A stretch of 64,000 nucleotides of DNA from NCBI GenBank assembly GCA_035280065.1, contig DATEGO010000059.1, positions 16,888-80,887 on the forward strand. The letters run 5' to 3'. This document shows, one piece after another, positions 1 through 64,000 of this stretch. Both the position numbers and the translations under genes were made by a program. Origin of the DNA: Candidatus Acidiferrum sp. (GTDB lineage Bacteria; Acidobacteriota; Terriglobia; Acidiferrales; UBA7541). The notes beneath the pieces are model-generated. The model was given only the letters and a program-made list of their open reading frames with translations. It was not told the DNA's origin and ran no database searches. Positions within the stretch are counted from its first letter, which is position 1; every line of letters starts with the position of its first letter.

Positions 1-30
1 TAACGCCAAGTCTGCGCTTTCCGGAGGGTG

Positions 31-807
31 ATGAATCGTCTCTCTATTTGTTTGATTACGTTGAACGAGGAGCGCAACTTACCGCGCGCCCTGCGATCCA
101 TGGAAGGGATTGCCGATGAGACCGTCATGGTCGACTGCGGAAGCCAAGACCGCACGCAAGAGATTGCGCGAGCCCAAGGCGCTAAGGTCGTTGTGCGCGA
201 ATGGACAAATTTCGCGGAGCAAAAAAACTTTGCAGCGGCGGCAGCAAGTAACGACTGGATCCTGTCGTTGGACGCAGACGAAGAACTGAGTACTGATCTT
301 CGTAAATCTCTTCTTGAATGGAAGCAAAGCGAGCCTGAATTCGCAGTTTATGAAATCGCCCGGCGCGCCCAATATTTAGGCGCCTGGATCAAACACTGCG
401 GATGGTACCCGGACCGCCGGCGCAGACTTTACCATCGGAATTCGGCCAAATTTCAGGGGATCGTGCACGAGTCGCTACGGTTTGAAGGCCGGCCAGGAAG
501 GCTGAGGGGCGATTTGTTGCATTACACGATGAACTCGTTCGCAGAGCATGAGGACAAGGTGGAACGTTACACCACGCTCGCAGCACGGCAAATGTACGAG
601 GCAGGAAAGCGAAGTTGGCGCGCCGCCACGTGGGTGGCCGCGCCTTGGGCCTGTTTTAGCACCTTTGTCCTGCGCGGCGGCTTTCTGGACGGTTATCGCG
701 GCTGGCTCATTTCGAGAATGGCGGCGCGCAGCGTGCGGCTGAAATTTAAGAAGTTGGGCAAACTCGTTGCAGCGGAGCGGCGCGGCGACAGAATGCAAAC
801 GCAATGA
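31..807 (+). CDS. GT2 glycosyltransferase (WaaE/KdtX-like LPS core beta-1,4-glucosyltransferase)
   Basis: LSICLITLNEE start, VDCGSQDRT, WILSLDADE (DXD) motif, VHE and LLHYT motifs typical of this subfamily. Confidence 0.9.
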   Translation: MNRLSICLITLNEERNLPRALRSMEGIADETVMVDCGSQDRTQEIARAQGAKVVVREWTNFAEQKNFAAAAASNDWILSLDADEELSTDLRKSLLEWKQSEPEFAVYEIARRAQYLGAWIKHCGWYPDRRRRLYHRNSAKFQGIVHESLRFEGRPGRLRGDLLHYTMNSFAEHEDKVERYTTLAARQMYEAGKRSWRAATWVAAPWACFSTFVLRGGFLDGYRGWLISRMAARSVRLKFKKLGKLVAAERRGDRMQTQ

Positions 808-1895
808 GAGTGCTCTACGTAGACCTGGAGCGCGAATGGCGCGGTGGGCAGAGCCAGGCGCTGCTGACGTTGCTCGGTCTGCGCGAGCGCGAACTGCAGG
901 CAGAACTCGTGGCCGCGTGCGATTCGCCGTTAACGATGCGCAGCCGAGAAGGGGGAATTACCGTTCACGAAGTGGCGCGGTTCGGCTTGCGAGCCCGAGC
1001 CGCCGCGGTAATACGCCGGCTGCTTGCGCGCCGAAGCTTTGACCTGGCGCACGTGAATGAGCCCCATGCGCTAACGGCTGCCTGGCTCGCGGGCGCGCAT
1101 AAAAAACTGCCGCTTCTCCTTTCGCGTAGGATTGGCTTTCCATTGAGACGAGGCTGGGCTACGCGTGCGCGTTACGCAGCAGTGGAACGGTTCGTGGCCA
1201 ATAGCAGGAATGTCGCGCAAAGCCTGATCGATTGCGGAATTGTGCCCGAACGAATCTCGATCGTGAATGAGGGAGTGGAAATTCGCGAGCGGCCGTCTGC
1301 GGGACAAAGAAACAGGGCTCGAAGTCATTGGGGCGTAAAGGAGGAGGAGTTTCTGTTTGGCTGCGTCAGCGTGTTTGTTCCGGAAAAAGGCCAGGGGCAT
1401 TTGATTGAAGCGCTGGCCGCGGTCAGAGAATCACATCCCCGGGCACGTCTTTTGCTCGCAGGCGATGGTCAATGTCGCGGAGAGTTGGAGGCGTTCGCAA
1501 AACGGTTGGGGCAATCGGAGGCCGTGATTTTTCCCGGATTCGTGAACGACGTCGCCAAGGTCTACGATGCGCTTGATGCTTTCGCCTTCCCTTCCGAATT
1601 CGAAGGCCTCGGAACCGCGCTGCAAACGGCGATGGCAGCAGGCCTGCCGTCCATTTCGACGAGGCGCGGAGCATTGGCAGAAGTTCTAGACCGCGAAGGA
1701 ACGGCATTGGTGGTCGAACCAAACGGAAAGGAATTCGCTAGGGCCATGTTGCGCTTAATCACCGACGCGGACCTCCGAAAGAAACTCAGCGAAGCCGGGC
1801 GGCGCGAAGTGGAGCAGCGATTTTCTGCGGAACGGATGGTCGACGGCACTATCCAGGTTTACAAAGAGGTCCTTGAAAAACGTCCCAGTAAGTAA
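804..1895 (+). CDS. GT4 family glycosyltransferase
   Basis: WRGGQ N-terminal motif, EKG, FPSEFEGLG...AMAAG C-terminal motif; 4-bp overlap with the upstream gene. Confidence 0.9.
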   Translation: MRVLYVDLEREWRGGQSQALLTLLGLRERELQAELVAACDSPLTMRSREGGITVHEVARFGLRARAAAVIRRLLARRSFDLAHVNEPHALTAAWLAGAHKKLPLLLSRRIGFPLRRGWATRARYAAVERFVANSRNVAQSLIDCGIVPERISIVNEGVEIRERPSAGQRNRARSHWGVKEEEFLFGCVSVFVPEKGQGHLIEALAAVRESHPRARLLLAGDGQCRGELEAFAKRLGQSEAVIFPGFVNDVAKVYDALDAFAFPSEFEGLGTALQTAMAAGLPSISTRRGALAEVLDREGTALVVEPNGKEFARAMLRLITDADLRKKLSEAGRREVEQRFSAERMVDGTIQVYKEVLEKRPSK

Positions 1896-1924
1896 AATCC
1901 CTCAGAAAGCACGCTAAAAAAGCT

Positions 1925-1969
1925 TGAAGCGCCTGGTGACTCCTGTGTGAGCCGCCAAGCGCTTCAACC
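1925..1969. terminator. Inverted repeat between convergent genes, possible bidirectional terminator
   Basis: TTGAAGCGCCTGG...CCAAGCGCTTCAA arms. Confidence 0.45.
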
Positions 1970-2049
1970 TTAAAACTTTTGCGCTAGTAGACTGACTTCT
2001 CTCTTCGTTCCAGCGTTGCCCTCCGATCCGCTCGCCGCTTTGCGTCAAG

Positions 2050-2367
2050 CTATTTGGGGGATTGAACAACCCATCGCCCTTTCGGGTTGAGGAACTCCAC
2101 GCCAATAGCAAAGCCTTCGCTTTGTAGGGATTGGCAGTAGGCTACTCGAGCCGAGGAGCGAAACTCTCCGGTGGGCGAAGCGAACTTCAACGGTTCGCCC
2201 GGTTCCCAGCGGCGCACGCTGATCACCCGCGCGCCACGCGCGCTTACGTTTTCCGTAAAAGTCGATTCCAAGCCCGGCGCATCGCGGTGCCCGTCGATCA
2301 AAACGGGAATCTCCATCAAAATGCGTTTCTCCACCCGGTGAAACGCGAATTTGGTCGTGACCGGCAT
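2050..2367 (-). CDS. Stand-alone PilZ domain protein (c-di-GMP receptor)
   Basis: RVEKR (RxxxR) and ENVSARG (N/DxSxxG) motifs, ending IGVEF; directly downstream of a diguanylate cyclase. Confidence 0.8.
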   Translation of the reverse strand: MPVTTKFAFHRVEKRILMEIPVLIDGHRDAPGLESTFTENVSARGARVISVRRWEPGEPLKFASPTGEFRSSARVAYCQSLQSEGFAIGVEFLNPKGRWVVQSPK

Positions 2368-2382
2368 TTCGAACGGTCATCC

Positions 2383-3819
2383 TCACAAGCACGCGGCAAT
2401 GCGCGCGAGATTTTGAACGCTGCTCCGACCGCCATGTTTCATGATGTATAGGGCCCGGTCGGCGGAGCCAAGAAGTTTTTCCGGTGTGTCACCATCTTCT
2501 GGAAACGCTGCAACGCCGGCGCTGACGGACAGTGCCGGGGCTTCGGTTTCGGCGGCCAGCCGTTCGCGGATGCGGGTAACAACGCGCGTAGCAATGTCTT
2601 TGCCGGCTTCGGGCAGGACCAAAGCAAACTCGTCGCCACCGTAACGAGCTGCTGTATCAATGGCGCGCGAGTGATTGCGAAGAACTTTTCCGATGCGCAC
2701 CAGCGCACGGCTGCCGGTCAGGTGACCATATTGATCGTTGATGCTCTTCAAGCCGTCCATGTCAAGCAGCACCACACTGAACGGACGTTGTGTGCGGCGC
2801 GAACGGTCGAGTTCCGCTTCCAGGACGCTGATGAGGCGGCGATAATTCGCCAGCCCAGTAAGCGGATCGCTGACCGCCATCGTGCGCACTTGCTCGAACA
2901 GGCGCGCCTGGTCGAGCAAAGCGCCGGCAAGCATCACCACGTAGCTAAACGTCTTGCTCAGTTCCGCGAGGAAAAACGGCCCATCGAAAAGCTGGCGGGA
3001 AAACGCGGCGGAGACATGGCAGATTGCGTTCAGCGAAGCCACGATGAGCAGCGCATAGTCGAAAATGCTTGCGCTGCTCTTTTTGTCCTTCTCACTTTTG
3101 ATGCGAAGGCGGAAGCACGCCGCTGCAATCAAATAGAGCATGGCAGGAAGCAAATCCCAAGGCCGAGACAGAATATTCTTTGCATTCGCCACCGGTGCGG
3201 AGGGAGCGGCAAGGAACGCGGCGCTGGTCACGTACGCTGCCAGAGCTACGACGAGCAGGACGGCGGCGGTTTCCTTGCTGGGCTTGCGCGCCGTGGGCAT
3301 GTAGCGCTCCACGGCCAGAGCCGCCAGCAGCAGAACCGCGAGCAAAGTCCGGCTGACCATCCAGCCGAGCGGAACTTTCGAAAGGACTAGCGTTCCGTCG
3401 TTGAGCCCGTCGTTGAGTCCAAAGTAGCCGACGGTCTCGATGATTCCAGCAAGCGCAAAACCGAAGGAAAGAATCAGCGAGGTGCGATCGTGCGTGCCGC
3501 GAAACCGCACGAGGGCATTGGCGGCATAGCAGTAGCACAGGAGCGTTCCACCCACTTCGAGATACAGATAGGCTTGCGGCGAGGCTGCAACGGAGGTTTG
3601 CCGGGAATAAAAGATGGCCGCAAACAGGAGAGTCACCAGGGTCAGTGCGGTAGCGACAGCAAGGCGCGAGCGAAAGTTCCGCGCTGAAAGCGCTTGGCGG
3701 CTGCTTCCGAGAAACCCTGCGATACTAGGCCAACTCCCCACAAAATCTCCCAAACACCGAAGAAACACTGGCAAATGGCTAGAAAAGCAAGTTTGTGCCC
3801 TTTCTGAAGACAAAATCAC
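2383..3819 (-). CDS. Membrane-bound diguanylate cyclase (multi-TM MASE-like sensor plus GGDEF); true start may be downstream of 3819
   Basis: DPLTGLAN, LDMDGLKSINDQYGH, RYGGDEF motifs; about 8 hydrophobic segments N-terminally. Confidence 0.88.
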   Translation of the reverse strand: MILSSERAQTCFSSHLPVFLRCLGDFVGSWPSIAGFLGSSRQALSARNFRSRLAVATALTLVTLLFAAIFYSRQTSVAASPQAYLYLEVGGTLLCYCYAANALVRFRGTHDRTSLILSFGFALAGIIETVGYFGLNDGLNDGTLVLSKVPLGWMVSRTLLAVLLLAALAVERYMPTARKPSKETAAVLLVVALAAYVTSAAFLAAPSAPVANAKNILSRPWDLLPAMLYLIAAACFRLRIKSEKDKKSSASIFDYALLIVASLNAICHVSAAFSRQLFDGPFFLAELSKTFSYVVMLAGALLDQARLFEQVRTMAVSDPLTGLANYRRLISVLEAELDRSRRTQRPFSVVLLDMDGLKSINDQYGHLTGSRALVRIGKVLRNHSRAIDTAARYGGDEFALVLPEAGKDIATRVVTRIRERLAAETEAPALSVSAGVAAFPEDGDTPEKLLGSADRALYIMKHGGRSSVQNLARIAACL

Positions 3820-4170
3820 GCCTTTGCAAGCCTTTACGTTTCAATGATTTACCGTGCAACTTGCTAAAGACTTGGATCGGGTTCAACGGAGCGAGACAGC
3901 ACGAGGAACAACCAGTTTCCAGTCTGGTACTGGTATCACCTTTGTTTCGTTAGAGTTACCGGGCAATTGGACAGTATCAGTGAGATTCCTGTCGATTTCT
4001 CAGGTTGAGACAATCTCAGACATGAAACGGAAACATTTTAGGCAGACAGATCAAAGTGGTTTGTTCAACAAGGGGGAATAGAACTAGAAAAGGAGTTGGC
4101 CTCTTCTCCCGTTCGAATAACAACCTGGGTTTGAGCGCGGCGGGCCCATTTGATGGCGACGGGTGAAACG

Positions 4171-4410
4171 TTAGATGCCAGGTTTTGGTTTGGGAGGAGG
4201 AAGTTCGCGGGCGACGACGGTGTCCGAAAAGCCCGAAGTCTTGTGAGAGCCGTCGCAGAACGGTTTGTTTGCGGAATGGCCGCAGCGGCAAAGGGATACG
4301 GTAGTGCGTCCTGCTAGCCCGAAAGGCGCTCCTTGCGGATCGACGATTTCGAAGTCTCCTTCGACACGAATGGAGCCGTTGCTGTTTACCGTGATCTTGG
4401 TTGCGGCCAT
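4171..4410 (-). CDS. CDGSH iron-sulfur domain protein
   Basis: LCRCGHSANKPFCDGSH motif; GGAGG RBS before the ATG at 4410. Confidence 0.92.
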   Translation of the reverse strand: MAATKITVNSNGSIRVEGDFEIVDPQGAPFGLAGRTTVSLCRCGHSANKPFCDGSHKTSGFSDTVVARELPPPKPKPGI

Positions 4411-4524
4411 TTTTCCTCCCCTCGACGAAGAAAGTATGCCTGCCAGCACACTTCATGGACAAGCAGAAACAAAAGGAGTCCGCGCTTGGGCGGACCCTTT
4501 TCTAGAAAGAAATTCGCTCGCGCA

Positions 4525-5709
4525 CTAATACTTCGGGACGGATGGATCGACCTCGTCGGACCAGGCGAGAATGCCGCCTTTCATATTGAGCACTTTGCGG
4601 AAACCGGCTTTGCGCAAAAAGTCGACCGCCTCCGCGGACCGCTTGCCGCTGCGGCAATGCGCGACGATTTCGCGCGAGGAATCGAGTTCGTGCACGCGCC
4701 GCGGCAATTCGCCGAGCGGGATCAATTGGCCTTTCAAATTGCAGATCTGATATTCGTGGGGCTCGCGCACGTCAAGGATGAAAAGATCGTCTCCGCGGTC
4801 AAGACGGGATTTCAATTCGCGGGGAGTGATTTCAGGCACTTGAACGTTTGGCGCGGGAGCTTCTTCGCCGCGAACTCCGCAGAATTCGTAGTAATCGATG
4901 AGTTTGTGAATGGTGCGATTCGAACCGCACATGGGGCACTTGGGGTTCTTGCGCAGCTTGAGTTCGCGGAAGCGCATTCCCAGCGCGTCAAAGAGCAGCA
5001 AGCGTCCAATGAGATTGTCGCCACTGTCGAGAATCAATTTGATGGTTTCCATGGCTTGGATGGAGCCAACGATTCCGGGCAGAACGCCGAGGACACCGCC
5101 TTCAGCGCAGGAAGGCACCAAACCCGGCGGAGGCGGTTCGGGATAGAGGCAGCGGTAGCACGGGCCGTCGGGCATGCCGAAAACCGTGACTTGCCCCTCG
5201 AAGCGGAAGATCGAGCCGTAGACGTTCGGCTTGCCGAGCAAAATGCAAGCATCATTGACGAGGTAGCGGGTCGGAAAATTGTCCGTGCCATCCACGATGA
5301 AGTCGTAATCCTTGAAGAGTTCGAGGGCGTTTGCGCTGGTCAATTGGGCTTCGATGGATTCAATCTGAATATCCGGATTGAGATTGGAAAGGCGCGCGCG
5401 AGCGGCCTGGCTCTTGGGTTTGCCCACATCGCTGGTGCCAAAGGTGACCTGGCGCTGAAGATTGGTGAAGTCCACGACATCGAAATCAACGAGGCCGAGC
5501 TTGCCGACGCCAGCGGCGGCAAGATACAAACCGAGCGGCGCCCCCAGTCCGCCCGTGCCAATGAGCAAGACCTTGGCGTTTTTCAGCTTGAGCTGCCCCT
5601 CCATGCCGACTTCCGGCATGATGAGGTGGCGGCTGTAGCGAAGAATTTCTTCTTTCGAAAGCGTTGCAGTGGGTTTTGTCCCCGGCTGCGCTTGAGTGGT
5701 TGTAGCCAT
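4525..5709 (-). CDS. moeB: MoeB/MoeZ-type sulfur-carrier adenylyltransferase with C-terminal rhodanese
   Basis: RYSRH, GTGGLG, SNLQRQ-like TNLQRQ, CYRC and CPMC Zn sites, SCAEGG, rhodanese HCRSGKRS. Confidence 0.93.
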   Translation of the reverse strand: MATTTQAQPGTKPTATLSKEEILRYSRHLIMPEVGMEGQLKLKNAKVLLIGTGGLGAPLGLYLAAAGVGKLGLVDFDVVDFTNLQRQVTFGTSDVGKPKSQAARARLSNLNPDIQIESIEAQLTSANALELFKDYDFIVDGTDNFPTRYLVNDACILLGKPNVYGSIFRFEGQVTVFGMPDGPCYRCLYPEPPPPGLVPSCAEGGVLGVLPGIVGSIQAMETIKLILDSGDNLIGRLLLFDALGMRFRELKLRKNPKCPMCGSNRTIHKLIDYYEFCGVRGEEAPAPNVQVPEITPRELKSRLDRGDDLFILDVREPHEYQICNLKGQLIPLGELPRRVHELDSSREIVAHCRSGKRSAEAVDFLRKAGFRKVLNMKGGILAWSDEVDPSVPKY

Positions 5710-5813
5710 TGCCTTTCCCTGCCCTTCTCGATTCATCCAGAATATCAAAAATGGAAGCGAAAAAGTTCCGCGCGAGATTCAAACTGGAGAGAGGACTTCC
5801 AGGAACAGGAAAG

Positions 5814-6098
5814 TCAACAACAACAGCCGCCGGCGATGGAGGGAATGATGCTGATGGTGTCGCCATCTTTGGTGGTGGTGTTTTCTTTCGCGAGATAGCG
5901 AATGTCTTCGTCGTTGACGTAGACATTGACGAAGCTGCGCAGGCGGCCGTCTTCGGTGAACAGGTGCTTGCGAAGGTCGGCATACTGCGTTGTGAGACGG
6001 CTGAGGGCTTCGCCGACCGTGCCGGCGCTGAACTCGGCCGAATCCCGCTTGCCCGCGTAGGGGCGAAGCGGGGTGGGAATCATGACTTTCACAGGCAT
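5814..6098 (-). CDS. cysO: MoaD/ThiS/CysO-family ubiquitin-like sulfur carrier with a C-terminal CCC extension
   Basis: IPTPLR, FVNVYVNDEDIRYL, IIPSIAGG followed by CCC-stop. Confidence 0.88.
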   Translation of the reverse strand: MPVKVMIPTPLRPYAGKRDSAEFSAGTVGEALSRLTTQYADLRKHLFTEDGRLRSFVNVYVNDEDIRYLAKENTTTKDGDTISIIPSIAGGCCC

Positions 6099-6244
6099 TG
6101 GTTTTCTCCCTATATGGTTAAAAGCGCGGGTCTTCCCGACTGAAAGCCGAGACGCAAAAACCGCGAAAAACCCGCCACTACGAATTCAAGTTAGCAACTA
6201 GAGCCGCAGCAGCCCGCCGGGCTGAGGCTCGGCCTCTACGAACC

Positions 6245-6709
6245 CTAAACTGCCGCGCTGTGACGAATCTCGATGCCTTCGGGCGAAAAGGCGCGGCGAT
6301 CGTCGTCCAGGCGCCAGGAAGTCATGTCCTTAGGCGAGCCATTCTGCACGCTGACGATGATGTAGCTGTACCACGGCCACGCGTGATCTTGATCATACTC
6401 GCTCGGGCGCGCGGGATGATCGGGATGCGAATGATACCAGCCGATGACTTCCATACCTTGCGTCTGTGCGGCCTTGTCGGCTTCCAAGACATCTTCCGCA
6501 GTCACAGAAAAGCGATTGCGCGGAGAATCGTCGCGCCGGTTAACAAGCGGAAAAAGCGCCAGCACCTCGCGCGCAGCTTCTGGGTGCGCAACATCCCCAT
6601 CGCGGCCCAGCAGCGCACCGCAACACTCATGAGGATATGTTGCGGCGCCGTGTGTGCGAATTTCCTCGGCCAAGTGTCCGCCGATCCAAAGTTTGGCCTC
6701 TTCCGCCAT
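6245..6709 (-). CDS. mec: M67/JAMM metallopeptidase (Mec-like CysO-cysteine peptidase)
   Basis: YPHECCG and YHSHPDHPARPSEYD (JAMM HxH-x7-S-x2-D); lies between cysM and cysO. Confidence 0.9.
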   Translation of the reverse strand: MAEEAKLWIGGHLAEEIRTHGAATYPHECCGALLGRDGDVAHPEAAREVLALFPLVNRRDDSPRNRFSVTAEDVLEADKAAQTQGMEVIGWYHSHPDHPARPSEYDQDHAWPWYSYIIVSVQNGSPKDMTSWRLDDDRRAFSPEGIEIRHSAAV

Positions 6710-6712
6710 GGT

Positions 6713-7684
6713 CTAGTCTTCGTCCCAGAAGCGTTCGTTCAGGTACTTGGACGCAGAATCCGCAAAAACCGTGACCATTACGGCGTGTTGCTTTTTCGGG
6801 ATTCGCGCAGCTACCGCGAAACAACCCAGAAGCGCGGCCGCAGCGCTTGGGCTGACGAGGAGGCCCTCTTCGCGCGCCAGGCGCTTTACGAGGCGGTAAG
6901 CCTCTTCCGTAGAGACCGGCAGATTGTCATCAGCGAGCCGATCGTCGTAAATCGCTGGGCGAATCGCTGTTTCCATGTGCTTCCAACCTTCTAGGCCGTG
7001 GAAGGAGGCATCAGGTTGCAGGCTGACGCAGCGGATTTCGGGATTCAGCTCTTTCAGGCGACGCGTTGTTCCGACAAAAGTGCCGCTGGTGCCAAGTCCC
7101 GCAATGAAATCCGTAATGCGGCCGGAGGTTTGCTTCCAGATTTCGGTCGCCGTGGTTCGATAGTGCGCTTGCCAATTCGCTGGGTTGCTGTACTGGTCGG
7201 CGTAAAAGTATTTGTCCGGCTGGGCGGCGACGATTTCATGGACTTTGCGAATTGCGCCGTCGGTGCCCTCGTCGCCGGGAGTGATGACCAGTTCCGCGCC
7301 GAAAGCTGCGAGGATGCGCTTGCGCTCGTGAGAAGCGCTGTCGGGCAGGCAAAGCTTCACGCGATAACCCATTGCCGCGCCGATCATGGCGTAGGCGATG
7401 CCGGTGTTGCCGCTCGTGGCGTCAATGATGGTCTTGCCGGGCTTTAGTGCGCCGCTCGCTAGTGCGGCCTGAATCATGCTTAGCGCGGGCCGATCCTTAA
7501 CGGAGCCGCCCGGATTGAACCATTCGGCCTTGGCGTAGAACTCGACGTTTGGAAATTCGCTGCTTACGCGTTCGAGACGGAGAAGAGGGGTGTCGCCAAT
7601 CCGCTCGAGGAGAGACGAGCCTGACAGTGAATCGGGAATAGAGGATTCCCGGGCCGAAGCCGAGATGTGGCCGGTGACAGACAT
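6713..7684 (-). CDS. cysM: PLP-dependent cysteine synthase (CysM-like)
   Basis: IGDTPL, NPGGSVKDR (PLP Lys), ATSGNTG, GLGTSGT. Confidence 0.9.
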   Translation of the reverse strand: MSVTGHISASARESSIPDSLSGSSLLERIGDTPLLRLERVSSEFPNVEFYAKAEWFNPGGSVKDRPALSMIQAALASGALKPGKTIIDATSGNTGIAYAMIGAAMGYRVKLCLPDSASHERKRILAAFGAELVITPGDEGTDGAIRKVHEIVAAQPDKYFYADQYSNPANWQAHYRTTATEIWKQTSGRITDFIAGLGTSGTFVGTTRRLKELNPEIRCVSLQPDASFHGLEGWKHMETAIRPAIYDDRLADDNLPVSTEEAYRLVKRLAREEGLLVSPSAAAALLGCFAVAARIPKKQHAVMVTVFADSASKYLNERFWDED

Positions 7685-7995
7685 GGCAGGTCGTTTTGCA
7701 TAGGATCACTCCAGACCCTAAAGGGTCTGAGATATGCGACCAGTTTACTCCGAATTGATGCATTTTACTATCGCCAGGGTACACGTCTGGTTTTCTTCGT
7801 GTTAGGAGGCGTTTGAAGCGAAGGCCATCATGTGAATAGCCCAAACATGTGGGGCCGCCGCAGCGGTCCATATGCGGGATTGCGTCTTGCCGACAGGCCC
7901 AGAACGCGGGTGCAACACCATTTGCCGGACACGTGGTGAATGATGGGTTCGGCGCACTTTACAGAAGGGAGGGCAACCGCTACTCTGAATGAGCC

Positions 7996-8439
7996 ATGTG
8001 GAATGTCGAAGAACGATTCTCACCAAAGGCGATTGAAGGGTTGGCAGCGCTGGGGTTTGCGGTGGGCAGCACGCGCGGAGTGGTTCGCGTGGAAAAATAC
8101 GGCTGCGGCGCGGAATTCCGCAAGGGAACCGACGAGCGCTATCAGATGACCATCGCGCCAGCGATTATGCTGAAAGGCCAGTTCACGAAGTTGTGGGACG
8201 CGGGTTACCAGAAGTTTTTGCTGACGGACGAAGGATTGAAAATTCCCGCGCTGGCTTCGCACTTGCAGAATCTGCGGAAATTCAACGAAGAACTGCGCAC
8301 GGCGTTGGGGGTACCAACTTTCTACAACGAAGCGCTGGGTTCGGTGAGCCAGGTGAGCGTTTACGACCGCGTGCGAGGGCGCAAAGGCGATGTGCCGGAC
8401 GAAACGGTCGGAGCCCATAGCGCGGAGGGCGGCCACTAG
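7996..8439 (+). CDS. Hypothetical protein (147 aa)
   Basis: Clean ORF with protein-like composition filling the gap; no recognised motif. Confidence 0.65.
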   Translation: MWNVEERFSPKAIEGLAALGFAVGSTRGVVRVEKYGCGAEFRKGTDERYQMTIAPAIMLKGQFTKLWDAGYQKFLLTDEGLKIPALASHLQNLRKFNEELRTALGVPTFYNEALGSVSQVSVYDRVRGRKGDVPDETVGAHSAEGGH

Positions 8440-8500
8440 GAAGTCTTTCGTTATGAGTCTTAAGTTCTCAGTTAATCCAAAAAAAAATCAAACACGTATT

Positions 8501-8797
8501 TCAGCGCGATCCCGCTACTTCCAATTGGCGGCGAAATTGCGAGACGTCGACGCGATGCTTGGCCGCTTTGTGGGCGCCGATGAAAATTACCGGGATGTCC
8601 CATCCATAACGTTCCTTCAGAACGGCGTCTTCGTCGATGTTCACTTCGCGAAGGGCGGCGCCAAATTCGCGGACTAGTGGAGCGATGGCGGCCCTGGCTT
8701 CTTCGCAAAGATAACAGCCTGGACGCGAGTAGAGTGTGACGTCGCGCGGGCCGCAGGCCGCGAGCTTTGCATCTTCGGGCGTATTGATCGCGGTCAC
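8501..8797 (-). CDS. Glutaredoxin-like protein (DUF836 type); start uncertain, GTG at 8797 assumed
   Basis: VTLYSRPGCYLC, EVNID, YGWDIPV. Confidence 0.82.
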   Translation of the reverse strand: MTAINTPEDAKLAACGPRDVTLYSRPGCYLCEEARAAIAPLVREFGAALREVNIDEDAVLKERYGWDIPVIFIGAHKAAKHRVDVSQFRRQLEVAGSR

Positions 8798-9048
8798 AGG
8801 TGCGCCAGGGAGATGGACGAGCGATCCGGCGAAGACCTCCAGTGGAAGAGATCCGAGCGCAAATCGCCAAGCAGCGTTTCGAGGAGTTGCGGCGTCTCTT
8901 CTAGGAGTGAAACGGCGGGCTGAATTTCGGCAGTAGAGGCGGGTTGCATAAGGCTTCTCCGGACGGCCGCACCAGTTTACTCGCAATTCTTCATCGAATG
9001 AAGAAGTGGCGCATAATGTCAGGTACGAGGCGGGATGCAAAGGAAAAC

Positions 9049-9399
9049 ATGAGCAGAGTCGTGGCGCTGATGGACGATTTGTTTTTTCAGATGAAACTGG
9101 CGGAGACCGCCAAGCAGCTTGGCGTGGAAGTGAAAGTGGCGACGAATGGCGACGCGCTGATGGGCTTGATGGCAAACGCGCCAAAACTGGTGATCGTGGA
9201 CTTGAACGCGCGCAGCCAGCCGTTGCAAGCGATTGAAAAAGTGCGGCAAAACAACAAGGACGTTCGCGTCGTGGCATTCCTGTCGCACGTGCAAACGCAA
9301 CTTGCGGCCCAGGCGCAGGCCGTCGGATGCACGGAAGTCTTGCCGCGATCGAGCTTCACGCAGAATCTTGCGGCGATTCTGAGCGCTTCGAAAGATTGA
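9049..9399 (+). CDS. Single-domain CheY-like receiver protein
   Basis: VVALMDD acidic pair, LVIVDL phospho-Asp, AFLSH; conserved Lys replaced by Arg (LPRS); AAGGA RBS. Confidence 0.72.
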   Translation: MSRVVALMDDLFFQMKLAETAKQLGVEVKVATNGDALMGLMANAPKLVIVDLNARSQPLQAIEKVRQNNKDVRVVAFLSHVQTQLAAQAQAVGCTEVLPRSSFTQNLAAILSASKD

Positions 9400-9418
9400 G
9401 CGAGGATCGATCAAGCTA

Positions 9419-10369
9419 ATGGGGCGCACAACAGAATATTGCGAATGCATACTGCTCGGTGTGTTTTTGTTTACAGCAAGCAGCGGCGCCCAGGAATCGA
9501 CGTCCAAGCCGGAGGCAAATTCAGGAACTCCGGCCAGCGCGGCGGCGCAGAATGGGCCGGGCAAGGCCCTGAGCAGCGCGCTGGCTGCGGCTTGCTCCCA
9601 AAACCAGGCGGAATTCACCCCCTTCCTGACCGTTCGAAACAAGGAATCATTCTCCCGCATGACACCCGCAGCGCGGGTCGCCCTGATGAAGCGGTTTGTG
9701 CTTCTGGACGAGCCTGGGAAAGCGACGATTTCTGCGAATCCTTCGGGCCGGCCCATCGTTCGCTGCGAGACGCCGGGCGGCACGGTCGAGATGCAGATTG
9801 GCGGGGCGGACGTCCGGGATAATATGGCGTTTTTGCCGCTGGAACTTCACGAGACTACAGATTCCACCGGGGGAAGCGCCCGCCAGATCAACATGGGCTT
9901 GGTGCGCGAACAAGGCGATTGGAAACTGCTCTCGCTTGGAGTCCTTCTTCTGGACCTGCCGGCGCTCGAAGCAGAATGGGATGAGTCGGAGATCGAAGCG
10001 ACAGAGAAAGGCGCCCTCGAGTCTTTAAGAACCATTGCCGACGCGATTGAATCCTATCGGAAAAAATATTTGCGCCTCCCGGAATCCCTAGCGAACCTTG
10101 CCTCGCCTGCCCGCGGCAAACCCGGCACTGAGGCTGCCAGCCTGTTGGAAGCCGACCTCGCCAAGGGAGGAAAGGATGGCTACGCGTTTCGCTATGTGAT
10201 TGTCGGCGCTAGCAACGTAGGCGCTCCCGCGAAATACGAATTATCCGCCACTCCTCTCCGCTATGGACAGACGGGGCGGCGGTCGTTCTTCCGCGATTCG
10301 AACGGGATGTTGCACGCGGCAGACCGGCAGGGCGCCGTGGGCAGCGAAACCGATCCGAAAGCGGAATAG
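9419..10369 (+). CDS. Exported protein with C-terminal pilin-like/DUF2950-like domain
   Basis: N-terminal hydrophobic signal; C-terminal SLRTIADAIESY...P.SL..L...KDGYAFRY...ATP..YGQTGRRSFF.D..G pattern seen in acidobacterial pilin-like globular domains. Confidence 0.6.
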   Translation: MGRTTEYCECILLGVFLFTASSGAQESTSKPEANSGTPASAAAQNGPGKALSSALAAACSQNQAEFTPFLTVRNKESFSRMTPAARVALMKRFVLLDEPGKATISANPSGRPIVRCETPGGTVEMQIGGADVRDNMAFLPLELHETTDSTGGSARQINMGLVREQGDWKLLSLGVLLLDLPALEAEWDESEIEATEKGALESLRTIADAIESYRKKYLRLPESLANLASPARGKPGTEAASLLEADLAKGGKDGYAFRYVIVGASNVGAPAKYELSATPLRYGQTGRRSFFRDSNGMLHAADRQGAVGSETDPKAE

Positions 10370-11532
10370 TGCTCGCAAAAAGCCCTGGTACTTCTACCAC
10401 TTTGTGCTTGCACGGGCTTGGCGCTACTATCGTACGACCCGCTAAGGTGCGCCTTTTGCGAATTTCTCTTTCTTGCGTGCTTTTCACACTTGGCTTGCTA
10501 CTGCCCGGCCGCATCGCGGCGGCGATGCAAAGTTATTCTGAACCACCCCTGCCTGTTTTCGAGCTGCACAGCGGATTCTGGATCAATCTTCATCACACGT
10601 TGTATCAGGAGGCACGGCAGCGCAAAGCTGCCAGGTCGCGCGACGGAGGGGCGACGAAGTCCGCTCCGACAGCTGCGAAGAGCGTTCTTGCTGGAAAAGG
10701 ACTGACAGACGCAGAACAAAAGGCCTGGGACGATGCCGTAGCGTTTTACGCAGACAACTACGCGGACAAGGACCTGCTCTTCACGACGGAATTGATTCAA
10801 CTGAAAGACCAGCTTGGGGATTTCGAAGACTGCGACGAGCTTTCCGGGCGAAAGCGGAAATTTTGCGACGTGGGCTTGCCGGCGAACTTGACGCAAGTTC
10901 TGGAGGCGGCAGCTCCCGTTTATCGCAGGTATCTCTGGCCCGAACATGACAAGGCCAACCGACGGTGGATTCTACAAGTGGCTCCGCTGGTGCGTGAACA
11001 AGGTGTAGGACTCTCGGAACGGCTAGCGGATATTTATCAAACGCGCTGGCCGCACGGAAAAATCCGCGTGGACGTGGTGGCCTACGCCAACTGGGCCGGC
11101 GCTTACACGACAGTTGATCCTTTGCGCGTCACGATCTCCAGCCTGGATTCCCGCAACCAGGGGCCTCAAGCGCTCGAGGTGCTTTTTCATGAAGGCTCCC
11201 ATGGAATCGCGGAGCCGGTACAGACGGCGATTATCCGCGAGTGCCGGCAGCGCGATAAGGCCATTCCGCGGGATCTCTGGCACGCTCTGGTTTTTTACAC
11301 GACGGGCGAAGTGATCCGCACGGTGCTGACTTCTTCTTCGGCTTCGGCGAGTCGCGGAGACAAGGGGAGTGACGGCCCCGCGGGCACCTATAGCGCTTAT
11401 GCAGTTCGCGAAGGACTGTACCAGCGCGGGTGGAAGAACTATCTCGAACTCCTGCAGCGGTTCTGGCAGCCGTACCTTGACGGAAAGGCAACGTTTGACG
11501 ACGCAATTGCACGAATGGTGTCTTCGCTTTAG
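10369..11532 (+). CDS. Exported protein, putative zinc metallopeptidase; start uncertain
   Basis: Signal-like segment; GAYT strand followed by EVLFHEGSH (HExxH). Confidence 0.6.
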   Translation: MLAKSPGTSTTLCLHGLGATIVRPAKVRLLRISLSCVLFTLGLLLPGRIAAAMQSYSEPPLPVFELHSGFWINLHHTLYQEARQRKAARSRDGGATKSAPTAAKSVLAGKGLTDAEQKAWDDAVAFYADNYADKDLLFTTELIQLKDQLGDFEDCDELSGRKRKFCDVGLPANLTQVLEAAAPVYRRYLWPEHDKANRRWILQVAPLVREQGVGLSERLADIYQTRWPHGKIRVDVVAYANWAGAYTTVDPLRVTISSLDSRNQGPQALEVLFHEGSHGIAEPVQTAIIRECRQRDKAIPRDLWHALVFYTTGEVIRTVLTSSSASASRGDKGSDGPAGTYSAYAVREGLYQRGWKNYLELLQRFWQPYLDGKATFDDAIARMVSSL

Positions 11533-11601
11533 TAGGCCTGAGCCGCGCTCTCATTTTTTAAAGTTAAAGCGCGTGGTTTAGTTCTTAGACAGAGGCAGTT
11601 C

Positions 11602-12081
11602 TTAAGAGCTGGCGTCCTTGATGTCTTCCCGTGCCCGTCTCTGCGCGCTCTTCGCCTGCGCCCTAGCGTCCACATCCGAGTTCAGAACGTGAATGGCTTT
11701 GTCCAAGGGCAATGCCCTGTTTCTTGGCGGAGCTTCGCACGACTTCACGTCGCCGCCGGGACGCATGCCCGTCATGTCCCATTTCAGACAATTATATTTG
11801 AGTTTCAAATTGCGGCTCACGTGGAGCGCGGCGACGCAATCCTCTAGGCTTGAGAATTCGCTGCATGCGTCTCGCAAAGTTGTTTTCGGAGGCAGAAGCG
11901 CCTGCAATTGCAACGTCAGCTTCCGGTCTTCCTCCGGGTGAGCCGCAAGTTGCTCGGTAGCAGTGGGGCTGGGGTTCTTCTTAATCCATTTGAGAGGATT
12001 GTAAGAACGCGCGGTGGCGCCGGCAGCGCCGAGCAAAATGCTGACTCCCGCTGCACTAACAACGAACCATTTGTTTTTCAT
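11602..12081 (-). CDS. Exported hypothetical protein
   Basis: Sec signal MKNKWFVV...ATA; GAGGA RBS; four Cys. Confidence 0.7.
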   Translation of the reverse strand: MKNKWFVVSAAGVSILLGAAGATARSYNPLKWIKKNPSPTATEQLAAHPEEDRKLTLQLQALLPPKTTLRDACSEFSSLEDCVAALHVSRNLKLKYNCLKWDMTGMRPGGDVKSCEAPPRNRALPLDKAIHVLNSDVDARAQAKSAQRRAREDIKDASS

Positions 12082-12613
12082 GCTGTCCTCACTTCGAGGG
12101 CGGGCCCTGGGCTAGACCTAGTAGGCCACGATGCGAGGAGCGCATCGAGTTGTCGATGGTGCGGTACTCACCGAATGCGTTACGTTGACCTGGAGGGCAG
12201 GTTTTGAGGAGGGAGTACCTGTCCACCGGTGGCTGGCAGGCATCTCGACCGGAGCGCATCTCTTCGGTTTTTTGTGAAACCCGCGCGCCGGTGTTGCCCT
12301 GTTTCGTTTCTTTCGAACGTGTTGAAAGAGATTCGTGACGGCGCGGTGACGTTGTCGCAGCCATTCGCAATATGCTAGGCTTTCCCGGGTTGAGATTAAT
12401 CCGGACCCTTGCGTCACGCGAGCCCTGCGACGCGCGCAACTTTCCATAAGCCCCTCCGAAAGAGGCAGTCCCAGCAAGGGGAACCATCGGAGAATTGAGG
12501 CTCCGGAGAATCCATCGCCGCGGGGCTGTATTGCGTTCGTCCCCGTTTTTGACCGTCTGCAGCGGAACGGCCCCGGAAGCAGCCGGAGCCCCGAGAAAAG
12601 GAATCACCAGCCT

Positions 12614-13492
12614 ATGCCTGGCCAACAAGCAGCCTCGAAGACCGAAACCGTGCCCGTCGAAATCAAGCTTGCGCATTCGCCGGATTCCGACGATGCGTTC
12701 ATGTTCTACGCGTTGGCCACGCACAAGCTCTCCACTCCCGGTTACAAATACACGCACATTCTTTCGGACATCCAGTCGCTGAACGAGGCGGCGCTCTCGG
12801 AAACCTATGACGTCACAGCGATCAGCTTCGCCGCTTACCCAAGTCTTCGCGACAAGTATGTTCTTATCGATTGCGGCGCGAGCTTTGGAGAAGGCTACGG
12901 CCCGATCGTCGTATCAACAAAAGCGGTGAGGCCGCAGGAACTTACCGGAAAACGAATTGGCGTTCCTGGACTGAAAACTTCGGCGTATCTCACGCTGAAG
13001 CTTTTCGAACCCAATTTTGAGCCTGTTGTCATGCCCTTCGACAAAATCATTGACGCGGTTCAGAACAATCTTGTCGAAGCCGGCCTGCTCATTCATGAAG
13101 GGCAGCTTTTCTTTCCTGAAAAGGGACTGCACCGCGTGATGGACCTCGGAATTTGGTGGCAAGAACAAACGGGGCTGCCTCTTCCGCTAGGCGGAAATGC
13201 GGTTCGCCGCGCGCTGGGTCAAAAGCTCGGGCGCCAGATCGCGAAAACCATCCGCGACAGCGTTGCTTACGGCCTGGAACACCGCGAAGAAGCTCTGAAT
13301 TACGCCATGCAATTCGCGCGTGAGATGAACACGGAGCTAGCCGACCAATTTGTCGGCATGTACGTCAACAAGTGGACGCTCGGCTATGGAGAAAAGGGCA
13401 AGCAAGCGGTGAACGAGCTGATCGTGCGCGGCACGAATGCAGGTCTCCTCCCCGGCCCACCGACGGTGCAATTCCTCAGCGAAGAGGAATAG
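12614..13492 (+). CDS. mqnD: MqnA/MqnD-family futalosine-pathway protein, likely 1,4-dihydroxy-6-naphthoate synthase
   Basis: AHSPDSDDAFMFY, DIQSLN, GEGYGP, LLIHEGQ, GLPLPLG, MYVN. Confidence 0.8.
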   Translation: MPGQQAASKTETVPVEIKLAHSPDSDDAFMFYALATHKLSTPGYKYTHILSDIQSLNEAALSETYDVTAISFAAYPSLRDKYVLIDCGASFGEGYGPIVVSTKAVRPQELTGKRIGVPGLKTSAYLTLKLFEPNFEPVVMPFDKIIDAVQNNLVEAGLLIHEGQLFFPEKGLHRVMDLGIWWQEQTGLPLPLGGNAVRRALGQKLGRQIAKTIRDSVAYGLEHREEALNYAMQFAREMNTELADQFVGMYVNKWTLGYGEKGKQAVNELIVRGTNAGLLPGPPTVQFLSEEE

Positions 13493-13526
13493 AAATCGGA
13501 CCTGCGTAAGGTCCTTTCGGCGCGCT

Positions 13527-15089
13527 TTATTTTTTCGGCGTCAAATACAGATCCTGATAGTCAAAACTGAAATCGGCAAGCGGTGAAACCGCCACCATGG
13601 TCAAGTGATCGATGGCTCCGTCTGGTTTCAGCGTAAAGGTGAGGAACGCGTCTTCGATCGTGCGGTCTCGCCAATGAGCCTTGAAAGTGTCGTATTGCCA
13701 GTGTTGAAGATCCGCAACAGCTTTCGGCGTGTGGTCCAGTGTGAAAACAAGTTTGCCACCTTCCATCCGAATGGTAACGGGTCCATACCAGGGATCGGTG
13801 TAAACGCCCGCATATTTCTCTAGCGGCAAGGAAGGCTTTGAATCGGCGGCACGGCCGGATTCCTGCTGCCTCATGATCTCCGCGGCTTGCTTCTCGGCTT
13901 GCTCTTCCGCAGATTTGTGCGCCGCAATCCAATCCGCGGGCGCGAGTCCAAAGTAAGAATCGAGTATGTGGTACAGAATCGAGTCGAAAGCTCCGCCTTG
14001 CTCCGCGTTGGTCAGGATGACGACGCCGAGGTTTTCTTCGGGAACCAGCATGACACGCGAGACCATGCCCGCTACGCCGCCGGTGTGAGCTACCATTTCT
14101 CTTCCGTGGTAATCGTTAAGTCCCCATCCAAGTCCGTAGGCTGCGAATTTCGGCCTCTTCGCGGCAAGTGGAGAGGCCCCCGTACCGATCGGAAGAATTG
14201 TTTGCGCGCTCCACATCTCTCGCGATTGCCTCTCGCTGAAGATTCGTTCTTCGCGTCCGGGAATCTTTCCGTGATTGAGTTGAAGCAGGAGCCATTTCGC
14301 CATTTCGGCGGCGGAGGAGTTGATCGAGCCGGCCGGCCCTGCATTATCGAGACTTACAAACTCGATGGGTTGAAGCTTGCCGTCTACTTTCGAATGCGGC
14401 CAGGCGTAGTTGTCGCCCGGCTTGAAGTCGGCGTTGCTCAGATTTGTGGTGTGCATTCCCAAAGGAAGCAGAATTTTCTCCCGAACGTAATCTTCCCAGG
14501 ACTTCCCGGTCACCGCGGGAATGATCTGCCCAGCGGTCATGTAGAGCAAATTGTCGTATGCGAAGCGGCTGCGGAAACTGGAGGCCGGCTTCATGAAGCG
14601 CAGTTTGTAGATAATCTCAGCGCGGGTGAACGTGGTGTGTGGCCAGAAGAGCAGGTCGCCCTCACCCAGGCCCATGCCGCTTCTATGAGTCAGCAAATCG
14701 CGAATGGTCATTTCGTGAGATACGTACGGGTCGTACATCTGAAATCCCGTGAGACGCTCATATACCGGGTCGTCCCAGGAGATCTTGCCATCGTCGACCA
14801 GCGTGGCCAGCGTTGCGGAGGTAAACGCTTTTGTGTTTGAGCCAATGGCGAGGAGTGTGTTTTCATCCACTGGCGTCGGTTCACCAAGTTTCCGGACGCC
14901 GTATCCCTTGGCCAGCACGACCTTGCCGTCTTTCACGATGGCCACGGACAGACCGGGCACTTCAAAAGCTTTTAGAACTCGGGCGACATAGCCATCCAAA
15001 TCCGCAGGCGGGGCGTTCTGCGCCAATACGGGCGGGACGCAAATCATCACCAACAACCACAGCAACCATGGTCGCAGGCTGAGTTTCAT
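13527..15089 (-). CDS. Serine hydrolase (class C beta-lactamase fold) with C-terminal DUF3471-like domain
   Basis: Signal peptide, SNTK (SxxK), LLTHRSG, YDN (YxN), HTGG. Confidence 0.88.
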   Translation of the reverse strand: MKLSLRPWLLWLLVMICVPPVLAQNAPPADLDGYVARVLKAFEVPGLSVAIVKDGKVVLAKGYGVRKLGEPTPVDENTLLAIGSNTKAFTSATLATLVDDGKISWDDPVYERLTGFQMYDPYVSHEMTIRDLLTHRSGMGLGEGDLLFWPHTTFTRAEIIYKLRFMKPASSFRSRFAYDNLLYMTAGQIIPAVTGKSWEDYVREKILLPLGMHTTNLSNADFKPGDNYAWPHSKVDGKLQPIEFVSLDNAGPAGSINSSAAEMAKWLLLQLNHGKIPGREERIFSERQSREMWSAQTILPIGTGASPLAAKRPKFAAYGLGWGLNDYHGREMVAHTGGVAGMVSRVMLVPEENLGVVILTNAEQGGAFDSILYHILDSYFGLAPADWIAAHKSAEEQAEKQAAEIMRQQESGRAADSKPSLPLEKYAGVYTDPWYGPVTIRMEGGKLVFTLDHTPKAVADLQHWQYDTFKAHWRDRTIEDAFLTFTLKPDGAIDHLTMVAVSPLADFSFDYQDLYLTPKK

Positions 15090-15216
15090 GACGTCCTCCT
15101 CGCTTTTTCTGGAAGCTTGCGCTGGAGATTAAATCACAGATTTCTCGAATTTCGCGGACTTCGCGTTGCGGGCCTGCCTTGACGCTCCTAGGCGAATCCC
15201 TTACTGTCTTTTCGTT

Positions 15217-17067
15217 ATGATTTCGCGCAAAACAGTTCTGCTTTCTTCGTTCCTGTTGCTGCCCGGCGCTGCGGTACTGACGCCGCGCGTTGCAGCGCAG
15301 ACTCCGGCAAAGCCCTCCGTCCAACCAGAACCAAACAAAGTTTGGCCCCAGCAGGCGGTCCGCGCCGCACACGGCATGGTGGTTACGGATGAAGAACTTG
15401 GATCGCAGGCTGGCGTGGAAATCTTGAAGCGCGGCGGAAATGCGGTGGATGCGGCTGTTGCAACCGCATTTGCTCTTGCCATCGTCGAACCCGACGCGGG
15501 TAACATTGGCGGCGGAGGCTTTATGCTTCTCCGCCTTGCGGATGGCAAGACCACATTTCTGGACTACCGCGAAACGGCTCCCGGCAAAGCCACGCGTGAC
15601 ATGTACCTCGGCAAGGATGGCAAGCTGGATGAAGAAGCCTCCGTCGTTGGATATCGCTCGGTAGCGGTCCCTGGAACCGTCGCGGGCTTGGAATTAGCTC
15701 TGAAAAGCCATGGCACGATGAAGCTAGCTGATGTGATGGCCCCGGCCATCCGCCTGGCGGAAGAGGGTTTTGTAGTCAGCGAAAAACTGGCCGCTGAATT
15801 GGAAGAGGAAAGCCCTGGCTTGCAAGCATTTCCCGCGAGCAAACGGATTTTTCTGAATGGAGATGAGCGCTTCAAGGCGGGCGACAGGCTGAAGCAGCCG
15901 GAACTGGCGGCAACACTCAAGCGCATCGCGCAGAGAGGGGCCGCGGAATTCTATCGAGGAGAGACTGCGCACGTGCTCGCAGATGAGATGGCGAAGAATG
16001 GCGGGATTGTTTCGCTCGATGACCTGGCGAACTACAAGCCCAAGATCCGCGAAGTCTTGCACGCGAAATACGACAGTGGCGGCCACTCATGGGAAGTGTT
16101 GACGGCGCCCCCGCCAAGCTCTGGCGGAGTAGCGATGATCGAAGCTCTGAACATGCTAAAGGATATCCCGCTCAAAGGCTGGGACGATCCGCAAAGTGTT
16201 CACATGGTTGTGGAAACCATGCGTCGAGTGTTTGCGGACCGGGCTGCGTATCTCGCCGATCCCGACTTTTCCAAAATTCCGGTGGCTGGCTTGACGGATC
16301 CCTGCTACGCGAAGGAGCGTACAGCGAGCATCGATCCCGCAAAAGCGTCCTCTAGCAAAACGATTACGGCGGGAACACCTCACACCTGCAGCGCTTCTGC
16401 AAATGCGGAAACTGCCCCTCATTCTGTCTCCAGCAAGCCTGAAGGTCGCCACACAACACATTTTTCTGTTGTGGACACGGCGGGAAACGCGGTCGCCAGC
16501 ACTTACACGCTGAACGACAGCTATGGCTCTCACGTAACCTGCACCGCAGGTTTTTTGCTCAACGATGAGATGGACGATTTCACTACTCAGCCCGGAGCGC
16601 CGAACTCCCTTTACGAATTGATGCAATCTGATGCCAACGCAATCGCGCCGGGGCATCGGCCGCTGAGTTCGATGACGCCAACTATTCTCCTTCGCGATGG
16701 CAAGCTCAGTTTCATCACCGGCTCGCCTGGCGGACCGACCATCATCTCCGTCACCCTGCTGAGCGTGATCAACTGGATGCGCCTTGGCATGGACGCGCAA
16801 GCGGCGATCAACGCGCCGCGCTTTCATCATCAATGGTTCCCCGACCGCATTCGTATGGAGGCAGAGTTTGGTTTGAGTGTGGAGCAAGCGCTGCGCGCTC
16901 GCGGGTACGAGGTTGAGCGGGGATGGTACGAGACGCCTAGCCTCAGCAATGAGGCCAAATTGCGCAAGCACATGGGACTGGTCAACGCCATCGGCATTGA
17001 TCCGCAGACTGGTGAACGCCTGGGGGCAGCCGACCCGCGCGATCAGGGGTCGGCAGTCGGTTACTGA
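15217..17067 (+). CDS. ggt: Gamma-glutamyltransferase
   Basis: GGNAVDAA, GGGGF, DYRE, PPPSSGG, HTTHFS (autocleavage Thr), LNDEMDDF, PLSSM, GSPGG. Confidence 0.95.
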   Translation: MISRKTVLLSSFLLLPGAAVLTPRVAAQTPAKPSVQPEPNKVWPQQAVRAAHGMVVTDEELGSQAGVEILKRGGNAVDAAVATAFALAIVEPDAGNIGGGGFMLLRLADGKTTFLDYRETAPGKATRDMYLGKDGKLDEEASVVGYRSVAVPGTVAGLELALKSHGTMKLADVMAPAIRLAEEGFVVSEKLAAELEEESPGLQAFPASKRIFLNGDERFKAGDRLKQPELAATLKRIAQRGAAEFYRGETAHVLADEMAKNGGIVSLDDLANYKPKIREVLHAKYDSGGHSWEVLTAPPPSSGGVAMIEALNMLKDIPLKGWDDPQSVHMVVETMRRVFADRAAYLADPDFSKIPVAGLTDPCYAKERTASIDPAKASSSKTITAGTPHTCSASANAETAPHSVSSKPEGRHTTHFSVVDTAGNAVASTYTLNDSYGSHVTCTAGFLLNDEMDDFTTQPGAPNSLYELMQSDANAIAPGHRPLSSMTPTILLRDGKLSFITGSPGGPTIISVTLLSVINWMRLGMDAQAAINAPRFHHQWFPDRIRMEAEFGLSVEQALRARGYEVERGWYETPSLSNEAKLRKHMGLVNAIGIDPQTGERLGAADPRDQGSAVGY

Positions 17068-17163
17068 GGGGAATGCTTCGGGCACAAGGGTCTGAGAGAA
17101 GACGGAAGCTGCTCGCCGAATAACGATAAACTTCTGGGATGGCCTTAGAAACCCAGTGAACTC

Positions 17164-18024
17164 ATGCAGAGACTACTCTCGACCTACCTATTCATTTCTA
17201 AGAAATTAACGCCGGAAATCCTAGCGCAAATCGGCGAGGCCGATTTCCAGGGCATTGAGATTTTCTGCACGCGCAGCCATTTCGAATACACGATGAAGCC
17301 GGAAATACGCGCGATGGCCAGCGCCCTCGACGCCCATCGTTTGCAACTGGTTTCGCTCCACGCTCCCACCAGCCGGGACCTGAGCGCCATGCGCGAGAGC
17401 GGCGCGCCGCTTTCGATTTGCGAAGTGGAGCGCGTTCGGCGCATCGAGGCCATGGACGAATTGAAGCGCGTCATTGACGTCGCAGACGACCTACCGTATG
17501 CGCGGCTCATCCTGCACATGGGAGGCTCGCGGGAAACCGCCGATCCGCGAAAGCGCGACGCGGCCTTCAGTTCATTGGAGCACCTGGTCCTGCATGCTCG
17601 CCACGCAGGCGTCACCATCTGCGTGGAAAACACTTTGAGCGAGATGGGGAGCCCCGATTATTTGCGCGCTTTTGTGGACGAGACGCGCCTTACCGGCTTG
17701 CGGTTTAACTTCGATATCGGCCACGCACACCTTGCGGAGTTTCCGGAAGAGGAACGCGTGGAGAAGAGTCTTGTGCCGATGAAGGAGCTGGTTTCTTCCG
17801 TGCATCTGCACGACAACCACGGCGAAAAGGACGAACACCTGCCGCCTTACGATGGCTCCATCCACTGGCCCGGCGCCATTAAACTGCTCAAGTCGTCATC
17901 ACAAGATGGTCTGCCGGTTGTCCTCGAACTAAAGGAAAAGACCGGTCCCGAAGCGCCCACCATGAACGAGCAACTCGTCGCTGCCCGCAAATCGCTCGAC
18001 AGGTTCGAGAAGGCTTGGGCGTAA
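17164..18024 (+). CDS. Sugar phosphate isomerase/epimerase family TIM-barrel protein
   Basis: SLHAP, VEN, FDIGHAH, VHLHDNHGEKDEHL, VVLE metal ligands. Confidence 0.85.
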   Translation: MQRLLSTYLFISKKLTPEILAQIGEADFQGIEIFCTRSHFEYTMKPEIRAMASALDAHRLQLVSLHAPTSRDLSAMRESGAPLSICEVERVRRIEAMDELKRVIDVADDLPYARLILHMGGSRETADPRKRDAAFSSLEHLVLHARHAGVTICVENTLSEMGSPDYLRAFVDETRLTGLRFNFDIGHAHLAEFPEEERVEKSLVPMKELVSSVHLHDNHGEKDEHLPPYDGSIHWPGAIKLLKSSSQDGLPVVLELKEKTGPEAPTMNEQLVAARKSLDRFEKAWA

Positions 18025-18157
18025 GACTTCAAGTACGAAAGGCGTTTCACTAAACCTGCATTTCAGGAAAGTGCGAGCCTCTTATCGTTCTGTCATAGCA
18101 GACACCGACCCCTACTCTGGTAAACTATTCGTTTAATTTTGGGCTGAGAATCGCGCT

Positions 18158-19459
18158 ATGACGACGATCACAATTGAACAAGCCGGGAAATACGACGGGC
18201 AGGAAGTCACCCTCAAGGGCTGGCTTTACAATCTGCGCGAATCCGGCAAGCTGCTTTTCCCTATCTTTCGTGACGGAACGGGCATCATCCAAGGCGTTTG
18301 CTCACTCAAGGAAAATCCCGAGGCATTCGAATCGCTCAAGGGCTTGACTCAGGAATCAAGCGTCATCGTCACGGGAAAGATTCGCGCGGAAAAGCGCGCT
18401 CCAGGCGGCTACGAAATCGGCGTCACGAAATTGCAAGTCCTGCAAAAGGTCTCCGAATCGACTCCTTTTCCGATCCAGCTCAAAGAGCACGGCGTGGATT
18501 TTCTCCTCGACAACCGGCATATCTGGATTCGCACGCCACGCCAGGCCGCGATTCTTCGCATTCGCGCCGAAGCGATCCGCGCCGCGCGCGAATTTATGGA
18601 CAGCCAGGGTTACACGCTGACTGACGCGCCGATGTTTACTCCCGCGGCGTGCGAAGGTACATCAACGCTCTTTGAAGTCAATTACATTGACGACCAGAAA
18701 GCGTACCTCACGCAGAGCGGCCAGCTTTATGGCGAAGCGCTGGCCATGGCGCTGGGCAAAATCTATACGTTTGGCCCTACCTTCCGCGCGGAAAAATCAA
18801 AAACACGGCGCCACCTCACGGAATTCTGGATGCTCGAGCCTGAAGCCGCTTACGTGGAACTGGACGAGGCCATGGCGCTCGGCGAAGGGCTGGTGAGCGC
18901 CATCGTGCAAGGCGTTTTGAGAAACAAATCGCAGGAGCTCGAAACCCTCAAGCGCGATACGAAAAAACTGGAGTGCGTCAAGCCGCCCTTCCCGCGCATC
19001 AGTTACGAAGAGGCTGTCGCCGTGCTAAATAAAAACGGCAATCCGGCCAAATTTGGCGACGATTTCGGAGGCGACGAGGAAACCATCATTTCGAGTTCTT
19101 TCGATCGCCCAGTACTCGTTCATCGTTATCCCACCTCCCTCAAAGCCTTTTACATGCAGCCCGACCCGCAGCGGCCCGAGCTTGCGCTGGCTTTTGACAT
19201 GCTTGCGCCGGAAGGCTACGGCGAAATCATCGGCGGCAGCCAGCGCATCCATGATTACGACTTGCTTGTCATGCGCCTGCATGAACACAACCTCCCTGAA
19301 GAGGCATTTCAGTGGTATCTCGACCTGCGCCGCTACGGAAGCGTGCCACATTCCGGCTTCGGCCTTGGTCTCGAGCGTACGGTCGCCTGGATTTGCGGCA
19401 CCGAGCACATTCGGGAGGTGATTCCCTTCCCTCGTATGATTTACCGCGTGTATCCTTAG
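18158..19459 (+). CDS. asnS: Asparagine--tRNA ligase
   Basis: OB-fold GW...[51 protein letters not shown]. Confidence 0.95.
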
Positions 19460-19599
19460 TGCGGGGTAGTTCGCGCCACGCCGGCGCATCCACCACGCAT
19501 CGGGCACCACGGAGTGATCCGGGCCTTGCGCACTTTTCGCGCATTGACTTTTGGTGCGCCTTCGCAGGACGCAAAATACGGATCCGAACGCGGGACAAA

Positions 19600-20511
19600 A
19601 TGGCTCAAAAAGTTCGCATCATCGGCGTTCCCATGGACCTCGGCCAAAGCCGCCGCGGCGTGGACATGGGGCCATCCGCTCTGCGGGGTGCAGGTTTGCA
19701 CACCGCCATCAAGAAGCTGGGCCACACCGTCGAAGATATTGGCAACCTCGAAGTGAAGCAACCCGAAGAAATGCCCGTCGGCGAAAAGCGGGCCAAGTAT
19801 CTTCAGGAAATTGCAGAAACCTGCCAAGACATTTCCAGAACTGTAGAAAAGTCCCTTGGCGAGGGTTTTCTCCCGCTTGTTCTTGGCGGTGACCACTCGA
19901 TCGCAATCGGGGCGGCTGCCGGCGTGGCTTCTCACTATCGCCAGCAGAAGAGGGAAATCGGCTACCTCTGGCTGGACGCGCACGGCGACATGAACACGCC
20001 AGAATCTTCGCCGTCCGGCAACATCCACGGAATGCCCCTCGCGGCCATCATGGGCTACGGCGCGCCCGAACTCGTCGAGCTGGGTGGCTTCAAACCCAAA
20101 GCCGAGCCCGGGAACATTGTCATTGTGGGAGCGCGCGACCTCGACGCTCAAGAGCGCAAAATCGTCAAAAAATCAGGCGTCCGTGTTTTCACCATGCGCG
20201 ACATTGACGAGCGCGGCATGCGCGACGTCATGTCCGAAGCTCTAAAATACGCCATGGACGATGCCGCCGGCGTGGCCGTCAGCCTGGATATGGACTTCGT
20301 GGATCCCACCGATGCCCCCGGGGTCGGCACTCCTGTCCGAGGAGGCGTTACATATCGCGAAGCGCATCTCGCCATGGAAATGATTGCCGATACGGAGTCC
20401 ATGGTCTCGATGGAAGTGGTGGAGATCAATCCCATTCTCGACGAACATAATCGGACGGCATTGCTCGGCGTCGAATTAGTCCTATCTGCTCTAGGTCAAA
20501 AGATACTGTGA
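19600..20511 (+). CDS. rocF: Arginase
   Basis: LGGDHS, WLDAHGDMNT, SGNIHGM, SLDMDFVDP, PGVGTPV, EINP. Confidence 0.93.
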   Translation: MAQKVRIIGVPMDLGQSRRGVDMGPSALRGAGLHTAIKKLGHTVEDIGNLEVKQPEEMPVGEKRAKYLQEIAETCQDISRTVEKSLGEGFLPLVLGGDHSIAIGAAAGVASHYRQQKREIGYLWLDAHGDMNTPESSPSGNIHGMPLAAIMGYGAPELVELGGFKPKAEPGNIVIVGARDLDAQERKIVKKSGVRVFTMRDIDERGMRDVMSEALKYAMDDAAGVAVSLDMDFVDPTDAPGVGTPVRGGVTYREAHLAMEMIADTESMVSMEVVEINPILDEHNRTALLGVELVLSALGQKIL

Positions 20512-20631
20512 GCTGATTTTTCACAGCCGGTTGTCAATTCAGAACGCATCCAAAAACAACCGCTCCAACAATTCAGTTTTTTCCCTTATAACTGAAAACT
20601 GATTACGGACTACTGAGAACTGGAACCTCCC

Positions 20632-21765
20632 GTGACTCCTGACAACAAGAAACGACTCCGCGTTGGCATTCTCTTTGGCGGCCGCTCCGGCGAACATGAA
20701 GTTTCACTCGCTTCCGCCGCTTCCGTGATTCGCGGCCTCGACCCGGACAAGTACGACGCTGTGCCCATCGGCATCACCAAGGAAGGCCACTGGCTGATCG
20801 GCAACGCGGCGCAGAAAATGCTCCCCGAAGTTTTGAAGGGCGGGCAGCGCGTGATGATGACCGCGGACCCCACGGACGCCGCGCTCATTCCGCTCGACCG
20901 CAGCGGCGGCGGCCAGCGCATTGACGTGGTTTTTCCTGTCATGCACGGCACCTATGGCGAAGACGGCACGATTCAAGGCTTGCTCGACCTTGCCGGTCTG
21001 CCGTTTGTGGGCGCCGGGGTACTCGGCTCGGCCATCGGCATGGACAAAGACGTCGCCAAGCGCCTCTTGCAAGTGGCCAAGATTCCTGTTGTGCCGTGGG
21101 TAGCTGTGCAGCGCGCGGATTGGGAGGGCCATCCCAAAGAAATTCAGGCCACCCTCGAAAAGAAGTTTAAGTACCCCATGTTCGTCAAACCAGCCACGCT
21201 CGGCTCTTCGGTTGGGATGACCAAGGTCCATTCGCGCGCAGAATTGGCACCGGCCTTGACTCTTGCCGCGGAATTCGCGATGAAAATCCTCGTCGAGAAA
21301 TGCATCGTGGGGCGCGAAATCGAGGTTTCGGTGCTTGGCAACCACGATCCCAAGGCTTCGATTCCGGGCGAAATTGTTCCGCACCGTGAATTCTACGATT
21401 ACACAGCAAAGTATTTGGAAGAGGGTTCACAGATTCTCATCCCTGCGAAGCTCAAACCCGCGCAGGTGAAAACTGTTCAGAAGTACGCTGTGGAAGCTTT
21501 TCGTGCCCTGGAACTCAGCGGCATGGCCCGTGTGGATTTCTTCGTCGAAAAGAAGGCCGGCAAAATCTATCTCAACGAAGTGAACACCATTCCCGGTTTC
21601 ACTTCCATCAGCATGTATCCCAAAATGTGGGAAGCCAGCGGCATTCCGTTTCGCCAACTGATTGACAAGCTCATCGAACTCGCCCTCGAAATGCACCGCG
21701 AAAAAGCCCGCACCAAGTATGAGATTGAGCTTCCTGAGGGCGCCGCCGGTGCGTTGGAAGCCTAA
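20632..21765 (+). CDS. ddl: D-alanine--D-alanine ligase
   Basis: FGGRSGEHEVS, HGTYGEDG, KPATLGSS, FYDY, ARVDFF, NEVNTIPG. Confidence 0.95.
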   Translation: MTPDNKKRLRVGILFGGRSGEHEVSLASAASVIRGLDPDKYDAVPIGITKEGHWLIGNAAQKMLPEVLKGGQRVMMTADPTDAALIPLDRSGGGQRIDVVFPVMHGTYGEDGTIQGLLDLAGLPFVGAGVLGSAIGMDKDVAKRLLQVAKIPVVPWVAVQRADWEGHPKEIQATLEKKFKYPMFVKPATLGSSVGMTKVHSRAELAPALTLAAEFAMKILVEKCIVGREIEVSVLGNHDPKASIPGEIVPHREFYDYTAKYLEEGSQILIPAKLKPAQVKTVQKYAVEAFRALELSGMARVDFFVEKKAGKIYLNEVNTIPGFTSISMYPKMWEASGIPFRQLIDKLIELALEMHREKARTKYEIELPEGAAGALEA

Positions 21766-21878
21766 ACCGCAAAGCTGGAACTTCACTGAAATCGCGTATC
21801 ATGTCAACATACAAGGACGGAAACTAGTCAGCCGTCGGTTTCGTATCTCCACTCAAAAGCACTCTAATCTGGAGAGCG

Positions 21879-22535
21879 ATGTCTGAACTCACTCAGTCAT
21901 CTCCACTGGCAGCGGCTATCCCGCGGCGCCGATCGCGCCTGGCTGCTCCACTCTGGTGGCTCATGCTGTTGTCCAGCCTCGCCGTCGTTCTGTACTCGAC
22001 CACTTATTTTCTTGGCACGCCCGGCGACAAGCATTTCTCGCGGTACGTTTTCCTGCTTCGCTTGCACATTGCGGGAGGGATGGGCGCGCTTCTGGCAGGT
22101 CCCTGGCAGTTTGCTGAGAAGTTGCGTGTGCGCGCGCTTAACCTGCACCGCTGGCTAGGGCGCTTTTACTTATTGGAGGTGGCGCTCGGATCGATCGCAG
22201 GCTTCGCTATGGCACTGGTCTCTGAGGAAGGCCTGCCAACGCACCTCGGCTTCGGCATGCTGGCGGTATTGTGGTTTTTTACCGGCCTGCAAGCCTACCG
22301 TGCGGTGCGGAGCGGAAACATCGTGGCACACCGTCAATGGATGATTCGTAACTTCGCTTTGACTCTCGCCGCTGTCACTCTGCGGAATTACATGCCCCTT
22401 ATACTGTTCGTCCTGCACTGGCCCTTCCGGCCGGCCTATATCTGTGTGTCCTGGCTGTGCTGGGTTCCGAACCTCCTGGTAGCGGAATGGCTCATCCGTC
22501 GAGAACGTCCTGTGCTCAACGTAAGTAATTCCTAA
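21879..22535 (+). CDS. DUF2306-like membrane protein
   Basis: LHIAGG, LHRWLGRFY, HRQWMIRNFALT, WLCWVPN. Confidence 0.8.
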   Translation: MSELTQSSPLAAAIPRRRSRLAAPLWWLMLLSSLAVVLYSTTYFLGTPGDKHFSRYVFLLRLHIAGGMGALLAGPWQFAEKLRVRALNLHRWLGRFYLLEVALGSIAGFAMALVSEEGLPTHLGFGMLAVLWFFTGLQAYRAVRSGNIVAHRQWMIRNFALTLAAVTLRNYMPLILFVLHWPFRPAYICVSWLCWVPNLLVAEWLIRRERPVLNVSNS

Positions 22536-22679
22536 TTGTGTTGAGCTCGTCCACTCATCGCCAGCCATTTACTCACGCTGCGAATTTTTGTAAGGTTTTA
22601 GTGTTGCTCGAATGCGCAGAGATTTCCCAAACGAATTGCGGAACTTGATTCTGACGCTCGCGGGACAGGAGAAAACTGA

Positions 22680-23123
22680 ATGACACTGCTGGATCCACCT
22701 CCCGTTAAACCGCAAAGGTCACGAGCCATACCATTCACTGTGGCTACGGTTGCCGTCGCCGCAATCGTCCTCTTGTATCTCGTTTTCCGTTATTATCCCG
22801 AAAAGAAAGCTGCGGAACGATTCTTCGACACGCTGGTTGCCGGTAACATGGACCTTGCGTATCAACTCTGGAAGCCAGGTCAGAGCTATACCAAGAAGGA
22901 TTTTCTGGCGGATTGGGGCCCCGAAGGCTACTACGGCCCCGTTAAGAGCTACGAAATCCTGAAGACTAGCTCGCCGCACGGCGCCAATGATGTGGATGTT
23001 GAAGTGGCTGTTAGTCCGTTTTCGCCCATGCCCCAGCCGGGTGACGCGGAAAAAAGCCGCAAGACCAAAGTAGTTAGCGTTCGAGTTGCCACGAGCGACA
23101 AACATCTTGGCTTTCCGCCGTAG
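22680..23123 (+). CDS. Single-TM hypothetical protein
   Basis: AGGAG RBS, N-terminal anchor, soluble NTF2-like pattern (AERFFDTL...AYQLW). Confidence 0.7.
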   Translation: MTLLDPPPVKPQRSRAIPFTVATVAVAAIVLLYLVFRYYPEKKAAERFFDTLVAGNMDLAYQLWKPGQSYTKKDFLADWGPEGYYGPVKSYEILKTSSPHGANDVDVEVAVSPFSPMPQPGDAEKSRKTKVVSVRVATSDKHLGFPP

Positions 23124-23128
23124 CGTAG

Positions 23129-24205
23129 CTAGAGCGCTGCTTGTCCGCGGATGTCATCTAGCGCGTACTCCAATTCCTTAGGCGAAACACTCGCCGTGCC
23201 CAGCTTTCCGACCACCACGCCGGCGGCTATGTTGGCGAGGATCGCGGCGTCCACAATGGACGCGCCTGCAGCCGCGGCAAGCGCAAGGACGCTCAAAACC
23301 GTGTCCCCCGCTCCCGTCACGTCAAAAACCTGGCGGCCCGTCGCACCGCGCTCGATTCCCGCCTGGCCGACACGGGAATAAGTCACTTCAAAACCTGTCG
23401 CCGGAATGTGCATGTGCCCCGCGGACGATTCCTCAAAAATGCTCATTCCCTTTTCCCCGCGCGTGATTACCACCGCCCCGCAACCAAACGTCGCCAGAAG
23501 CGCGCGGCCCGCCTCCTCCACGGATTTTTCGTCGGCAAGCGATTGATTTACCAGCAAACCTGCTTCCTTCGCATTGCAGGTGACGGCTCGCGCACCTCGG
23601 TACGCATACAACCGTCTGGTCTTCAGGCCTACAAAGACCGGAACCTTTAACTGCTGCGCCGCGCTAAGCACACGATCGGCAAAGTCGTCAGTGACTAGAC
23701 CTTTGTCGTAATCGGAAAGCACTAACGCGTCAAGCTGTTTCAGTGCTCTAATGACGTGCCGCAATAGCTTTTCCCGCGTTTCGGGACGCAGCGGCTCCCG
23801 CCGCTCCCGGTCCACCCGTACGACTTGCTGGTGCCGAGCGATGATGCGCGTCTTCACTGTTGTTAAGCGTTTCGTTTCTGTAATGACGCCCTTGTCCCCT
23901 ATCTTCGCTTCCTGCAGGCACTGCTGCATCGCACGGCCTGCCTCGTCGCTCCCGAGCACTCCAAATGCCTCGACCTTTGCCCCAAGCGCGGCAATGTTGG
24001 CAGCGACGTTCCCCGCGCCCCCCAGGCACTCGTTCTGTTCGACAAAATCCACCACCGGCACAGCCGCTTCCGGGGACAGTCGAGAAGCCGTTCCCCACAA
24101 GTAGCGGTCGAGCATCATGTCTCCGAGGACACCAATTCTCTTGCCGCGCAACCACGGGAGCAGCCGTTTTAACCGGGGCACGGAATGGGCGAGAAGAGTG
24201 GTCAT
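23129..24205 (-). CDS. rfaE1: D-glycero-beta-D-manno-heptose-7-phosphate kinase (RfaE/HldE domain I)
   Basis: GDMMLDRY, RLSPEAAVPV, GGAGNVAAN, SDYDKG, VFDVTGAGDT. Confidence 0.9.
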   Translation of the reverse strand: MTTLLAHSVPRLKRLLPWLRGKRIGVLGDMMLDRYLWGTASRLSPEAAVPVVDFVEQNECLGGAGNVAANIAALGAKVEAFGVLGSDEAGRAMQQCLQEAKIGDKGVITETKRLTTVKTRIIARHQQVVRVDRERREPLRPETREKLLRHVIRALKQLDALVLSDYDKGLVTDDFADRVLSAAQQLKVPVFVGLKTRRLYAYRGARAVTCNAKEAGLLVNQSLADEKSVEEAGRALLATFGCGAVVITRGEKGMSIFEESSAGHMHIPATGFEVTYSRVGQAGIERGATGRQVFDVTGAGDTVLSVLALAAAAGASIVDAAILANIAAGVVVGKLGTASVSPKELEYALDDIRGQAAL

Positions 24206-24225
24206 GCGAGCTGGGCGGACTCTAG

Positions 24226-24411
24226 CTACGTGTTCTGATTCTCCTCCATGATGACGGCTTCTTCGGGCAGCATCACTGGAATTTCATCGCGAATCGGATA
24301 CACACGCCGGCAGGAGACACATTTTAACCCGGATTCGTCCGGCAAGAGTTCTATGCGGGTCCTACACACCGGGCAGACCAGAATGTCGAGAGCGTATTTG
24401 GGAATCGTCAA
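24226..24411 (-). CDS. Trm112/YcaR family protein
   Basis: LDILVCPVC...LKCVSCRRVYPIRDEIPVML; GGAGG RBS before TTG. Confidence 0.88.
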   Translation of the reverse strand: MTIPKYALDILVCPVCRTRIELLPDESGLKCVSCRRVYPIRDEIPVMLPEEAVIMEENQNT

Positions 24412-24680
24412 GATTCCTCCTCCAGGCTGGCCAACGATTACAGCAAACAGGCACTCTACCAAACGCCTCGGATGCTCAGCAACTCGTCGCTGATCAAGTC
24501 CGTTCCCGAAGCCTGCGCGTGCTCGCGGCAGACAACTTCAAATCAACTCTTGGATGCAACTTTTGTACAAGAGAGCACGACCGCACCAAAACTGACCCTC
24601 GGGCCAGTGGTTTTTTGCGGCGCCCCTCCAGTAGACTGGCTCCGAGTTAGTTCGAATCCCCTCCCCACGGGAGAACGACT

Positions 24681-25289
24681 GTGTACTGCGATCGTTGTGG
24701 ACTGAATTTCCTGCCCAAACAGTCCGTGTGCACTCGCTGTAAGAAAGTGCCCACGCGGTACTGGTTTCAATTCATGAGCTTGGTCACCATTCTGGTGGCC
24801 GTCCTTTGCAACACCGTGCTCGGACTCTTCCTGCTGCCCCGACTCGCCAACGCGCACCACGGAAGGCTCCTGTTTCGTGGATGGTCCTGGTTCAACCAGC
24901 AGGCCGCGTTTTACGGATGGGTGCCCCTGGCGCTGGGCCTCCTTGCCTGGGACTGCTTCGTGTGGAAGGAAGGTCGGACCAAAGTGAAGGGATGGTTTAC
25001 TCGGAAGCTGCTCACATTCTCGCTCGCCGCCGGTGTCGCGCCGATGATCCCGTGGTGGATTCCAGCGGGGCAGCCTCCTGGCCAATTCCTTTCCATGATT
25101 GGCCGCTATCAGGGCTTGCCTATCTTGCTGGCCTGGAGCGTGGTCCTGGTGGTGACCATCATTTTGTGCATTGACGCTGAGTCCCGCGACTATCTGCTTG
25201 GCCATGGGCGAACCCTAAGCATTGTCAGTACCGGAATGCTTGTCTTGGTCCTCGCCATGACCCTGATTGGCTGGTCGCTCACTTACTGA
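24681..25289 (+). CDS. Membrane protein with N-terminal zinc ribbon
   Basis: YCDRC...CTRC then about 5 TM helices. Confidence 0.7.
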   Translation: MYCDRCGLNFLPKQSVCTRCKKVPTRYWFQFMSLVTILVAVLCNTVLGLFLLPRLANAHHGRLLFRGWSWFNQQAAFYGWVPLALGLLAWDCFVWKEGRTKVKGWFTRKLLTFSLAAGVAPMIPWWIPAGQPPGQFLSMIGRYQGLPILLAWSVVLVVTIILCIDAESRDYLLGHGRTLSIVSTGMLVLVLAMTLIGWSLTY

Positions 25290-25410
25290 GCGCCAGGCAA
25301 ATCCTATTTTTCACTGGCCATTCGAACAGGATACTCGCAGAAAACACACCTCTGCGGGAGCTATTGCCGCCCAAGCCTGGGCAAGGTCCAATGGAGCTAA
25401 CGGAGTAACT

Positions 25411-26394
25411 ATGAAAATCAAAAGGCTCCAGTTCCTTCTCATTGTCTTGGCGTTGACTCTTTTTGCAGGGAGTTCCTTCGGGCAGGATAGAGTCTTCAAC
25501 TGGCTTCCCGCCAATGACGAGACCGTGCGGCTCGATCCCGCGAACTATCACACTGGCCGCACCTATCATCCGAACGCCGTTGGCCAAAACAATCACGTGG
25601 ATATCAAGGCGCAGAAGCCGGTCACTATCTTTATGACGCCCGAAACGGATTGGAACGCGGCCCTGCAACATCCCGAAGCCATTACGAGTCTGACGCAGGT
25701 GTGCCTGCGCGAGCACGTTGTGAACACCACGTACGTCTGCGATCTGCCGGTTGAACCCATGACGCTCATCATCCGCGACGAGCGTTACAGTCCGGGGACG
25801 CCGGTGTTTACCGGACTCGGAGTCGTGCTCAATACGATGGAAGGTACTCAAAACAATGTCGTTCGTGAAGTGGGTTCAGGAATCGCCGCGGTCCTAAACA
25901 GCGCGCGTCAGGCTTCCTCGCCGCGGCAATTCAAGGACCCCAACGATGTGCATATCCAATATTACCGCTGGGATTGCGTCGAGAACTGCGTGCAGCCTGA
26001 GTTCCGCTGGATGGAACAGGTCAAGGAGAAATACAAGCTCACGTCCTTCTTGAAAGTGTATGGCGGCTTCCAGGCGGATCACGACGGCGAGCAGGTTAGC
26101 ATTAAAATCAAGTCCCCTGTCCCCATGTTAGTAGCCATGGTTCCGTCGCAAGTTGCGGATCAGTTTCACTCGCAACCGGGTGCGCTTGAGGCCGCGCTTC
26201 AAAGAAATGCCTGCCAGCAACGCGGCGTTCAATCTCTGGAATTTCAATGCACGTTCAATCTGGCTGACGGACCGCAGTCTCTCGTAGTGGCGCCAGAAGC
26301 TGGCGAAAGAGTGCCTCACAAAAATACGGAAGTCCTGATGCTTGCCTGGCAGTGCGTCGAGAATTGCCAGCTATTGCAAACCGCCAAGCAATGA
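25411..26394 (+). CDS. Exported protein made of two tandem homologous Cys-containing domains
   Basis: Signal peptide; both halves end in W(D/Q)CVENC; GGAG RBS. Confidence 0.75.
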   Translation: MKIKRLQFLLIVLALTLFAGSSFGQDRVFNWLPANDETVRLDPANYHTGRTYHPNAVGQNNHVDIKAQKPVTIFMTPETDWNAALQHPEAITSLTQVCLREHVVNTTYVCDLPVEPMTLIIRDERYSPGTPVFTGLGVVLNTMEGTQNNVVREVGSGIAAVLNSARQASSPRQFKDPNDVHIQYYRWDCVENCVQPEFRWMEQVKEKYKLTSFLKVYGGFQADHDGEQVSIKIKSPVPMLVAMVPSQVADQFHSQPGALEAALQRNACQQRGVQSLEFQCTFNLADGPQSLVVAPEAGERVPHKNTEVLMLAWQCVENCQLLQTAKQ

Positions 26395-26411
26395 CAGGCA
26401 GAGACTCTTAA

Positions 26412-27479
26412 TCACTTGTGGATGGGAAGCAGGTCCCAGATTCCGGCATCCTCCGTGCCGAGAACCCACGAAGCAAAGCCTCGTAGCCCGCGGTCTTTCA
26501 CAAGCGAATAGCGCTCTTTGAAAGTGCGCGTGTCTGTATAGAAAATCCACTCGCGCTCATCATCCCGATAAAAGTACAGCCACGCGGTCCGGTCCACCGG
26601 ATCCCATTGCGGCTCTCCGCCGTAGGCTTTGGCCAGATTGAGCGCGTCATCGGTCGAAATATAGTCGGCTGTGGGATTGGGCTTGTCGCCGCTTTTGTCC
26701 GGCGGCTTGGTCGGAGTTCCCGCGAACCAGTGATAGCCATACAAAGGAATTCCAAGCGCGAGCTTCTGCGGCGGGACCACCCTTAGCGCGTAATCCAGAT
26801 TGGCGACGGTCCAGTTCCATCCAGCAACCGGGCCAGGAACGGTCCATGTCGTGTGCTGGTCGTAAGTCATCAGGCAGAGAAAATCTACCGCCTGCGAAAT
26901 GGCTTTTAAGTCGTATGCGCCCCGCCAATTCTGATAGATCCACGCGGAGAATCCTGTCTCGCCGGGATGGCCCGGTGCGTTCGGAATCGTGGCAATGGAA
27001 AGTTGCAGCCCCTCTTTGTGAAAAGCTGCCGCTGTTTCGCGAACGAAGTCGGAAAGCGCATCGCGGTCGACCCAATTCACGTTTTCCAGGTCCAACTGAA
27101 AACCGAGGTAGCCGTTCTCTTTGCTGGCCTGCGCCATCGCAGCGATGGCCTGCTGCTTTGCGACGGCGTTCGCGAAAAAATCGTGCACCGCTTCCTGCGC
27201 GAAACCGGCGTTGACTACTAACGGCATCACCGAAACACGATGCTGCCGAGCCATTTCCAGCACCTGTGGATTGGGACCGCCCGAAACCAAGCCGCTCGAA
27301 TCCAACGAGTACCAGTTAGGCGAAAGAATATCCACTTTGTCCGCATGCGCCAGAAACGAGCGCACCGATTGCGGCTCTCGCGTCATATAGAAAATGGATT
27401 TTGGTTGTTGGGCGCGAATAGGCATTGCAGCAAGGAACAATGTTGCGAAAGTGGCAAACAGTATTTGTGGTCGTTTCAT
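26412..27479 (-). CDS. GH18 glycoside hydrolase (chitinase/spore cortex-lytic-like)
   Basis: Signal peptide, GFQLDLE (DxE), LMTYD, LGIPLYG, SWVLG. Confidence 0.85.
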   Translation of the reverse strand: MKRPQILFATFATLFLAAMPIRAQQPKSIFYMTREPQSVRSFLAHADKVDILSPNWYSLDSSGLVSGGPNPQVLEMARQHRVSVMPLVVNAGFAQEAVHDFFANAVAKQQAIAAMAQASKENGYLGFQLDLENVNWVDRDALSDFVRETAAAFHKEGLQLSIATIPNAPGHPGETGFSAWIYQNWRGAYDLKAISQAVDFLCLMTYDQHTTWTVPGPVAGWNWTVANLDYALRVVPPQKLALGIPLYGYHWFAGTPTKPPDKSGDKPNPTADYISTDDALNLAKAYGGEPQWDPVDRTAWLYFYRDDEREWIFYTDTRTFKERYSLVKDRGLRGFASWVLGTEDAGIWDLLPIHK

Positions 27480-27559
27480 TGGCGCAGTCTAGCGAGTCCT
27501 AGGCGTCTCACGCAACAATGTGCCAATCCTTTTAGGGCGCTTTTCAGCTTCGCGCAACC

Positions 27560-27945
27560 TCCACCCTCCACGGCGACCGTTCGGGCGCAATGGGCAAGCG
27601 CTTCGAGCGCCCAAGCAGTGGTCTTGTCCGTGTGGCAGGAAGTGCAGGGGTTCGGAATCTGATACATGTCAGCCATGGCGGGCGACCGTACGCCAAACGT
27701 GTGGGCGCGTACCTTAACGCCCCGAGCGTGGTCTCGATCTTCGGCATGTGACACGCCACGCACTGGCTCCCGGTCGAGCCTTTCTTGTGGTGCGTGTGTT
27801 CCTCCAGCGTGGTTGTGTGCGGGCCATTGGGTGAGAGCGGCCCGCGGCAATCCAGGCAGAGTTGGTCGGCCGGTTTGCGAAGTTGCGCGTAGTTGCCGGT
27901 ACCACGAACATCGTGGCACGAAAAACACGTGATCCCCGCCGGAAC
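27560..27945 (-). pseudogene. Remnant of a multiheme cytochrome c C-terminus
   Basis: CFSCH, CLDCR (degenerate), CVACHMP in one frame, then a frameshift to VRAHTF...PNPCTSCH; no N-terminus. Confidence 0.8.
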
Positions 27946-28031
27946 ATCAGGCTCTGGACAAAATCGTTTGTCGCCAAGCCTACCTAGTCGAGGCATAATG
28001 TCAATCGCCGAGGCGGATGCGGGAGAAGCTC

Positions 28032-29642
28032 ATGAGCGAAAAACCAAAAGAAGAGAAAAACGAAAAAACAGCCGGAACGGCAGGCAACAGAGGAACCGAA
28101 AAGAAGGAACTGACACGCCGAAGATTTCTGAGCGACGTTGCCGCCAGCAGCGCAGCCGCCGCTTTCGTCCCGAGACATGTTTTAGGGCGAGGTTTCACTC
28201 CGCCTAGTGACATGCTCAACATCGCCGGTGTCGGCATCGGTGGCATGGGCCGCCAGAACTTGATCAACCTTTCCAGCCAGAACATTGTCGCCCTGTGCGA
28301 CGTGGACTGGGGCTACGCGGACAAGGGTTTCGAGCGACTCGACACCGACATCCAAAGATTGCGCGATCGCATTGCTAATCCCAGCGCATCACCCCAGGCG
28401 GGTCAATCGCAAGCGCCGTTTGATGTCGCGAAGGCCAAAGTGCGCCTGGACAACATGATCCGCCTCAAGAACGAGCACATTCCGAAAGCCAAGCGCTACA
28501 ACGATTTTCGCGAGATGCTCGAAAAACAGAAGGACATTGACGCGGTCCTGGTCGCCACCGCCGACCACATGCATGCTCCCATCGCTCTCGCCGCCATGGA
28601 GCTTCACAAACACGTTTACGTGCAAAAGCCGCTCACCTGGTCCGTCGAAGAAGCTCGCAAGATGGCGCGCACCGCGAAAGAAACCAAAGTCGCCACACAG
28701 ATGGGGAATCAGGGCCATTCCCTCGACGATGCGCGCACAGCTGTCGAATACATTTGGGCAGGCGCCATCGGCGACGTTCGCGAAATCCACATTTGGACCA
28801 ATCGCCCTCTGGGCTTTTGGCCGCAAGGCATTCCCCGCCCCGAGGCACTCAAAGAACCTGTCGACAAACTTCGCTGGAACGGCCAGGGCGTAAATGAGCG
28901 CCTCGCTGCGGCGATGGCCGGCAACTATCCCGTGCCTGAAACGCTCTCTTGGAATCTTTTTCTTGGCGCAGCTGCACCGAACATCGACTATCACCCCATC
29001 TACCATCCCTTCAACTGGCGCGGCTGGGTGGATTGGGGCGTTGGCGCCATCGGCGACATGGGCGCCCACTTGATTGACCACTCGATGTGGGCTCTGAATC
29101 TCGGAATGCCCGTGAGCGTCGAGACGATATCAACCCCCTTCAACGGCGCGACGTATCCACATGCCACGATGACGTTCTATGAATTTCCCGCGCGCGGACC
29201 TCTGCCGCCCGTGAAGCTCACCTGGTACGACGGCGGCTTGAAACCCAACACGCCCGAAGAACTCGGCGACGAAGAGCTAAGTCAGGAAGGCGGCGCGTTG
29301 CTCATCGGCAGCAAAGGCAAGCTGCTCCACGAAACCTACGGCGCACATCCGCGCCTTCTGCCTAAGTCGCTGCACCATTCCTTTCGCAAGCCACCACAGA
29401 AGCTTCCGCGCATTCCCGGCGAAGCTCACGAAATGAATTGGGTGGACACATGCAAGGGCAAGACCGAAGCTTCCTGCCCGTTCGAATACGCCGCGCGCCT
29501 CACCGAGGTAATGCTGCTCGGCATCGTCGCGCTAAAAGCCGGCAAAAAGATTTCCTACGACGGCCCCAACATGCGCGTCACCAATCTGCCACAGGCTAAC
29601 GATTACCTTCGCCGCGAGTATCGCCAGGGCTGGTCCGTCTAA
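28032..29642 (+). CDS. Tat-exported Gfo/Idh/MocA oxidoreductase
   Basis: LTRRRFL Tat motif, GIGGMG, ATADHMH, HVYVQKP, QMGNQG, GDMGAH. Confidence 0.9.
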
Positions 29643-29729
29643 AGCCCCAATCGGCGACAATCCATAAAGGTCGTCATCTGGCGAAGAGCGGTCTTCCTGA
29701 GTCAGCGTGCTTAGAACCCTCGCGGGGCC

Positions 29730-30743
29730 TCAGCGCCGTACGGCCCATGCTATTCCATCCGGACCCGCCCCAGTGGGAATGCGTGCGCTGACTTCGAGAG
29801 TCTTTAGATCGAGGACCGCGACGTATTTCTCGCCCGCCACTGCAACGTATGCATGTGCGCCGTCGGGAGAAATCAAGACGCCTTCCGGCTGACGTCCAAG
29901 ATTCAGCCGCTTAATCACTTTGCGCGACGCGGCATCAACAACGACCAACGCATTGTTCCCCAAGTCCGAAATTAGAACCAACTTCCCATCAAGCGTGAAC
30001 TTGAGCCGGTTGGAACGATTTGTCTGCACGTCCAAAGTCTGCACAAATTTTTTTGCGCCTACGTCAATGACGGACACCGTGCCATCCGCCGAATTCGCCG
30101 CCCAGTACTCGCGGCCGTCGGGCGAAATGTCGCCTCCTTCCGGCCCTTTCCCGACAGAAACATTCGTAGCATTCCAAACCGAGGGATCCGAGCCACGCTG
30201 GAGCAGGGTGATCGAGTCCGAGCCAATATTCGAAGTGAAAAGCAGCGACCGGTCTTTCGAAAACAGAAGCATGTGCGTGCCGTTCTGGCCGATGCCGAGC
30301 AGCCAATCGATTTGGTTCGCGGCAGGATAGTAGCGCGCGATCAGCCTGTTTTGCTCGGCGGTGAACCACACTTTGCCCTCGGCGAAAGTGATTCCGTGCG
30401 GCCGACGCAGCGCGCCCAGGTCCACGCGTCGCAACTCCTTCTGCGCCACCAAATCCATCACTGAAATCGTGTTGCCCGGAGTGCGCCCTCCGTAGTTCGC
30501 GACGAACGCCATTTTCCCATCGTCCGAAGCGGCAATTTCGTGCGGCCCTTCGCCCGTGTGAATCTGCGCCACCGTCTTCAGCGTCCCCGGATCGATAATT
30601 GAAAGCGTCGCGTCCTCTTTGTTCAGCACCAGCAGCGCCGGCGAAGGAGTCTGCGCCCAACTCGACACTGGATTCCCCAGCAGAACGAGCCCAATCAAAA
30701 AGATCGCCAACATCAGTTTCCTCAACGTGCTTTCTCGCTTCAT
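29730..30743 (-). CDS. YVTN/YncE-type beta-propeller exported protein
   Basis: Repeated TGEGPHEI / VGKGPEG / LGRQPEG / TGAGPDG blades; signal peptide. Confidence 0.85.
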   Translation of the reverse strand: MKRESTLRKLMLAIFLIGLVLLGNPVSSWAQTPSPALLVLNKEDATLSIIDPGTLKTVAQIHTGEGPHEIAASDDGKMAFVANYGGRTPGNTISVMDLVAQKELRRVDLGALRRPHGITFAEGKVWFTAEQNRLIARYYPAANQIDWLLGIGQNGTHMLLFSKDRSLLFTSNIGSDSITLLQRGSDPSVWNATNVSVGKGPEGGDISPDGREYWAANSADGTVSVIDVGAKKFVQTLDVQTNRSNRLKFTLDGKLVLISDLGNNALVVVDAASRKVIKRLNLGRQPEGVLISPDGAHAYVAVAGEKYVAVLDLKTLEVSARIPTGAGPDGIAWAVRR

Positions 30744-30811
30744 GTTGCTCTCCTCAAAAACTGGCGCAGTAAACGGATCGCGCTGTCATTGTAAGCGCAA
30801 CTCGCCACTCG

Positions 30812-31714
30812 CTAGAGCCCTTTCGCCGCCCGGAACGCGCGCACCTCCGCCGCCGCATCCTGATGCTGCGCATCCACCGCATAATTAAGCTTACGAATGT
30901 CCCTTGCGGAAAGCTTGCCTCCTAGGTCCGCTAGCGCCGCACGCAGTTGCGGAAACCGTCCCAGCGTGGATTCGCGCACGATAGGCACGGCGTCATACGG
31001 CGGGAAATAATGCTGGTCGTCCTCCAGCGCCGCCAGTCCCAGCGCATCAATCAAACCGTCCGTTGAGTTCCCGGCAACCACGTCCACCTTGTAACCCACA
31101 AGCGCGCGATAAATCAGGCCGAGGTCCATCACTTTGGGCGGTTCCGCAAACTGTAAATGGTAACGATTGGAGAGTCCGGGGAATCCGTCTGGCCGCTCCA
31201 GAAACTCATAGCCCACGCCGACACGCCAATGCGGCGCGGCAGAAGCCAAATCAGAGAGTGTACGAATGCGCATTTTCTTAGCGTCGTCCCCGCGAATCAC
31301 CATCACAAAATTGTTTTCGAAGCCGAGCGGCTCCGTCACTTCCAATTGAAATTTTCCCGCATACTCTTCCTTGACCCTGTTGTAGACGTCGGCAGCAGTG
31401 CCTTGCGGTTTCTCGCTCAGGACTGCGGTCAAAGCCGTGCCCGTATATTCCACGTAGAGATCGAGATCGCCGGCCAACAGCGCTTTGTGGACCAGCAAAG
31501 TCCCGCCAAGATTCGTCTTGCGAACGACCGGAATTCCGGTTTTCGCCTCGATGTGCTGCGCTAAAAGTTCGGCCAGCACGACTTGCTCCGTGAAAAATTT
31601 TGAGCCGATCGTGATTTTGGATTGCTCCGATTTTTTGCAACCGAAAGCAAGAGGAAGAACTCCGGCGCAACACGCCCAGCAAAAAATCGCCCGCTGTAAG
31701 CGCCGCATCTTCAC
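30812..31714 (-). CDS. Quaternary-amine ABC transporter substrate-binding lipoprotein (OsmF/OpuBC/EgtU-like)
   Basis: Lipobox AFGC, IGSKFFTEQ, YVEYTGT, EFLERPDG, STDG, FPPY. Confidence 0.88.
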   Translation of the reverse strand: MKMRRLQRAIFCWACCAGVLPLAFGCKKSEQSKITIGSKFFTEQVVLAELLAQHIEAKTGIPVVRKTNLGGTLLVHKALLAGDLDLYVEYTGTALTAVLSEKPQGTAADVYNRVKEEYAGKFQLEVTEPLGFENNFVMVIRGDDAKKMRIRTLSDLASAAPHWRVGVGYEFLERPDGFPGLSNRYHLQFAEPPKVMDLGLIYRALVGYKVDVVAGNSTDGLIDALGLAALEDDQHYFPPYDAVPIVRESTLGRFPQLRAALADLGGKLSARDIRKLNYAVDAQHQDAAAEVRAFRAAKGL

Positions 31715-32355
31715 ACGACCCTCACTCTCCGTTCGAGCAGGCCGAGCAGAAAATCTGCGATAAGCGCTAGCAGCGCCGCCGGAATCGCTCCCGCAAGAAT
31801 CAGGGAATCACTCACCAGCGCCACGCCGCGAAAAATAAACGTCCCCAGTCCACCCGCCCCTATGGCCGCCGCAATCGTCGCGATACCAATCGTGATGATC
31901 GTGGCCGTGCGAATGCCCGCAAGGATGATGGACAGCGCCAGCGGGAAACGCACGCGAAATAGAATTTGCGCCGAAGTCATGCCCATCGCTTCCGCAGCTT
32001 CCAGAACCGCAGAATCGATACCTGAAAGCCCTACATAGGTGTTCCGCAGAATCGGCAGAAGCGCATAGAGCACCAACGCGACAATCGCCGTGCGCTTTCC
32101 GATGCCGCCGATGAAGGGAGTGGGAATCAGAAACCCAAAAAGTGCCAGGCTCGGTATGGTTTGAAAAACGTTGGCAACACCGATCGAGAACGCCCGAAGA
32201 ACCGGCCGCTCCACGATAAACATCCCCAGCGGAACGGCAATCAACATGGCGATCACCATGGAAATCAGAACGAGCTCGAGGTGATCCAATGTCGCGCTCA
32301 AGATTTCCACGCGGTGCTCCGCGAAGAAAGACCAGTCGCCTAAGCCTGCGCTCAT
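31711..32355 (-). CDS. Quaternary-amine ABC transporter permease
   Basis: QTIPSLAL, YALLPILRNT, EAAEAMGM (EAA loop), IGAGGLG. Confidence 0.9.
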   Translation of the reverse strand: MSAGLGDWSFFAEHRVEILSATLDHLELVLISMVIAMLIAVPLGMFIVERPVLRAFSIGVANVFQTIPSLALFGFLIPTPFIGGIGKRTAIVALVLYALLPILRNTYVGLSGIDSAVLEAAEAMGMTSAQILFRVRFPLALSIILAGIRTATIITIGIATIAAAIGAGGLGTFIFRGVALVSDSLILAGAIPAALLALIADFLLGLLERRVRVV

Positions 32356-33134
32356 GCCGGCACCCCAGGGCCAGTTTCGAGTGAAGCGGCAAACGCGCGC
32401 ACTTCCTGGTGCTCCAGCTGCAGAAATTCTTGCGGAGGCGCGACCGCAACAATCCGCCCTGCCTCCAAAAGCACAATGCGCGACGCCAGCAGCAGCGCTT
32501 CCCGCAAATCATGCGTAACAAAAACGATCGTTTTCCCCAGCCGCTGTGCCAGCGCGCGAAATTCGCGCTGCAGCTCAGCACGCGTTACTGGATCGAGCTC
32601 GCCAAAGGGCTCATCCATCAGCAGAATCGGCGGGTCCGCCGCCAGTGCGCGCGCCACACCTACACGCTGCCGCTGCCCACCGGAAAGTTCGCGAGGCCGC
32701 CGCCCCGAAAACTCGCTAGGCTCCAGCCCCACAAGTCGCAGCAACTCGCCTACGCGCGCCTCTGTGCGACCGCGCTCCCATTTCTCCAGCGAAGGAACCA
32801 GCGCGACGTTTTCCGCCACCGTGAAATGCGGAAACAAACCGGCCTCTTGTATAACGTATCCGATTCCTCGCCGCAGCCGAATCGGATCCCAATCCACCGT
32901 AGCCCGCCCCTGGACCAAAACCTGTCCCTGGGACGGCAGCAACATGGCGTTAATCAACCGCAGCAATGTCGTCTTCCCGCTGCCGCTCCTTCCAAGGAGA
33001 ACCACCGTTTCCCCGGCGGGAACACCGAGCGAGACCCGAGAAATGACCTCGCGTCCAGGAATATCGTTTATGTGGAACGATACGTCCCGAAATTCGATCA
33101 AACTCCCCAAAGAATTATTTATCTTCGCATTCAT
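32352..33134 (-). CDS. Quaternary-amine ABC transporter ATP-binding protein
   Basis: GRSGSGKTT, LRRGIGYVIQ, LSGGQRQR, LLMDEPFG, FVTHD. Confidence 0.92.
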   Translation of the reverse strand: MNAKINNSLGSLIEFRDVSFHINDIPGREVISRVSLGVPAGETVVLLGRSGSGKTTLLRLINAMLLPSQGQVLVQGRATVDWDPIRLRRGIGYVIQEAGLFPHFTVAENVALVPSLEKWERGRTEARVGELLRLVGLEPSEFSGRRPRELSGGQRQRVGVARALAADPPILLMDEPFGELDPVTRAELQREFRALAQRLGKTIVFVTHDLREALLLASRIVLLEAGRIVAVAPPQEFLQLEHQEVRAFAASLETGPGVPA

Positions 33135-33248
33135 TTCGGTTGACAGCCCCAAATCCCGGCGGGAACATAGTAATGTAGTTCGCCTCCCGACGCCGATTTT
33201 TGGCGCATCCTTCGCTGGGGCCTTGCATCAAAAGAAGGGGAACACGCC

Positions 33249-34607
33249 ATGGGAGCACTCGCCGCAATTGCTGTCCGCATTCGCCACGATCTCCATACCC
33301 GCATACTGAAAGCCCGCGCGCGCACCGATGAACTTTTTCAATTGGTCCGCGAAGAGGCCCTTTACGATAGGCCCATCGCCGAGCGACACCGTATCATTTT
33401 TTATGTGGGCCACGTCGAAGCCTTTGACTGGAACCTCCTCTCGCAGCGCGCTTTCGGTCTCCGTTCCTTTCATCGAACCTTCGATCAACTTTTCGCCTTC
33501 GGAATCGACCCTGTTAGCGGCGGACTGCCAACCGACACTCCGGAAGATTGGCCTACTCGGCAGGAAATCCAGCGTTACAACACACGCCTGCGCGAAGAAC
33601 TCGACCACGCCATCGAACACGCGCTCGAGCGTCCCGAAGAAGGCCATCCACAATTGATGCAAATGCTCCACGTCGCTGTCGAGCATCGCCTGATGCATGC
33701 AGAAACGCTCGCCTACATGCTGCACCGCTTGCCCACAAGCAAAAAGGTTTGTCCGCCGCAGAAAATGGCATGGAAAGCTCCGCATGTGAAGTCGCACCTC
33801 GTCGAAATTCCCGCAGGGGGCGCGACGCTGGGGTTGCGGCATTCAGACGAACGCCAAAATGCCCTCGAAAATGAACTTGGGTTTGGTTGGGACAACGAGT
33901 TTGCCGCTCACGAAGTAGCCGTTCCTGGGTTCGCCATCGAGAGTCATAACGTTACAAACCATGATTTCCTGCGTTTTATGCAGGCCGGCGGCTACGAAAA
34001 CCGCGGGCTCTGGACTCCCGAAGGCTGGGCCTGGAGAACCAAAGAGAATATCCAGCATCCAATATTCTGGAAGGCGGACGGCAATCTCTGGATGCTTCGC
34101 ACCATGTTTGGCGAAATGCGCCTCCATCAGGAATGGCCCGTGTACGTGAGTCACGCAGAAGCCACCGCTTACGCAAATTGGCTCGGCCGCAAGCTCCCCA
34201 CCGAAGCGCAATTCCATCGCGCCGCTTATGGCGCGCCGAAGACCGAGGAGGAGCGTCTTTATCCCTGGGGCAACGAGCCACCAAAGGAACGCCACGGCAA
34301 TTTTGATTTTCGCTCCTGGGATCCGTCACCGGTTGGTTCGTATCCTGCCGGTGCCAGCGCTTTCGGCGTTTACGATCTCGTCGGAAACGGCTGGGAATGG
34401 ACGCGTACGGAGTTCGCGCCCTTTCCGGGATTTACGTCGATGCCCTTTTATCCGGGCTATTCCGCAAATTTCTTCGACGGCAAGCACTATGTCGCGAAAG
34501 GCGGTTCACCCCGCACCGCCGCGTGCATGCTGCGCCGTTCATTCCGCAACTGGTTTCAGCCGTATTACCCGTACATTTACGCAACGTTCCGTTGCGTCGA
34601 GGACTAA
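33249..34607 (+). CDS. egtB: EgtB/OvoA-family non-heme iron sulfoxide synthase (DinB_2 + FGE-sulfatase domains)
   Basis: IFYVGH, EHRLMHAE (HxxxHxE), FGWDNE, LPTEAQ, GNGWEWT, RNWF; adjacent to egtD. Confidence 0.82.
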   Translation: MGALAAIAVRIRHDLHTRILKARARTDELFQLVREEALYDRPIAERHRIIFYVGHVEAFDWNLLSQRAFGLRSFHRTFDQLFAFGIDPVSGGLPTDTPEDWPTRQEIQRYNTRLREELDHAIEHALERPEEGHPQLMQMLHVAVEHRLMHAETLAYMLHRLPTSKKVCPPQKMAWKAPHVKSHLVEIPAGGATLGLRHSDERQNALENELGFGWDNEFAAHEVAVPGFAIESHNVTNHDFLRFMQAGGYENRGLWTPEGWAWRTKENIQHPIFWKADGNLWMLRTMFGEMRLHQEWPVYVSHAEATAYANWLGRKLPTEAQFHRAAYGAPKTEEERLYPWGNEPPKERHGNFDFRSWDPSPVGSYPAGASAFGVYDLVGNGWEWTRTEFAPFPGFTSMPFYPGYSANFFDGKHYVAKGGSPRTAACMLRRSFRNWFQPYYPYIYATFRCVED

Positions 34608-34645
34608 GCACCACCGGCTCAGATCCAGCCCGGGAGAGAGAACGA

Positions 34646-35614
34646 ATGGAGATGCCTGCCTCAACGCTACAGCACGTGTCGGAATTCGCGGCCGAGGTGC
34701 GCGAAAGCCTCACCAAGCCCGGCCAGCGCGAGCTCCCCTCAAAATATTTGTACGACGAAGTCGGCTCCGCGCTGTTTGAGGCCATCTGCGCGCTTCCGGA
34801 ATACGGATTGACGCGCGCGGACACGCGGTTGTTACAGGAAAACGCGGCCGAAATGGTGTCGCGCGTCCCCTCGCCGGTGCGCGTGGCGGAACTTGGCAGC
34901 GGCTCGGGAAAAAAGACGCGCTGGATTCTCGAAGCCCTGGCTCGCCGCCAGATGACGTATTACTATCCCATCGAAATTTCCCCTCATGCGCTGGCAGCAT
35001 GCGAAAAAGAGGTGGGGCAAATCGATCTGGTCAGCGTGGTGGGATACGAGCAACCCTATCTCGAGGGTTTGCGGTCCGTTGCGAAAGGACGCAGCGAGCG
35101 CGACCACATCCTGGTCCTGTTTCTTGGCAGCACCATCGGCAATTTCGACCGCGACGCGGGTGACGCGTTTTTGCGCGAAGTGCGCGCGACGTTGCGCCCC
35201 GCCGATGCCTTGCTGCTCGGCACCGACTTGGAGAAAGCCGTCGAGTTGCAACTCCTGGCTTACGACGATCCCGCCGGCGTGACCGCGGCTTTCAATTTGA
35301 ACCTGCTATCGCGCATCAACCGCGAACTCGGTGCGGATTTTGATTTGACCTGCTTCCGCCACGAAGCGCGCTGGAATTACGCGGACCACCGCATCGAAAT
35401 GCACTTGCGCTCTACCTGCCGCCAGAGCGTGCGCATTCCCGCGGCGAACCTGCGCGTCGTCCTTAACGAAGACGAAACCATTTGGACTGAAAGCTCCCAC
35501 AAGTACAAAGCCGAGGAAATTCCCGAAATAGCCGAGCGCAGCGGCTTCCGCTGCGACGCCCAGTGGATCGACTCCGAGTGGCCCTTCGCCCAAAACCTCC
35601 TAATTGCAGTCTGA
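34646..35614 (+). CDS. egtD: L-histidine N-alpha-trimethyltransferase
   Basis: LPSKYLYDEVGS.LFE.I..LPEY, ELGSGS, FLGSTIGN, AYDD..GVTAAFN, TESSHKY. Confidence 0.92.
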   Translation: MEMPASTLQHVSEFAAEVRESLTKPGQRELPSKYLYDEVGSALFEAICALPEYGLTRADTRLLQENAAEMVSRVPSPVRVAELGSGSGKKTRWILEALARRQMTYYYPIEISPHALAACEKEVGQIDLVSVVGYEQPYLEGLRSVAKGRSERDHILVLFLGSTIGNFDRDAGDAFLREVRATLRPADALLLGTDLEKAVELQLLAYDDPAGVTAAFNLNLLSRINRELGADFDLTCFRHEARWNYADHRIEMHLRSTCRQSVRIPAANLRVVLNEDETIWTESSHKYKAEEIPEIAERSGFRCDAQWIDSEWPFAQNLLIAV

Positions 35615-35696
35615 CCGTAGCAAGTCACTCTTGAGTGTGCCCTACTTGCCTTTCAATTTGTAGCAAACACGGACTGAGGTGAATACTCGAGATGCG

Positions 35697-37844
35697 CTAG
35701 AACGTTTCGAGGCGCCAGACGAGGCGGGTGGACCAGACTTTTTGGGTGGTGAGCGGCGGATGCCAGACGGCGAGAATCTGCGAGCCTTGGTAGACGCGCT
35801 CGAAACCTTCTTCGGACTCAGAGACAGTTTCAACCGGCGCGACCCAGAATCCTTCCGACAAGGGCGCATGCAAAGCGACCCGAACGCGCTGCCAGCCGTC
35901 TTCCATGCGCAGGATGGGCGCGGGCAGTGTGCCGCTGAAACGAAGATTCGTGGGGCCGCTGGGAGTTTCAAAAAAGCGGTCCGGCTCGGTGGGCGCGAGA
36001 AAATTGATGATGGATTCGATCCCTACGGCCACGGGCTTTTCCAGAAGTTTCTTGAACTTGAGCTGGATTTCGCAAGCGACTTCGAAACCATTAGGGTACG
36101 GATTGAAAGAAAAGCTTTTAAAGAGCAGGAGCCGCGGCGCCGCCGCTTTGGATTTGTCGTGGACAAGCAGGGAATCCGCGCAGAAGAGATCCGCACTGGC
36201 AGAAGCGGAATTTTTTACGGTGTAAGCGCTGCCGGCAAAGGCGGCGTCTTCGCACAGCTCGAGAGTTTCGTAATCGGCCTGCGTGCGCGACGGATCGAAA
36301 ATCAGGATGCGGAACGCGTGGCGCGGCCAGCGGTCATAGCGAAGAAAGCGCTCGAGGCCGGGCTCCTTGACGCGCGTTTGCTCGTGAATGGAAACAGCTG
36401 TGCTGCCAGCGGCAACTCCTGCGGCTTCGCGCAAGCGCGTGTGATAAGCCTCCGGGCGGCGGAAAATGGAATTGATGAGTGTTGCCGCCGCAGGACGAAA
36501 ATCGAGCGCAGCAATGGTGCCGCCGTCGCTGGGTTTCAAGAGCGCCTGAAATTCCGGCGAGGTGAAAAGCAATTCGCTCGCGCCATCCGCGTCGTAGTCG
36601 AGCATTTCCACGCGAGGAGCGGACCCTCCGGGGGTGAGGCGGTCGGCAATCGCTTCCGCGCGAATGAGGTTGCGCGCGGGATCGCTGCGGAGATGCGGCG
36701 CGTAAATGCCGCCGAAAATGCCATGCCAGTAGGCGTCATTGCACTGCGCTCGTAAGAGCAAATCACGCGCTTGCGCGAGGTCCGCAGCCTGCTTCTCGCG
36801 GTCGTCACAACCAGGACCGGCGGAGGCGGCAGCCATGCGCGCCGAAGCGTGCAGCATTTTTTTGTGCAGCAGATTGGACTCAGGGTACTTGCGAAAAAAG
36901 CCGCGCCAAGAGCCGCCGCGCAGGAAAGCAAGCACTTCCGGTCGCGGACTGAATTCCTGCAACACGGTGTGGAAGCGCTGCCTCACACGCGTAGGAAAGA
37001 CCCACTCCATCATTTCGGTATAGGAAGCGGTGGGAAGATCAGCGCGACCCAGGGGAGAATGCGAAGCCAGATATTCGCTAGGAGTACATACGTTGAGCCA
37101 ATCCGAGTTTTCCTCAAGCGCGGCAAAGAAATCCGAGAGCCAGCCATCTTCGTAACAGAGTTTGTGCGTGCCCGGCCAGACGCCAAACTTTTCCATGTCG
37201 TCGCCCATGGCCGCCACGCCGCCCGGATGAACGCTGGCAGCTTCGCGCAAAAAGGTGATCACCTCTTCGACTTTGCCAAAGGGGACGATGTAGCGCAGCT
37301 TCTTCTGGCCCGGATAGAGCGACACGCTTTTGCCACGATCTTCGGCAATGTAAGCGCCAAAGAGTTCTTCCGGCTCAAACCCGGCGGCGAGGAAGTGCAT
37401 GTCATCCACAAGCGTGTAAGCGACATTGGCGTTGGCAAGCGCCGTAGGAAGTTGCGGCTCCCAGACGCGCTCGGCGAGCCAGGCGCCGGAGGGCCGCCGC
37501 CCAAAATGTTTCTCGATGTAGCTAGCCAAGCGCGTGATCTGCTCGCACTGGTCTTCCGACGGGATGGACACGAGAATCGGTTCGTAGAACCCGCCGCCGA
37601 CCAGTTCAACCTGTCGGCTTTGGACCATGTTTTTCAGTCGGTCAAAATATTCGGGGCGATGCTTTTCGAGCCAGGTGAGAAGCGGGCCGGAATAATGAAG
37701 ACCGAGGTGGACGTCAGGATATTTTTCAAGTTGCTGCAAAAACGGGAGATAAGAGTCATCGTACGCTTTTTCAAGAACATGTTCGAAATTGCCGCAGGGC
37801 TGGTGAGCATGAATAAGAAGAGCAAGATGGAAGTTCTGCGGCAT
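35697..37844 (-). CDS. GH57 alpha-amylase/4-alpha-glucanotransferase
   Basis: HAHQP, GGFYEPIL, WLAERVWEP (catalytic Glu), GDDMEKFG (catalytic Asp), QCNDAYWHG. Confidence 0.92.
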   Translation of the reverse strand: MPQNFHLALLIHAHQPCGNFEHVLEKAYDDSYLPFLQQLEKYPDVHLGLHYSGPLLTWLEKHRPEYFDRLKNMVQSRQVELVGGGFYEPILVSIPSEDQCEQITRLASYIEKHFGRRPSGAWLAERVWEPQLPTALANANVAYTLVDDMHFLAAGFEPEELFGAYIAEDRGKSVSLYPGQKKLRYIVPFGKVEEVITFLREAASVHPGGVAAMGDDMEKFGVWPGTHKLCYEDGWLSDFFAALEENSDWLNVCTPSEYLASHSPLGRADLPTASYTEMMEWVFPTRVRQRFHTVLQEFSPRPEVLAFLRGGSWRGFFRKYPESNLLHKKMLHASARMAAASAGPGCDDREKQAADLAQARDLLLRAQCNDAYWHGIFGGIYAPHLRSDPARNLIRAEAIADRLTPGGSAPRVEMLDYDADGASELLFTSPEFQALLKPSDGGTIAALDFRPAAATLINSIFRRPEAYHTRLREAAGVAAGSTAVSIHEQTRVKEPGLERFLRYDRWPRHAFRILIFDPSRTQADYETLELCEDAAFAGSAYTVKNSASASADLFCADSLLVHDKSKAAAPRLLLFKSFSFNPYPNGFEVACEIQLKFKKLLEKPVAVGIESIINFLAPTEPDRFFETPSGPTNLRFSGTLPAPILRMEDGWQRVRVALHAPLSEGFWVAPVETVSESEEGFERVYQGSQILAVWHPPLTTQKVWSTRLVWRLETF

Positions 37845-37959
37845 GGGGACAGTTTTCTTCTTTCTTCTTGTCTCTACCATGATAGCAAGCCGCGCAAGTT
37901 TATGAATTTAAACCCCCGATGGGACGCAACCGATATGCAAGGGTGAGGCGCGTTACAGA

Positions 37960-39741
37960 TCAGGGCGCGCTGTGCTTGAGGATCCACTCGGAAACGAAGG
38001 TGAGGGCTTCGGGGGCGAAGGTCTCCTGGATACCGCCATATTCGGTGGGCGAGCCAGTGGGGGCATGCTGGAAGAGATGGTTCAGGCCGGCAAATTCATG
38101 CGTCTGAAAATCCTTGTTGCCGCCTTCCCGAAGCGCTTTCTCAATCTGAGCAAGATTTTCCTTCGAGGCAATCTGCAAATCTTTGTCGCCGTTGAGGGCC
38201 AGAACCGGGCACTGCGTTTTCTTCAGCGCGGGGACGGGATCGTAATCGAGAAAGAAGCGAAACCAGGGCGAAGTCATCATGCGGGCCTGAGGCTTGAGTG
38301 TTGTCGGAGGCAACGTGGTGCTCATGCCGGTAGAATCGACGAGATCCGTTAGCTTGGCTTCGAGGACTTCCGGGTCTTTCTCTTTTCGCGCCAGAGCGTA
38401 AGACTGCAAATTGAAGTCGCGCGCCTTGGCGATGCGGTCGTCGTCGAAGCCGGCGGCCTTCAGAATTAGCTCAGCCTGCAGAAGCATGATTTGCTCGCCT
38501 TTTAAGCTAGGAGCTGCCAGCAGGACCACCCAGGCTACGTCCGAAGAGCGCGAGGCAATCATTGGGGCGATCAGCCCACCCTCGCTGTGGCCGACGAGGC
38601 CGATTTTCCTCGCGTTGATTTCTCTGCGCGACCTCAAGTAGTCGAGCGCGGTCGCCGTGTCGCTGGCGAAGTCTTCGGTAGTGGCCTGATCGTAACTGCC
38701 AGTGGACTTGCCGATGCCACGCTTGTCAAAGCGAAGAACGGCTATGCCTTTGCGCGTAAGATGGTCGGCGAGCACGAAAAAAGGACGATGCCCAGCGACA
38801 TTCTCGTCGCGATCGTGCGGTCCAGAGCCGGCGATGAGAATGGCAGCGGGGAATGGCCCTTGCCCCGAGGGGAGCGTGAGTGTTCCGGCGAGCGAAATTT
38901 GCGCTTTCGAATTCGCAAAAGTGACTTCCTCTTCGCGATAAGGATAAGGTTTCTTGGGATTTTGTGGCCGCACCAACTCGACCAGCTGATCGGAGCGTTG
39001 AAAATTCAAATTGTGCGTGATGCCGCCCTGCGTCCAGTTTCCGGTGATGGCGGATTTCGCGGCGTTCAGGTTGCCTTCGTAAACGCCCTGCACGATGGGG
39101 ATTTCAAAGTGAAAGACAGTCAGCTTCTGCCTGACGTTGACGGCCGGGAGCCCGGTGATGCTTTGATCGGGACTGTCCAGCGCCGCAACAAGATGCTTTT
39201 CATCGTCGTGACTGACGTGCAATTGAAAACGCAAACGGAGCCCGTTGGCTTCCATCGCGCCCTGCCATATCCCTTCCACGCTGAACACGGCATCGCCCGG
39301 CTTTTTCGCTCCAGCGCCGGGGGCCTGACGATGGAAGGCAAGAGGAAGCCCGACATTGCCCTGCGACCACGTGCCTTGAATCCCGGCGTGGTCCGCAGCG
39401 AATTTCCCTTCGAATTGAGCGCCGACGGAGGAAACACTGAAGCGGACGTCGGATTCGTTTTGTGTCAAAGCCGTGACTTCAATTCCGTAGACGCCTTGAT
39501 CGAGGCTATCGATAGTAGCTTTGAGTGCGCCGTCTGGTGATTTGGAGACATGGAGCACGAGATGCAGAACCGCCTCGCCCGCCTCAAGGGAACCGGCCCA
39601 GTTGCCTTCGAGTGTGGCCTGGCCATGTGAAAGCTGTGTTTTGTGATTTACCGGCGCCTGGGCGTCGGATGCTGGAGAGAAAACCACAAAGAAAAGCAGA
39701 AGTGCGAGCGCTGCTGCAAAGCAACTGCGAATGACCTTCAA
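37960..39741 (-). CDS. Exported alpha/beta hydrolase with two N-terminal beta-rich repeats; start approximate
   Basis: Two G.W.G.L...DS.DQ...G.W.QG repeats; RPQNPKKPYPY; GSGPHDRD; GHSEGG nucleophile; LNHLFQ. Confidence 0.88.
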   Translation of the reverse strand: MKVIRSCFAAALALLLFFVVFSPASDAQAPVNHKTQLSHGQATLEGNWAGSLEAGEAVLHLVLHVSKSPDGALKATIDSLDQGVYGIEVTALTQNESDVRFSVSSVGAQFEGKFAADHAGIQGTWSQGNVGLPLAFHRQAPGAGAKKPGDAVFSVEGIWQGAMEANGLRLRFQLHVSHDDEKHLVAALDSPDQSITGLPAVNVRQKLTVFHFEIPIVQGVYEGNLNAAKSAITGNWTQGGITHNLNFQRSDQLVELVRPQNPKKPYPYREEEVTFANSKAQISLAGTLTLPSGQGPFPAAILIAGSGPHDRDENVAGHRPFFVLADHLTRKGIAVLRFDKRGIGKSTGSYDQATTEDFASDTATALDYLRSRREINARKIGLVGHSEGGLIAPMIASRSSDVAWVVLLAAPSLKGEQIMLLQAELILKAAGFDDDRIAKARDFNLQSYALARKEKDPEVLEAKLTDLVDSTGMSTTLPPTTLKPQARMMTSPWFRFFLDYDPVPALKKTQCPVLALNGDKDLQIASKENLAQIEKALREGGNKDFQTHEFAGLNHLFQHAPTGSPTEYGGIQETFAPEALTFVSEWILKHSAP

Positions 39742-39899
39742 GCAAAACCTCCCCCAGGGGCGGATTCCGTAATAGATGATTTTACGAAGAAAAAAGTTGG
39801 CGCGTTGCCTGAAGTGATCGCGCGGACGAGAAAAAAAACGGCACGCTAAAACGTGCCGCCAGAATTCCTCGGACAAAGACCCGCCTGCGGAAAGATCTC

Positions 39900-40169
39900 T
39901 TACTTTCCTCGCTTGGCGTACCAGTCGGCGTTGACGGGCGTGAAGCTGGCCCACTTTTCCGGCAAATCTTCCAGCGCGAAAATGGCGGTCACCGGGCAGA
40001 CCGGGACGCAGGCGCCGCAATCGATGCATTCGGTCGGATGGATGTACAGCTGGGTTTCCGCGGCGAACTCCGCCTCATCCTTGCGTGGGTGGATGCAGTC
40101 CACCGGGCAGACATCCACACAGGCGGTGTCCTTAGTGCCGATGCAAGGCTCGGCGATCACGTAGGCCAT
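39900..40169 (-). CDS. Ferredoxin (FdxA-like dicluster type)
   Basis: YVIAEPC...CVDVCPVDCI...CIDCGACVPVCP. Confidence 0.93.
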   Translation of the reverse strand: MAYVIAEPCIGTKDTACVDVCPVDCIHPRKDEAEFAAETQLYIHPTECIDCGACVPVCPVTAIFALEDLPEKWASFTPVNADWYAKRGK

Positions 40170-40347
40170 TCGAGGTCTCCTTTATCAAACTTCAGCCGGG
40201 GCTTCAGCGGAATCGGCACGACCGGCAAAAAACTCCTTATACCATGAGGCCGCGGGCAGCGACAAGCGGCTACGGCTCATTGTACGCGGGGCGAATGAGT
40301 TTCTCAACCAGAGGACAATAGATAGAATGGGGGTGAGAGGAACGAAC

Positions 40348-40884
40348 ATGAGATTGCGAAATGGGATGGCGGTTCTCTGTTTTCTGGCTGCCGCGACTGC
40401 GTTGGCGGCATTTGCTGCGCCGCAAACGGCGAAAGCACCTGTGCGGCGCGATCCTGAACTGATTGACGCGCAGGGATATCAGAAACTGGTGCAGCAGTAT
40501 CGCGGAAAGCCGCTATTGGTGAACTTCTGGGCGACCTGGTGCGAACCCTGCCGCGACGAATACCCCATGTTGAACGAACTGGCCAAGCAATATGGCCCCC
40601 AGGGATTGAAAGTCGTAGGCGTGAACATGGATCAGGACGGCGACTTAATCCTGATGAGGCGGTTCATTGTCCGCTATAAGCCCATATTCCCCAATTACCG
40701 GAGGAAGCCAGCGGAAGCGGAAGAGCCGTTTCGCTTGGCGGTGCTGCCGGGATGGAGTGGGTCCCTGCCCATTTCTATCTTTTACGGGAAAGACGGACGA
40801 CCAGCGGCAAATTTTGTTGGCGAGAAGAATCGCGAAGCGTATGAGGGAGCGATTCGCTCGCTGCTCAATTCGGGGGCGAATTAA
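40348..40884 (+). CDS. TlpA-family thiol:disulfide oxidoreductase
   Basis: LLVNFWATWCEPC, cis-Pro region SLP; signal peptide. Confidence 0.88.
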   Translation: MRLRNGMAVLCFLAAATALAAFAAPQTAKAPVRRDPELIDAQGYQKLVQQYRGKPLLVNFWATWCEPCRDEYPMLNELAKQYGPQGLKVVGVNMDQDGDLILMRRFIVRYKPIFPNYRRKPAEAEEPFRLAVLPGWSGSLPISIFYGKDGRPAANFVGEKNREAYEGAIRSLLNSGAN

Positions 40885-40950
40885 TCGCCGATTCGGCGGG
40901 CTCAACTTCGCCACGATTGTTTCGCCTGAGGTTCTTCTCGGAGGACATTT

Positions 40951-41664
40951 GTGCTCAATACCAAGGGCAACTGCATCACTTACTTTGGCCACAGCACCTT
41001 TTCACTTACCACACCATCAGGGCATGTGGCGCTCATTGATCCGTGGGTGATGACCAATCCGTGGTGCCCCAAAGAATTGAAGAACGTGCCAAGGCTGGAT
41101 GCGATTTTTCTAACGCACGCGCACACCGACCACTTGGGCGACCTGCTGGCACTGGCCAAGCAGCATCGCCCCAAGATTGCCGCGATGTTCGAGACGTGCC
41201 TGTGGATTGAAAGCAAAGGCTTCGTGGACGAAACCTGCCCGATGGGAAAGGGCGGCTCACAAAAAATCGGCGATTTCGAAATTACAATGACCCACGCGTT
41301 CCATTCCAATTCGATAGAAGAAAATGGGGTGCGCCATTACGGCGGAGAACCCGTCGGCTATATCATCCGCATGCCGGGCAAGTTCACGGTGTATCACGCG
41401 GGAGACACGGCTTTGTTTGGTGACATGAAACTGATTGGAGAACTTTACAAGCCGGACCTGGCGATGCTGCCCATCGGCGACCGTTTCACGATGGGCCCCC
41501 GGGAGGCTGCGCATGCAATCCGACTGCTCGGCGTGAAACACGTTATTCCGATGCACTACGGGACATTCGCTTTTCTAACAGGGACCGTAGAAGAGCTTCG
41601 AAATGAGGCGAAGAAAACTAAAGGGTTGAAGATTCACGCGCTGAAATCCGGAGAAAAACTATGA
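40951..41664 (+). CDS. UPF0173 metal-dependent hydrolase (MBL fold)
   Basis: GHSTF, IDPW, THAHTDH, AFHSNS, YHAGDT, LPIGD, IPMHY. Confidence 0.9.
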   Translation: MLNTKGNCITYFGHSTFSLTTPSGHVALIDPWVMTNPWCPKELKNVPRLDAIFLTHAHTDHLGDLLALAKQHRPKIAAMFETCLWIESKGFVDETCPMGKGGSQKIGDFEITMTHAFHSNSIEENGVRHYGGEPVGYIIRMPGKFTVYHAGDTALFGDMKLIGELYKPDLAMLPIGDRFTMGPREAAHAIRLLGVKHVIPMHYGTFAFLTGTVEELRNEAKKTKGLKIHALKSGEKL

Positions 41665-42317
41665 TTCGCAGCGAAAACCTGCGCAGCGGGTACATTCAAG
41701 ATGACGTCGAGGAGTATTTGTACAATTTGCTGCCCGAGCGCGACCAGGTCGTGAAGGAAATGGAAGACTACGCCGAGGAACATGACGTTGCCATCATCGG
41801 ACCGGCGGTGGCACGGCTGCTAACGATGCTCGTGCGGGCTTCCGGCGCGAAACGCATCTTTGAAATGGGATCGGCGATTGGGTACTCGACAGTCTGGCTG
41901 GCCCGAGCGGCGGGAACACAAGGCAAAGTTTTTTATACGGACGGGGATCCGGAGAAGGCAAAGCGGGCGGAGGTGTACTTTCGAATGGCGGGCGTGGCGA
42001 AGCGCGTAGAAGTCCAAGTGGGAGACGCGCTGGCACTGGTCAAAAAGACGCCCGGCAAGTTTGACATGGTTTTTATCGATGTGGACAAGCAGCAATATCC
42101 TGCTTCCCTGGTGGCGGCGCTGCCAAAATTGAAACGGGGCGGACTGCTCGTCGCGGACAACACTCTATGGTCAGGCGAGGTGGCGCGGCCCGCGGCTGAC
42201 GACGACAAGGACACGAAAGGCATCCAAGAATTTAATCGCGTAGTGTACGCGTCGAAAGAGCTTTATCCTGTACTCATTCCCCTGCGCGACGGCGTGACCG
42301 TTTGCTGCAAGCTTTAG
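41661..42317 (+). CDS. O-methyltransferase (Methyltransf_3 family)
   Basis: FEMGSAIGYS, FDMVFIDVDK, ADNTLWSG, RDGV. Confidence 0.88.
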   Translation: MIRSENLRSGYIQDDVEEYLYNLLPERDQVVKEMEDYAEEHDVAIIGPAVARLLTMLVRASGAKRIFEMGSAIGYSTVWLARAAGTQGKVFYTDGDPEKAKRAEVYFRMAGVAKRVEVQVGDALALVKKTPGKFDMVFIDVDKQQYPASLVAALPKLKRGGLLVADNTLWSGEVARPAADDDKDTKGIQEFNRVVYASKELYPVLIPLRDGVTVCCKL

Positions 42318-42326
42318 CATAGGGTG

Positions 42327-42671
42327 TTAGAGAACGCTATCTTCCATCGATGCAATGACTTGGATTTCCGGCACGAATTTCCCCACGAGCCTTTTGCCGT
42401 TGGTTATCAAGAGATCAGCGCGTGCTAGAGCTGCAGAAGCTAAGTGAATCGAATCTGCGGCTGGCAAACCCAACTTAGCTCAGATTTGTGCATAGTGATC
42501 AGCCGCCTCGACTGTGAAGTCCACAACTTCGGCAATCAACTCTTGCAAAGTACGGCTGGCCTCCTTAGCGCGGTCTGCAGCACCCCTGCGGTAAACTCCA
42601 TCAAGCACGTCGCCGAAAGCAAAAGAGGCCGTGAGTAACAGATCGCCTCTACTCCTCATCCTGAGCCTCAA
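42327..42671 (-). pseudogene. PIN-domain (VapC-like) toxin remnant
   Basis: Reading through the in-frame TGA at 42480-42482 gives AADHYAQI*AKLGLPAADSIHLASAALARADLLITNGKRL, the PIN C-terminal D.IHLA.A...TND pattern; N-terminus missing. Confidence 0.72.
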
Positions 42672-42710
42672 ATTGCACTATGCCAGAAACTGCAATTCAA
42701 ACAAACAGGG

Positions 42711-43622
42711 TCACGAGCGAAAGAGATTGCGGAGGATGAAGCCGACGTTGGCGGGGCGCTCGGCCAGGCGGCGCATGAAATAGGGGAACCAGTCGTTGCC
42801 AAACGGAATGTAAATGCGCACGCGGTAGCCATCCTTCACCAGGCGACGTTGCAGGTCGGTACGGATGCCGTAAAGCATCTGGAATTCGAAATCGTCTTTA
42901 GAGATTTTCTTCTCAACGGCGTAGCGAATTGTCGCGGCAATCAAGCGCGGATCATGCGTGGCAACTGCATTGTAGAAGCCGCTCGAAAGAAGGATCTGCA
43001 TCAGGCGGAGGAAATTGCCGTCGACATCGGCTTTTCTAGGAAATGCGACGTCTTCCGGCTCCTTGTAAGCGCCCTTAACCAAACGGATGCGGCAACCGCA
43101 AGCCAAAAGCTCCCCCACATCCTTCCCGCTACGGTAGAGATAAGACTGAATCACCGTGCCGACGGCAGGATTGCGCGCGCGAACGCGCTTGACGAGGTCA
43201 ATGGTGCGCTGCGTGTAGGCGGAGCCTTCCATATCGATGCGGAGAAAGTTATCTAAACTAGCAGCCCGCTCGACAATGGAGAGCACTAACCCGGTACAAA
43301 ATTCGCTGTTAATGTCCAAGCCGAGTTGCGTAAGCTTGCAGGAAACGTTGGCCAGAAGTTTTTCCTGAGCGATAGTTTCGAAGATTTCGAGATACTCATC
43401 GCGGAAACGCTGAGCGTCGGAGGTGCTGGCAACATTTTCGCCTAAGTAATCCAGGCTGGCGCCCATGCCCCCATCATTGCAGCGCCGGGCGGCATCGATG
43501 GCGTCTTGCAGCTTCTCTCCGGCAACGAAACGGCGCGCCATGCGGCGTGTGGTCCCATTGGAAGTGACCCAGCTGCCGAATTTTTTGTTTGCGGAAAGCT
43601 TCAGAAGCGTAGACCGAAGCAT
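42711..43622 (-). CDS. Monofunctional proline dehydrogenase
   Basis: RRFVAGE, DYLGE, KLTQLG, RIDME, RLVKGAY, ATHD, EFQMLYG, YFMRRLAERPAN. Confidence 0.93.
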   Translation of the reverse strand: MLRSTLLKLSANKKFGSWVTSNGTTRRMARRFVAGEKLQDAIDAARRCNDGGMGASLDYLGENVASTSDAQRFRDEYLEIFETIAQEKLLANVSCKLTQLGLDINSEFCTGLVLSIVERAASLDNFLRIDMEGSAYTQRTIDLVKRVRARNPAVGTVIQSYLYRSGKDVGELLACGCRIRLVKGAYKEPEDVAFPRKADVDGNFLRLMQILLSSGFYNAVATHDPRLIAATIRYAVEKKISKDDFEFQMLYGIRTDLQRRLVKDGYRVRIYIPFGNDWFPYFMRRLAERPANVGFILRNLFRS

Positions 43623-43656
43623 GCGCGTTCATTATCGCAGGCTGAGCGAGATGACA

Positions 43657-44577
43657 CTAGTGCTTGTGCTCTTCCAGGAACTTTTCCGCATCGATCGCGG
43701 CCATGCAGCCAGAGCCAGCGGCGGTGACCGCCTGGCGATAACGATGATCCTGGACGTCGCCGGCGACGAACACGCCTGGAATGGAAGTCAGGCTGCCGTG
43801 CTTGGCGGTCAGGTAGCCGTTCGTGTCCATATCCAGCTTTCCCTTGAAGACCGTGGTGTTCGGCTCGTGGCCGATGGCCACGAAAACGCCATCGAGGGCG
43901 ACTTCGCGTGTTTCCTTCGATTCGGCGTTACGCAGGCGCACGCCTTCCACGAGCCCCTTGGGAGCAAGGATCTCTTCGACGACGAACGGAGTAACGAATT
44001 CGATTTTTTCGTTTTTCCTGGCGCGTTCGATCATGATTTTCGAGGCGCGGAATTCGTTGCGGCGATGAACCAGGTAAACCTTGCTCGCGTAACGCGAGAG
44101 AAAGCCGGCTTCTTCCATCGCCGAGTCGCCACCGCCAACGACGGCGATGGGCTTCCCGCGGAAGAAATAGCCATCACAGGTGGCGCAAGTGGAAACACCG
44201 TGGCCAATCAGCTCGCGCTCGCCTTTTAGGCCAAGCAGGCGCGCCGAGGCACCGGCAGCGACAATTAGGGCTCCCGTCTCGTACGTATGTTTCCCAGCGG
44301 TGATTTTGAAAGGGCGCTTGTGAAGGTCCACTTCGGTCACGGCGCCGGCTTTGAATTCCGCGCCAAACTTTTGCGCCTGCTTGCGCATATTCTCGATCAG
44401 TTCGGGTCCTAGGATGCCGTCGGGGAAACCCGGGAAATTCTCAACGTGCGTGGTGAGGGAGAGCTGGCCGCCGGGCTCATGGCCATCAAGAACAAGCGGC
44501 TTCAGATTTGCACGCGCGGCGTAAATCGCAGCGGTAAGGCCGGCACAGCCACTGCCGATGATGACGACATTGTGCAT
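43657..44577 (-). CDS. trxB: Thioredoxin-disulfide reductase
   Basis: IIGSG.AG, GGQL, VENFPGF, CATCDG, GGGDSAMEE, FVAIGH, YRQAVTAAGSG. Confidence 0.95.
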   Translation of the reverse strand: MHNVVIIGSGCAGLTAAIYAARANLKPLVLDGHEPGGQLSLTTHVENFPGFPDGILGPELIENMRKQAQKFGAEFKAGAVTEVDLHKRPFKITAGKHTYETGALIVAAGASARLLGLKGERELIGHGVSTCATCDGYFFRGKPIAVVGGGDSAMEEAGFLSRYASKVYLVHRRNEFRASKIMIERARKNEKIEFVTPFVVEEILAPKGLVEGVRLRNAESKETREVALDGVFVAIGHEPNTTVFKGKLDMDTNGYLTAKHGSLTSIPGVFVAGDVQDHRYRQAVTAAGSGCMAAIDAEKFLEEHKH

Positions 44578-44769
44578 TCCAGTTTTCTCCAGCCATTAGA
44601 TTCAGTACCGCGCCCGCCGGATACAGCGGCGGTATTGTAGCATTCCCGACAGCGCGCCTCGGAATCCGCGGCGGCCAATTTGGAGAGACTACTTTTTTCG
44701 CGCCCGTTGACCCGCACAAACGCGACTGCGTATAGTCGAGACAACGGTGTTGAACCTAGGAGAACAACG

Positions 44770-45291
44770 ATGGATCCACGCTACCCAATTGGAAATTTTG
44801 AAGTGCCGGCACAAATCACGCCGGCGCGCCGGCAACAAGCGATGGATGAGATAGCTTCCTTGCCGGCGAAAATGCGGGCGGCAGTAAAGGGGTTGAATGA
44901 GGCGCAGCTCGATACGCCTTATCGTTCGGGCGGCTGGACGGTGCGGCAAGTCGTGCATCACGTCCCGGACAGCCACTTGAACGCCTACGTGCGGCTGAAG
45001 CTGGCGCTCACGGAAGAAAAACCGACGATCAAGCCCTACGACGAGGACGCCTGGTCCAGACTGGCAGATTCGAAGTCCACACCGATCGAGGTGTCACTGT
45101 CGCTTCTAACGGCAGTCCACGATCGCTTCGACCGGATCTGGCGGTCGCTCAAGCCGGAGCAGTTCATTCGCCCGCTGATTCACCCGGAGAGTGGCGAGCG
45201 GACGATCGATTGGATTCTCTTTCTCTACGAATGGCACGGAAAGCATCACACGGCACACATCACGGAGCTGCGCAAACAAAAAGGCTGGTGA
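44770..45291 (+). CDS. YfiT/BstA-like DinB-family thiol transferase
   Basis: DPRYPIG, YRSGGWTVRQVVHH.PDSH, PTIKPYDE, Y.WHGKHH.AHI. Confidence 0.88.
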   Translation: MDPRYPIGNFEVPAQITPARRQQAMDEIASLPAKMRAAVKGLNEAQLDTPYRSGGWTVRQVVHHVPDSHLNAYVRLKLALTEEKPTIKPYDEDAWSRLADSKSTPIEVSLSLLTAVHDRFDRIWRSLKPEQFIRPLIHPESGERTIDWILFLYEWHGKHHTAHITELRKQKGW

Positions 45292-45296
45292 CGAAA

Positions 45297-45335
45297 GGTT
45301 GTAAGTTGTAAGTCGTAAGTTCCAAGCTCTAAGTT
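45297..45335. repeat. Short tandem heptamer repeat (TAAGTTG-like)
   Basis: GGTTGTAAGTTGTAAGTCGTAAGTTCCAAGCTCTAAGTT. Confidence 0.7.
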
Positions 45336-45473
45336 TTTCTTTCCAATCCAAATTTTGAAGTCTTGCCTTGGTTCGTGCTTCTTTACTTGCCTTTCATCTG
45401 AGGGTGCGGAGTGGCGTAGCGCGGTCTGGCTCGTGTAGGATGATTCGGCGCACGCAACACACAAGGAGAACGC

Positions 45474-46001
45474 ATGGGCCGAGCGGCAGGGACGTACGCC
45501 ATTTTTGAAACTTCGCAAGGGAACATCGTGGTGCGGTTGTATGAAAAAGAAGCGCCCAAGACGGTAGCTAATTTTGTCGGGCTCGCTGAAGGCACGAAGG
45601 AATTCACCAACGAAAAAACCGGGCAGAAGGAAAAGCGGCCGTTTTACGACGGGCTGATTTTTCACCGTGTAATCCCACAATTCATGATTCAGGGCGGCTG
45701 CCCGCACGGCAGCGGGATGGGCGGACCGGGCTACAAGTTCGCGGATGAGTTTCATCCTTCCCTAAAGCATGCGAAAGCGGGATTCCTTTCGATGGCGAAC
45801 TCTGGCCCGAACACGAACGGCAGCCAATTTTTCATCACCGTTGCGGCGACCCCCTGGCTTGACAACCGGCATACGATTTTTGGCGAGGTCGTGGAAGGCC
45901 AGGACGTGGCCAACAAAGTCTCGAACGTACCGCGTGATTCGAGCGACCGCCCTCGCACTCCCATCACCATCCAGACGCTGCGCATCGAACGCGTCGCCTG
46001 A
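45474..46001 (+). CDS. Cyclophilin-type peptidyl-prolyl isomerase
   Basis: APKTVANF, FHRVIPQFMIQGG, SMANSGPNTNGSQFFIT, HTIFGEV. Confidence 0.95.
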   Translation: MGRAAGTYAIFETSQGNIVVRLYEKEAPKTVANFVGLAEGTKEFTNEKTGQKEKRPFYDGLIFHRVIPQFMIQGGCPHGSGMGGPGYKFADEFHPSLKHAKAGFLSMANSGPNTNGSQFFITVAATPWLDNRHTIFGEVVEGQDVANKVSNVPRDSSDRPRTPITIQTLRIERVA

Positions 46002-46020
46002 TTGGATTTGAAGGCAAGCC

Positions 46021-46389
46021 ATGCTCACGCCAGAGCGGCTACTGGGGGTCATCATCGAGCTGATTTTTGTGATGCTCGGCGGACTGTTGATCTGGCTTGG
46101 TCTCCGTGGTCCGGTCTCCGGGCGCATCGTTGACCGGCACAGTGTGAGCTGGCCGATTGTCGGCGTAGCGTTGATCCTTTGGGGATTTCGCGCGCTCTAC
46201 AAGCCGGGCCAATGGTGGAGGCGCTGGGAATACTGCACGCGCGGGCTTTCTCTGGTGCTTCTGGGAGTCCTGATGCTCGCCATTATCCGCGTTCCATTTT
46301 CCTGGTTCGAACCGATGCTCATGGCAGCAGGCGCGGTTCTCGTACTTCGCGGAATTGTGGCCTCGGCGCTCATCCTCAGACCACGCTGA
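46021..46389 (+). CDS. Small 4-TM membrane protein
   Basis: Four hydrophobic segments; directly downstream of the cyclophilin gene. Confidence 0.65.
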   Translation: MLTPERLLGVIIELIFVMLGGLLIWLGLRGPVSGRIVDRHSVSWPIVGVALILWGFRALYKPGQWWRRWEYCTRGLSLVLLGVLMLAIIRVPFSWFEPMLMAAGAVLVLRGIVASALILRPR

Positions 46390-46550
46390 CACAACGCCCT
46401 GCGAGAGGCGGCAACTTTTTTCTCTGCACCCGGCGATTCACCCGCTTTTTCTTTTCTTGGATATAATCCGAGCTACTGACGGCCCTCCCGAGAAGCTTTT
46501 CTGCGCAGGGCCGCCATTCACCTTCATCGAAAAGGCAAAGGAGAAAGACC

Positions 46551-46985
46551 GTGTTGAAGGAATTCAAAGAATTTGCCATGCGTGGGAATGTCATGGATAT
46601 GGCAGTAGGCGTGATAATCGGCGCGGCGTTCGGGAAAATCGTCGCGTCGCTGGTAGAAGATGTGATGATGCCGCCGCTCGGACAGTTGATCGGCAAAGTG
46701 GACTTCTCGGCCTTCTTCCTCAGCTTGAATGGCAAAAGCTACGCCTCTCTTGTAGAGGCGAAAGCAGACCATGCGGCGACACTCAACTACGGCATCTTCT
46801 TGAACAACGTGATCAATTTTCTGATTGTGGCCTTCGCCGTGTTCCTTGTTGTGCAGCAGGTGAACCGGTGGACGAAGAAGCCGGAGCTAGCGGCCGCGCC
46901 CACTACGAAAGAGTGTCCGCAGTGCGCGATGACCATTCCCCTCGCGGCAAAGCGCTGCGGCCACTGCACCTCGCAAGTAGCCTGA
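46551..46985 (+). CDS. mscL: Large-conductance mechanosensitive channel with C-terminal zinc ribbon
   Basis: [35 protein letters not shown]...INFLIVAF; tail KECPQC...RCGHC. Confidence 0.93.
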
Positions 46986-47017
46986 TCAACGCTAAAGAGT
47001 GGCCCGTTGCAAGCAGG

Positions 47018-49288
47018 TTAGGATGGTTGCTTGCGTTTTTTCTGATTTGCTTCGAGGTGCGCGCGCAGGCGGCAGACCACGTCATCTTCGTGGCCGTCCT
47101 CCATTTCTTTCTGGACTTCCTCCAGCGCGAAGTGAACCACGTCATGGTGGTGCAGTTCCAAGGGCGAGACCAAATCGCTAAAACGCAGCCACAATCGGTG
47201 CAGGAGATTGATTTCGTTGGCGGTGAGGTTTGGAGCGTGGGGACCAAGGACCTTGTAGAGCTTGTCCCCGTTGGGCATGTGAATTTCCAGGTTGAATTGC
47301 GGTTTCGTTTCACCCAGCTTTTCCCAGGCCTCGCCAATCTGGCGGGCATGTTCCTCGGTGCTCTCCCTCGACGATCGGCCCACGACAATGGTGCTGGATT
47401 GCAAGGAAGTGGCGGCGCGCAGAATACCGTCCCACAGGTCGTTTGCCGCGACAACTGCCAGACGAATGGACTTTCCCCGTCTTTCCGCCAGAGCCAGCGC
47501 CTGCGAAAACAGTTGCTGCTCGATGCCTCCAAAGAGTTGCTCGGCTTCCAGTTCGTATTCGCCGGAAGCGGAACGCCGCAACAATCGAACGTGAAGAACA
47601 ACAACGTCGCGGCGGCCAGGCTTCACACGGTCGAGGACGTTGCTCAGGTGGTACAGATTAAATTGATTGCTGACCGGAACGAGTATGTTGCCCGGTCGCG
47701 CTCCAACCGCTTCCGGCGTGAGTTCGCTTTCTGACTCCAGGTTGAACTGGTCCATCTCCACATGGGCGGCGCCCATTCTTTTGCGGTGGCGCTCGGAAAT
47801 GGTAAACACGAAGAAGAGGAGAATGGAGAAAACGCCGCCGGCCATAGTGGCCACCGGCTTGGTGAAGAGGTTGACGACAGCAATGAGAAAAAGCGTGCTC
47901 GTGATCACGATTAGCCCGAGAGGGATCTGAACGCCCCCAATTCGCGGGTTGAAAGGAACCTGGAACTCGCGCTCGCCGGGATGTGTATAGCGCAGGACGA
48001 GGACAGCCAGACCATTCATCGTAAAACTCCAAATCACGCCGAAGGCATAGAGGTTTGCGAGAAAAGTCACGTCGCCGCGGCTGATGACGATCGTGGCGAT
48101 CTGGAGTAGAACGATAATGTTGATGATGCGGTAGCTGGTTCCGAATGTCGGGTGCGGTTGGCGGAACCAATCACTGAGCACGCCATCCTCGGAGACCCGG
48201 TTGAGCACGCCGTTGGATCCCACAATAGCCGTGTTGACCGCCCCGGCGAGAATGAGCACTCCGACAATGACCACGAAGCCATGAAAAATCAAACGGGCAA
48301 GAAAAGGCCCTTCGAGATTCATGGCCAAGCCGCCAATCAGATTCTGCAGAAAACCCTGGCGAACATCGTCAGGGATGATCATGACGGCAAAGAACGAAAC
48401 CAGCGAAGTGAACACCAAGCTGTAAATGAAGATGATTAAGCCGGCTTTCTTCAGGTTCCGGAGCTTGGGGGACTCAATTTCGCGGTAGACCTGCGCCAGG
48501 GATTCTTCTCCGCTCATCGCCAGGACGGAGTGCCCCAGCGCGATGAAGATGGCGATAATGCCAAACGTATGTGGCAGCGAACTGTGAGCGAGCCAGCCCA
48601 GGGCGCTCGGCGTAAGATGGAGGTTGCGCGGATGCGGCAGCGGCGGCAGCTCCGAGTGGCGGACGATAATTGTGCGGATGCACCAGGCGATGAGCAGAAC
48701 CACCATGACGGTAACGAGCTTCATGATTTTGAGCGCTTTGTCGCTGGATTCGTGAACGCCCTTGGTGTTCTGCCACCAAAAATAAATGGTGACGAAAATC
48801 GCAAAAGAAGCGGCGATCAAACTCACGGTTCGGGGCGAGAACGCACCGCTGAGATGAAAGTGCTGGGAGGTTTCACTCAAGAGCCCCGCGAGGTATTGGC
48901 CTGCAGAAACGCCGCTGATCGGGCCCGTGAGGATGTAATCGAACATCAGGGCGGAGACGCTGAACTTCGCAAGCCCGCCGCCCAGGGACTGCTTCACGGC
49001 GCGATAGACGCCGCCGCGTACAAACATGCTGCAGCTTTCGATGTAGACCGCGCGAACGGCGTAGGAAAACAGCATGATGCCGAGGATGAACCACGGGGCG
49101 GCTTTGCCGATGTAGCCTTCCGCCTCGCCACCCGCGTAATACGCGGAAGAGGCGAGGTCGTTGAGGACAATCGCCGCCGCGCGCCAGAACGAGATGAAGC
49201 TGAGCAGCGCCGTGGTGGCCACCAAGACGCGCGGAACTCCGTTGCCCCGGCTGGCCGCAGCAGCAGGGTTGTTGGGAATGCTGCTCAT
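47018..49288 (-). CDS. APC-family permease with cytoplasmic USP-like C-terminal domain
   Basis: About 12 TM segments, DLASSAYY, GGVY, DYILT, SGEES, LYAFGV; C-terminal ILVPV...VVVLHV...IVVG. Confidence 0.85.
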   Translation of the reverse strand: MSSIPNNPAAAASRGNGVPRVLVATTALLSFISFWRAAAIVLNDLASSAYYAGGEAEGYIGKAAPWFILGIMLFSYAVRAVYIESCSMFVRGGVYRAVKQSLGGGLAKFSVSALMFDYILTGPISGVSAGQYLAGLLSETSQHFHLSGAFSPRTVSLIAASFAIFVTIYFWWQNTKGVHESSDKALKIMKLVTVMVVLLIAWCIRTIIVRHSELPPLPHPRNLHLTPSALGWLAHSSLPHTFGIIAIFIALGHSVLAMSGEESLAQVYREIESPKLRNLKKAGLIIFIYSLVFTSLVSFFAVMIIPDDVRQGFLQNLIGGLAMNLEGPFLARLIFHGFVVIVGVLILAGAVNTAIVGSNGVLNRVSEDGVLSDWFRQPHPTFGTSYRIINIIVLLQIATIVISRGDVTFLANLYAFGVIWSFTMNGLAVLVLRYTHPGEREFQVPFNPRIGGVQIPLGLIVITSTLFLIAVVNLFTKPVATMAGGVFSILLFFVFTISERHRKRMGAAHVEMDQFNLESESELTPEAVGARPGNILVPVSNQFNLYHLSNVLDRVKPGRRDVVVLHVRLLRRSASGEYELEAEQLFGGIEQQLFSQALALAERRGKSIRLAVVAANDLWDGILRAATSLQSSTIVVGRSSRESTEEHARQIGEAWEKLGETKPQFNLEIHMPNGDKLYKVLGPHAPNLTANEINLLHRLWLRFSDLVSPLELHHHDVVHFALEEVQKEMEDGHEDDVVCRLRAHLEANQKKRKQPS

Positions 49289-49366
49289 GTGTGGGTTTCG
49301 CTACCTAGCAGCCTGAAATGCTCCCATTTTTCACGCGTGAAGTCTAGTAAATCAGGTTTCCGTTGC

Positions 49367-50194
49367 CTATCTTTTGCGCAGCAAATCCTCAATGTCGCCA
49401 ATTTTTTCGCCAAGTAGGTTGAGCTTCCGCGACAGGCCCTGAATGTCGGAAGCGGCGCGCCGGTTGACGTCGTAATCCAGCTCGCCGCGCAGACGATCCT
49501 TCGTGTCCTGACGGTTCTGGCTCATCATAATGACCGGCGCTTGAATCGCCGCGAGCAGGGAAAGAAACAAGTTGAGGAGAATGAAGGGATAGGGATCCCA
49601 GGCAGCCTTCCTTAGAACAACGTTGACGGCCACGTAAGCTGCGGACAGGATGGCGAAAAGAATGATGAACGTCCAGGAACCGCCAAATAGCGCTACAGCG
49701 TCGGCGACGCGCTCGCCAAAGGTGGCTTCCTTTTCAATGATCTCATTGGGATGGCGCCCGGCGCGCAAGCGGACGAGTCTTTGCGAGGCGTGGAACTGCC
49801 TGCCAAGTACCGTGAGCATATCCATCCCAGCGTGAGGCTTTCGCTGGAGAAGTGTGGCGATGTCGTCGCGCGAAACCTCAAGGCACGCGGTCTCTTCGAG
49901 AGCGATGGCATCGGTCTGATGCGGTGTCCTCTCTAACATCGAGGCAAAGCCGAAGAATTCCCCGTGCCCCGGCTCGTCGACGACAACTTCCTGGTGATCT
50001 TCATCCACGGTCGTGACGCGCACGCGCCCGGAAATCATCACGTAAGCTTGCCCCGTGGTGTCACCCATTTTGTAAATGCGCTGGCGTGGGGCGAAGTGCT
50101 TTAGCTCCACCTGGCTGGCAAGGACAGCCGCCTCTTCATCGTCGAGAAGCGCAAAGAGAGGAACGTGCTTCAATTCATTGCGATCGCAAGCCAT
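49367..50194 (-). CDS. cNMP-binding domain plus DUF1003 membrane protein
   Basis: VPLFALL, GEFFG; GSWTF, WDPYPFILLNL, QAPVIMMSQNRQ. Confidence 0.88.
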   Translation of the reverse strand: MACDRNELKHVPLFALLDDEEAAVLASQVELKHFAPRQRIYKMGDTTGQAYVMISGRVRVTTVDEDHQEVVVDEPGHGEFFGFASMLERTPHQTDAIALEETACLEVSRDDIATLLQRKPHAGMDMLTVLGRQFHASQRLVRLRAGRHPNEIIEKEATFGERVADAVALFGGSWTFIILFAILSAAYVAVNVVLRKAAWDPYPFILLNLFLSLLAAIQAPVIMMSQNRQDTKDRLRGELDYDVNRRAASDIQGLSRKLNLLGEKIGDIEDLLRKR

Positions 50195-50299
50195 AGTTCA
50201 CCTCATTGGCATTGGGATAATGACGGACTCTAAGCAGAGCATTCCACAAAAGCGAAGAATGGTTCAACCGGCAACGGCTTTGGCTAAACCTCGAGGCAT

Positions 50300-50686
50300 C
50301 TAGCCGGCAGCGGCGCGGAACGCTTTTGCGCACTCCTCGCAGGGACAGATGCTGCGGAGATGGTCGTAGGCGTAGATGCCCGTGGAGTGGCCGTCGGTAA
50401 AGGTGATCTGAATGGCGTAATTCCCTACTTGCGTGGCGGCTTTGGCGCGCGGCTTGGGCTTGAACATCGGCAGCGTGGGAGAGGAGGCCATTCCGGGCGC
50501 GGACACAAAGGCTGCTTTTTTGTCGCGCTCGTCGTTGCATGTCGCGCAAGGGCATTCGTCGCGCAAATATGCGAAATCGTAATGGCTGGCGTGGCCGTCG
50601 GCCCAGGTGATGTCGACACCGGCGCCGCTTGAAACGTGAATCTTGACGCTGGTCGGCTTTTTGCGCGGATCGAGGGGAGTGGGCAT
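50300..50686 (-). CDS. DUF971 (GBBH-like N-terminal) protein
   Basis: ITWADGH, LRDECPCATC, VGNYAIQITFTDGHSTGIY. Confidence 0.88.
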   Translation of the reverse strand: MPTPLDPRKKPTSVKIHVSSGAGVDITWADGHASHYDFAYLRDECPCATCNDERDKKAAFVSAPGMASSPTLPMFKPKPRAKAATQVGNYAIQITFTDGHSTGIYAYDHLRSICPCEECAKAFRAAAG

Positions 50687-50700
50687 TTTTTGCGACGCGT

Positions 50701-51912
50701 TCAGGCCTTCGTTTTTCCGTCGCAGCAGTCGCCCGGAGGAATGGGGTTGCCGTGCGGGCAGGTTTTTGGGTGGCCGAGGAAGGTGCAGATGCGCGCGTCG
50801 AGTTCCGGGCTGATGATGTGTTCGAACCGGCAGGCTTGCGTGTGCGCTTCGGTTTCGTCCACCGCAAAAGTGTCTTTGAACAGCCGCTCCGCCAGTCGAT
50901 GGCGTCGCACCACGTCGCGCGCGCGCTGGCTTCCCGCGGTAGTGAGTTGCGCTGCTCCATTTTGCAGCGCGACCAAGTGCAGATCGGCCATGCGCGAGAG
51001 AACGCGAGCCGCAGGCTCTTCCTGCGCGGACGGCGTACTACCTGCCGAGCCAGAAGCGTGCAGGCGCGCGAATTCGGCGGGCTTTCCTTCTTCGCCGCAG
51101 ACCCAAATCTGTTCGAGCAAGTGGTCGAAGCGAATTTCGTCGTCCGAGGAAACGGATTTGCAGCAATCAGCCGTGTCTACTAGAGGACAGTTGAGTGGCT
51201 GGCTGGGTCCGTGCAGCGCAGAGTCATAATGTAGGTGGCCGTGGGCCAGCTCGATGCGCCGGTCGGCTTGCCGCGCGATGTCCGGATCGTGCGTGACCAT
51301 CAGAATGGTATGACCCGCATTGTGCAACTTGCGAAAGATTTCGATGACGATCCGTTCGTTGGCCTCGTCGAGATTGCCAGTGGGTTCGTCCGCAAGAATC
51401 AGCTTGGGCTGATTGATCAGCGCGCGCGCGATGGCTACGCGCTGCTGCTCGCCGCCGGAAAGCCGCGCTGGCAGATGCGTCAGGCGGTCGCCGAGGCCTA
51501 CACGCTTCAGGGCTTCCTCCGCTTCTTTTTCGTCGGTGACGCTGTGAAAATACTGCGCCAGCATCACGTTTTCGAGCGCGGTGAGATACGGCACAAGATG
51601 GAATTGCTGAAAAACGAAGCCGACTTTTTCCGCGCGGTAACGGACCAGGTCGTTCTCGCCCAAGTTCGCGAGATCGACCCCGTCAACCAACACGCGACCG
51701 CTCGTTAGCGTGTCCAATCCACCGAGAATGTTGATGAGCGTCGTCTTCCCCGAGCCGGAAGGGCCCATGAGCGCAACCCACTCGCCGGTGTTCACCGCGA
51801 AACTAACTCCGTTGAGCGCGTGCAGAGAGGCGTATCGCTTGATCAAATTGTCGATTACGACTTGTTGCGCCTCGGCGCGCGGCTGCAATTGGACTGGAGC
51901 CACCACACTCAC
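50701..51912 (-). CDS. LolD/MacB-type ABC ATPase fused to a DtxR/MntR-type metal-binding dimerisation domain
   Basis: GPSGSGKTT, LSGGEQQR, LADEPTGNLD, VTHD; C-terminal LT.AG...A..VVRRHRLAE...AH..AC.FEH...LGHPKTCPHGNPIP. Confidence 0.88.
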   Translation of the reverse strand: MSVVAPVQLQPRAEAQQVVIDNLIKRYASLHALNGVSFAVNTGEWVALMGPSGSGKTTLINILGGLDTLTSGRVLVDGVDLANLGENDLVRYRAEKVGFVFQQFHLVPYLTALENVMLAQYFHSVTDEKEAEEALKRVGLGDRLTHLPARLSGGEQQRVAIARALINQPKLILADEPTGNLDEANERIVIEIFRKLHNAGHTILMVTHDPDIARQADRRIELAHGHLHYDSALHGPSQPLNCPLVDTADCCKSVSSDDEIRFDHLLEQIWVCGEEGKPAEFARLHASGSAGSTPSAQEEPAARVLSRMADLHLVALQNGAAQLTTAGSQRARDVVRRHRLAERLFKDTFAVDETEAHTQACRFEHIISPELDARICTFLGHPKTCPHGNPIPPGDCCDGKTKA

Positions 51913-53051
51913 GCTTCACCTCGGAACACCGATGCCGGGCGAATACTCGCCAGCCGCCGCAGCGGGAAAGCGCTCAGAATCGCTACCAACATCGTCAAAC
52001 CCACCGTTACAGGATACACAATCAGGCGCGGACGTGCCGCCACGCCAAAGACGGCTTTGCCCAGGCCGATAGAGAGCAAAATACCGAGCGCTGCGCCGAT
52101 TAACCCGCCCGCAAAGCCCAGCAGCGCGGCTTCTGCTAAAAACAATCGCACCACGCGACGCGTAGCTCCGCCAATGGCCTTCATCAAACCGACGTCCATC
52201 TTGCGCTCGATAGCCACATTGGTCATGGCGGCCATCACGCACAGCGCTGTCAGCAGCAACACGATGCCCACCGTAGCTGTCAGCAATCCGCTGATGCGGT
52301 TGTAAATCTTTGCCTCACCCTCGGTGAATTGGCGGATGGGGCGTATTTCGGCGTCAGGAATTCTTTTCTGAAGATCCGCGATGTAGCTTTGGATTTCGCC
52401 CGGAGTGCCTGGAACGGTCAGTTGGATCACGCTGATGCGATCTGGCAGGTTGGCAAGCCGCTGCGCAGCTCGCAACCCGATCTCGATGCGGTCGTCCTCC
52501 GGTCCGCCAGTTTCGCGAAAACTGGCAACCCAGCAAGATTCAAGGCGGTCGCCGCTAGTCAAGACAAGTTCTGAGTCTTGCTGGGCGCCCATCTGCTTTG
52601 CTACTTGTTCGCCGGCGACACACACTTGTTCCGACGAGGCCTGCCCTAGGGAGGCTAAAGCAGTAATAATCCCAAGCGGATTCGAGCCAGCGATAACTGT
52701 GGTTCCAGATCTTCCCGATTTTGGAACCGAGACGCTCGCGATCAGGTAAAGGGCGGATAACACGGTCACGCGGCCGCTGGGAACACTCACTGGTACCGAA
52801 TGGATGATGGATTCCGAAAACGTTTCCGAACCTGACAACGAAGAGCCCTTTGGGACGATCAGCACATTTGGTCCAAACGCGCGGAATTCCGTGGTGAGGC
52901 GGCGCTTTGCGTCCACTTGCAGATTGAGCAGCGCGGCGGTGACCGCGGCGCCCGCTCCGAGCGCCAGCAGCATGACGACCAAACGTCCTCGGTTAGCTCC
53001 CAGCAAGCGGCGGAGGATGCGCCAAAACATTCCGCGATTGGCGTCAGGCAT
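51909..53051 (-). CDS. FtsX/MacB-type ABC permease
   Basis: EFRAFGPN, periplasmic domain, ERKMDVGLMKAIG, three C-terminal TMs. Confidence 0.88.
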   Translation of the reverse strand: MPDANRGMFWRILRRLLGANRGRLVVMLLALGAGAAVTAALLNLQVDAKRRLTTEFRAFGPNVLIVPKGSSLSGSETFSESIIHSVPVSVPSGRVTVLSALYLIASVSVPKSGRSGTTVIAGSNPLGIITALASLGQASSEQVCVAGEQVAKQMGAQQDSELVLTSGDRLESCWVASFRETGGPEDDRIEIGLRAAQRLANLPDRISVIQLTVPGTPGEIQSYIADLQKRIPDAEIRPIRQFTEGEAKIYNRISGLLTATVGIVLLLTALCVMAAMTNVAIERKMDVGLMKAIGGATRRVVRLFLAEAALLGFAGGLIGAALGILLSIGLGKAVFGVAARPRLIVYPVTVGLTMLVAILSAFPLRRLASIRPASVFRGEA

Positions 53052-53183
53052 GAGACTGCTCCGAAGCGATGGAAGAGCACCGACCTGAAGGTCGACCACT
53101 ACAGGAAAGTCGCCGTTGCCGCAGTTGTAGTGGCCGGTCTTTAAACCGGTTCTTTTGCCACGCGTAGTGTCTGCAAAACGTCA

Positions 53184-54590
53184 TCATTCGCCTCGCAGAA
53201 TGGGCGCGGGCTCGATGCGCGAAGCGCGCCGCAGCGGAATGGCACTTCCCAGAAGCGTTACCAGCGCAGCCAGCCCAATTACCACGAAAAAGACTAGCAG
53301 CGTCGGTTCGGGGGCAGCCCCAAAAATCTTTTCGCCCAGCAGGCGAGCCAGAACTATTCCGAGTGCGTAGCCGACTCCTCCGCCCACAAACGCAAGCAGC
53401 AATTGTTCCGCGGCCAGCAAGAAACCTACTGTGAGGGAGCCCGCACCCAGTGCTTTCATCAGGCCAATCTCAACCTGCCGCTCAATCACGGACGCAGCCG
53501 ACGATGCGCCCACCGCCAGCGCCGCAGCCAACATCGCCGCAAAAGTGACCAGCCACAGTAGGGTTTGCACACGCGTGAGAATCCGGCCCTCGCCTTCGGC
53601 AACGCGGCGAATTACGCGTACGTCTGTGCCCGGCAGCACCTGCCCGATCGAATAAGCAATCGAGGAAACATACGGACTGCAGGACCATCTCTCAAACTCA
53701 GGGGCGCTCATGGTCTTTGGATCGCGGCGACCGAAATCGTCTTCCGGCTTGGTCAGGGCACTCACATAGAGTTTGCGGTACTCATAGGCGCGCCGAGCGA
53801 GCCGCTGAACGCTAACGAGAGGCATGAGGACCGCGTCGTCTTCAGCTGCGCCTGCAGTAAGGATTCCGGTGACCAGGCACCCAATGCTCGGTGTGCCGAG
53901 GTAGTTCTGCATGTCTACGCGGTCCGGGTATGTGATGTAAATGTGATCGCCAGTATGGAGCGCCCAGCGCTTCGCAAGATGGACGCCGACAACACACTCG
54001 TCCGGGATGCCAACGTAGGTATGGCCGCCAGCCGCCCCGGGCGGCAAGTCAGGAGGAAATACTTCAACTCGCTTGACAGTGCCGGCGTCCGGCGCGAACC
54101 AACGCCCCCCAATTTGAAACCATGGATTGGTGTGATCGATGCCAGTAACGAAGGTCGAGCCATCCTTCAAATATATGGGGTAAGAGGCCCAGGTCCCGAT
54201 GATTTGGGTCTTGGCTTCGACGGATGGATTGGCGCCATCCGGCGTTCTTGCCACCGTTGCGGAAATGTCCAAGGACGGAGCGAACGCCATGATGTTGTTG
54301 TGCCAGAAAATTGTTTTGAGTTTTGGCAAGTCGGCTTCGGGGAGATACGCTCCCACATTCACAGGCCGGTAATCCACGCCGCCAATTTCCAGCGGCAACG
54401 AGTCGGCCTTCGGCGTGACCACCAAATTCGCGCCAAGGCTGCGGAACTCCTTCGCCAGGCGGTCACCGACATCCAGCGCCACGCTGAGCGCGGCCGTAGC
54501 CACACCCATACCCAGAGCCAGCGCCGCGCCGGTCAGCAGCTTGTGCCGGGGACGCCGCCCGAAAGAATCGGCCACGAGTCGGAGAAACAT
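53184..54590 (-). CDS. FtsX/MacB-type ABC permease (Fet-like iron system)
   Basis: EFRSLGAN, KTIFW.NNI.AFAP, W.CSPYVSSIA, ERQVEIGLMKALGA. Confidence 0.88.
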   Translation of the reverse strand: MFLRLVADSFGRRPRHKLLTGAALALGMGVATAALSVALDVGDRLAKEFRSLGANLVVTPKADSLPLEIGGVDYRPVNVGAYLPEADLPKLKTIFWHNNIMAFAPSLDISATVARTPDGANPSVEAKTQIIGTWASYPIYLKDGSTFVTGIDHTNPWFQIGGRWFAPDAGTVKRVEVFPPDLPPGAAGGHTYVGIPDECVVGVHLAKRWALHTGDHIYITYPDRVDMQNYLGTPSIGCLVTGILTAGAAEDDAVLMPLVSVQRLARRAYEYRKLYVSALTKPEDDFGRRDPKTMSAPEFERWSCSPYVSSIAYSIGQVLPGTDVRVIRRVAEGEGRILTRVQTLLWLVTFAAMLAAALAVGASSAASVIERQVEIGLMKALGAGSLTVGFLLAAEQLLLAFVGGGVGYALGIVLARLLGEKIFGAAPEPTLLVFFVVIGLAALVTLLGSAIPLRRASRIEPAPILRGE

Positions 54591-54596
54591 TTCGCG

Positions 54597-54703
54597 AGTT
54601 GTAAGTTATAAGTTCTAAGTTGTAAGTCTTGAGCGAATCTCCAAACGTTTGCCCTTCTTGCGGTAGCGCAGACCTTATGACTTAAAACTTACGGCTATGA
54701 CTT
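54597..54703. repeat. Inverted pair of heptamer tandem arrays (hairpin element)
   Basis: AGTTGTAAGTTATAAGTTCTAAGTTGTAAGTC ... TTATGACTTAAAACTTACGGCTATGACTT. Confidence 0.7.
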
Positions 54704-54712
54704 GTTCCTTCC

Positions 54713-55975
54713 TTATCGAGGAATCTCCTTGGACGCCTGAGCGATGGCGGAAATATCAATCACAATGTCGCCTCCATCCACGTGCGCGGGCACGCCGATG
54801 GGATTGCAGCCTCCCTGGTCGCCAATCGAGGGAATATAAATCGCGGAAGCGCAGTGCCGGCAGATGACATTCTGGCCGTCCTGGCGGTAGCCTTCTGCGC
54901 CGCAAATCCGGCAGGCATCCAGCGCGACGCCCCAGCCGTTAGGCTTTTTGATGACCATGAAGCGTATGGACTGCTTACCCGCGCTGACCGTGAACAGATG
55001 CATGGTCCCATCCTGTACTTCGCTGACGGGCACACGCACGACGTTGCCAACCGGGTCAATCGCCCGGGCCGTGGGCGGCGCAGAGTTCGCCCGCGCATAA
55101 ATGAAATCGGCTGTTAAGACGAGAATCACGGCCAGCGAAGCCGTCGCCGCGGCAATCATCCAGCGGCGCTGACGCCGGTTCTGCGACTCGAGCAACCGCT
55201 TCTCCGCTTCATTGAGAGATTCTTTCGCGACTTTGGCGTGCGAAGCGGCCTGCCATTCGCGCAAAATCAGCAGCATCGCCGCGCCAAAAATGAAAACGAA
55301 GAAGAATAGTTCGTTGCGCACGATGGGGCCGAGAATGGCCATTTCCGCTTGGCTCGAAGGCAGCCACTGCGCCTCACTCAGTTCGTGCAAGCCCGTCAGC
55401 GCGAGCTGGAAGGCCACGAGGATCAAAATGATGCTTGTCGCGGCGAAAAACCGGTGCAACGGAATTCGCAGCGTGCCCTTGAAGAAGAACAATCCAACGG
55501 CAACTGCTGCGGCGATCCCGGCAAGCGTCCCAATCCAGGTTTGCAATCCCTCCGTGGAAAGTTCGACGGCGCGAAGAATCAGCGCCAACTCCACACCCTC
55601 GCGGAGAACCATCAGGAACACAAAAAGGAAAATCCCCCAACCCGCGGCTTTCCCAGCGCGCTCCGCGTAAGACTCCACCTTCTCCTCAATCTCTTTTCGC
55701 AGGTGGCGCGCAACCCGGTTCATCCATACAATCATCGTAACAACAAAGACCGAGGCCACCAGGAGCATCAGCCCCTCGAATCCGTCTTCGCTGATGCGCC
55801 AGCGCTCCAGACCCACCGCCACAGCCAGGCTCAAAGCAGCGGCCGCCGCGACGCCATACCAAACGAATTGCGCCAGATGGCTGCGGGCGGTGCGGGAGAG
55901 ATACACCAGGATGATGCCAACGACGAGCGCCGCTTCCACGCCTTCACGAAGCGCAATAAGAAAAGCTGAGAGCAC
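54713..55975 (-). CDS. FTR1 iron permease fused to DUF2318 Fe-S-type domain
   Basis: Two REGVE (RExxE) motifs, GLHEL; C-terminal DACRIC...ICRHC...GGCNP. Confidence 0.9.
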   Translation of the reverse strand: MLSAFLIALREGVEAALVVGIILVYLSRTARSHLAQFVWYGVAAAAALSLAVAVGLERWRISEDGFEGLMLLVASVFVVTMIVWMNRVARHLRKEIEEKVESYAERAGKAAGWGIFLFVFLMVLREGVELALILRAVELSTEGLQTWIGTLAGIAAAVAVGLFFFKGTLRIPLHRFFAATSIILILVAFQLALTGLHELSEAQWLPSSQAEMAILGPIVRNELFFFVFIFGAAMLLILREWQAASHAKVAKESLNEAEKRLLESQNRRQRRWMIAAATASLAVILVLTADFIYARANSAPPTARAIDPVGNVVRVPVSEVQDGTMHLFTVSAGKQSIRFMVIKKPNGWGVALDACRICGAEGYRQDGQNVICRHCASAIYIPSIGDQGGCNPIGVPAHVDGGDIVIDISAIAQASKEIPR

Positions 55976-55992
55976 GGACGGTCCTGTAGGTC

Positions 55993-56015
55993 TAGTTGTA
56001 AATCATTTGCAACTA
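55993..56015. promoter_or_regulatory. Fur-box-like operator palindrome
   Basis: TAGTTGTAAATCATTTGCAACTA, an 11-1-11 inverted repeat with one mismatched pair and an AATCATT core, just upstream of the FTR1 operon. Confidence 0.75.
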
Positions 56016-56023
56016 CAAATTCG

Positions 56024-56053
56024 AGTTTACCTTAGGCCAACTCCCAAGGTCAA
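56024..56053 (-). promoter_or_regulatory. Sigma70-type promoter of the iron-uptake operon
   Basis: Minus strand TTGACC-N18-TAAACT, directly upstream of the operator. Confidence 0.6.
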
Positions 56054-56261
56054 CCGGACTAATTCAGTCCTATTTGATAGGATGCGCAACTCTAGCGCCC
56101 GGAATAAGCTATTCTCCGGCCCGCTCTTACGCCTCAGTAACTTACGCTGAATCAACGCGCCTCATTTGTCATCTACGGTTGGCAGGATTCATTGCCCGTT
56201 TTTTGCACGTTTTTCGTACTGCTCTTGTTCGTAGCAACTCCGCTGTGCGCCCAAGAAACTC

Positions 56262-56603
56262 TTGCTGGAAGCAGCGGTGAACGACAAGCCCGCCGTGCGT
56301 CTGCTCGACACTGGCGCAGATAACTCCATCGTGTCTCCATCCGTGGCTGGAATTACCGCCAAGCTCGACCCGCTGAAGCCTGAAAAGACAACGGGAGCCA
56401 GCGGAGACTACACCAAAGCCAAGATTGATCTGCGACTGGAAAAACGCCATTGGATAGACCGGCCCATTCTTGTAGTGGACTTGAGCGAAGCCAGCAAGCG
56501 ACTCGGCGCGCTTCTTGACGGGTTTGTGGGGAAGGACATTTTGAGGGAGTTTTCAGCGTGCGGGATTGATTACAAGGCAGCCGTAGTCGAGTTTGAGAAA
56601 TAA
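56262..56603 (+). CDS. Retropepsin-like aspartyl protease domain, probably N-terminally truncated
   Basis: LLDTGA catalytic motif, DGFVGKDIL, IDY; no convincing start. Confidence 0.65.
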   Translation: MLEAAVNDKPAVRLLDTGADNSIVSPSVAGITAKLDPLKPEKTTGASGDYTKAKIDLRLEKRHWIDRPILVVDLSEASKRLGALLDGFVGKDILREFSACGIDYKAAVVEFEK

Positions 56604-56720
56604 GCGGGATGCGCCCACAATGCGTCGGGTTAGATCGACACAGACTCCTGAGCGGGGATTTTGAGCGCTATCGCCTGCTTACAACATCTACTCGGGAGCA
56701 TAATGCTGTGGGCGGTTCCG

Positions 56721-56915
56721 ATGACCCGATTTAAGGAACTAGCAAGAATCCAAGCCGCGATTAAGCGCAGGAATGAATCCGAGCTTCGGTGGCCGATAGA
56801 GCACTGTCAGATGAGGCTGCGGATTGCCGCTCGAAAGGATCATGCAAACTACTGGCGCGGCATCCAGCTTGAGGTCGCGGACGCACTTCGCTCACTTGCT
56901 CCACCCACCACCTGA
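56721..56915 (+). CDS. Small hypothetical protein
   Basis: 64-aa helical-looking ORF with CATAAT upstream. Confidence 0.4.
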   Translation: MTRFKELARIQAAIKRRNESELRWPIEHCQMRLRIAARKDHANYWRGIQLEVADALRSLAPPTT

Positions 56916-57708
56916 CGAGGTCGTGGGATCGGTCGCTTGGCGCGTCAGGCAAAATTTTCACTCTGTGCGGGAGGGAGGCGACCAAGCCTCTCCTTTTTGG
57001 GGGAGGTTGGAGCCCTGGCCGCCTCCAGGTTACCTCGGACGTGGCAAGCTTAATTGTCCCGGCACGTTTGTTGGAACTGTCAAGAGAAACAGGTGCAATT
57101 TGTAGAGGAGCGCCGCGCACGATCATGTCTTTCAGGATTCGTTATCCTGCAAAACACCTGGAATCGCACTCGAAGGAAACCCTGCATCTCCGTTATTCGC
57201 GCCTTGCTACAAAGCAACGACAGCGAAGAACGTGATGCCTTAAAAGGCTTATCCAGCGGGGACCACTCAACTGGCGGTTTGAGTGCAAGACCGTGAAGCT
57301 GCCGCCGCTAATCTACCCCTAGCCCCACGGATTATTCCCAACTCCCGGCGCAGTTGCCGCACCTGTCAAAACTGACAGGTGCAAGCTCAGCTCTCAAGGC
57401 GTAATTACGATTTCCTCTGCACTGGATGCAGACTCAATGGCGGTTTGAGTTGCAACAATTCGCGAGGCACCGTCAGCCAACTCGACCCCGAGAGCGTGAC
57501 CCGTTTCACAGCCTCGCGTATAAATCCCTCAGATGCGGTAATCCTGTAACCCCTCTATCGGTACTTCCTGCGAGCGTCTGAGAACGCCTAGGAACGCCTA
57601 GGGCGGGCAGTGGTGCCATGACGCCCCCCTGTACGTAAGTACAGGTTACGCGGATTCGGACGTGATAGGCTTCATACGCCTAGCCTAGGATTAGCCTAGG
57701 AGAAATAT

Positions 57709-58146
57709 ATGGCTTCCGTATTCAAGATGCAGAAAATGCACTACGCGCTAGAGAAATTCGGCGATTTCATTAGCGGTTCTGGTTCTGGAGCCGTGTCAGC
57801 TTATGCCGCTATCCACGCTACGGCCGTCATCGACAGCCTTTGCGCCTTTGAGGAAAAGCTACATGCGCATGGTACTCGAGCGGATGACATCGAGTTTTAT
57901 CTAGGGACAGCTCTCTACGCAGCTTGCCAGTTCCAGGCCTACGTTGCGGGGGAAAAGGGCGATATCGCCAATCCGAATGCCGCCCTAGTTTACCGAGATT
58001 TTCTTGAGGCAAGAATCGAAAAACTGCACCTCCTGGAGCAGGATATGGATTCCTTGGATGCCGACAACGCAATTGGAGGCAATTTGAGCGGCGGTTTCAT
58101 CTTAAAAGAACCGTTCAGGGGTGTACCGCCTGAGAGCCAAAGGTGA
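57709..58146 (+). CDS. Hypothetical helical protein
   Basis: Strong AGGAGA RBS before ATG; 145 aa. Confidence 0.6.
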   Translation: MASVFKMQKMHYALEKFGDFISGSGSGAVSAYAAIHATAVIDSLCAFEEKLHAHGTRADDIEFYLGTALYAACQFQAYVAGEKGDIANPNAALVYRDFLEARIEKLHLLEQDMDSLDADNAIGGNLSGGFILKEPFRGVPPESQR

Positions 58147-58384
58147 CGCATCTATCTTGCTGATTTGTCGTAGCTTGCAGGCTCGCTTTTCGATGTCTAA
58201 GACGCTCCATGCGGGCGGCTGCCTTTGCCCGTCGAGCGGTTAAACGTTCGTCGAAGAGAGTATTGCCAAGTTTTTCCGCGCGCTTTTCCTGAACCTTCAC
58301 AATGCTCAGGGCGACGTGGCTCTTGTAGCGTATTAAAGAAGATTTAGAAACATCCCACTAGTCCGCTATGGTCCGTAATGGCGT

Positions 58385-58573
58385 GGGATGAGCATGTACG
58401 ATGTGGCCAAGTGGATTGGCGACACCGTTCAGACCATCGAAAAGCACTATGCTCCGTGGGTAACATAGCTGCGGGACCTTGCGCGCCGAACCATGGAAAA
58501 TGGCGAAGGATTAGAAAAAACCGATTGCACGATTATTACACAGCCGCCTGCAAAACTGGGGGTCATTCAATGA
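58385..58573 (+). pseudogene. Tyrosine recombinase/integrase C-terminal remnant
   Basis: Frame reads GMSMYDVAKWIGDTVQTIEKHYAPWVT*LRDLARRTMENGEGLEK, box II with the catalytic Tyr, an in-frame TAG and no upstream body. Confidence 0.72.
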
Positions 58574-58636
58574 AAGCCAGAGATAACAAACACTTTGTTG
58601 GAGGGCAGGTCTGTATAAGCTATTCTGTTCTTGCGC

Positions 58637-61600
58637 ATGGGGTCTCTTCGCCAAGCTTTGTCGCTCATTCTCTCCGGCCTCGTGCTTTTCTCGCAAGCCC
58701 TCGCCCAAGCGCAAACGCCAGCCTCACCGCCGAAGCAGGCCCCTTCCCAGAAGGTACATCCCGACCTCAAGCGAGCGCGCCGAGCGGCGGAGCGAGGTGA
58801 AAAAGCCGAATCCATAGGCCGTCTTGACGAGGCCTTGCGTGCCTACGAGGAGGCCGCGCGCTACGTTCCCCGGGACATGGCCTACGCGACGCGAGTGGCA
58901 GGTCTGCAATCCAAGTTGGTTCGTTCCTATGCGGATGCCGCGGAGCGCGACGCTTTAGCCAGCCGCTTTGACCAAGCAACGGAAGATCTTGGCGCCGCAT
59001 TGGCTATCGACCCGGCAAACGCTATCGTCCTGGAGCGATTGCGCGAGATAAAAAGCATGGGTAACGAGACCGGACCAAGGGTCGCGGCAGCTATTCCAGG
59101 ATTGCCTCAGTTGAAGCCGCAAGCGGGAAAGCGCAGTCTCGACCTGCGCGGAGACACGAAGACCGTTTACGAGCAACTGGCAAGCATTTTTGGCCTCAGG
59201 GTCACTTTTGACCCCGACCTGATCGTTAGAAACGTGCGTTTGAATATCGAAGACGTAGATTTTCAGAACGCGGTGAAAGTTCTCGCTGCGCAAACCGGTA
59301 CGTTCTGGCGCCCGGTAAACGCTGCGTTGATGTTTGTCGCCGCGGATACGCCGGAAAAACGCAGGCAGTTCGATTTGCAAGCGGAGCAGACTTTTCCCCT
59401 TTCTTCCGCCATCAGTTCCGAGGACGCTACGGAAGTTTTGCGCATCCTGCGTGAAATCACGGGTGCTCCACACATTGACCTCGACACGCGCACGCACAGC
59501 ATCACTATGCGCGATACTCCGGAGCGGCTGGCTCTCACCGGCGCGCTGATTCAGCAGATGGAAAGAGCGCGCGGCGAATTGATGCTCGAAATTGAACTGC
59601 TGGAAGTCGACAAGAACACCGCAAGGAAACTCGGAGTTGAACCTCCCACTAGTCACCGACTAATCGCCCTCCCCCCCAATTTGCTCAGCCAGTTGACTCA
59701 GGCAGGCAATGTGACAGCGCTCCAGACGCTCCTTGCCGGAATTTTTGGAAGCGCAGTAAGTGGAGGGTCCTCATCGGTCAGTTCGCTCATTCCGCCAATC
59801 GTGGCCGTTGGGGGCGGCAAAACCACGTTTCTTCTGACTCTTCCTTCCGCCGCTGTGGACTTTTCGGATGCTCTCTCACTCGTACAGAGCGGCCGCCAGG
59901 TTCTTTTGCGTGCGCAGGACGGAAAGCCCGCCACTTTCTTTGTTGGCCAGCGATTCCCCATTACCCTTTCTCTGCTTTCCGGTAGCGTGGGAACGACCGC
60001 CTTTACTCCCAATCCAGGAGGCGCGAGCAATCCATTCCCTAGCACTTCCTTCGCAGCTGGGAAAGGACCGGCCTCTCTTGTGGCTGCCGATTTTCTGAAT
60101 AACGGTTCGTTGGACATCGCCGCGGTCAACGAAATCGATAATTCCGTCACGCTTCTGCTGAACCAGAACAGCAGTCAGGGAACATTCGCTGAGGCCACGG
60201 GTTCTCCCATTTCACTGGGCTCTGCCCGCGCCGCGGCGCCGGCCACACACCCCGGAATCGCCTCGGCGACATTCACAAACAGTGGATGCCACGACTTGGT
60301 TGTCAGTGATCCGCTTGCGAACCAGGTGGACGTGCTCCTCAGCAATTGCGACGGTACCTTTCAGAAACCAGTGGCAATTCCCGCCGGCTCCAATCCCACA
60401 GCAGTAGCCACAGGGGACTTCAATGGTGACGGCAAACAGGACTTCGCCGTGGTCAACCAGAACGACAATTCAGTTTCCATTTTTCTTGGCGACGGCACGG
60501 GGAAATTCACTGCCGCGACCGGTTCGCCCTTCGTTCCCGCGAGGCAACTCGTCATCACTTCTACATCTCTCCTGGATGGTGTTCTGAACAGCGCTTACAA
60601 CGCCACACTGCAATCCATTGGAGGAATTGGAGCGGTAACCTGGAGCCTCACAACGGGAACCCTACCTGCGGGCCTGACTCTGAATCCCAGCACGGGAGCC
60701 ATTACCGGCACGCCCACCGCAGCAGGAACCTCCGCTATCACGGTCAACGCGATTGATTCCGCCAGTCCTCCGAATTCCGCCACTATCGCAGTCAGCATCA
60801 CTGTCAACACCAGCGCGCCCGCATTTGCCATTTCGACGGCGTCGCTTCCCAACGGAACAATCGGCGTGCCATACGATCAGATTCTTACGGCCACTGGAGG
60901 GACTGCTCCATTTACGTGGACCGTTTCGTCGGGTTCCCTTCCTGCTGGATTGACTTTGAGTCCCACCGGCGAAATTACGGGAACTCCCACTTCCACCGCG
61001 ACAACGCCGCCAAGTTTTACGTTCACCGTGACCACGACGGACTCCAGCGCCACACCTTTAACGGCACAAAAGCAGTTCACTTTGACCCCGATCCCTGCTA
61101 CGGCTGCAGCGCGTGGCCCCGTAGCGATCGTCCAGCACGATTTCAATGCCGATGGCAATCAAGACTTGGCTATCGTAAATCAAGCAACGAACAACGTGAC
61201 GATCCTCCTGGGAAAAGGCGACGGCACTTTCACCGAAGCTACCGGCTCGCCGATTTCGTCGGGCAACGGGCCCGTGGCGATCGCGGCCGGCGACTTAAAC
61301 GGCGATTCAAAACCGGATTTGGCCGTTGTGAATCAAACGGACAATACAGTCAGCGTGTTGCTGAACAACGGTGACGCAACTTTCGCAGCCAGCGCAAGCT
61401 CACCTCTTCAAACAGGGGCGGGGACTTCACCCAACGGCGTCGCCATCGCGGACTTCAATCAAGACGGACTTGCGGATATCGCTGTGACCAACAGCGGAGC
61501 CAATAGCTTCAGCGTGTTCGCGGGAATTTCAGCAGGTCTGTTCAGCCTAGCTTTCCAGCCGCCTGCCGGCCCAACCGGTTCCACGCCGACCGCTATCATT

Positions 61601-62308
61601 GCAGGAACTTTCGCGACAGGCGGCTTTCCCGACGTCGCGATCACGAATGACGTCCCCGGGGCGGCCGGCGATGTCACCGTGATTCTCAGCCCAGCCAGCC
61701 TGTTTGCCAACGGTGTCGCCCGCGGAGTCCAGCAGCAGCCCTACCCCGGTTCGGAATACGTGGACCTTGGAGTGAAAATCAAAGCGACGCCGACGCTTCA
61801 TTCGAATTCGGAAGTGACCCTGCAATTAGAATTTGAAATTCGCGCGCTTGCGGGAAGCGCCGTCAACGGCATTCCCGTCCTTTCGAATCGCACGCTTTCA
61901 CAAACGGTGCGAGTGAAGGAAAACGAGCCAACGCTGATTACAGGCATGACGGACACGGAAGAGACCCGCTCCATTGCGGGTCTGCCGGGTTTCGCAGAGG
62001 TTCCCACGCTGAGATATGCGTTTAGTTCAAAGAGCCACACTTTTCAGGACACCGAGCTTCTCATCGTGATTACCCCACGCAGGCTTCGCTTGGCGGATCA
62101 TCTTACGCGGACTCTCTACGCGGGCCGTGGCGACGTTGGTCGCGGTGGGGCAGGTGCGGGATTCCGGGGAACTCCAACGCCAACGCCGCCGCAACCTCAG
62201 CCGCAACCCGAGCCACCGCTCCAGCAGCCTCAGCCGCGGCCTGAGCAGCCTCAACAGCAACCGCCTCAACCCCAACAACCGAAGCAACAGCCCGGTACTC
62301 ATCGATGA
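58637..62308 (+). CDS. Secretin (GspD/PilQ superfamily) with TPR-like N-terminus and inserted FG-GAP propeller plus two He_PIG Ig-like domains
   Basis: Signal peptide; N-domains (ITMRDTPERL); core motifs LMLEIELLEV...LGV, LRAQDGKPATFFVGQRFP, YVDLGVKIKATP, GIPVLSNR...VRVKENE...ITG, LPGFAEVP.L..AF, TELLIVITP; P/Q-rich tail. Confidence 0.85.
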   Translation: MGSLRQALSLILSGLVLFSQALAQAQTPASPPKQAPSQKVHPDLKRARRAAERGEKAESIGRLDEALRAYEEAARYVPRDMAYATRVAGLQSKLVRSYADAAERDALASRFDQATEDLGAALAIDPANAIVLERLREIKSMGNETGPRVAAAIPGLPQLKPQAGKRSLDLRGDTKTVYEQLASIFGLRVTFDPDLIVRNVRLNIEDVDFQNAVKVLAAQTGTFWRPVNAALMFVAADTPEKRRQFDLQAEQTFPLSSAISSEDATEVLRILREITGAPHIDLDTRTHSITMRDTPERLALTGALIQQMERARGELMLEIELLEVDKNTARKLGVEPPTSHRLIALPPNLLSQLTQAGNVTALQTLLAGIFGSAVSGGSSSVSSLIPPIVAVGGGKTTFLLTLPSAAVDFSDALSLVQSGRQVLLRAQDGKPATFFVGQRFPITLSLLSGSVGTTAFTPNPGGASNPFPSTSFAAGKGPASLVAADFLNNGSLDIAAVNEIDNSVTLLLNQNSSQGTFAEATGSPISLGSARAAAPATHPGIASATFTNSGCHDLVVSDPLANQVDVLLSNCDGTFQKPVAIPAGSNPTAVATGDFNGDGKQDFAVVNQNDNSVSIFLGDGTGKFTAATGSPFVPARQLVITSTSLLDGVLNSAYNATLQSIGGIGAVTWSLTTGTLPAGLTLNPSTGAITGTPTAAGTSAITVNAIDSASPPNSATIAVSITVNTSAPAFAISTASLPNGTIGVPYDQILTATGGTAPFTWTVSSGSLPAGLTLSPTGEITGTPTSTATTPPSFTFTVTTTDSSATPLTAQKQFTLTPIPATAAARGPVAIVQHDFNADGNQDLAIVNQATNNVTILLGKGDGTFTEATGSPISSGNGPVAIAAGDLNGDSKPDLAVVNQTDNTVSVLLNNGDATFAASASSPLQTGAGTSPNGVAIADFNQDGLADIAVTNSGANSFSVFAGISAGLFSLAFQPPAGPTGSTPTAIIAGTFATGGFPDVAITNDVPGAAGDVTVILSPASLFANGVARGVQQQPYPGSEYVDLGVKIKATPTLHSNSEVTLQLEFEIRALAGSAVNGIPVLSNRTLSQTVRVKENEPTLITGMTDTEETRSIAGLPGFAEVPTLRYAFSSKSHTFQDTELLIVITPRRLRLADHLTRTLYAGRGDVGRGGAGAGFRGTPTPTPPQPQPQPEPPLQQPQPRPEQPQQQPPQPQQPKQQPGTHR

Positions 62309-62322
62309 TTTTGGAGGGCTGC

Positions 62323-63297
62323 CTACGGCAATGGTTCAAACACGACGAGTGGCTGATAGGTTCGCGGCACGACCCCTTCGGCAATGGCTATTAACTTCTC
62401 CTGCTGATTGAACACACGCAGATGCGGCGCCATCGGCGGCCCGCCATCGAGTTCGGTCGTTGCACCGGGAGGAGGCTCGATGCGTCCGGGCTGCAATTGC
62501 GAAACAGAAATATTGAATTTCGAGCCGTGCCGCACGCGTTTTTCGACCACCGGCAAAACATTGATGCGCGGAAAATTGGGCAGCAGGTTTTCGAGCTTGA
62601 TCAAGCAGTTTGCGAATCGGCCTGCTCTGCTTGCTTCCGCGAGCTCCTCGAGAGCGATGGCTTGTTCCAGGGAAAATTCTCCTACCGCAGTGCGCGTGAT
62701 TTCTGCGAGGTGTGCGCCGCAACCCAGCTTCTGCCCCATTTCGTGTGCCAGTGAACGAATATACGTCCCGGAAGAACATTCGATGACAAACCGCGCGACA
62801 GCGCCTTCGATTTCAGTCAGCTTGTACTCGTAGATCTCTACCTGGACGGGCTTCAATTCCACTTCTTGTTTTTTTCGCGCGAGTTCGTAGGCTGGGCGGC
62901 CTCCTACTTTCTTTGCGGAAAACGCCGGTGGCATTTGCTCAAATTGCCCAATGCGTTCCGCGGCGAGCCGCTCGAGCGCCGCAGCATCAAGAGCCATCGG
63001 CACATTGGCGCCTTGCGCCTCGCCGTCGGAGTCGTATGTGTCCGTTGCAAATCCGAAGCGGTAACCTGCCGTATAACGCTTCCTCCTGCCGGAATAGAAG
63101 CGCACTAGCCGCGTGGCCCGGCCCAGCAGCAGAGCAAGAACGCCCGTTGCCAGGGGATCTAGAGTTCCTAAATGTCCAATCTGCCGGAAACCCGCCAGGT
63201 GGCGCACCGCATCCACAACATCGTGCGATGTCTTCCCCTTGGGCTTGTTGATGACGAGCGCGCCGTCAAACGGCGCCGGTTGTGGCTGGCGCGGCAT
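62323..63297 (-). CDS. truB: tRNA pseudouridine(55) synthase
   Basis: KPKGKTSHDVV, GHLGTLDPLATG, TDTYD, PPAFSAKK, CSSGTYIRSLA. Confidence 0.95.
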   Translation of the reverse strand: MPRQPQPAPFDGALVINKPKGKTSHDVVDAVRHLAGFRQIGHLGTLDPLATGVLALLLGRATRLVRFYSGRRKRYTAGYRFGFATDTYDSDGEAQGANVPMALDAAALERLAAERIGQFEQMPPAFSAKKVGGRPAYELARKKQEVELKPVQVEIYEYKLTEIEGAVARFVIECSSGTYIRSLAHEMGQKLGCGAHLAEITRTAVGEFSLEQAIALEELAEASRAGRFANCLIKLENLLPNFPRINVLPVVEKRVRHGSKFNISVSQLQPGRIEPPPGATTELDGGPPMAPHLRVFNQQEKLIAIAEGVVPRTYQPLVVFEPLP

Positions 63298-63310
63298 GAA
63301 ATTAATTCTT

Positions 63311-63474
63311 AGTCGTAGGTTTTAAGTTGTCAGTAAGAACCGCCACAATCCAAAATTCGCAGGTGCTACAACCGAGGGACGCCTCATACGAGACTGCACC
63401 TACGAATTAGAACAGTTTTCTCCGTTGTTTCTTGGCATGCCCCACTAAGAACTTATGACTTACAACTTAGAACT
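63311..63474. repeat. Inverted pair of heptamer tandem arrays between rbfA and truB
   Basis: AGTCGTAGGTTTTAAGTTGTCAGT ... ACTTATGACTTACAACTTAGAACT. Confidence 0.65.
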
Positions 63475-63483
63475 GCAAATGGA

Positions 63484-63927
63484 CTATCGGGAAGTCTTCT
63501 TCTTCGTGGACGGCTTGCCCTTCTTCGATTTGCTGCGCGCCGGGTCGCGTTTCTTGATCTCCACGGGCACAGCTTCGCCTTTCTTCACTTCTCTCAGCAG
63601 TTGCTCGATGCGCTCCACGCGCTCCTCGGACGTGTCCAGCGCAAAGTGCAATTCCGGCAGTCGGCGAAGCTGCAAACGCTCAACAAGTTCGTGACGAATG
63701 AAGCCGGCCGCGTGCTCCAGAGCCTTGATCGCGTCAGCTTGCTCCTCGGTCGTGCCTTTCACGCTGATGAACACGCGTGCATGCTTCATATCCGGCTGCA
63801 CACGGACTTCGCTCGCGATAACATTGCCTTCCAGCCGTGGATCCTTTAATTCTCCCGCCAGCATGGCGTTGATTTCGTGGGCGATTTCTTCTCCAACACG
63901 TTCATGACGATGATTCGTGGAACTCAT
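63484..63927 (-). CDS. rbfA: Ribosome-binding factor A
   Basis: RHERVGEEI, ELKDPRL, DMKHARVFIS, LQLRRLPELHF; upstream of truB. Confidence 0.93.
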   Translation of the reverse strand: MSSTNHRHERVGEEIAHEINAMLAGELKDPRLEGNVIASEVRVQPDMKHARVFISVKGTTEEQADAIKALEHAAGFIRHELVERLQLRRLPELHFALDTSEERVERIEQLLREVKKGEAVPVEIKKRDPARSKSKKGKPSTKKKTSR

Positions 63928-64000
63928 CTACGTACTTTGCGATGCACCTTAGATTATTTCAACCGCTTGGTTGATTAAAATCGAGCCAAGAATGCCGTCC

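Follow-up and report, generated by a model that had tools for sequence, protein, structure and literature searches.

Why should a sulfur carrier that needs a free Gly-Gly end be encoded with three further cysteine codons before its stop codon, directly upstream of the gene for an activating enzyme? The question arose from a 64,000-nt stretch of DNA (the window, to which all positions refer), for which the nearest named relatives are Candidatus Acidiferrum. The initial annotation had proposed that a ribosome stalled on these codons when Cys-tRNA is low would keep open an mRNA stem that otherwise closes the ribosome-binding site (RBS) and start codon of moeZ.

The cluster lies on the minus strand. 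Its first gene, at 6713..7684, encodes a cysM-like PLP enzyme (Pfam PALP, 4e-69) of the cysteine-synthase family for which the NCBIfam cut-offs are not reached, the top match, cysM TIGR01138, scoring 342 bits against a cut-off of 394. There follow a Mec-like JAMM protease (6245..6709; Pfam Prok-JAB) with an intact metal motif E...HSH-x7-S-x2-D, a CysO-type sulfur carrier of the ThiS/MoaD fold (5814..6098, 94 aa; Pfam ThiS and translation) and moeZ (4525..5709), the proposed regulated gene, which encodes a ThiF-type adenylyltransferase with a rhodanese domain (Pfam ThiF and Rhodanese; NCBIfam PRK08762 above cut-off). The carrier is a protein gene of 282 nt located 3′ of cysM and mec and preceded by its own purine-rich RBS. 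Its ORF, read from 6098 to 5814, ends in AGG-CCC-stop, which confirms the annotated run of Cys codons; the three Cys codons (5817..5825), conserved among relatives and proposed to be the sensor, are all TGT and abut the TGA stop (5816-5814). The contrast drawn with neighbouring Cys codons also held, since TGC accounts for 9/9 of them in moeZ, 2/3 in cysM and 1/2 in mec. A gap of 104 nt separates the carrier stop from the moeZ AUG (5709). At the borders of the cluster we observed a gene for a CDGSH iron-sulfur domain 3′ of moeZ (4410-4171, minus strand), a terminator-like hairpin between the two (4497-4476, minus strand) and, 5′ of cysM, a divergent 147-aa ORF (7996-8439, plus strand) with no Pfam or NCBIfam match.

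All four protein types (a carrier with GG, JAMM, ThiF-rhodanese and CysM-like) are those of the M. tuberculosis CysO/CysM/Mec+/MoeZR route (PMC3227635), where CysO-Cys is cleaved by Mec. Unlike CysO of that route, the window carrier has residues after GG and is encoded directly 5′ of moeZ. In having post-GG residues and a neighbouring JAMM gene it resembles QbsE (GG-CF, with QbsD) and CxnE (with CxnF), whose tails are proposed to be JAMM-trimmed (PMC5925218); the accessible part of that paper describes no regulatory role of the tail codons. Because the carrier needs a free GG end and such trimming has been proposed for QbsE and CxnE, the Mec-like protease of the window likely removes the tail by analogy.

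The annotated pairing of the Cys-codon/stop arm with the moeZ RBS and AUG was recovered in both the MFE and the centroid folds of 5690-5840. In these folds 5825-5803, comprising the Cys codons, the TGA and an anti-SD pyrimidine stretch (5′ arm, 5803..5825), pairs with 5724-5701, which contains the purine-rich RBS and the AUG (3′ arm, 5701..5724). The defects are those described previously, two 1x1 mismatches and one bulge, and the isolated duplex has a predicted energy of -19.6 kcal/mol. The inner UCCAG/CUGGA pairing is also present (5802-5798 with 5788-5784) and stacks on the stem, but it forms a local hairpin (5784..5802) that is absent from the consensus of the clade. Overall, the fold of the region is no more stable than that of shuffled sequences (z = 0.30; 122/200 shuffles equal or better). 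A stop-arm/start duplex of equal strength occurs in 5/570 same-strand gene pairs of the genome, and the window arm pairs equally well with 0/570 other start regions of it; both figures are flattered, because the arm ends had been picked in the initial annotation after the match was seen.

A switch built on this stem would work as follows. With ample Cys-tRNA the ribosome would complete the carrier and depart, the Cys-stop-anti-SD strand would then pair with the moeZ RBS and AUG, and translation of moeZ from the long mRNA would be low. With scarce charged Cys-tRNA we infer that the ribosome would stall on the TGT codons and occupy the strand, so that moeZ output would rise. Mec would afterwards trim the tail and free the GG end; co-transcription of the carrier and moeZ is assumed throughout.

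There is a precedent for such a switch. In the mycobacterial sORF Ms5788A the SD of the next gene is sequestered by a polycysteine tract and freed when the ribosome stalls, as shown by mutagenesis (10.1101/834739); the same source cautions that some loci may have an output other than pairing. The accessible part of PMC13236596, which cites this work, adds nothing further on tails. The window shares with the mycobacterial polycysteine sORFs an ORF that closes with consecutive Cys codons, a gap of ~100 nt and a downstream sulfur-metabolism gene. A Cys-tract:SD pairing, with relief by stalling, is predicted for the window and its clade but lacks covariation. Ms5788A, however, is a dedicated leaderless sORF (<150 nt) at the 5′ end of its transcript with a very stable duplex (10.1101/834739), whereas in the window the sensor would be the tail of the 94-aa carrier, a functional protein encoded by the third gene of the cluster, with a weaker and lineage-limited predicted stem. 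Being neither leaderless, nor short, nor first in the transcript, the window locus is not a member of the leaderless-sORF attenuators. The leader peptides with Cys runs proposed for Mycobacterium, Propionibacterium and Bifidobacterium (PMC1262725) are similar in having the run near the stop, a pyrimidine-rich stretch behind it and no conserved terminator; they differ in being separate peptides 5′ of the operon, in Actinobacteria. A looser parallel is the microcin C pair mccA-mccB, in which, as proposed here, ribosomes on a substrate gene control the adenylating enzyme encoded next, but there ribosome binding induces intrinsic termination, with no amino-acid sensing in the accessible account (PMC4231749). 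A search of the open-access literature, with subscription journals outside its range, found no paper that treats the Cys codons at the end of a sulfur-carrier gene as a sensor.

Relatives were compared to ask whether the run is under selection and, if so, whether in the mRNA or in the protein. The carrier was detected in 202/260 genomes of the genus (a tally including G090). We analyzed 250 loci (30 + 80 + 140), 225 of them unique among the matches listed; 54 of the carrier matches from the 202 genomes lie outside this set. Among the 195 loci in which moeZ has a start of its own, 23 tails close with at least two Cys, 10 have CC internally, 36 have a single Cys and 126 are Cys-free. The absence of a Cys run from most relatives counts against a sensor. 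Cysteine nevertheless makes up 11% of the post-GG residues (1506 residues in 209 tails) versus 0.97% in long ORFs of the genome. Among representatives at 50% identity CC occurs in 10/86 short tails, and distant carriers with Cys-run tails were seen at P0125, P0150, P0184, P0200 and P0272.

Terminal Cys runs of the relatives use TGT in 61/69 codons and are followed by TGA in 24/25 cases. The moeZ genes of 26 hand-picked Cys-tail loci have TGT in 6/213 Cys codons, the genome-wide TGT share is 23%, and the only Cys tRNAs found in the genome have the GCA anticodon. TGT is maintained in carriers that are only 45-55% identical to that of the window, while moeZ and the paralogous carrier described below use TGC. 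The run lies anywhere from 3 to 51 nt from GG and yet is in frame in 23/24 loci; runs 7-19 residues from GG still sit at the stop, and Cys units have been duplicated repeatedly. Cys tails precede a gap of at least 40 nt in 61/62 cases (all genome sets). From these patterns the Cys run looks to be under selection at the mRNA level. Counted on a FastTree of 282 rows the Cys element requires 22 changes; the loci are kin, and tree-based tests on independent pairs were not significant and underpowered.

The single frame exception is L041, in which the TGT run and the motif downstream of it are kept but shifted by one base, so that the tail is read without Cys; this is either a real loss or an assembly error. 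Some gaps are unusually built. In L003 a moeZ-like start occurs twice, 96 nt and 236 nt past the stop, with an insertion in between, and the gaps of L157, L164, L190 and L209 measure 241-311 nt, those of L157 and L164 sharing an unrelated insert, perhaps a mobile remnant or a small ORF.

These data bear on a purely protein-level explanation, in which Mec would recognize the Cys tail as a product-like substrate, or the tail would serve as a metal or redox tag to time maturation, and TGT is inherited or a slippage repeat. Cys is indeed the commonest first residue after GG (62/115 close relatives), the known Mec substrate is CysO-Cys (PMC3227635) and QbsE bears GG-CF (PMC5925218). A comparison is provided by a paralogous carrier. 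The copy in the window genome, G000:C129:25843-27437 (L491), ends GG-SW, and the gene 5′ of it is, as judged from its sequence, threonine-synthase-like (thrC-like). Its relatives end GG, GG-CC or in a long tail rich in Cys, for example CCSCCSYCGQEECTCC, encoded by TGC, and are often followed by a terminator-like hairpin. A class-wide search for IAGG-CC (136/401 genomes) was dropped, as only 2 of 30 inspected loci were carriers, while many of the 30 had what we take to be a methionine synthase motif and the remainder were other frames.

A metagenome search with the pattern PSIAGG-CC, which forces the first two Cys and leaves their codons free, gave at least 120 loci, 116 of them unique. Among the matches listed, 60 were of the cysO type, 33 were paralogous carriers and 23 were unrelated frames; a moeZ match lay near 46 of the 60 and near none of the 33. 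In the first two Cys codons, again among the matches listed, TGT was used in 92/120 cases in the cysO type, 8/66 in the paralogue and 8/46 in the unrelated frames. Later residues of the listed cysO-type tails were 26% Cys, with TGT in 68/82 of these codons. The paralogue thus has CC with TGC and the moeZ-linked carriers have CC with TGT, and the TGT bias therefore goes with moeZ-linked tails and not with CC as such. Since the paralogue does carry CC in some genomes, with ordinary TGC codons and sometimes extended like metal-binding peptides, the tail may have a role in the protein; in an unselected sample, however, only 2/26 thrC-like-linked tails had CC. A role confined to the protein would leave unexplained why TGT is found in moeZ-linked copies only, why distal runs sit at the stop, why they go with a long gap and why the run also occurs in free-standing sORFs, and we regard it as improbable.

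The free-standing form was found in one of three further families, all sampled without selecting for Cys. In the first (L431-L458) 15/28 loci are carrier-MoeZ fusions and 13 are overlapping or have a short gap, and the Cys element occurs in none. In-frame fusions were also seen in 13/225 loci of the first set, including L022, L029, L057, L189, L202 and L219. The second family has a Cys tail in 25/29 loci, 24 of which end C-x-C-x-TAG with the last Cys always TGT. These 24 (L461-L487) mostly have the tail RCICS with invariant TGT and TAG, and their stop is followed by a conserved G-C-rich hairpin with a variable loop and then by a C-rich stretch; the hairpin, which has no Rfam match, is a candidate for a separate RNA element. 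The third family (21 loci, G674 left out) has three Cys tails, ten loci with none and eight with a separate Cys-run ORF (L404, L405, L407, L408, L411, L417, L419 and L420). In these eight the carrier ends in GG plus 1-3 residues, and an ORF of 18-32 codons begins 0-23 nt past its stop, behind a GGAGG- or GGGGG-like stretch formed by the Gly-Gly codons of the carrier, and ends 44-66 nt 5′ of moeZ. TGT accounts for 33/51 of their Cys codons, one ORF has nine consecutive Cys, and three end TGT-CGC-stop, as do 17 fused tails. A similar Cys ORF was present in 1/55 long gaps of the genus set. The cassette is thus present as a tail or as an ORF and absent where moeZ is hard-wired to the carrier, and this fits a cis-acting sensor. 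A genome scan for other Cys leaders returned 22 candidates, none obviously 5′ of a sulfur gene, but its filter also missed the window's own locus, which makes the scan uninformative.

Comparison of the stem across relatives gave a more restricted picture. The 12 members of the window clade share a consensus fold that contains it, with 93% of cells paired versus 40-66% for slid controls (12 sequences), and the cost of opening the RBS is 7-13 kcal/mol in the clade versus a median of 5.6 in 60 no-Cys loci. The stem is also favoured by an anti-SD trinucleotide 3′ of the stop, found in 24/26 of the hand-picked Cys-tail loci versus 1/46 in comparison. Conservation of the stem is not general beyond the clade, and the covariation expected of a conserved helix was not found: no pair is altered on both sides, changes being one-sided only, and 500/500 shuffles reach the observed covariation. 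An expected number of at least four arm:RBS pairs was reached in 8/12 loci of clade A, 4/16 of clade B and 8/38 other CC loci, compared with 1/23 of the CxCS type, 0/7 with an sORF and 8/45 with no Cys; outside the window clade such ensemble pairing is no more frequent than where Cys is lacking. In a set of 78 distinct CC loci the cognate duplex of arm and RBS had no advantage over permuted partners (p = 0.43) or over windows of the moeZ coding sequence (median rank 0.68); for 26 picked loci the permutation p was 0.32, and for clade B 0.05-0.09, again not significant. Recoding Cys to TGC in the 78 CC loci made the duplex weaker in 34 and stronger in 23. The consensus fold of the first 84 nt of clade B contained zero pairs, but the RBS lay outside those 84 nt.

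The predicted effect of a stalled ribosome is likewise modest. Masking the arm reduces the opening cost of the window RBS by 1.8-2.4 kcal/mol, to no less than 9.2-9.8 kcal/mol, as pairing with the RBS is then taken over by pyrimidine stretches elsewhere. A reduction of at least 1.8 kcal/mol was obtained in only 6/12 clade members, and over 22 CC-ending loci the median drop was 0.43. On these folding models the Cys run may act on moeZ translation through the anti-RBS stem, a tentative proposal that we place somewhat short of an even chance.

The sensor could have a different output. The initial annotation overlooked a C-rich, rut-like tract behind the stop and a promoter-like element 29 nt 5′ of the moeZ AUG, both of which give rival outputs for its model. 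The 40 nt at 5774..5813 are C-rich and G-poor, with a C-G skew of 0.37 and 12 YC dinucleotides, values equalled in 6% (skew) and 2% (YC) of 772 genome controls. Rho might load on this tract and terminate transcription upstream of moeZ or in its first part, with a ribosome stalled on the same Cys codons covering the loading site, as a stalled ribosome does in tnaC. The skew of the 40 nt past the stop is 0.24 in 61 CC loci. The corresponding values are -0.03 for 37 long-gap loci that lack Cys, -0.01 for 33 paralogues and 0.00 for the 772 genome controls. The skew is positive past 6/7 sORF stops and has a mean of 0.23 past the CxCS hairpin (n = 19). An excess of C over G is the sole downstream trait that the lineages have in common, and a long gap is almost always present. 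A Rho model of this kind has been proposed for the actinobacterial Cys leaders, in a source that rates the prediction weak (PMC1262725). The comparison is limited in that the loci are kin and the independent-pair test is powerless. Moreover, the pyrimidine stretch of clade B is short, the sORF-to-moeZ gaps are just 44-66 nt, the sole polycysteine attenuator that has been dissected acts on translation according to the accessible text (10.1101/834739), and the TGT bias is not accounted for by pairing. As the same window bases are both anti-SD and rut-like, sequence cannot tell the stem from the Rho output. We consider termination by Rho as the output unlikely, though deserving of more weight than the protein-level role; translational shut-off of moeZ through the stem could also feed Rho polarity.

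The promoter-like element leads to the question of whether anything is sensed at all. At 5739..5747 the window has an extended -10-like TGnTAnnnT, a candidate internal promoter, which is found 27-30 nt 5′ of the AUG in 12/12 clade members; TTGnTAnnnT occurs in 15/61 CC gaps versus 0/37 others. An RNA starting at TGnTAnnnT would have a freer RBS in the window (5.9 vs 11.6 kcal/mol). A second element, the rigidly spaced motif G(A/C)ATC-N16/17-CATC(T/A)(A/G), is present in 25/61 CC gaps and has 82 matches in the entire genome. It is often located 21-34 nt past the stop, being found in the gaps of L006, L007, L018, L047, L131, L144, L152, L156, L157, L160, L182 and others; in the window only TGAATC (5776..5781) marks the site of its upstream half and the downstream half is absent. 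The motif looks like an alternative-sigma promoter for moeZ. A literature search gave no match to it, and a sigma-70 scan of window positions 3800-8100 gave 0 sites. Two sequencing runs of uncertain kind, assembled into contigs, contained relatives only and do not reveal transcript starts or strand. Judged by consensus sequences, the gap elements are presumably of the sigma-70 and ECF types; such promoters would give moeZ a second input bypassing the sensor. The proximity of the TGT run to the spaced motif (21-34 nt) also made us consider the run as a DNA site, which was rejected as the sole cause because the Cys frame is kept in 23/24 loci.

moeZ could accordingly be driven mainly by a gap promoter, or be plainly coupled to the carrier with any ribosome melting the stem, the Cys run being a vanishing remnant. 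Besides the elements just described, the 22 changes of the Cys element on the tree and its absence from most loci speak for such a history. It does not sit well with TGT being kept at 45-55% carrier identity while moeZ and the paralogue use TGC, with the retained frame or with the duplicated Cys units, and an internal promoter and an attenuator may coexist as two inputs. We give the absence of sensing little credence, about as little as a role in the protein only. As to intrinsic termination, the gap of the window has a single weak hairpin, in which 3 pairs are G-C (5771-5757), and the clade consensus has a 4-pair hairpin ahead of a U run. No known RNA family matched 16 loci at the Rfam gathering score, and elsewhere in window 5500-8000 Rfam gave only 3 chance-level matches.

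Returning to the Cys-codon sensor, we find that the core of the original proposal is favoured by the TGT bias of moeZ-linked carriers, the retention of frame, the link to a long gap and the sORF form, and that its named output, the stem, is limited to the clade and lacks covariation. That the Cys run senses cysteine through some output is in our judgement probable, with the reservation that a ribosome stalled in the tail would also delay the finishing of the carrier. We lean, by a narrower measure, towards the fuller interpretation that in Acidobacteria an amino-acid attenuator lies mid-operon, within a tail that is cut off from a working protein, that the cassette flips in evolution among a fused state, a mini-ORF state beginning just past the carrier stop and a deleted state where carrier and activator are coupled or fused, and that nine bases serve as gauge, product-like protease substrate and switch strand. 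Relative to known attenuators the likely novelty is that the sensor lies in the probably disposable tail of a working protein and not in a separate leader peptide.

Searches for attenuators focus on short leader ORFs 5′ of operons. If the interpretation is correct, sensor codons can also lie within an ordinary gene, in its removable tail, and a sensor so placed can set the ratio of substrate protein to activating enzyme within one operon. Cysteine attenuation would then extend from mycobacteria to the Acidobacteria, a phylum abundant in soil, and the tails, mini-ORFs and fusions that occur naturally would form a ready series on the origin of such sensors.

Follow-up and report, generated by a model that had tools for sequence, protein, structure and literature searches.

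The stretch analysed here (the window, 64,000 nucleotides of Candidatus Acidiferrum sp., contig DATEGO010000059.1) carries a single open reading frame that starts with TTG at 58631 or ATG at 58637, ends at 62308 and encodes 1225 or 1223 amino acids, respectively. The domain order of its product is TPR-N0-N3-secretin, with 599 residues separating the two gate-pivot motifs (P443 to Y1043). The following features were recognised:

58631..62308, + strand: orphan secretin with gate-tethered cargo (ORF, Pfam, AlphaFold2 model)
58637..58705, + strand: putative signal peptide, SPI-like (AxA, then Q), without lipobox (sequence; hydrophobicity scan and comparison with relatives by eye)
58766..59068, + strand: TPR-like helical domain (weak Pfam TPR matches; helices in the model)
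59132..59371, + strand: N0 domain (alignment to PilQ N0; model)
59381..59563, + strand: N3 ring-building domain (Secretin_N, E = 2e-5, below cut-off; model)
59573..59977, + strand: secretin domain, first half (alignments and model)
59978..60040, + strand: N-side flexible linker (pLDDT < 50; 32 residues from the pivot to the first propeller strand)
60041..60532, + strand: FG-GAP propeller blades 1-3 (Pfam, model, structure match, motifs)
60548..61090, + strand: pair of He_PIG Ig-like domains, in the loop joining blades 3 and 4 (two He_PIG stretches, E = 3e-23)
61112..61684, + strand: FG-GAP propeller blades 4-7 (Pfam, model, structure match, motifs)
61685..61756, + strand: C-side linker with the clade motif QxPYPxxE at its end (sequence comparison, model)
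61757..62089, + strand: secretin domain, second half (PF00263, E = 4e-25; PDB secretin matches)
62168..62305, + strand: Pro/Gln-rich tail, without the cohesin domain of the GspD paralogue (sequence; paralogue annotation)

The first secretin half consists of outer strands, a clade-specific helical cap with a GGG hairpin, an inner strand leading to pivot G439 (59945-59947) and the outgoing GATE1 strand; the second comprises the return pivot G1047, GATE2, outer strands and an amphipathic helical loop (61982-62023). Secretin PF00263 scored 88.7 bits against a cut-off of 27.5, the match (residues 1038-1150) covering profile positions 51-166 only, i.e. the C-terminal part, and the first half was aligned through relatives lacking the insert. 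Directly before the secretin domain, Secretin_N scored 25.1 bits, slightly under its cut-off, and models have the N3 fold there. FG-GAP_3 was matched in six stretches and He_PIG in two, while TPR matches were weak. The original prediction had proposed a secretin core split by about 590 amino acids, with two He_PIG domains between blades 3 and 4. Both points agree with the present data, and its motifs lie where it had placed them: ATFFVGQRFP at 59930-59959, the blade motifs at 60086-61633, the LPAGLTL/ITGTPT pairs at 60662-60991 and EYVDLGVKIKATP at 61754-61792.

In the AlphaFold2 model (mean pLDDT 84.8, pTM 0.55) the blades close into a single propeller that skips the Ig pair and superposes on integrin alphaIIb (7la4) with Z 33.3 and rmsd 2.9 Å over 339 aligned residues. 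The seven FG-GAP blades predicted earlier are therefore retained as one closed propeller, although three blade motifs are degenerate and only four of seven have a full DxDxDG-type calcium loop in the sequence. PF05567, the PilY1 propeller family, gave no match on this protein at E <= 0.1. The likeness to integrin alpha extends to the extra domain in an inter-blade loop; the orphan differs in being bacterial, in having 16% identity and four intact calcium-type loops, and in lacking a beta subunit. Integrin alpha-I is itself a domain inserted into an inter-blade loop of the propeller and, in the integrin topology, the inter-blade loops that hold the Ig domains here face away from the tethers. 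On both sides of the insert the full-length model has long strands (pLDDT about 65-90). Foldseek with this model ranked PilQ and InvG first with low TM-scores, and the VIA top 50 consisted of propellers only, secretins being absent from that list. An insert-less orthologue, on the other hand, matched secretins from end to end (top 12 all secretins, Z 9.0-13.4).

To place the insert, the profile of insert-less relatives was aligned to XcpD 5WLN across the gate, with the numbering of XcpD gate residues taken from PMC10550240. XcpD G466 corresponds to G439 here, the tip residues T477/S480 to approximately 450/453, and G496 to G1047. Since these residues map onto XcpD in this way, the insert starts at the GATE1 tip, as originally proposed for the inner gate, and its location in an outer loop is ruled out. 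Insert-less relatives have 22-46 residues between the gate motifs, against 599 here. In all 42 members read of the Acidiferrales family this span is 379-687 amino acids, both pivot glycines are conserved and the short GATE1 hairpin is absent. Among 51 propeller proteins, the linkers were never shorter than 26 and 23 residues from the respective pivots. The whole GATE1 of InvG is 22 residues long. GspD, XcpD and PulD (PDB 5WQ8, 5WLN, 6HCG) have in common with the orphan N0, N3, the double-barrel secretin domain, the pivot glycines, GATE2 and the amphipathic loop; however, their GATE1 is of about 30 residues instead of roughly 600, they possess N1/N2 where the orphan has TPR, and the orphan is without nearby T2SS genes.

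Both gate motifs were present in 114 of the 120 best homologues listed (one being the window's own protein), and the remaining six were incomplete. The gap between the motifs was 400-499 amino acids in 46 and 550-649 in 68 of the 114; shorter homologues were mostly fragments. Within its Acidiferrales family the gene is near-core, as it is in three families altogether. A chimeric assembly, which the original prediction had kept in view, is ruled out by this shared design and the near-core status. The gene is a member of an orphan secretin clade that is spread across the class and separate from operon-encoded GspD. It is flanked by a divergent FTR1-ABC operon in 38 of 41 family loci and by a convergent truB in 34 of them, and neither a pilus or secretion gene beside the orphan nor a partner gene in an operon was found at the family loci examined. 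Co-regulation with iron uptake was rejected: the link is unnecessary, because a conserved palindrome stays adjacent to FTR1 and 1-3 kb are inserted between the FTR1-side and orphan genes in the window and several relatives.

The GspD and PilQ subfamilies of secretins do not accommodate the protein. TIGR02517 (T2SS GspD) scored 63.6 bits against a cut-off of 351, and no gsp operon surrounds the gene; TIGR02515 (T4aP PilQ) scored 59 against 284 bits, and AMIN domains and a pilMNOPQ operon are lacking as well. A separate PilQ-like secretin lies in a pilMNOP-type operon on contig C100. As to whether the orphan replaces a missing PilY1, PF05567 was matched in none of 61 genomes, the control genomes likewise giving no match. 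A Bryobacteraceae query run against the whole phylum (E <= 1e-15, no positive control) had no match in 201 genomes.

A homologue survey for variable passengers, as suggested originally, revealed unrelated cargo types at the same loop in Bryobacteraceae. When genomes with the orphan as sole secretin were sought, all 151 genomes of this family had 2-8 matches each; 146 were matched in the survey, and 25 orphans were read, 20 selected for long frames and 5 others. Nine of the 25 bear cargo at the gate loop: an FG-GAP propeller in three, BACON-like repeats in three, four I-set Ig domains in one and FliD-like modules in two. The BACON-like label comes from a BLASTP match, in low-complexity sequence, to a protein with Pfam BACON_2 (E = 5e-10) and the FliD-like label from one weak FliD match (5xlj, E = 0.023); Pfam search named neither. 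Monophyly of the propeller-bearing cores of both families was rejected (AU p = 6e-11), and the Bryobacteraceae propeller was placed separately from the Acidiferrales one. The propeller gained Ig domains by two routes, as two He_PIG between blades 3 and 4 or three Big_2 after blade 1, both in inter-blade loops. None of the 27 GspD paralogues read carried cargo, their gate-1 being 22-39 amino acids. As unrelated modules recur at one loop in Bryobacteraceae and GspD carries none, the gate loop of the orphan is a recurrent cargo site for surface-type modules. We found no paper on a cargo-bearing secretin gate, in a search of main texts mostly outside subscription journals; what is new here is the orphan clade apart from operon-encoded GspD and the several kinds of cargo at the same loop in Bryobacteraceae.

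A sister clade in the same genomes is the acidobacterial TPR-N0-N3-secretin-cohesin GspD paralogue (G000 contig C97), with the same periplasmic order, which differs in being a predicted lipoprotein, in adjoining two pseudopilins and in its terminal cohesin domain. In this order GspD is predicted to be lipidated and the orphan is not, though a lipobox is also missing from several GspD outside this order's families, and a simple pattern flagged Cys in eight propeller rows. The orphan and GspD share only about 24% identity over the N-terminal half of the orphan. In nine matched genomes, identity was 48% for the orphan against 63% for GspD in N0, and 46% against 64% in N3, the orphan being lower in 35 of 36 pairs for each domain; the related genomes in these counts are not independent samples. 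GspD was present in 191 of 192 family genomes. One sister-family genome (G013, 95% complete) keeps an insert-less orphan and PilQ, with gspD cleanly missing from the pepA-smpB-gspG locus; in genome G106 gspD is absent too, which we read as an assembly gap because pepA and gspG are missing as well.

The amphipathic helical loop is present in the clade, yet less bulky (5.4 bulky residues in 44 orphans against 7.7 in 27 GspD) and shortened or deleted in some members. It offers a soft, sequence-based argument for a dependent subunit: the Wimley-White sum is no stronger for the genome's own PilQ (-3.2) than it is for the propeller clade (-3.5), and in Bryobacteraceae the cargo carriers retain 6-7 bulky residues. 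The shortened loops would also suit a degenerate scaffold, in which the secretin half forms no closed ring and merely fixes a lectin-like propeller to the outer membrane on its inner side, as would the loss in the clade of the canonical proline of the S/N-P-x-I strand and of the beta-register of the GATE1 return strand. These changes, however, occur in insert-less members too and are therefore older than the cargo. Across genera, mean identity is 46-59% for both pivots, GATE2, N0 and N3, which are thus conserved, and three families have the gene as near-core, so that we regard such a scaffold as quite improbable.

Geometry constrains the remaining arrangements. The lumen is about 75 Å wide, and on opening the GATE1 tip shifts by about 40 Å toward the lip (PMC6155069). 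By rough arithmetic, 15 propellers occupy about 740,000 Å3, a 75 x 100 Å cylinder holds about 440,000 Å3 and a single propeller of about 49,000 Å3 fits, in concordance with the earlier statement that 12-15 propellers in the lumen are sterically impossible. Homo-oligomeric self-display would avoid this by holding every GATE1 of 12-15 copies open along the wall, with the cargoes arranged above the membrane in a crown that would act as multivalent adhesin or as shield. Thirty linker strands would fit a 65-70 Å lip and 15 discs of 45 Å would need a circle of about 216 Å outside; moreover, the PDB secretin structures matched consist of 12-15 copies of one chain, the core appears complete and secretin-folded in the insert-less orthologue model, the clade's own helical cap could seal from above, and the orphan persists without GspD in G013. 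But secretins form a prepore before inserting (PMC4604470), so 15 tethered cargoes of 40-75 kDa would need to cross singly, and there is no space in which the others could stay meanwhile. Once finished, the pore would stand open, gate defects leak (PMC10550240), and evolution of the ring-building domains is faster than in GspD. This arrangement is possible but doubtful.

One cargo of 260-470 amino acids could alternatively hang in the vestibule below the gate as a periplasmic plug, blocking influx or shutting an idle secretin until a pilus machine docks. By volume it fits, no translocation step is needed, and a steric task open to any fold would explain unrelated cargoes. Slk proteins block PilQ from within its vestibule (PMC13392014), and by analogy the orphan could be read as a fused SlkA/B-like plug with a likewise asymmetric mass at the gate; SlkA and SlkB are separate periplasmic proteins displaced upon pilus assembly, and a covalent tether prevents such displacement. 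Furthermore, all cargoes are surface-type modules, some lineages add two or three further Ig domains (up to 687 amino acids), which suggests free space, and most Bryobacteraceae and almost all third-family members keep the orphan without cargo. A plug is accordingly considered unlikely.

The reading we prefer, at a probability of roughly 45%, places the cargo outside the gate, where it would serve as a tethered cork and adhesin; one subunit or a few would bear it, in a mixed ring made mostly of a conventional secretin from the same cell. The orphan would be exported by Sec, its domains would fold in the periplasm, and it would co-assemble with GspD, which has the same TPR-N0-N3-secretin layout, or with PilQ. 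Its GATE1 would swing up the wall as in open InvG, linkers of 25-30 residues would allow the propeller to rest within the outer mouth or above it, perhaps driven there by a (pseudo)pilus, the Ig domains would point away from the cell, and the normal gates of the other subunits would keep the pore sealed. In Pseudomonas aeruginosa, one seven-bladed PilY1 propeller per ring touches the PilQ gate from above with its adhesion domain outward on the far face (PMC11525922); PilY1 belongs to a different propeller family and is a protein of its own at the pilus tip, whereas the FG-GAP propeller here is tethered at both ends inside the secretin chain. The missing pilus and secretion neighbours, lower N0/N3 conservation, loop bulk and near-ubiquity of GspD suggest a dependent subunit, as far as sequences can tell. 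Against the outward position, the linkers are also long enough to hang into the periplasm. The low identity to GspD and the persistence of the orphan in G013 speak against co-assembly with GspD, and no paper on natural hetero-oligomeric secretins was found.

Display of adhesin-type modules, the role originally proposed, remains the likeliest and is strengthened by a second family whose members bear unrelated surface-type modules in this loop; the open-gated homo-oligomer, in turn, ranks slightly below a minority subunit of a mixed ring, because an open ring is a permanent 65-75 Å hole and the orphan has faster-evolving ring-building domains and a weaker loop. We tentatively suggest, at somewhat under even odds, that this secretin paralogue is a dedicated display subunit, present in one or a few copies per conventional ring, which exports an interchangeable loop-tethered passenger through the pore of that ring. 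Autotransporters and intimins are likewise pore proteins displaying their own variable passenger; the orphan would be alike in idea and differs in its unrelated fold, its multimeric secretin pore and a passenger that forms an internal loop anchored at either end.

In the accepted picture, a secretin is a symmetric homo-oligomer, and its short GATE1 hairpins come together centrally to seal a 75 Å pore. Here, a near-core gene of an abundant soil lineage places a folded protein of 40-75 kDa on that hairpin, and relatives do so with unrelated modules; therefore at least one rule fails, be it the homo-oligomer, the gate-closed lumen or the cargo-free gate. These proteins provide natural examples on which mixed secretin rings and secretin sealing can be studied, and a natural permissive site for engineered display on secretins; the orphan is also a candidate acidobacterial surface adhesin or phage receptor. 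If the display-subunit reading is true, they would represent a natural hetero-oligomeric secretin and an autotransporter-like surface route built on a secretin.

The orphan secretin of the window occupies a single open frame at 58631-62308 on the + strand (1,225 codons; 1,223 aa from the ATG at 58637), with GC content similar to that of its surroundings. Pfam placed Secretin at residues 1038-1150, covering profile positions 51-166 only, together with six stretches of FG-GAP_3 and two of He_PIG; Secretin_N stayed below threshold and TPR matches were weak. Among PDB sequences, the protein matched PilQ, RcpA, GspD and pIV. All motifs quoted in the original prediction were found where it had placed them, and 599 residues lie between GQRFP on the outgoing side and YVDLG on the returning side. 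The AlphaFold2 monomer (input alignment of 143 sequences; mean pLDDT 84.8, pTM 0.55) shows TPR, N0 and N3, followed by long secretin strands flanking the insert on both sides; the insert is well predicted and the two linkers are disordered. Structural superposition matches the modelled insert, its Ig pair looped out, to seven-bladed propellers, integrin alpha heads among them (7la4: Z 33.3, rmsd 2.9 Å, 339 residues). Foldseek with the full model ranked PilQ and InvG first, at TM-scores that are low because the domains are flexibly arranged, and the model of an insert-less orthologue gave an end-to-end secretin match (top 12 rows, Z 9.0-13.4). Its domain content, pivots and modelled fold make the window protein a secretin; it does not have the short-gate feature of secretins and also fails the GspD and PilQ family cut-offs.

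A profile built from insert-less relatives could be aligned through the XcpD gate; in XcpD, residues 466-496 are described as the central gate, with the pivot at G466, the tip at T477/S480, cross-linking of gate-tip cysteines and a closed hole of <15 Å (PMC10550240). Counting along the alignment, G439 of the orphan corresponds to G466, ~450-453 to the tip and G1047 to G496; the cargo therefore stands in place of the tip of GATE1, within the inner gate as had been predicted. Linker lengths in 51 propeller proteins, counted from the pivots, are at least 26 and at least 23 residues (medians 31 and 26), whereas the whole GATE1 of InvG has 22. The orphan-clade loop was already remodelled before cargo arrived, with a proline-rich return strand, often a tip helix, and a helical cap. 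Insert-less orphans of a sister family (L045-L048, L095) have no TPR domain, and their GATE1 tip bears a hydrophobic helix.

Reported secretin dimensions are ~75 Å for the lumen and 65-70 Å for the outer lip, the GATE1 tip swinging ~40 Å lipward on opening (PMC6155069). By rough arithmetic on an assumed 45 Å disc, one propeller takes ~49,000 Å3 and fifteen ~740,000 Å3 (1.1 million Å3 including Igs), against 440,000 Å3 for a 75 x 100 Å cylinder. The earlier claim that 12-15 propellers are too big for the lumen thus holds, and canonical gating by 12-15 cargo-bearing copies is excluded.

Family-wide tallies given here (the 192-, 151- and 151-genome sets and the GspD count) include four unpublished genomes, which enter into none of the other claims. 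An N0-N3-secretin query matched in 189/192 genomes of the window's family (E<=1e-60), and two of the three others hold frameshifted or split orphan copies. The whole design was present in 114 of the 120 best homologues, which, where named, are labelled Candidatus Acidoferrum or Acidobacteria. In a quick-method tree of 92 cores with gate-1 removed (one protein with an unparsed motif left out), the orphan clade (64 rows, SH-aLRT 96) is separate from the GspD clade (27 rows, support 92, gate-1 of 22-39 aa). All 42 rows of the window's family bear the propeller and group in a single clade (99), which lies within insert-less orthologues from two sister families that share FTR1 or truB neighbours; this places one gain of the propeller at the family base. 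Inside the family, two He_PIG domains were added between blades 3 and 4 in some lineages, and three Big_2 domains after blade 1 in others. Among L019, L098 and L099 (genomes G131, G114 and G158), one member has an extra ~50-aa propeller domain (weak E1_FCCH match) and two are frameshifted or split, being either pseudogenes or assembly errors.

The FTR1 neighbourhood of the orphan comprises the following features.

50701-51912, - strand: fusion of an ABC-transporter ATPase with the metal-binding domain of an iron-dependent repressor (PF00005 + PF02742)
55994-56014: palindrome AGTTGnAA-n5-TTnCAACT, upstream of FTR1 (- strand)
56104-58626: 2.5-kb stretch that separates FTR1 from the secretin gene, with a perfect 12-bp direct repeat ATAAGCTATTCT at its bounds

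Operon mates of the ATPase fusion are an FTR1-FtrD fusion, two MacB/FtsX-type permeases and a GBBH-like_N protein. The palindrome, at <=3 mismatches and <=110 nt upstream of FTR1, occurs at 38/40 loci vs 26/4000 random windows; it resembles Fur/Mur boxes and is likely a metal-responsive operator. The 2.5-kb stretch is probably a decayed integrated element: it contains a degraded aspartyl-protease-like frame, an unnamed 145-aa ORF and, near 58400-58470, a segment resembling a tyrosine integrase C-terminus. The spacing in most relatives is only 100-300 bp, and a search of three close relatives did not find the repeat.

A survey of homologues for variable passengers, proposed with the original prediction, returned four cargo types. 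In a second family of the class (relatives titled Bryobacteraceae or Bryobacterales), the orphan is present in 146/151 genomes; 25 were read (20 picked for long frames, five fetched earlier), the remaining 121 having frames of <= ~645 codons. Nine of these 25 carry cargo at exactly the GATE1 loop.

Three of nine carriers: seven-bladed FG-GAP propeller
One of nine: four tandem I-set/Ig_3 domains (Pfam E=3e-29)
Three of nine: four BACON-like repeats (BLASTP E=5e-10 to a BACON_2 protein; no Pfam name obtained)
Two of nine: two FliD-like domains (weak match to FliD 5xlj, E=0.023)

Seven further Bryobacteraceae/Bryobacterales loci gave three more carriers (two propellers, one of them cut by a contig end, and one FliD-like), three without cargo and one duplicate of a known locus. 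L061:10119-14369 (- strand) encodes a BACON_2-repeat protein of 1,417 aa immediately upstream of a same-strand insert-less orphan; it may represent the BACON-like cargo in unfused form. Second-family cargo types are scattered in the tree over different branches among insert-less rows. The AU test (26 rows; group chosen with earlier trees in view) rejected a single clade of both families' propeller-bearing cores (p=6e-11), which leaves two gains of the propeller or its transfer as a module. In a third family, 147/151 genomes have the orphan, with short frames; of five long frames read, one holds a propeller. This second copy, from a 7-kb contig, looks like the window's family and may reflect mis-binning. 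The GATE1 loop is a recurrent cargo site.

The window's own genome (G000) encodes three secretins.

PilQ-like secretin, in a pilMNOP-type operon
GspD-like predicted lipoprotein (TPR-N0-N3-secretin-cohesin), beside two pseudopilins
Orphan secretin, the third, without operon

In this 88% complete genome, a motif scan detected a single gene of each of the PilB-like, PilT-like and PilC-like types. Across contigs C100, C97, C59, C116 and C33, three secretins thus face a single PilB-like ATPase and a single PilC-like platform protein, which suggests that one motor serves several pores. GspD is present in 191/192 genomes of the family, and the single miss looks like an assembly gap. On contig C123 of the relative G013 (L094), smpB and two pseudopilin genes stand without gspD between them; PilQ and an insert-less orphan are kept.

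As to copy number, we favour the reading that the orphan would join the ring of a conventional secretin as one or few copies, because it has no operon, bears an SPI-like signal (GspD of the same order has a lipobox, by eye), is less conserved in N0 (48 vs 63% for GspD, nine matched genomes) and N3 (46 vs 64%), and has fewer bulky residues in the amphipathic loop (5.4 vs 7.7), and because GspD is near-universal in the family. This loop is described as the most conserved secretin element, thought to initiate membrane contact (PMC6155069; PMC6532946). The original prediction had put an open-gate ring before a minority subunit; the minority subunit is now placed slightly ahead, since a ring of 15 cargo-bearing orphans would hold the pore open and have 15 folded cargoes to park during prepore assembly (PMC4604470). 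Against a mixed ring stand the insert-less orphan retained in G013, whose gspD locus is without gspD; the interfacial scale score of the genome's own PilQ, no better than that of the propeller clade; the lipobox missing from several GspD proteins outside the order; the identity of only ~24% between orphan and GspD paralogue over the N-terminal half; and the absence of any natural mixed secretin from the open-access literature searched. By analogy, the orphan may possibly act as a periplasmic plug, for which SlkA/B is a precedent (PMC13392014), or as a stand-alone pore for other cargo, slime also being exported by secretins (PMC12475490).

As for the favoured minority subunit, its cargo would sit beyond the outer mouth in the manner of PilY1, for which the geometry proposed here is described: a single seven-bladed propeller lies against the gate of PilQ and its adhesin domain points outward (PMC11525922). 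The cargoes vary quickly and grow by extra Igs in inter-blade loops. All are module types typical of surface proteins, and the extended loops presumably face away from both tethers, as in integrin propeller topology; this pattern fits unobstructed space past the outer mouth. Searches of an open-access library turned up no account of a secretin gate that bears cargo. Were mixed rings and pore-mediated export demonstrated, this would be a new display mechanism.
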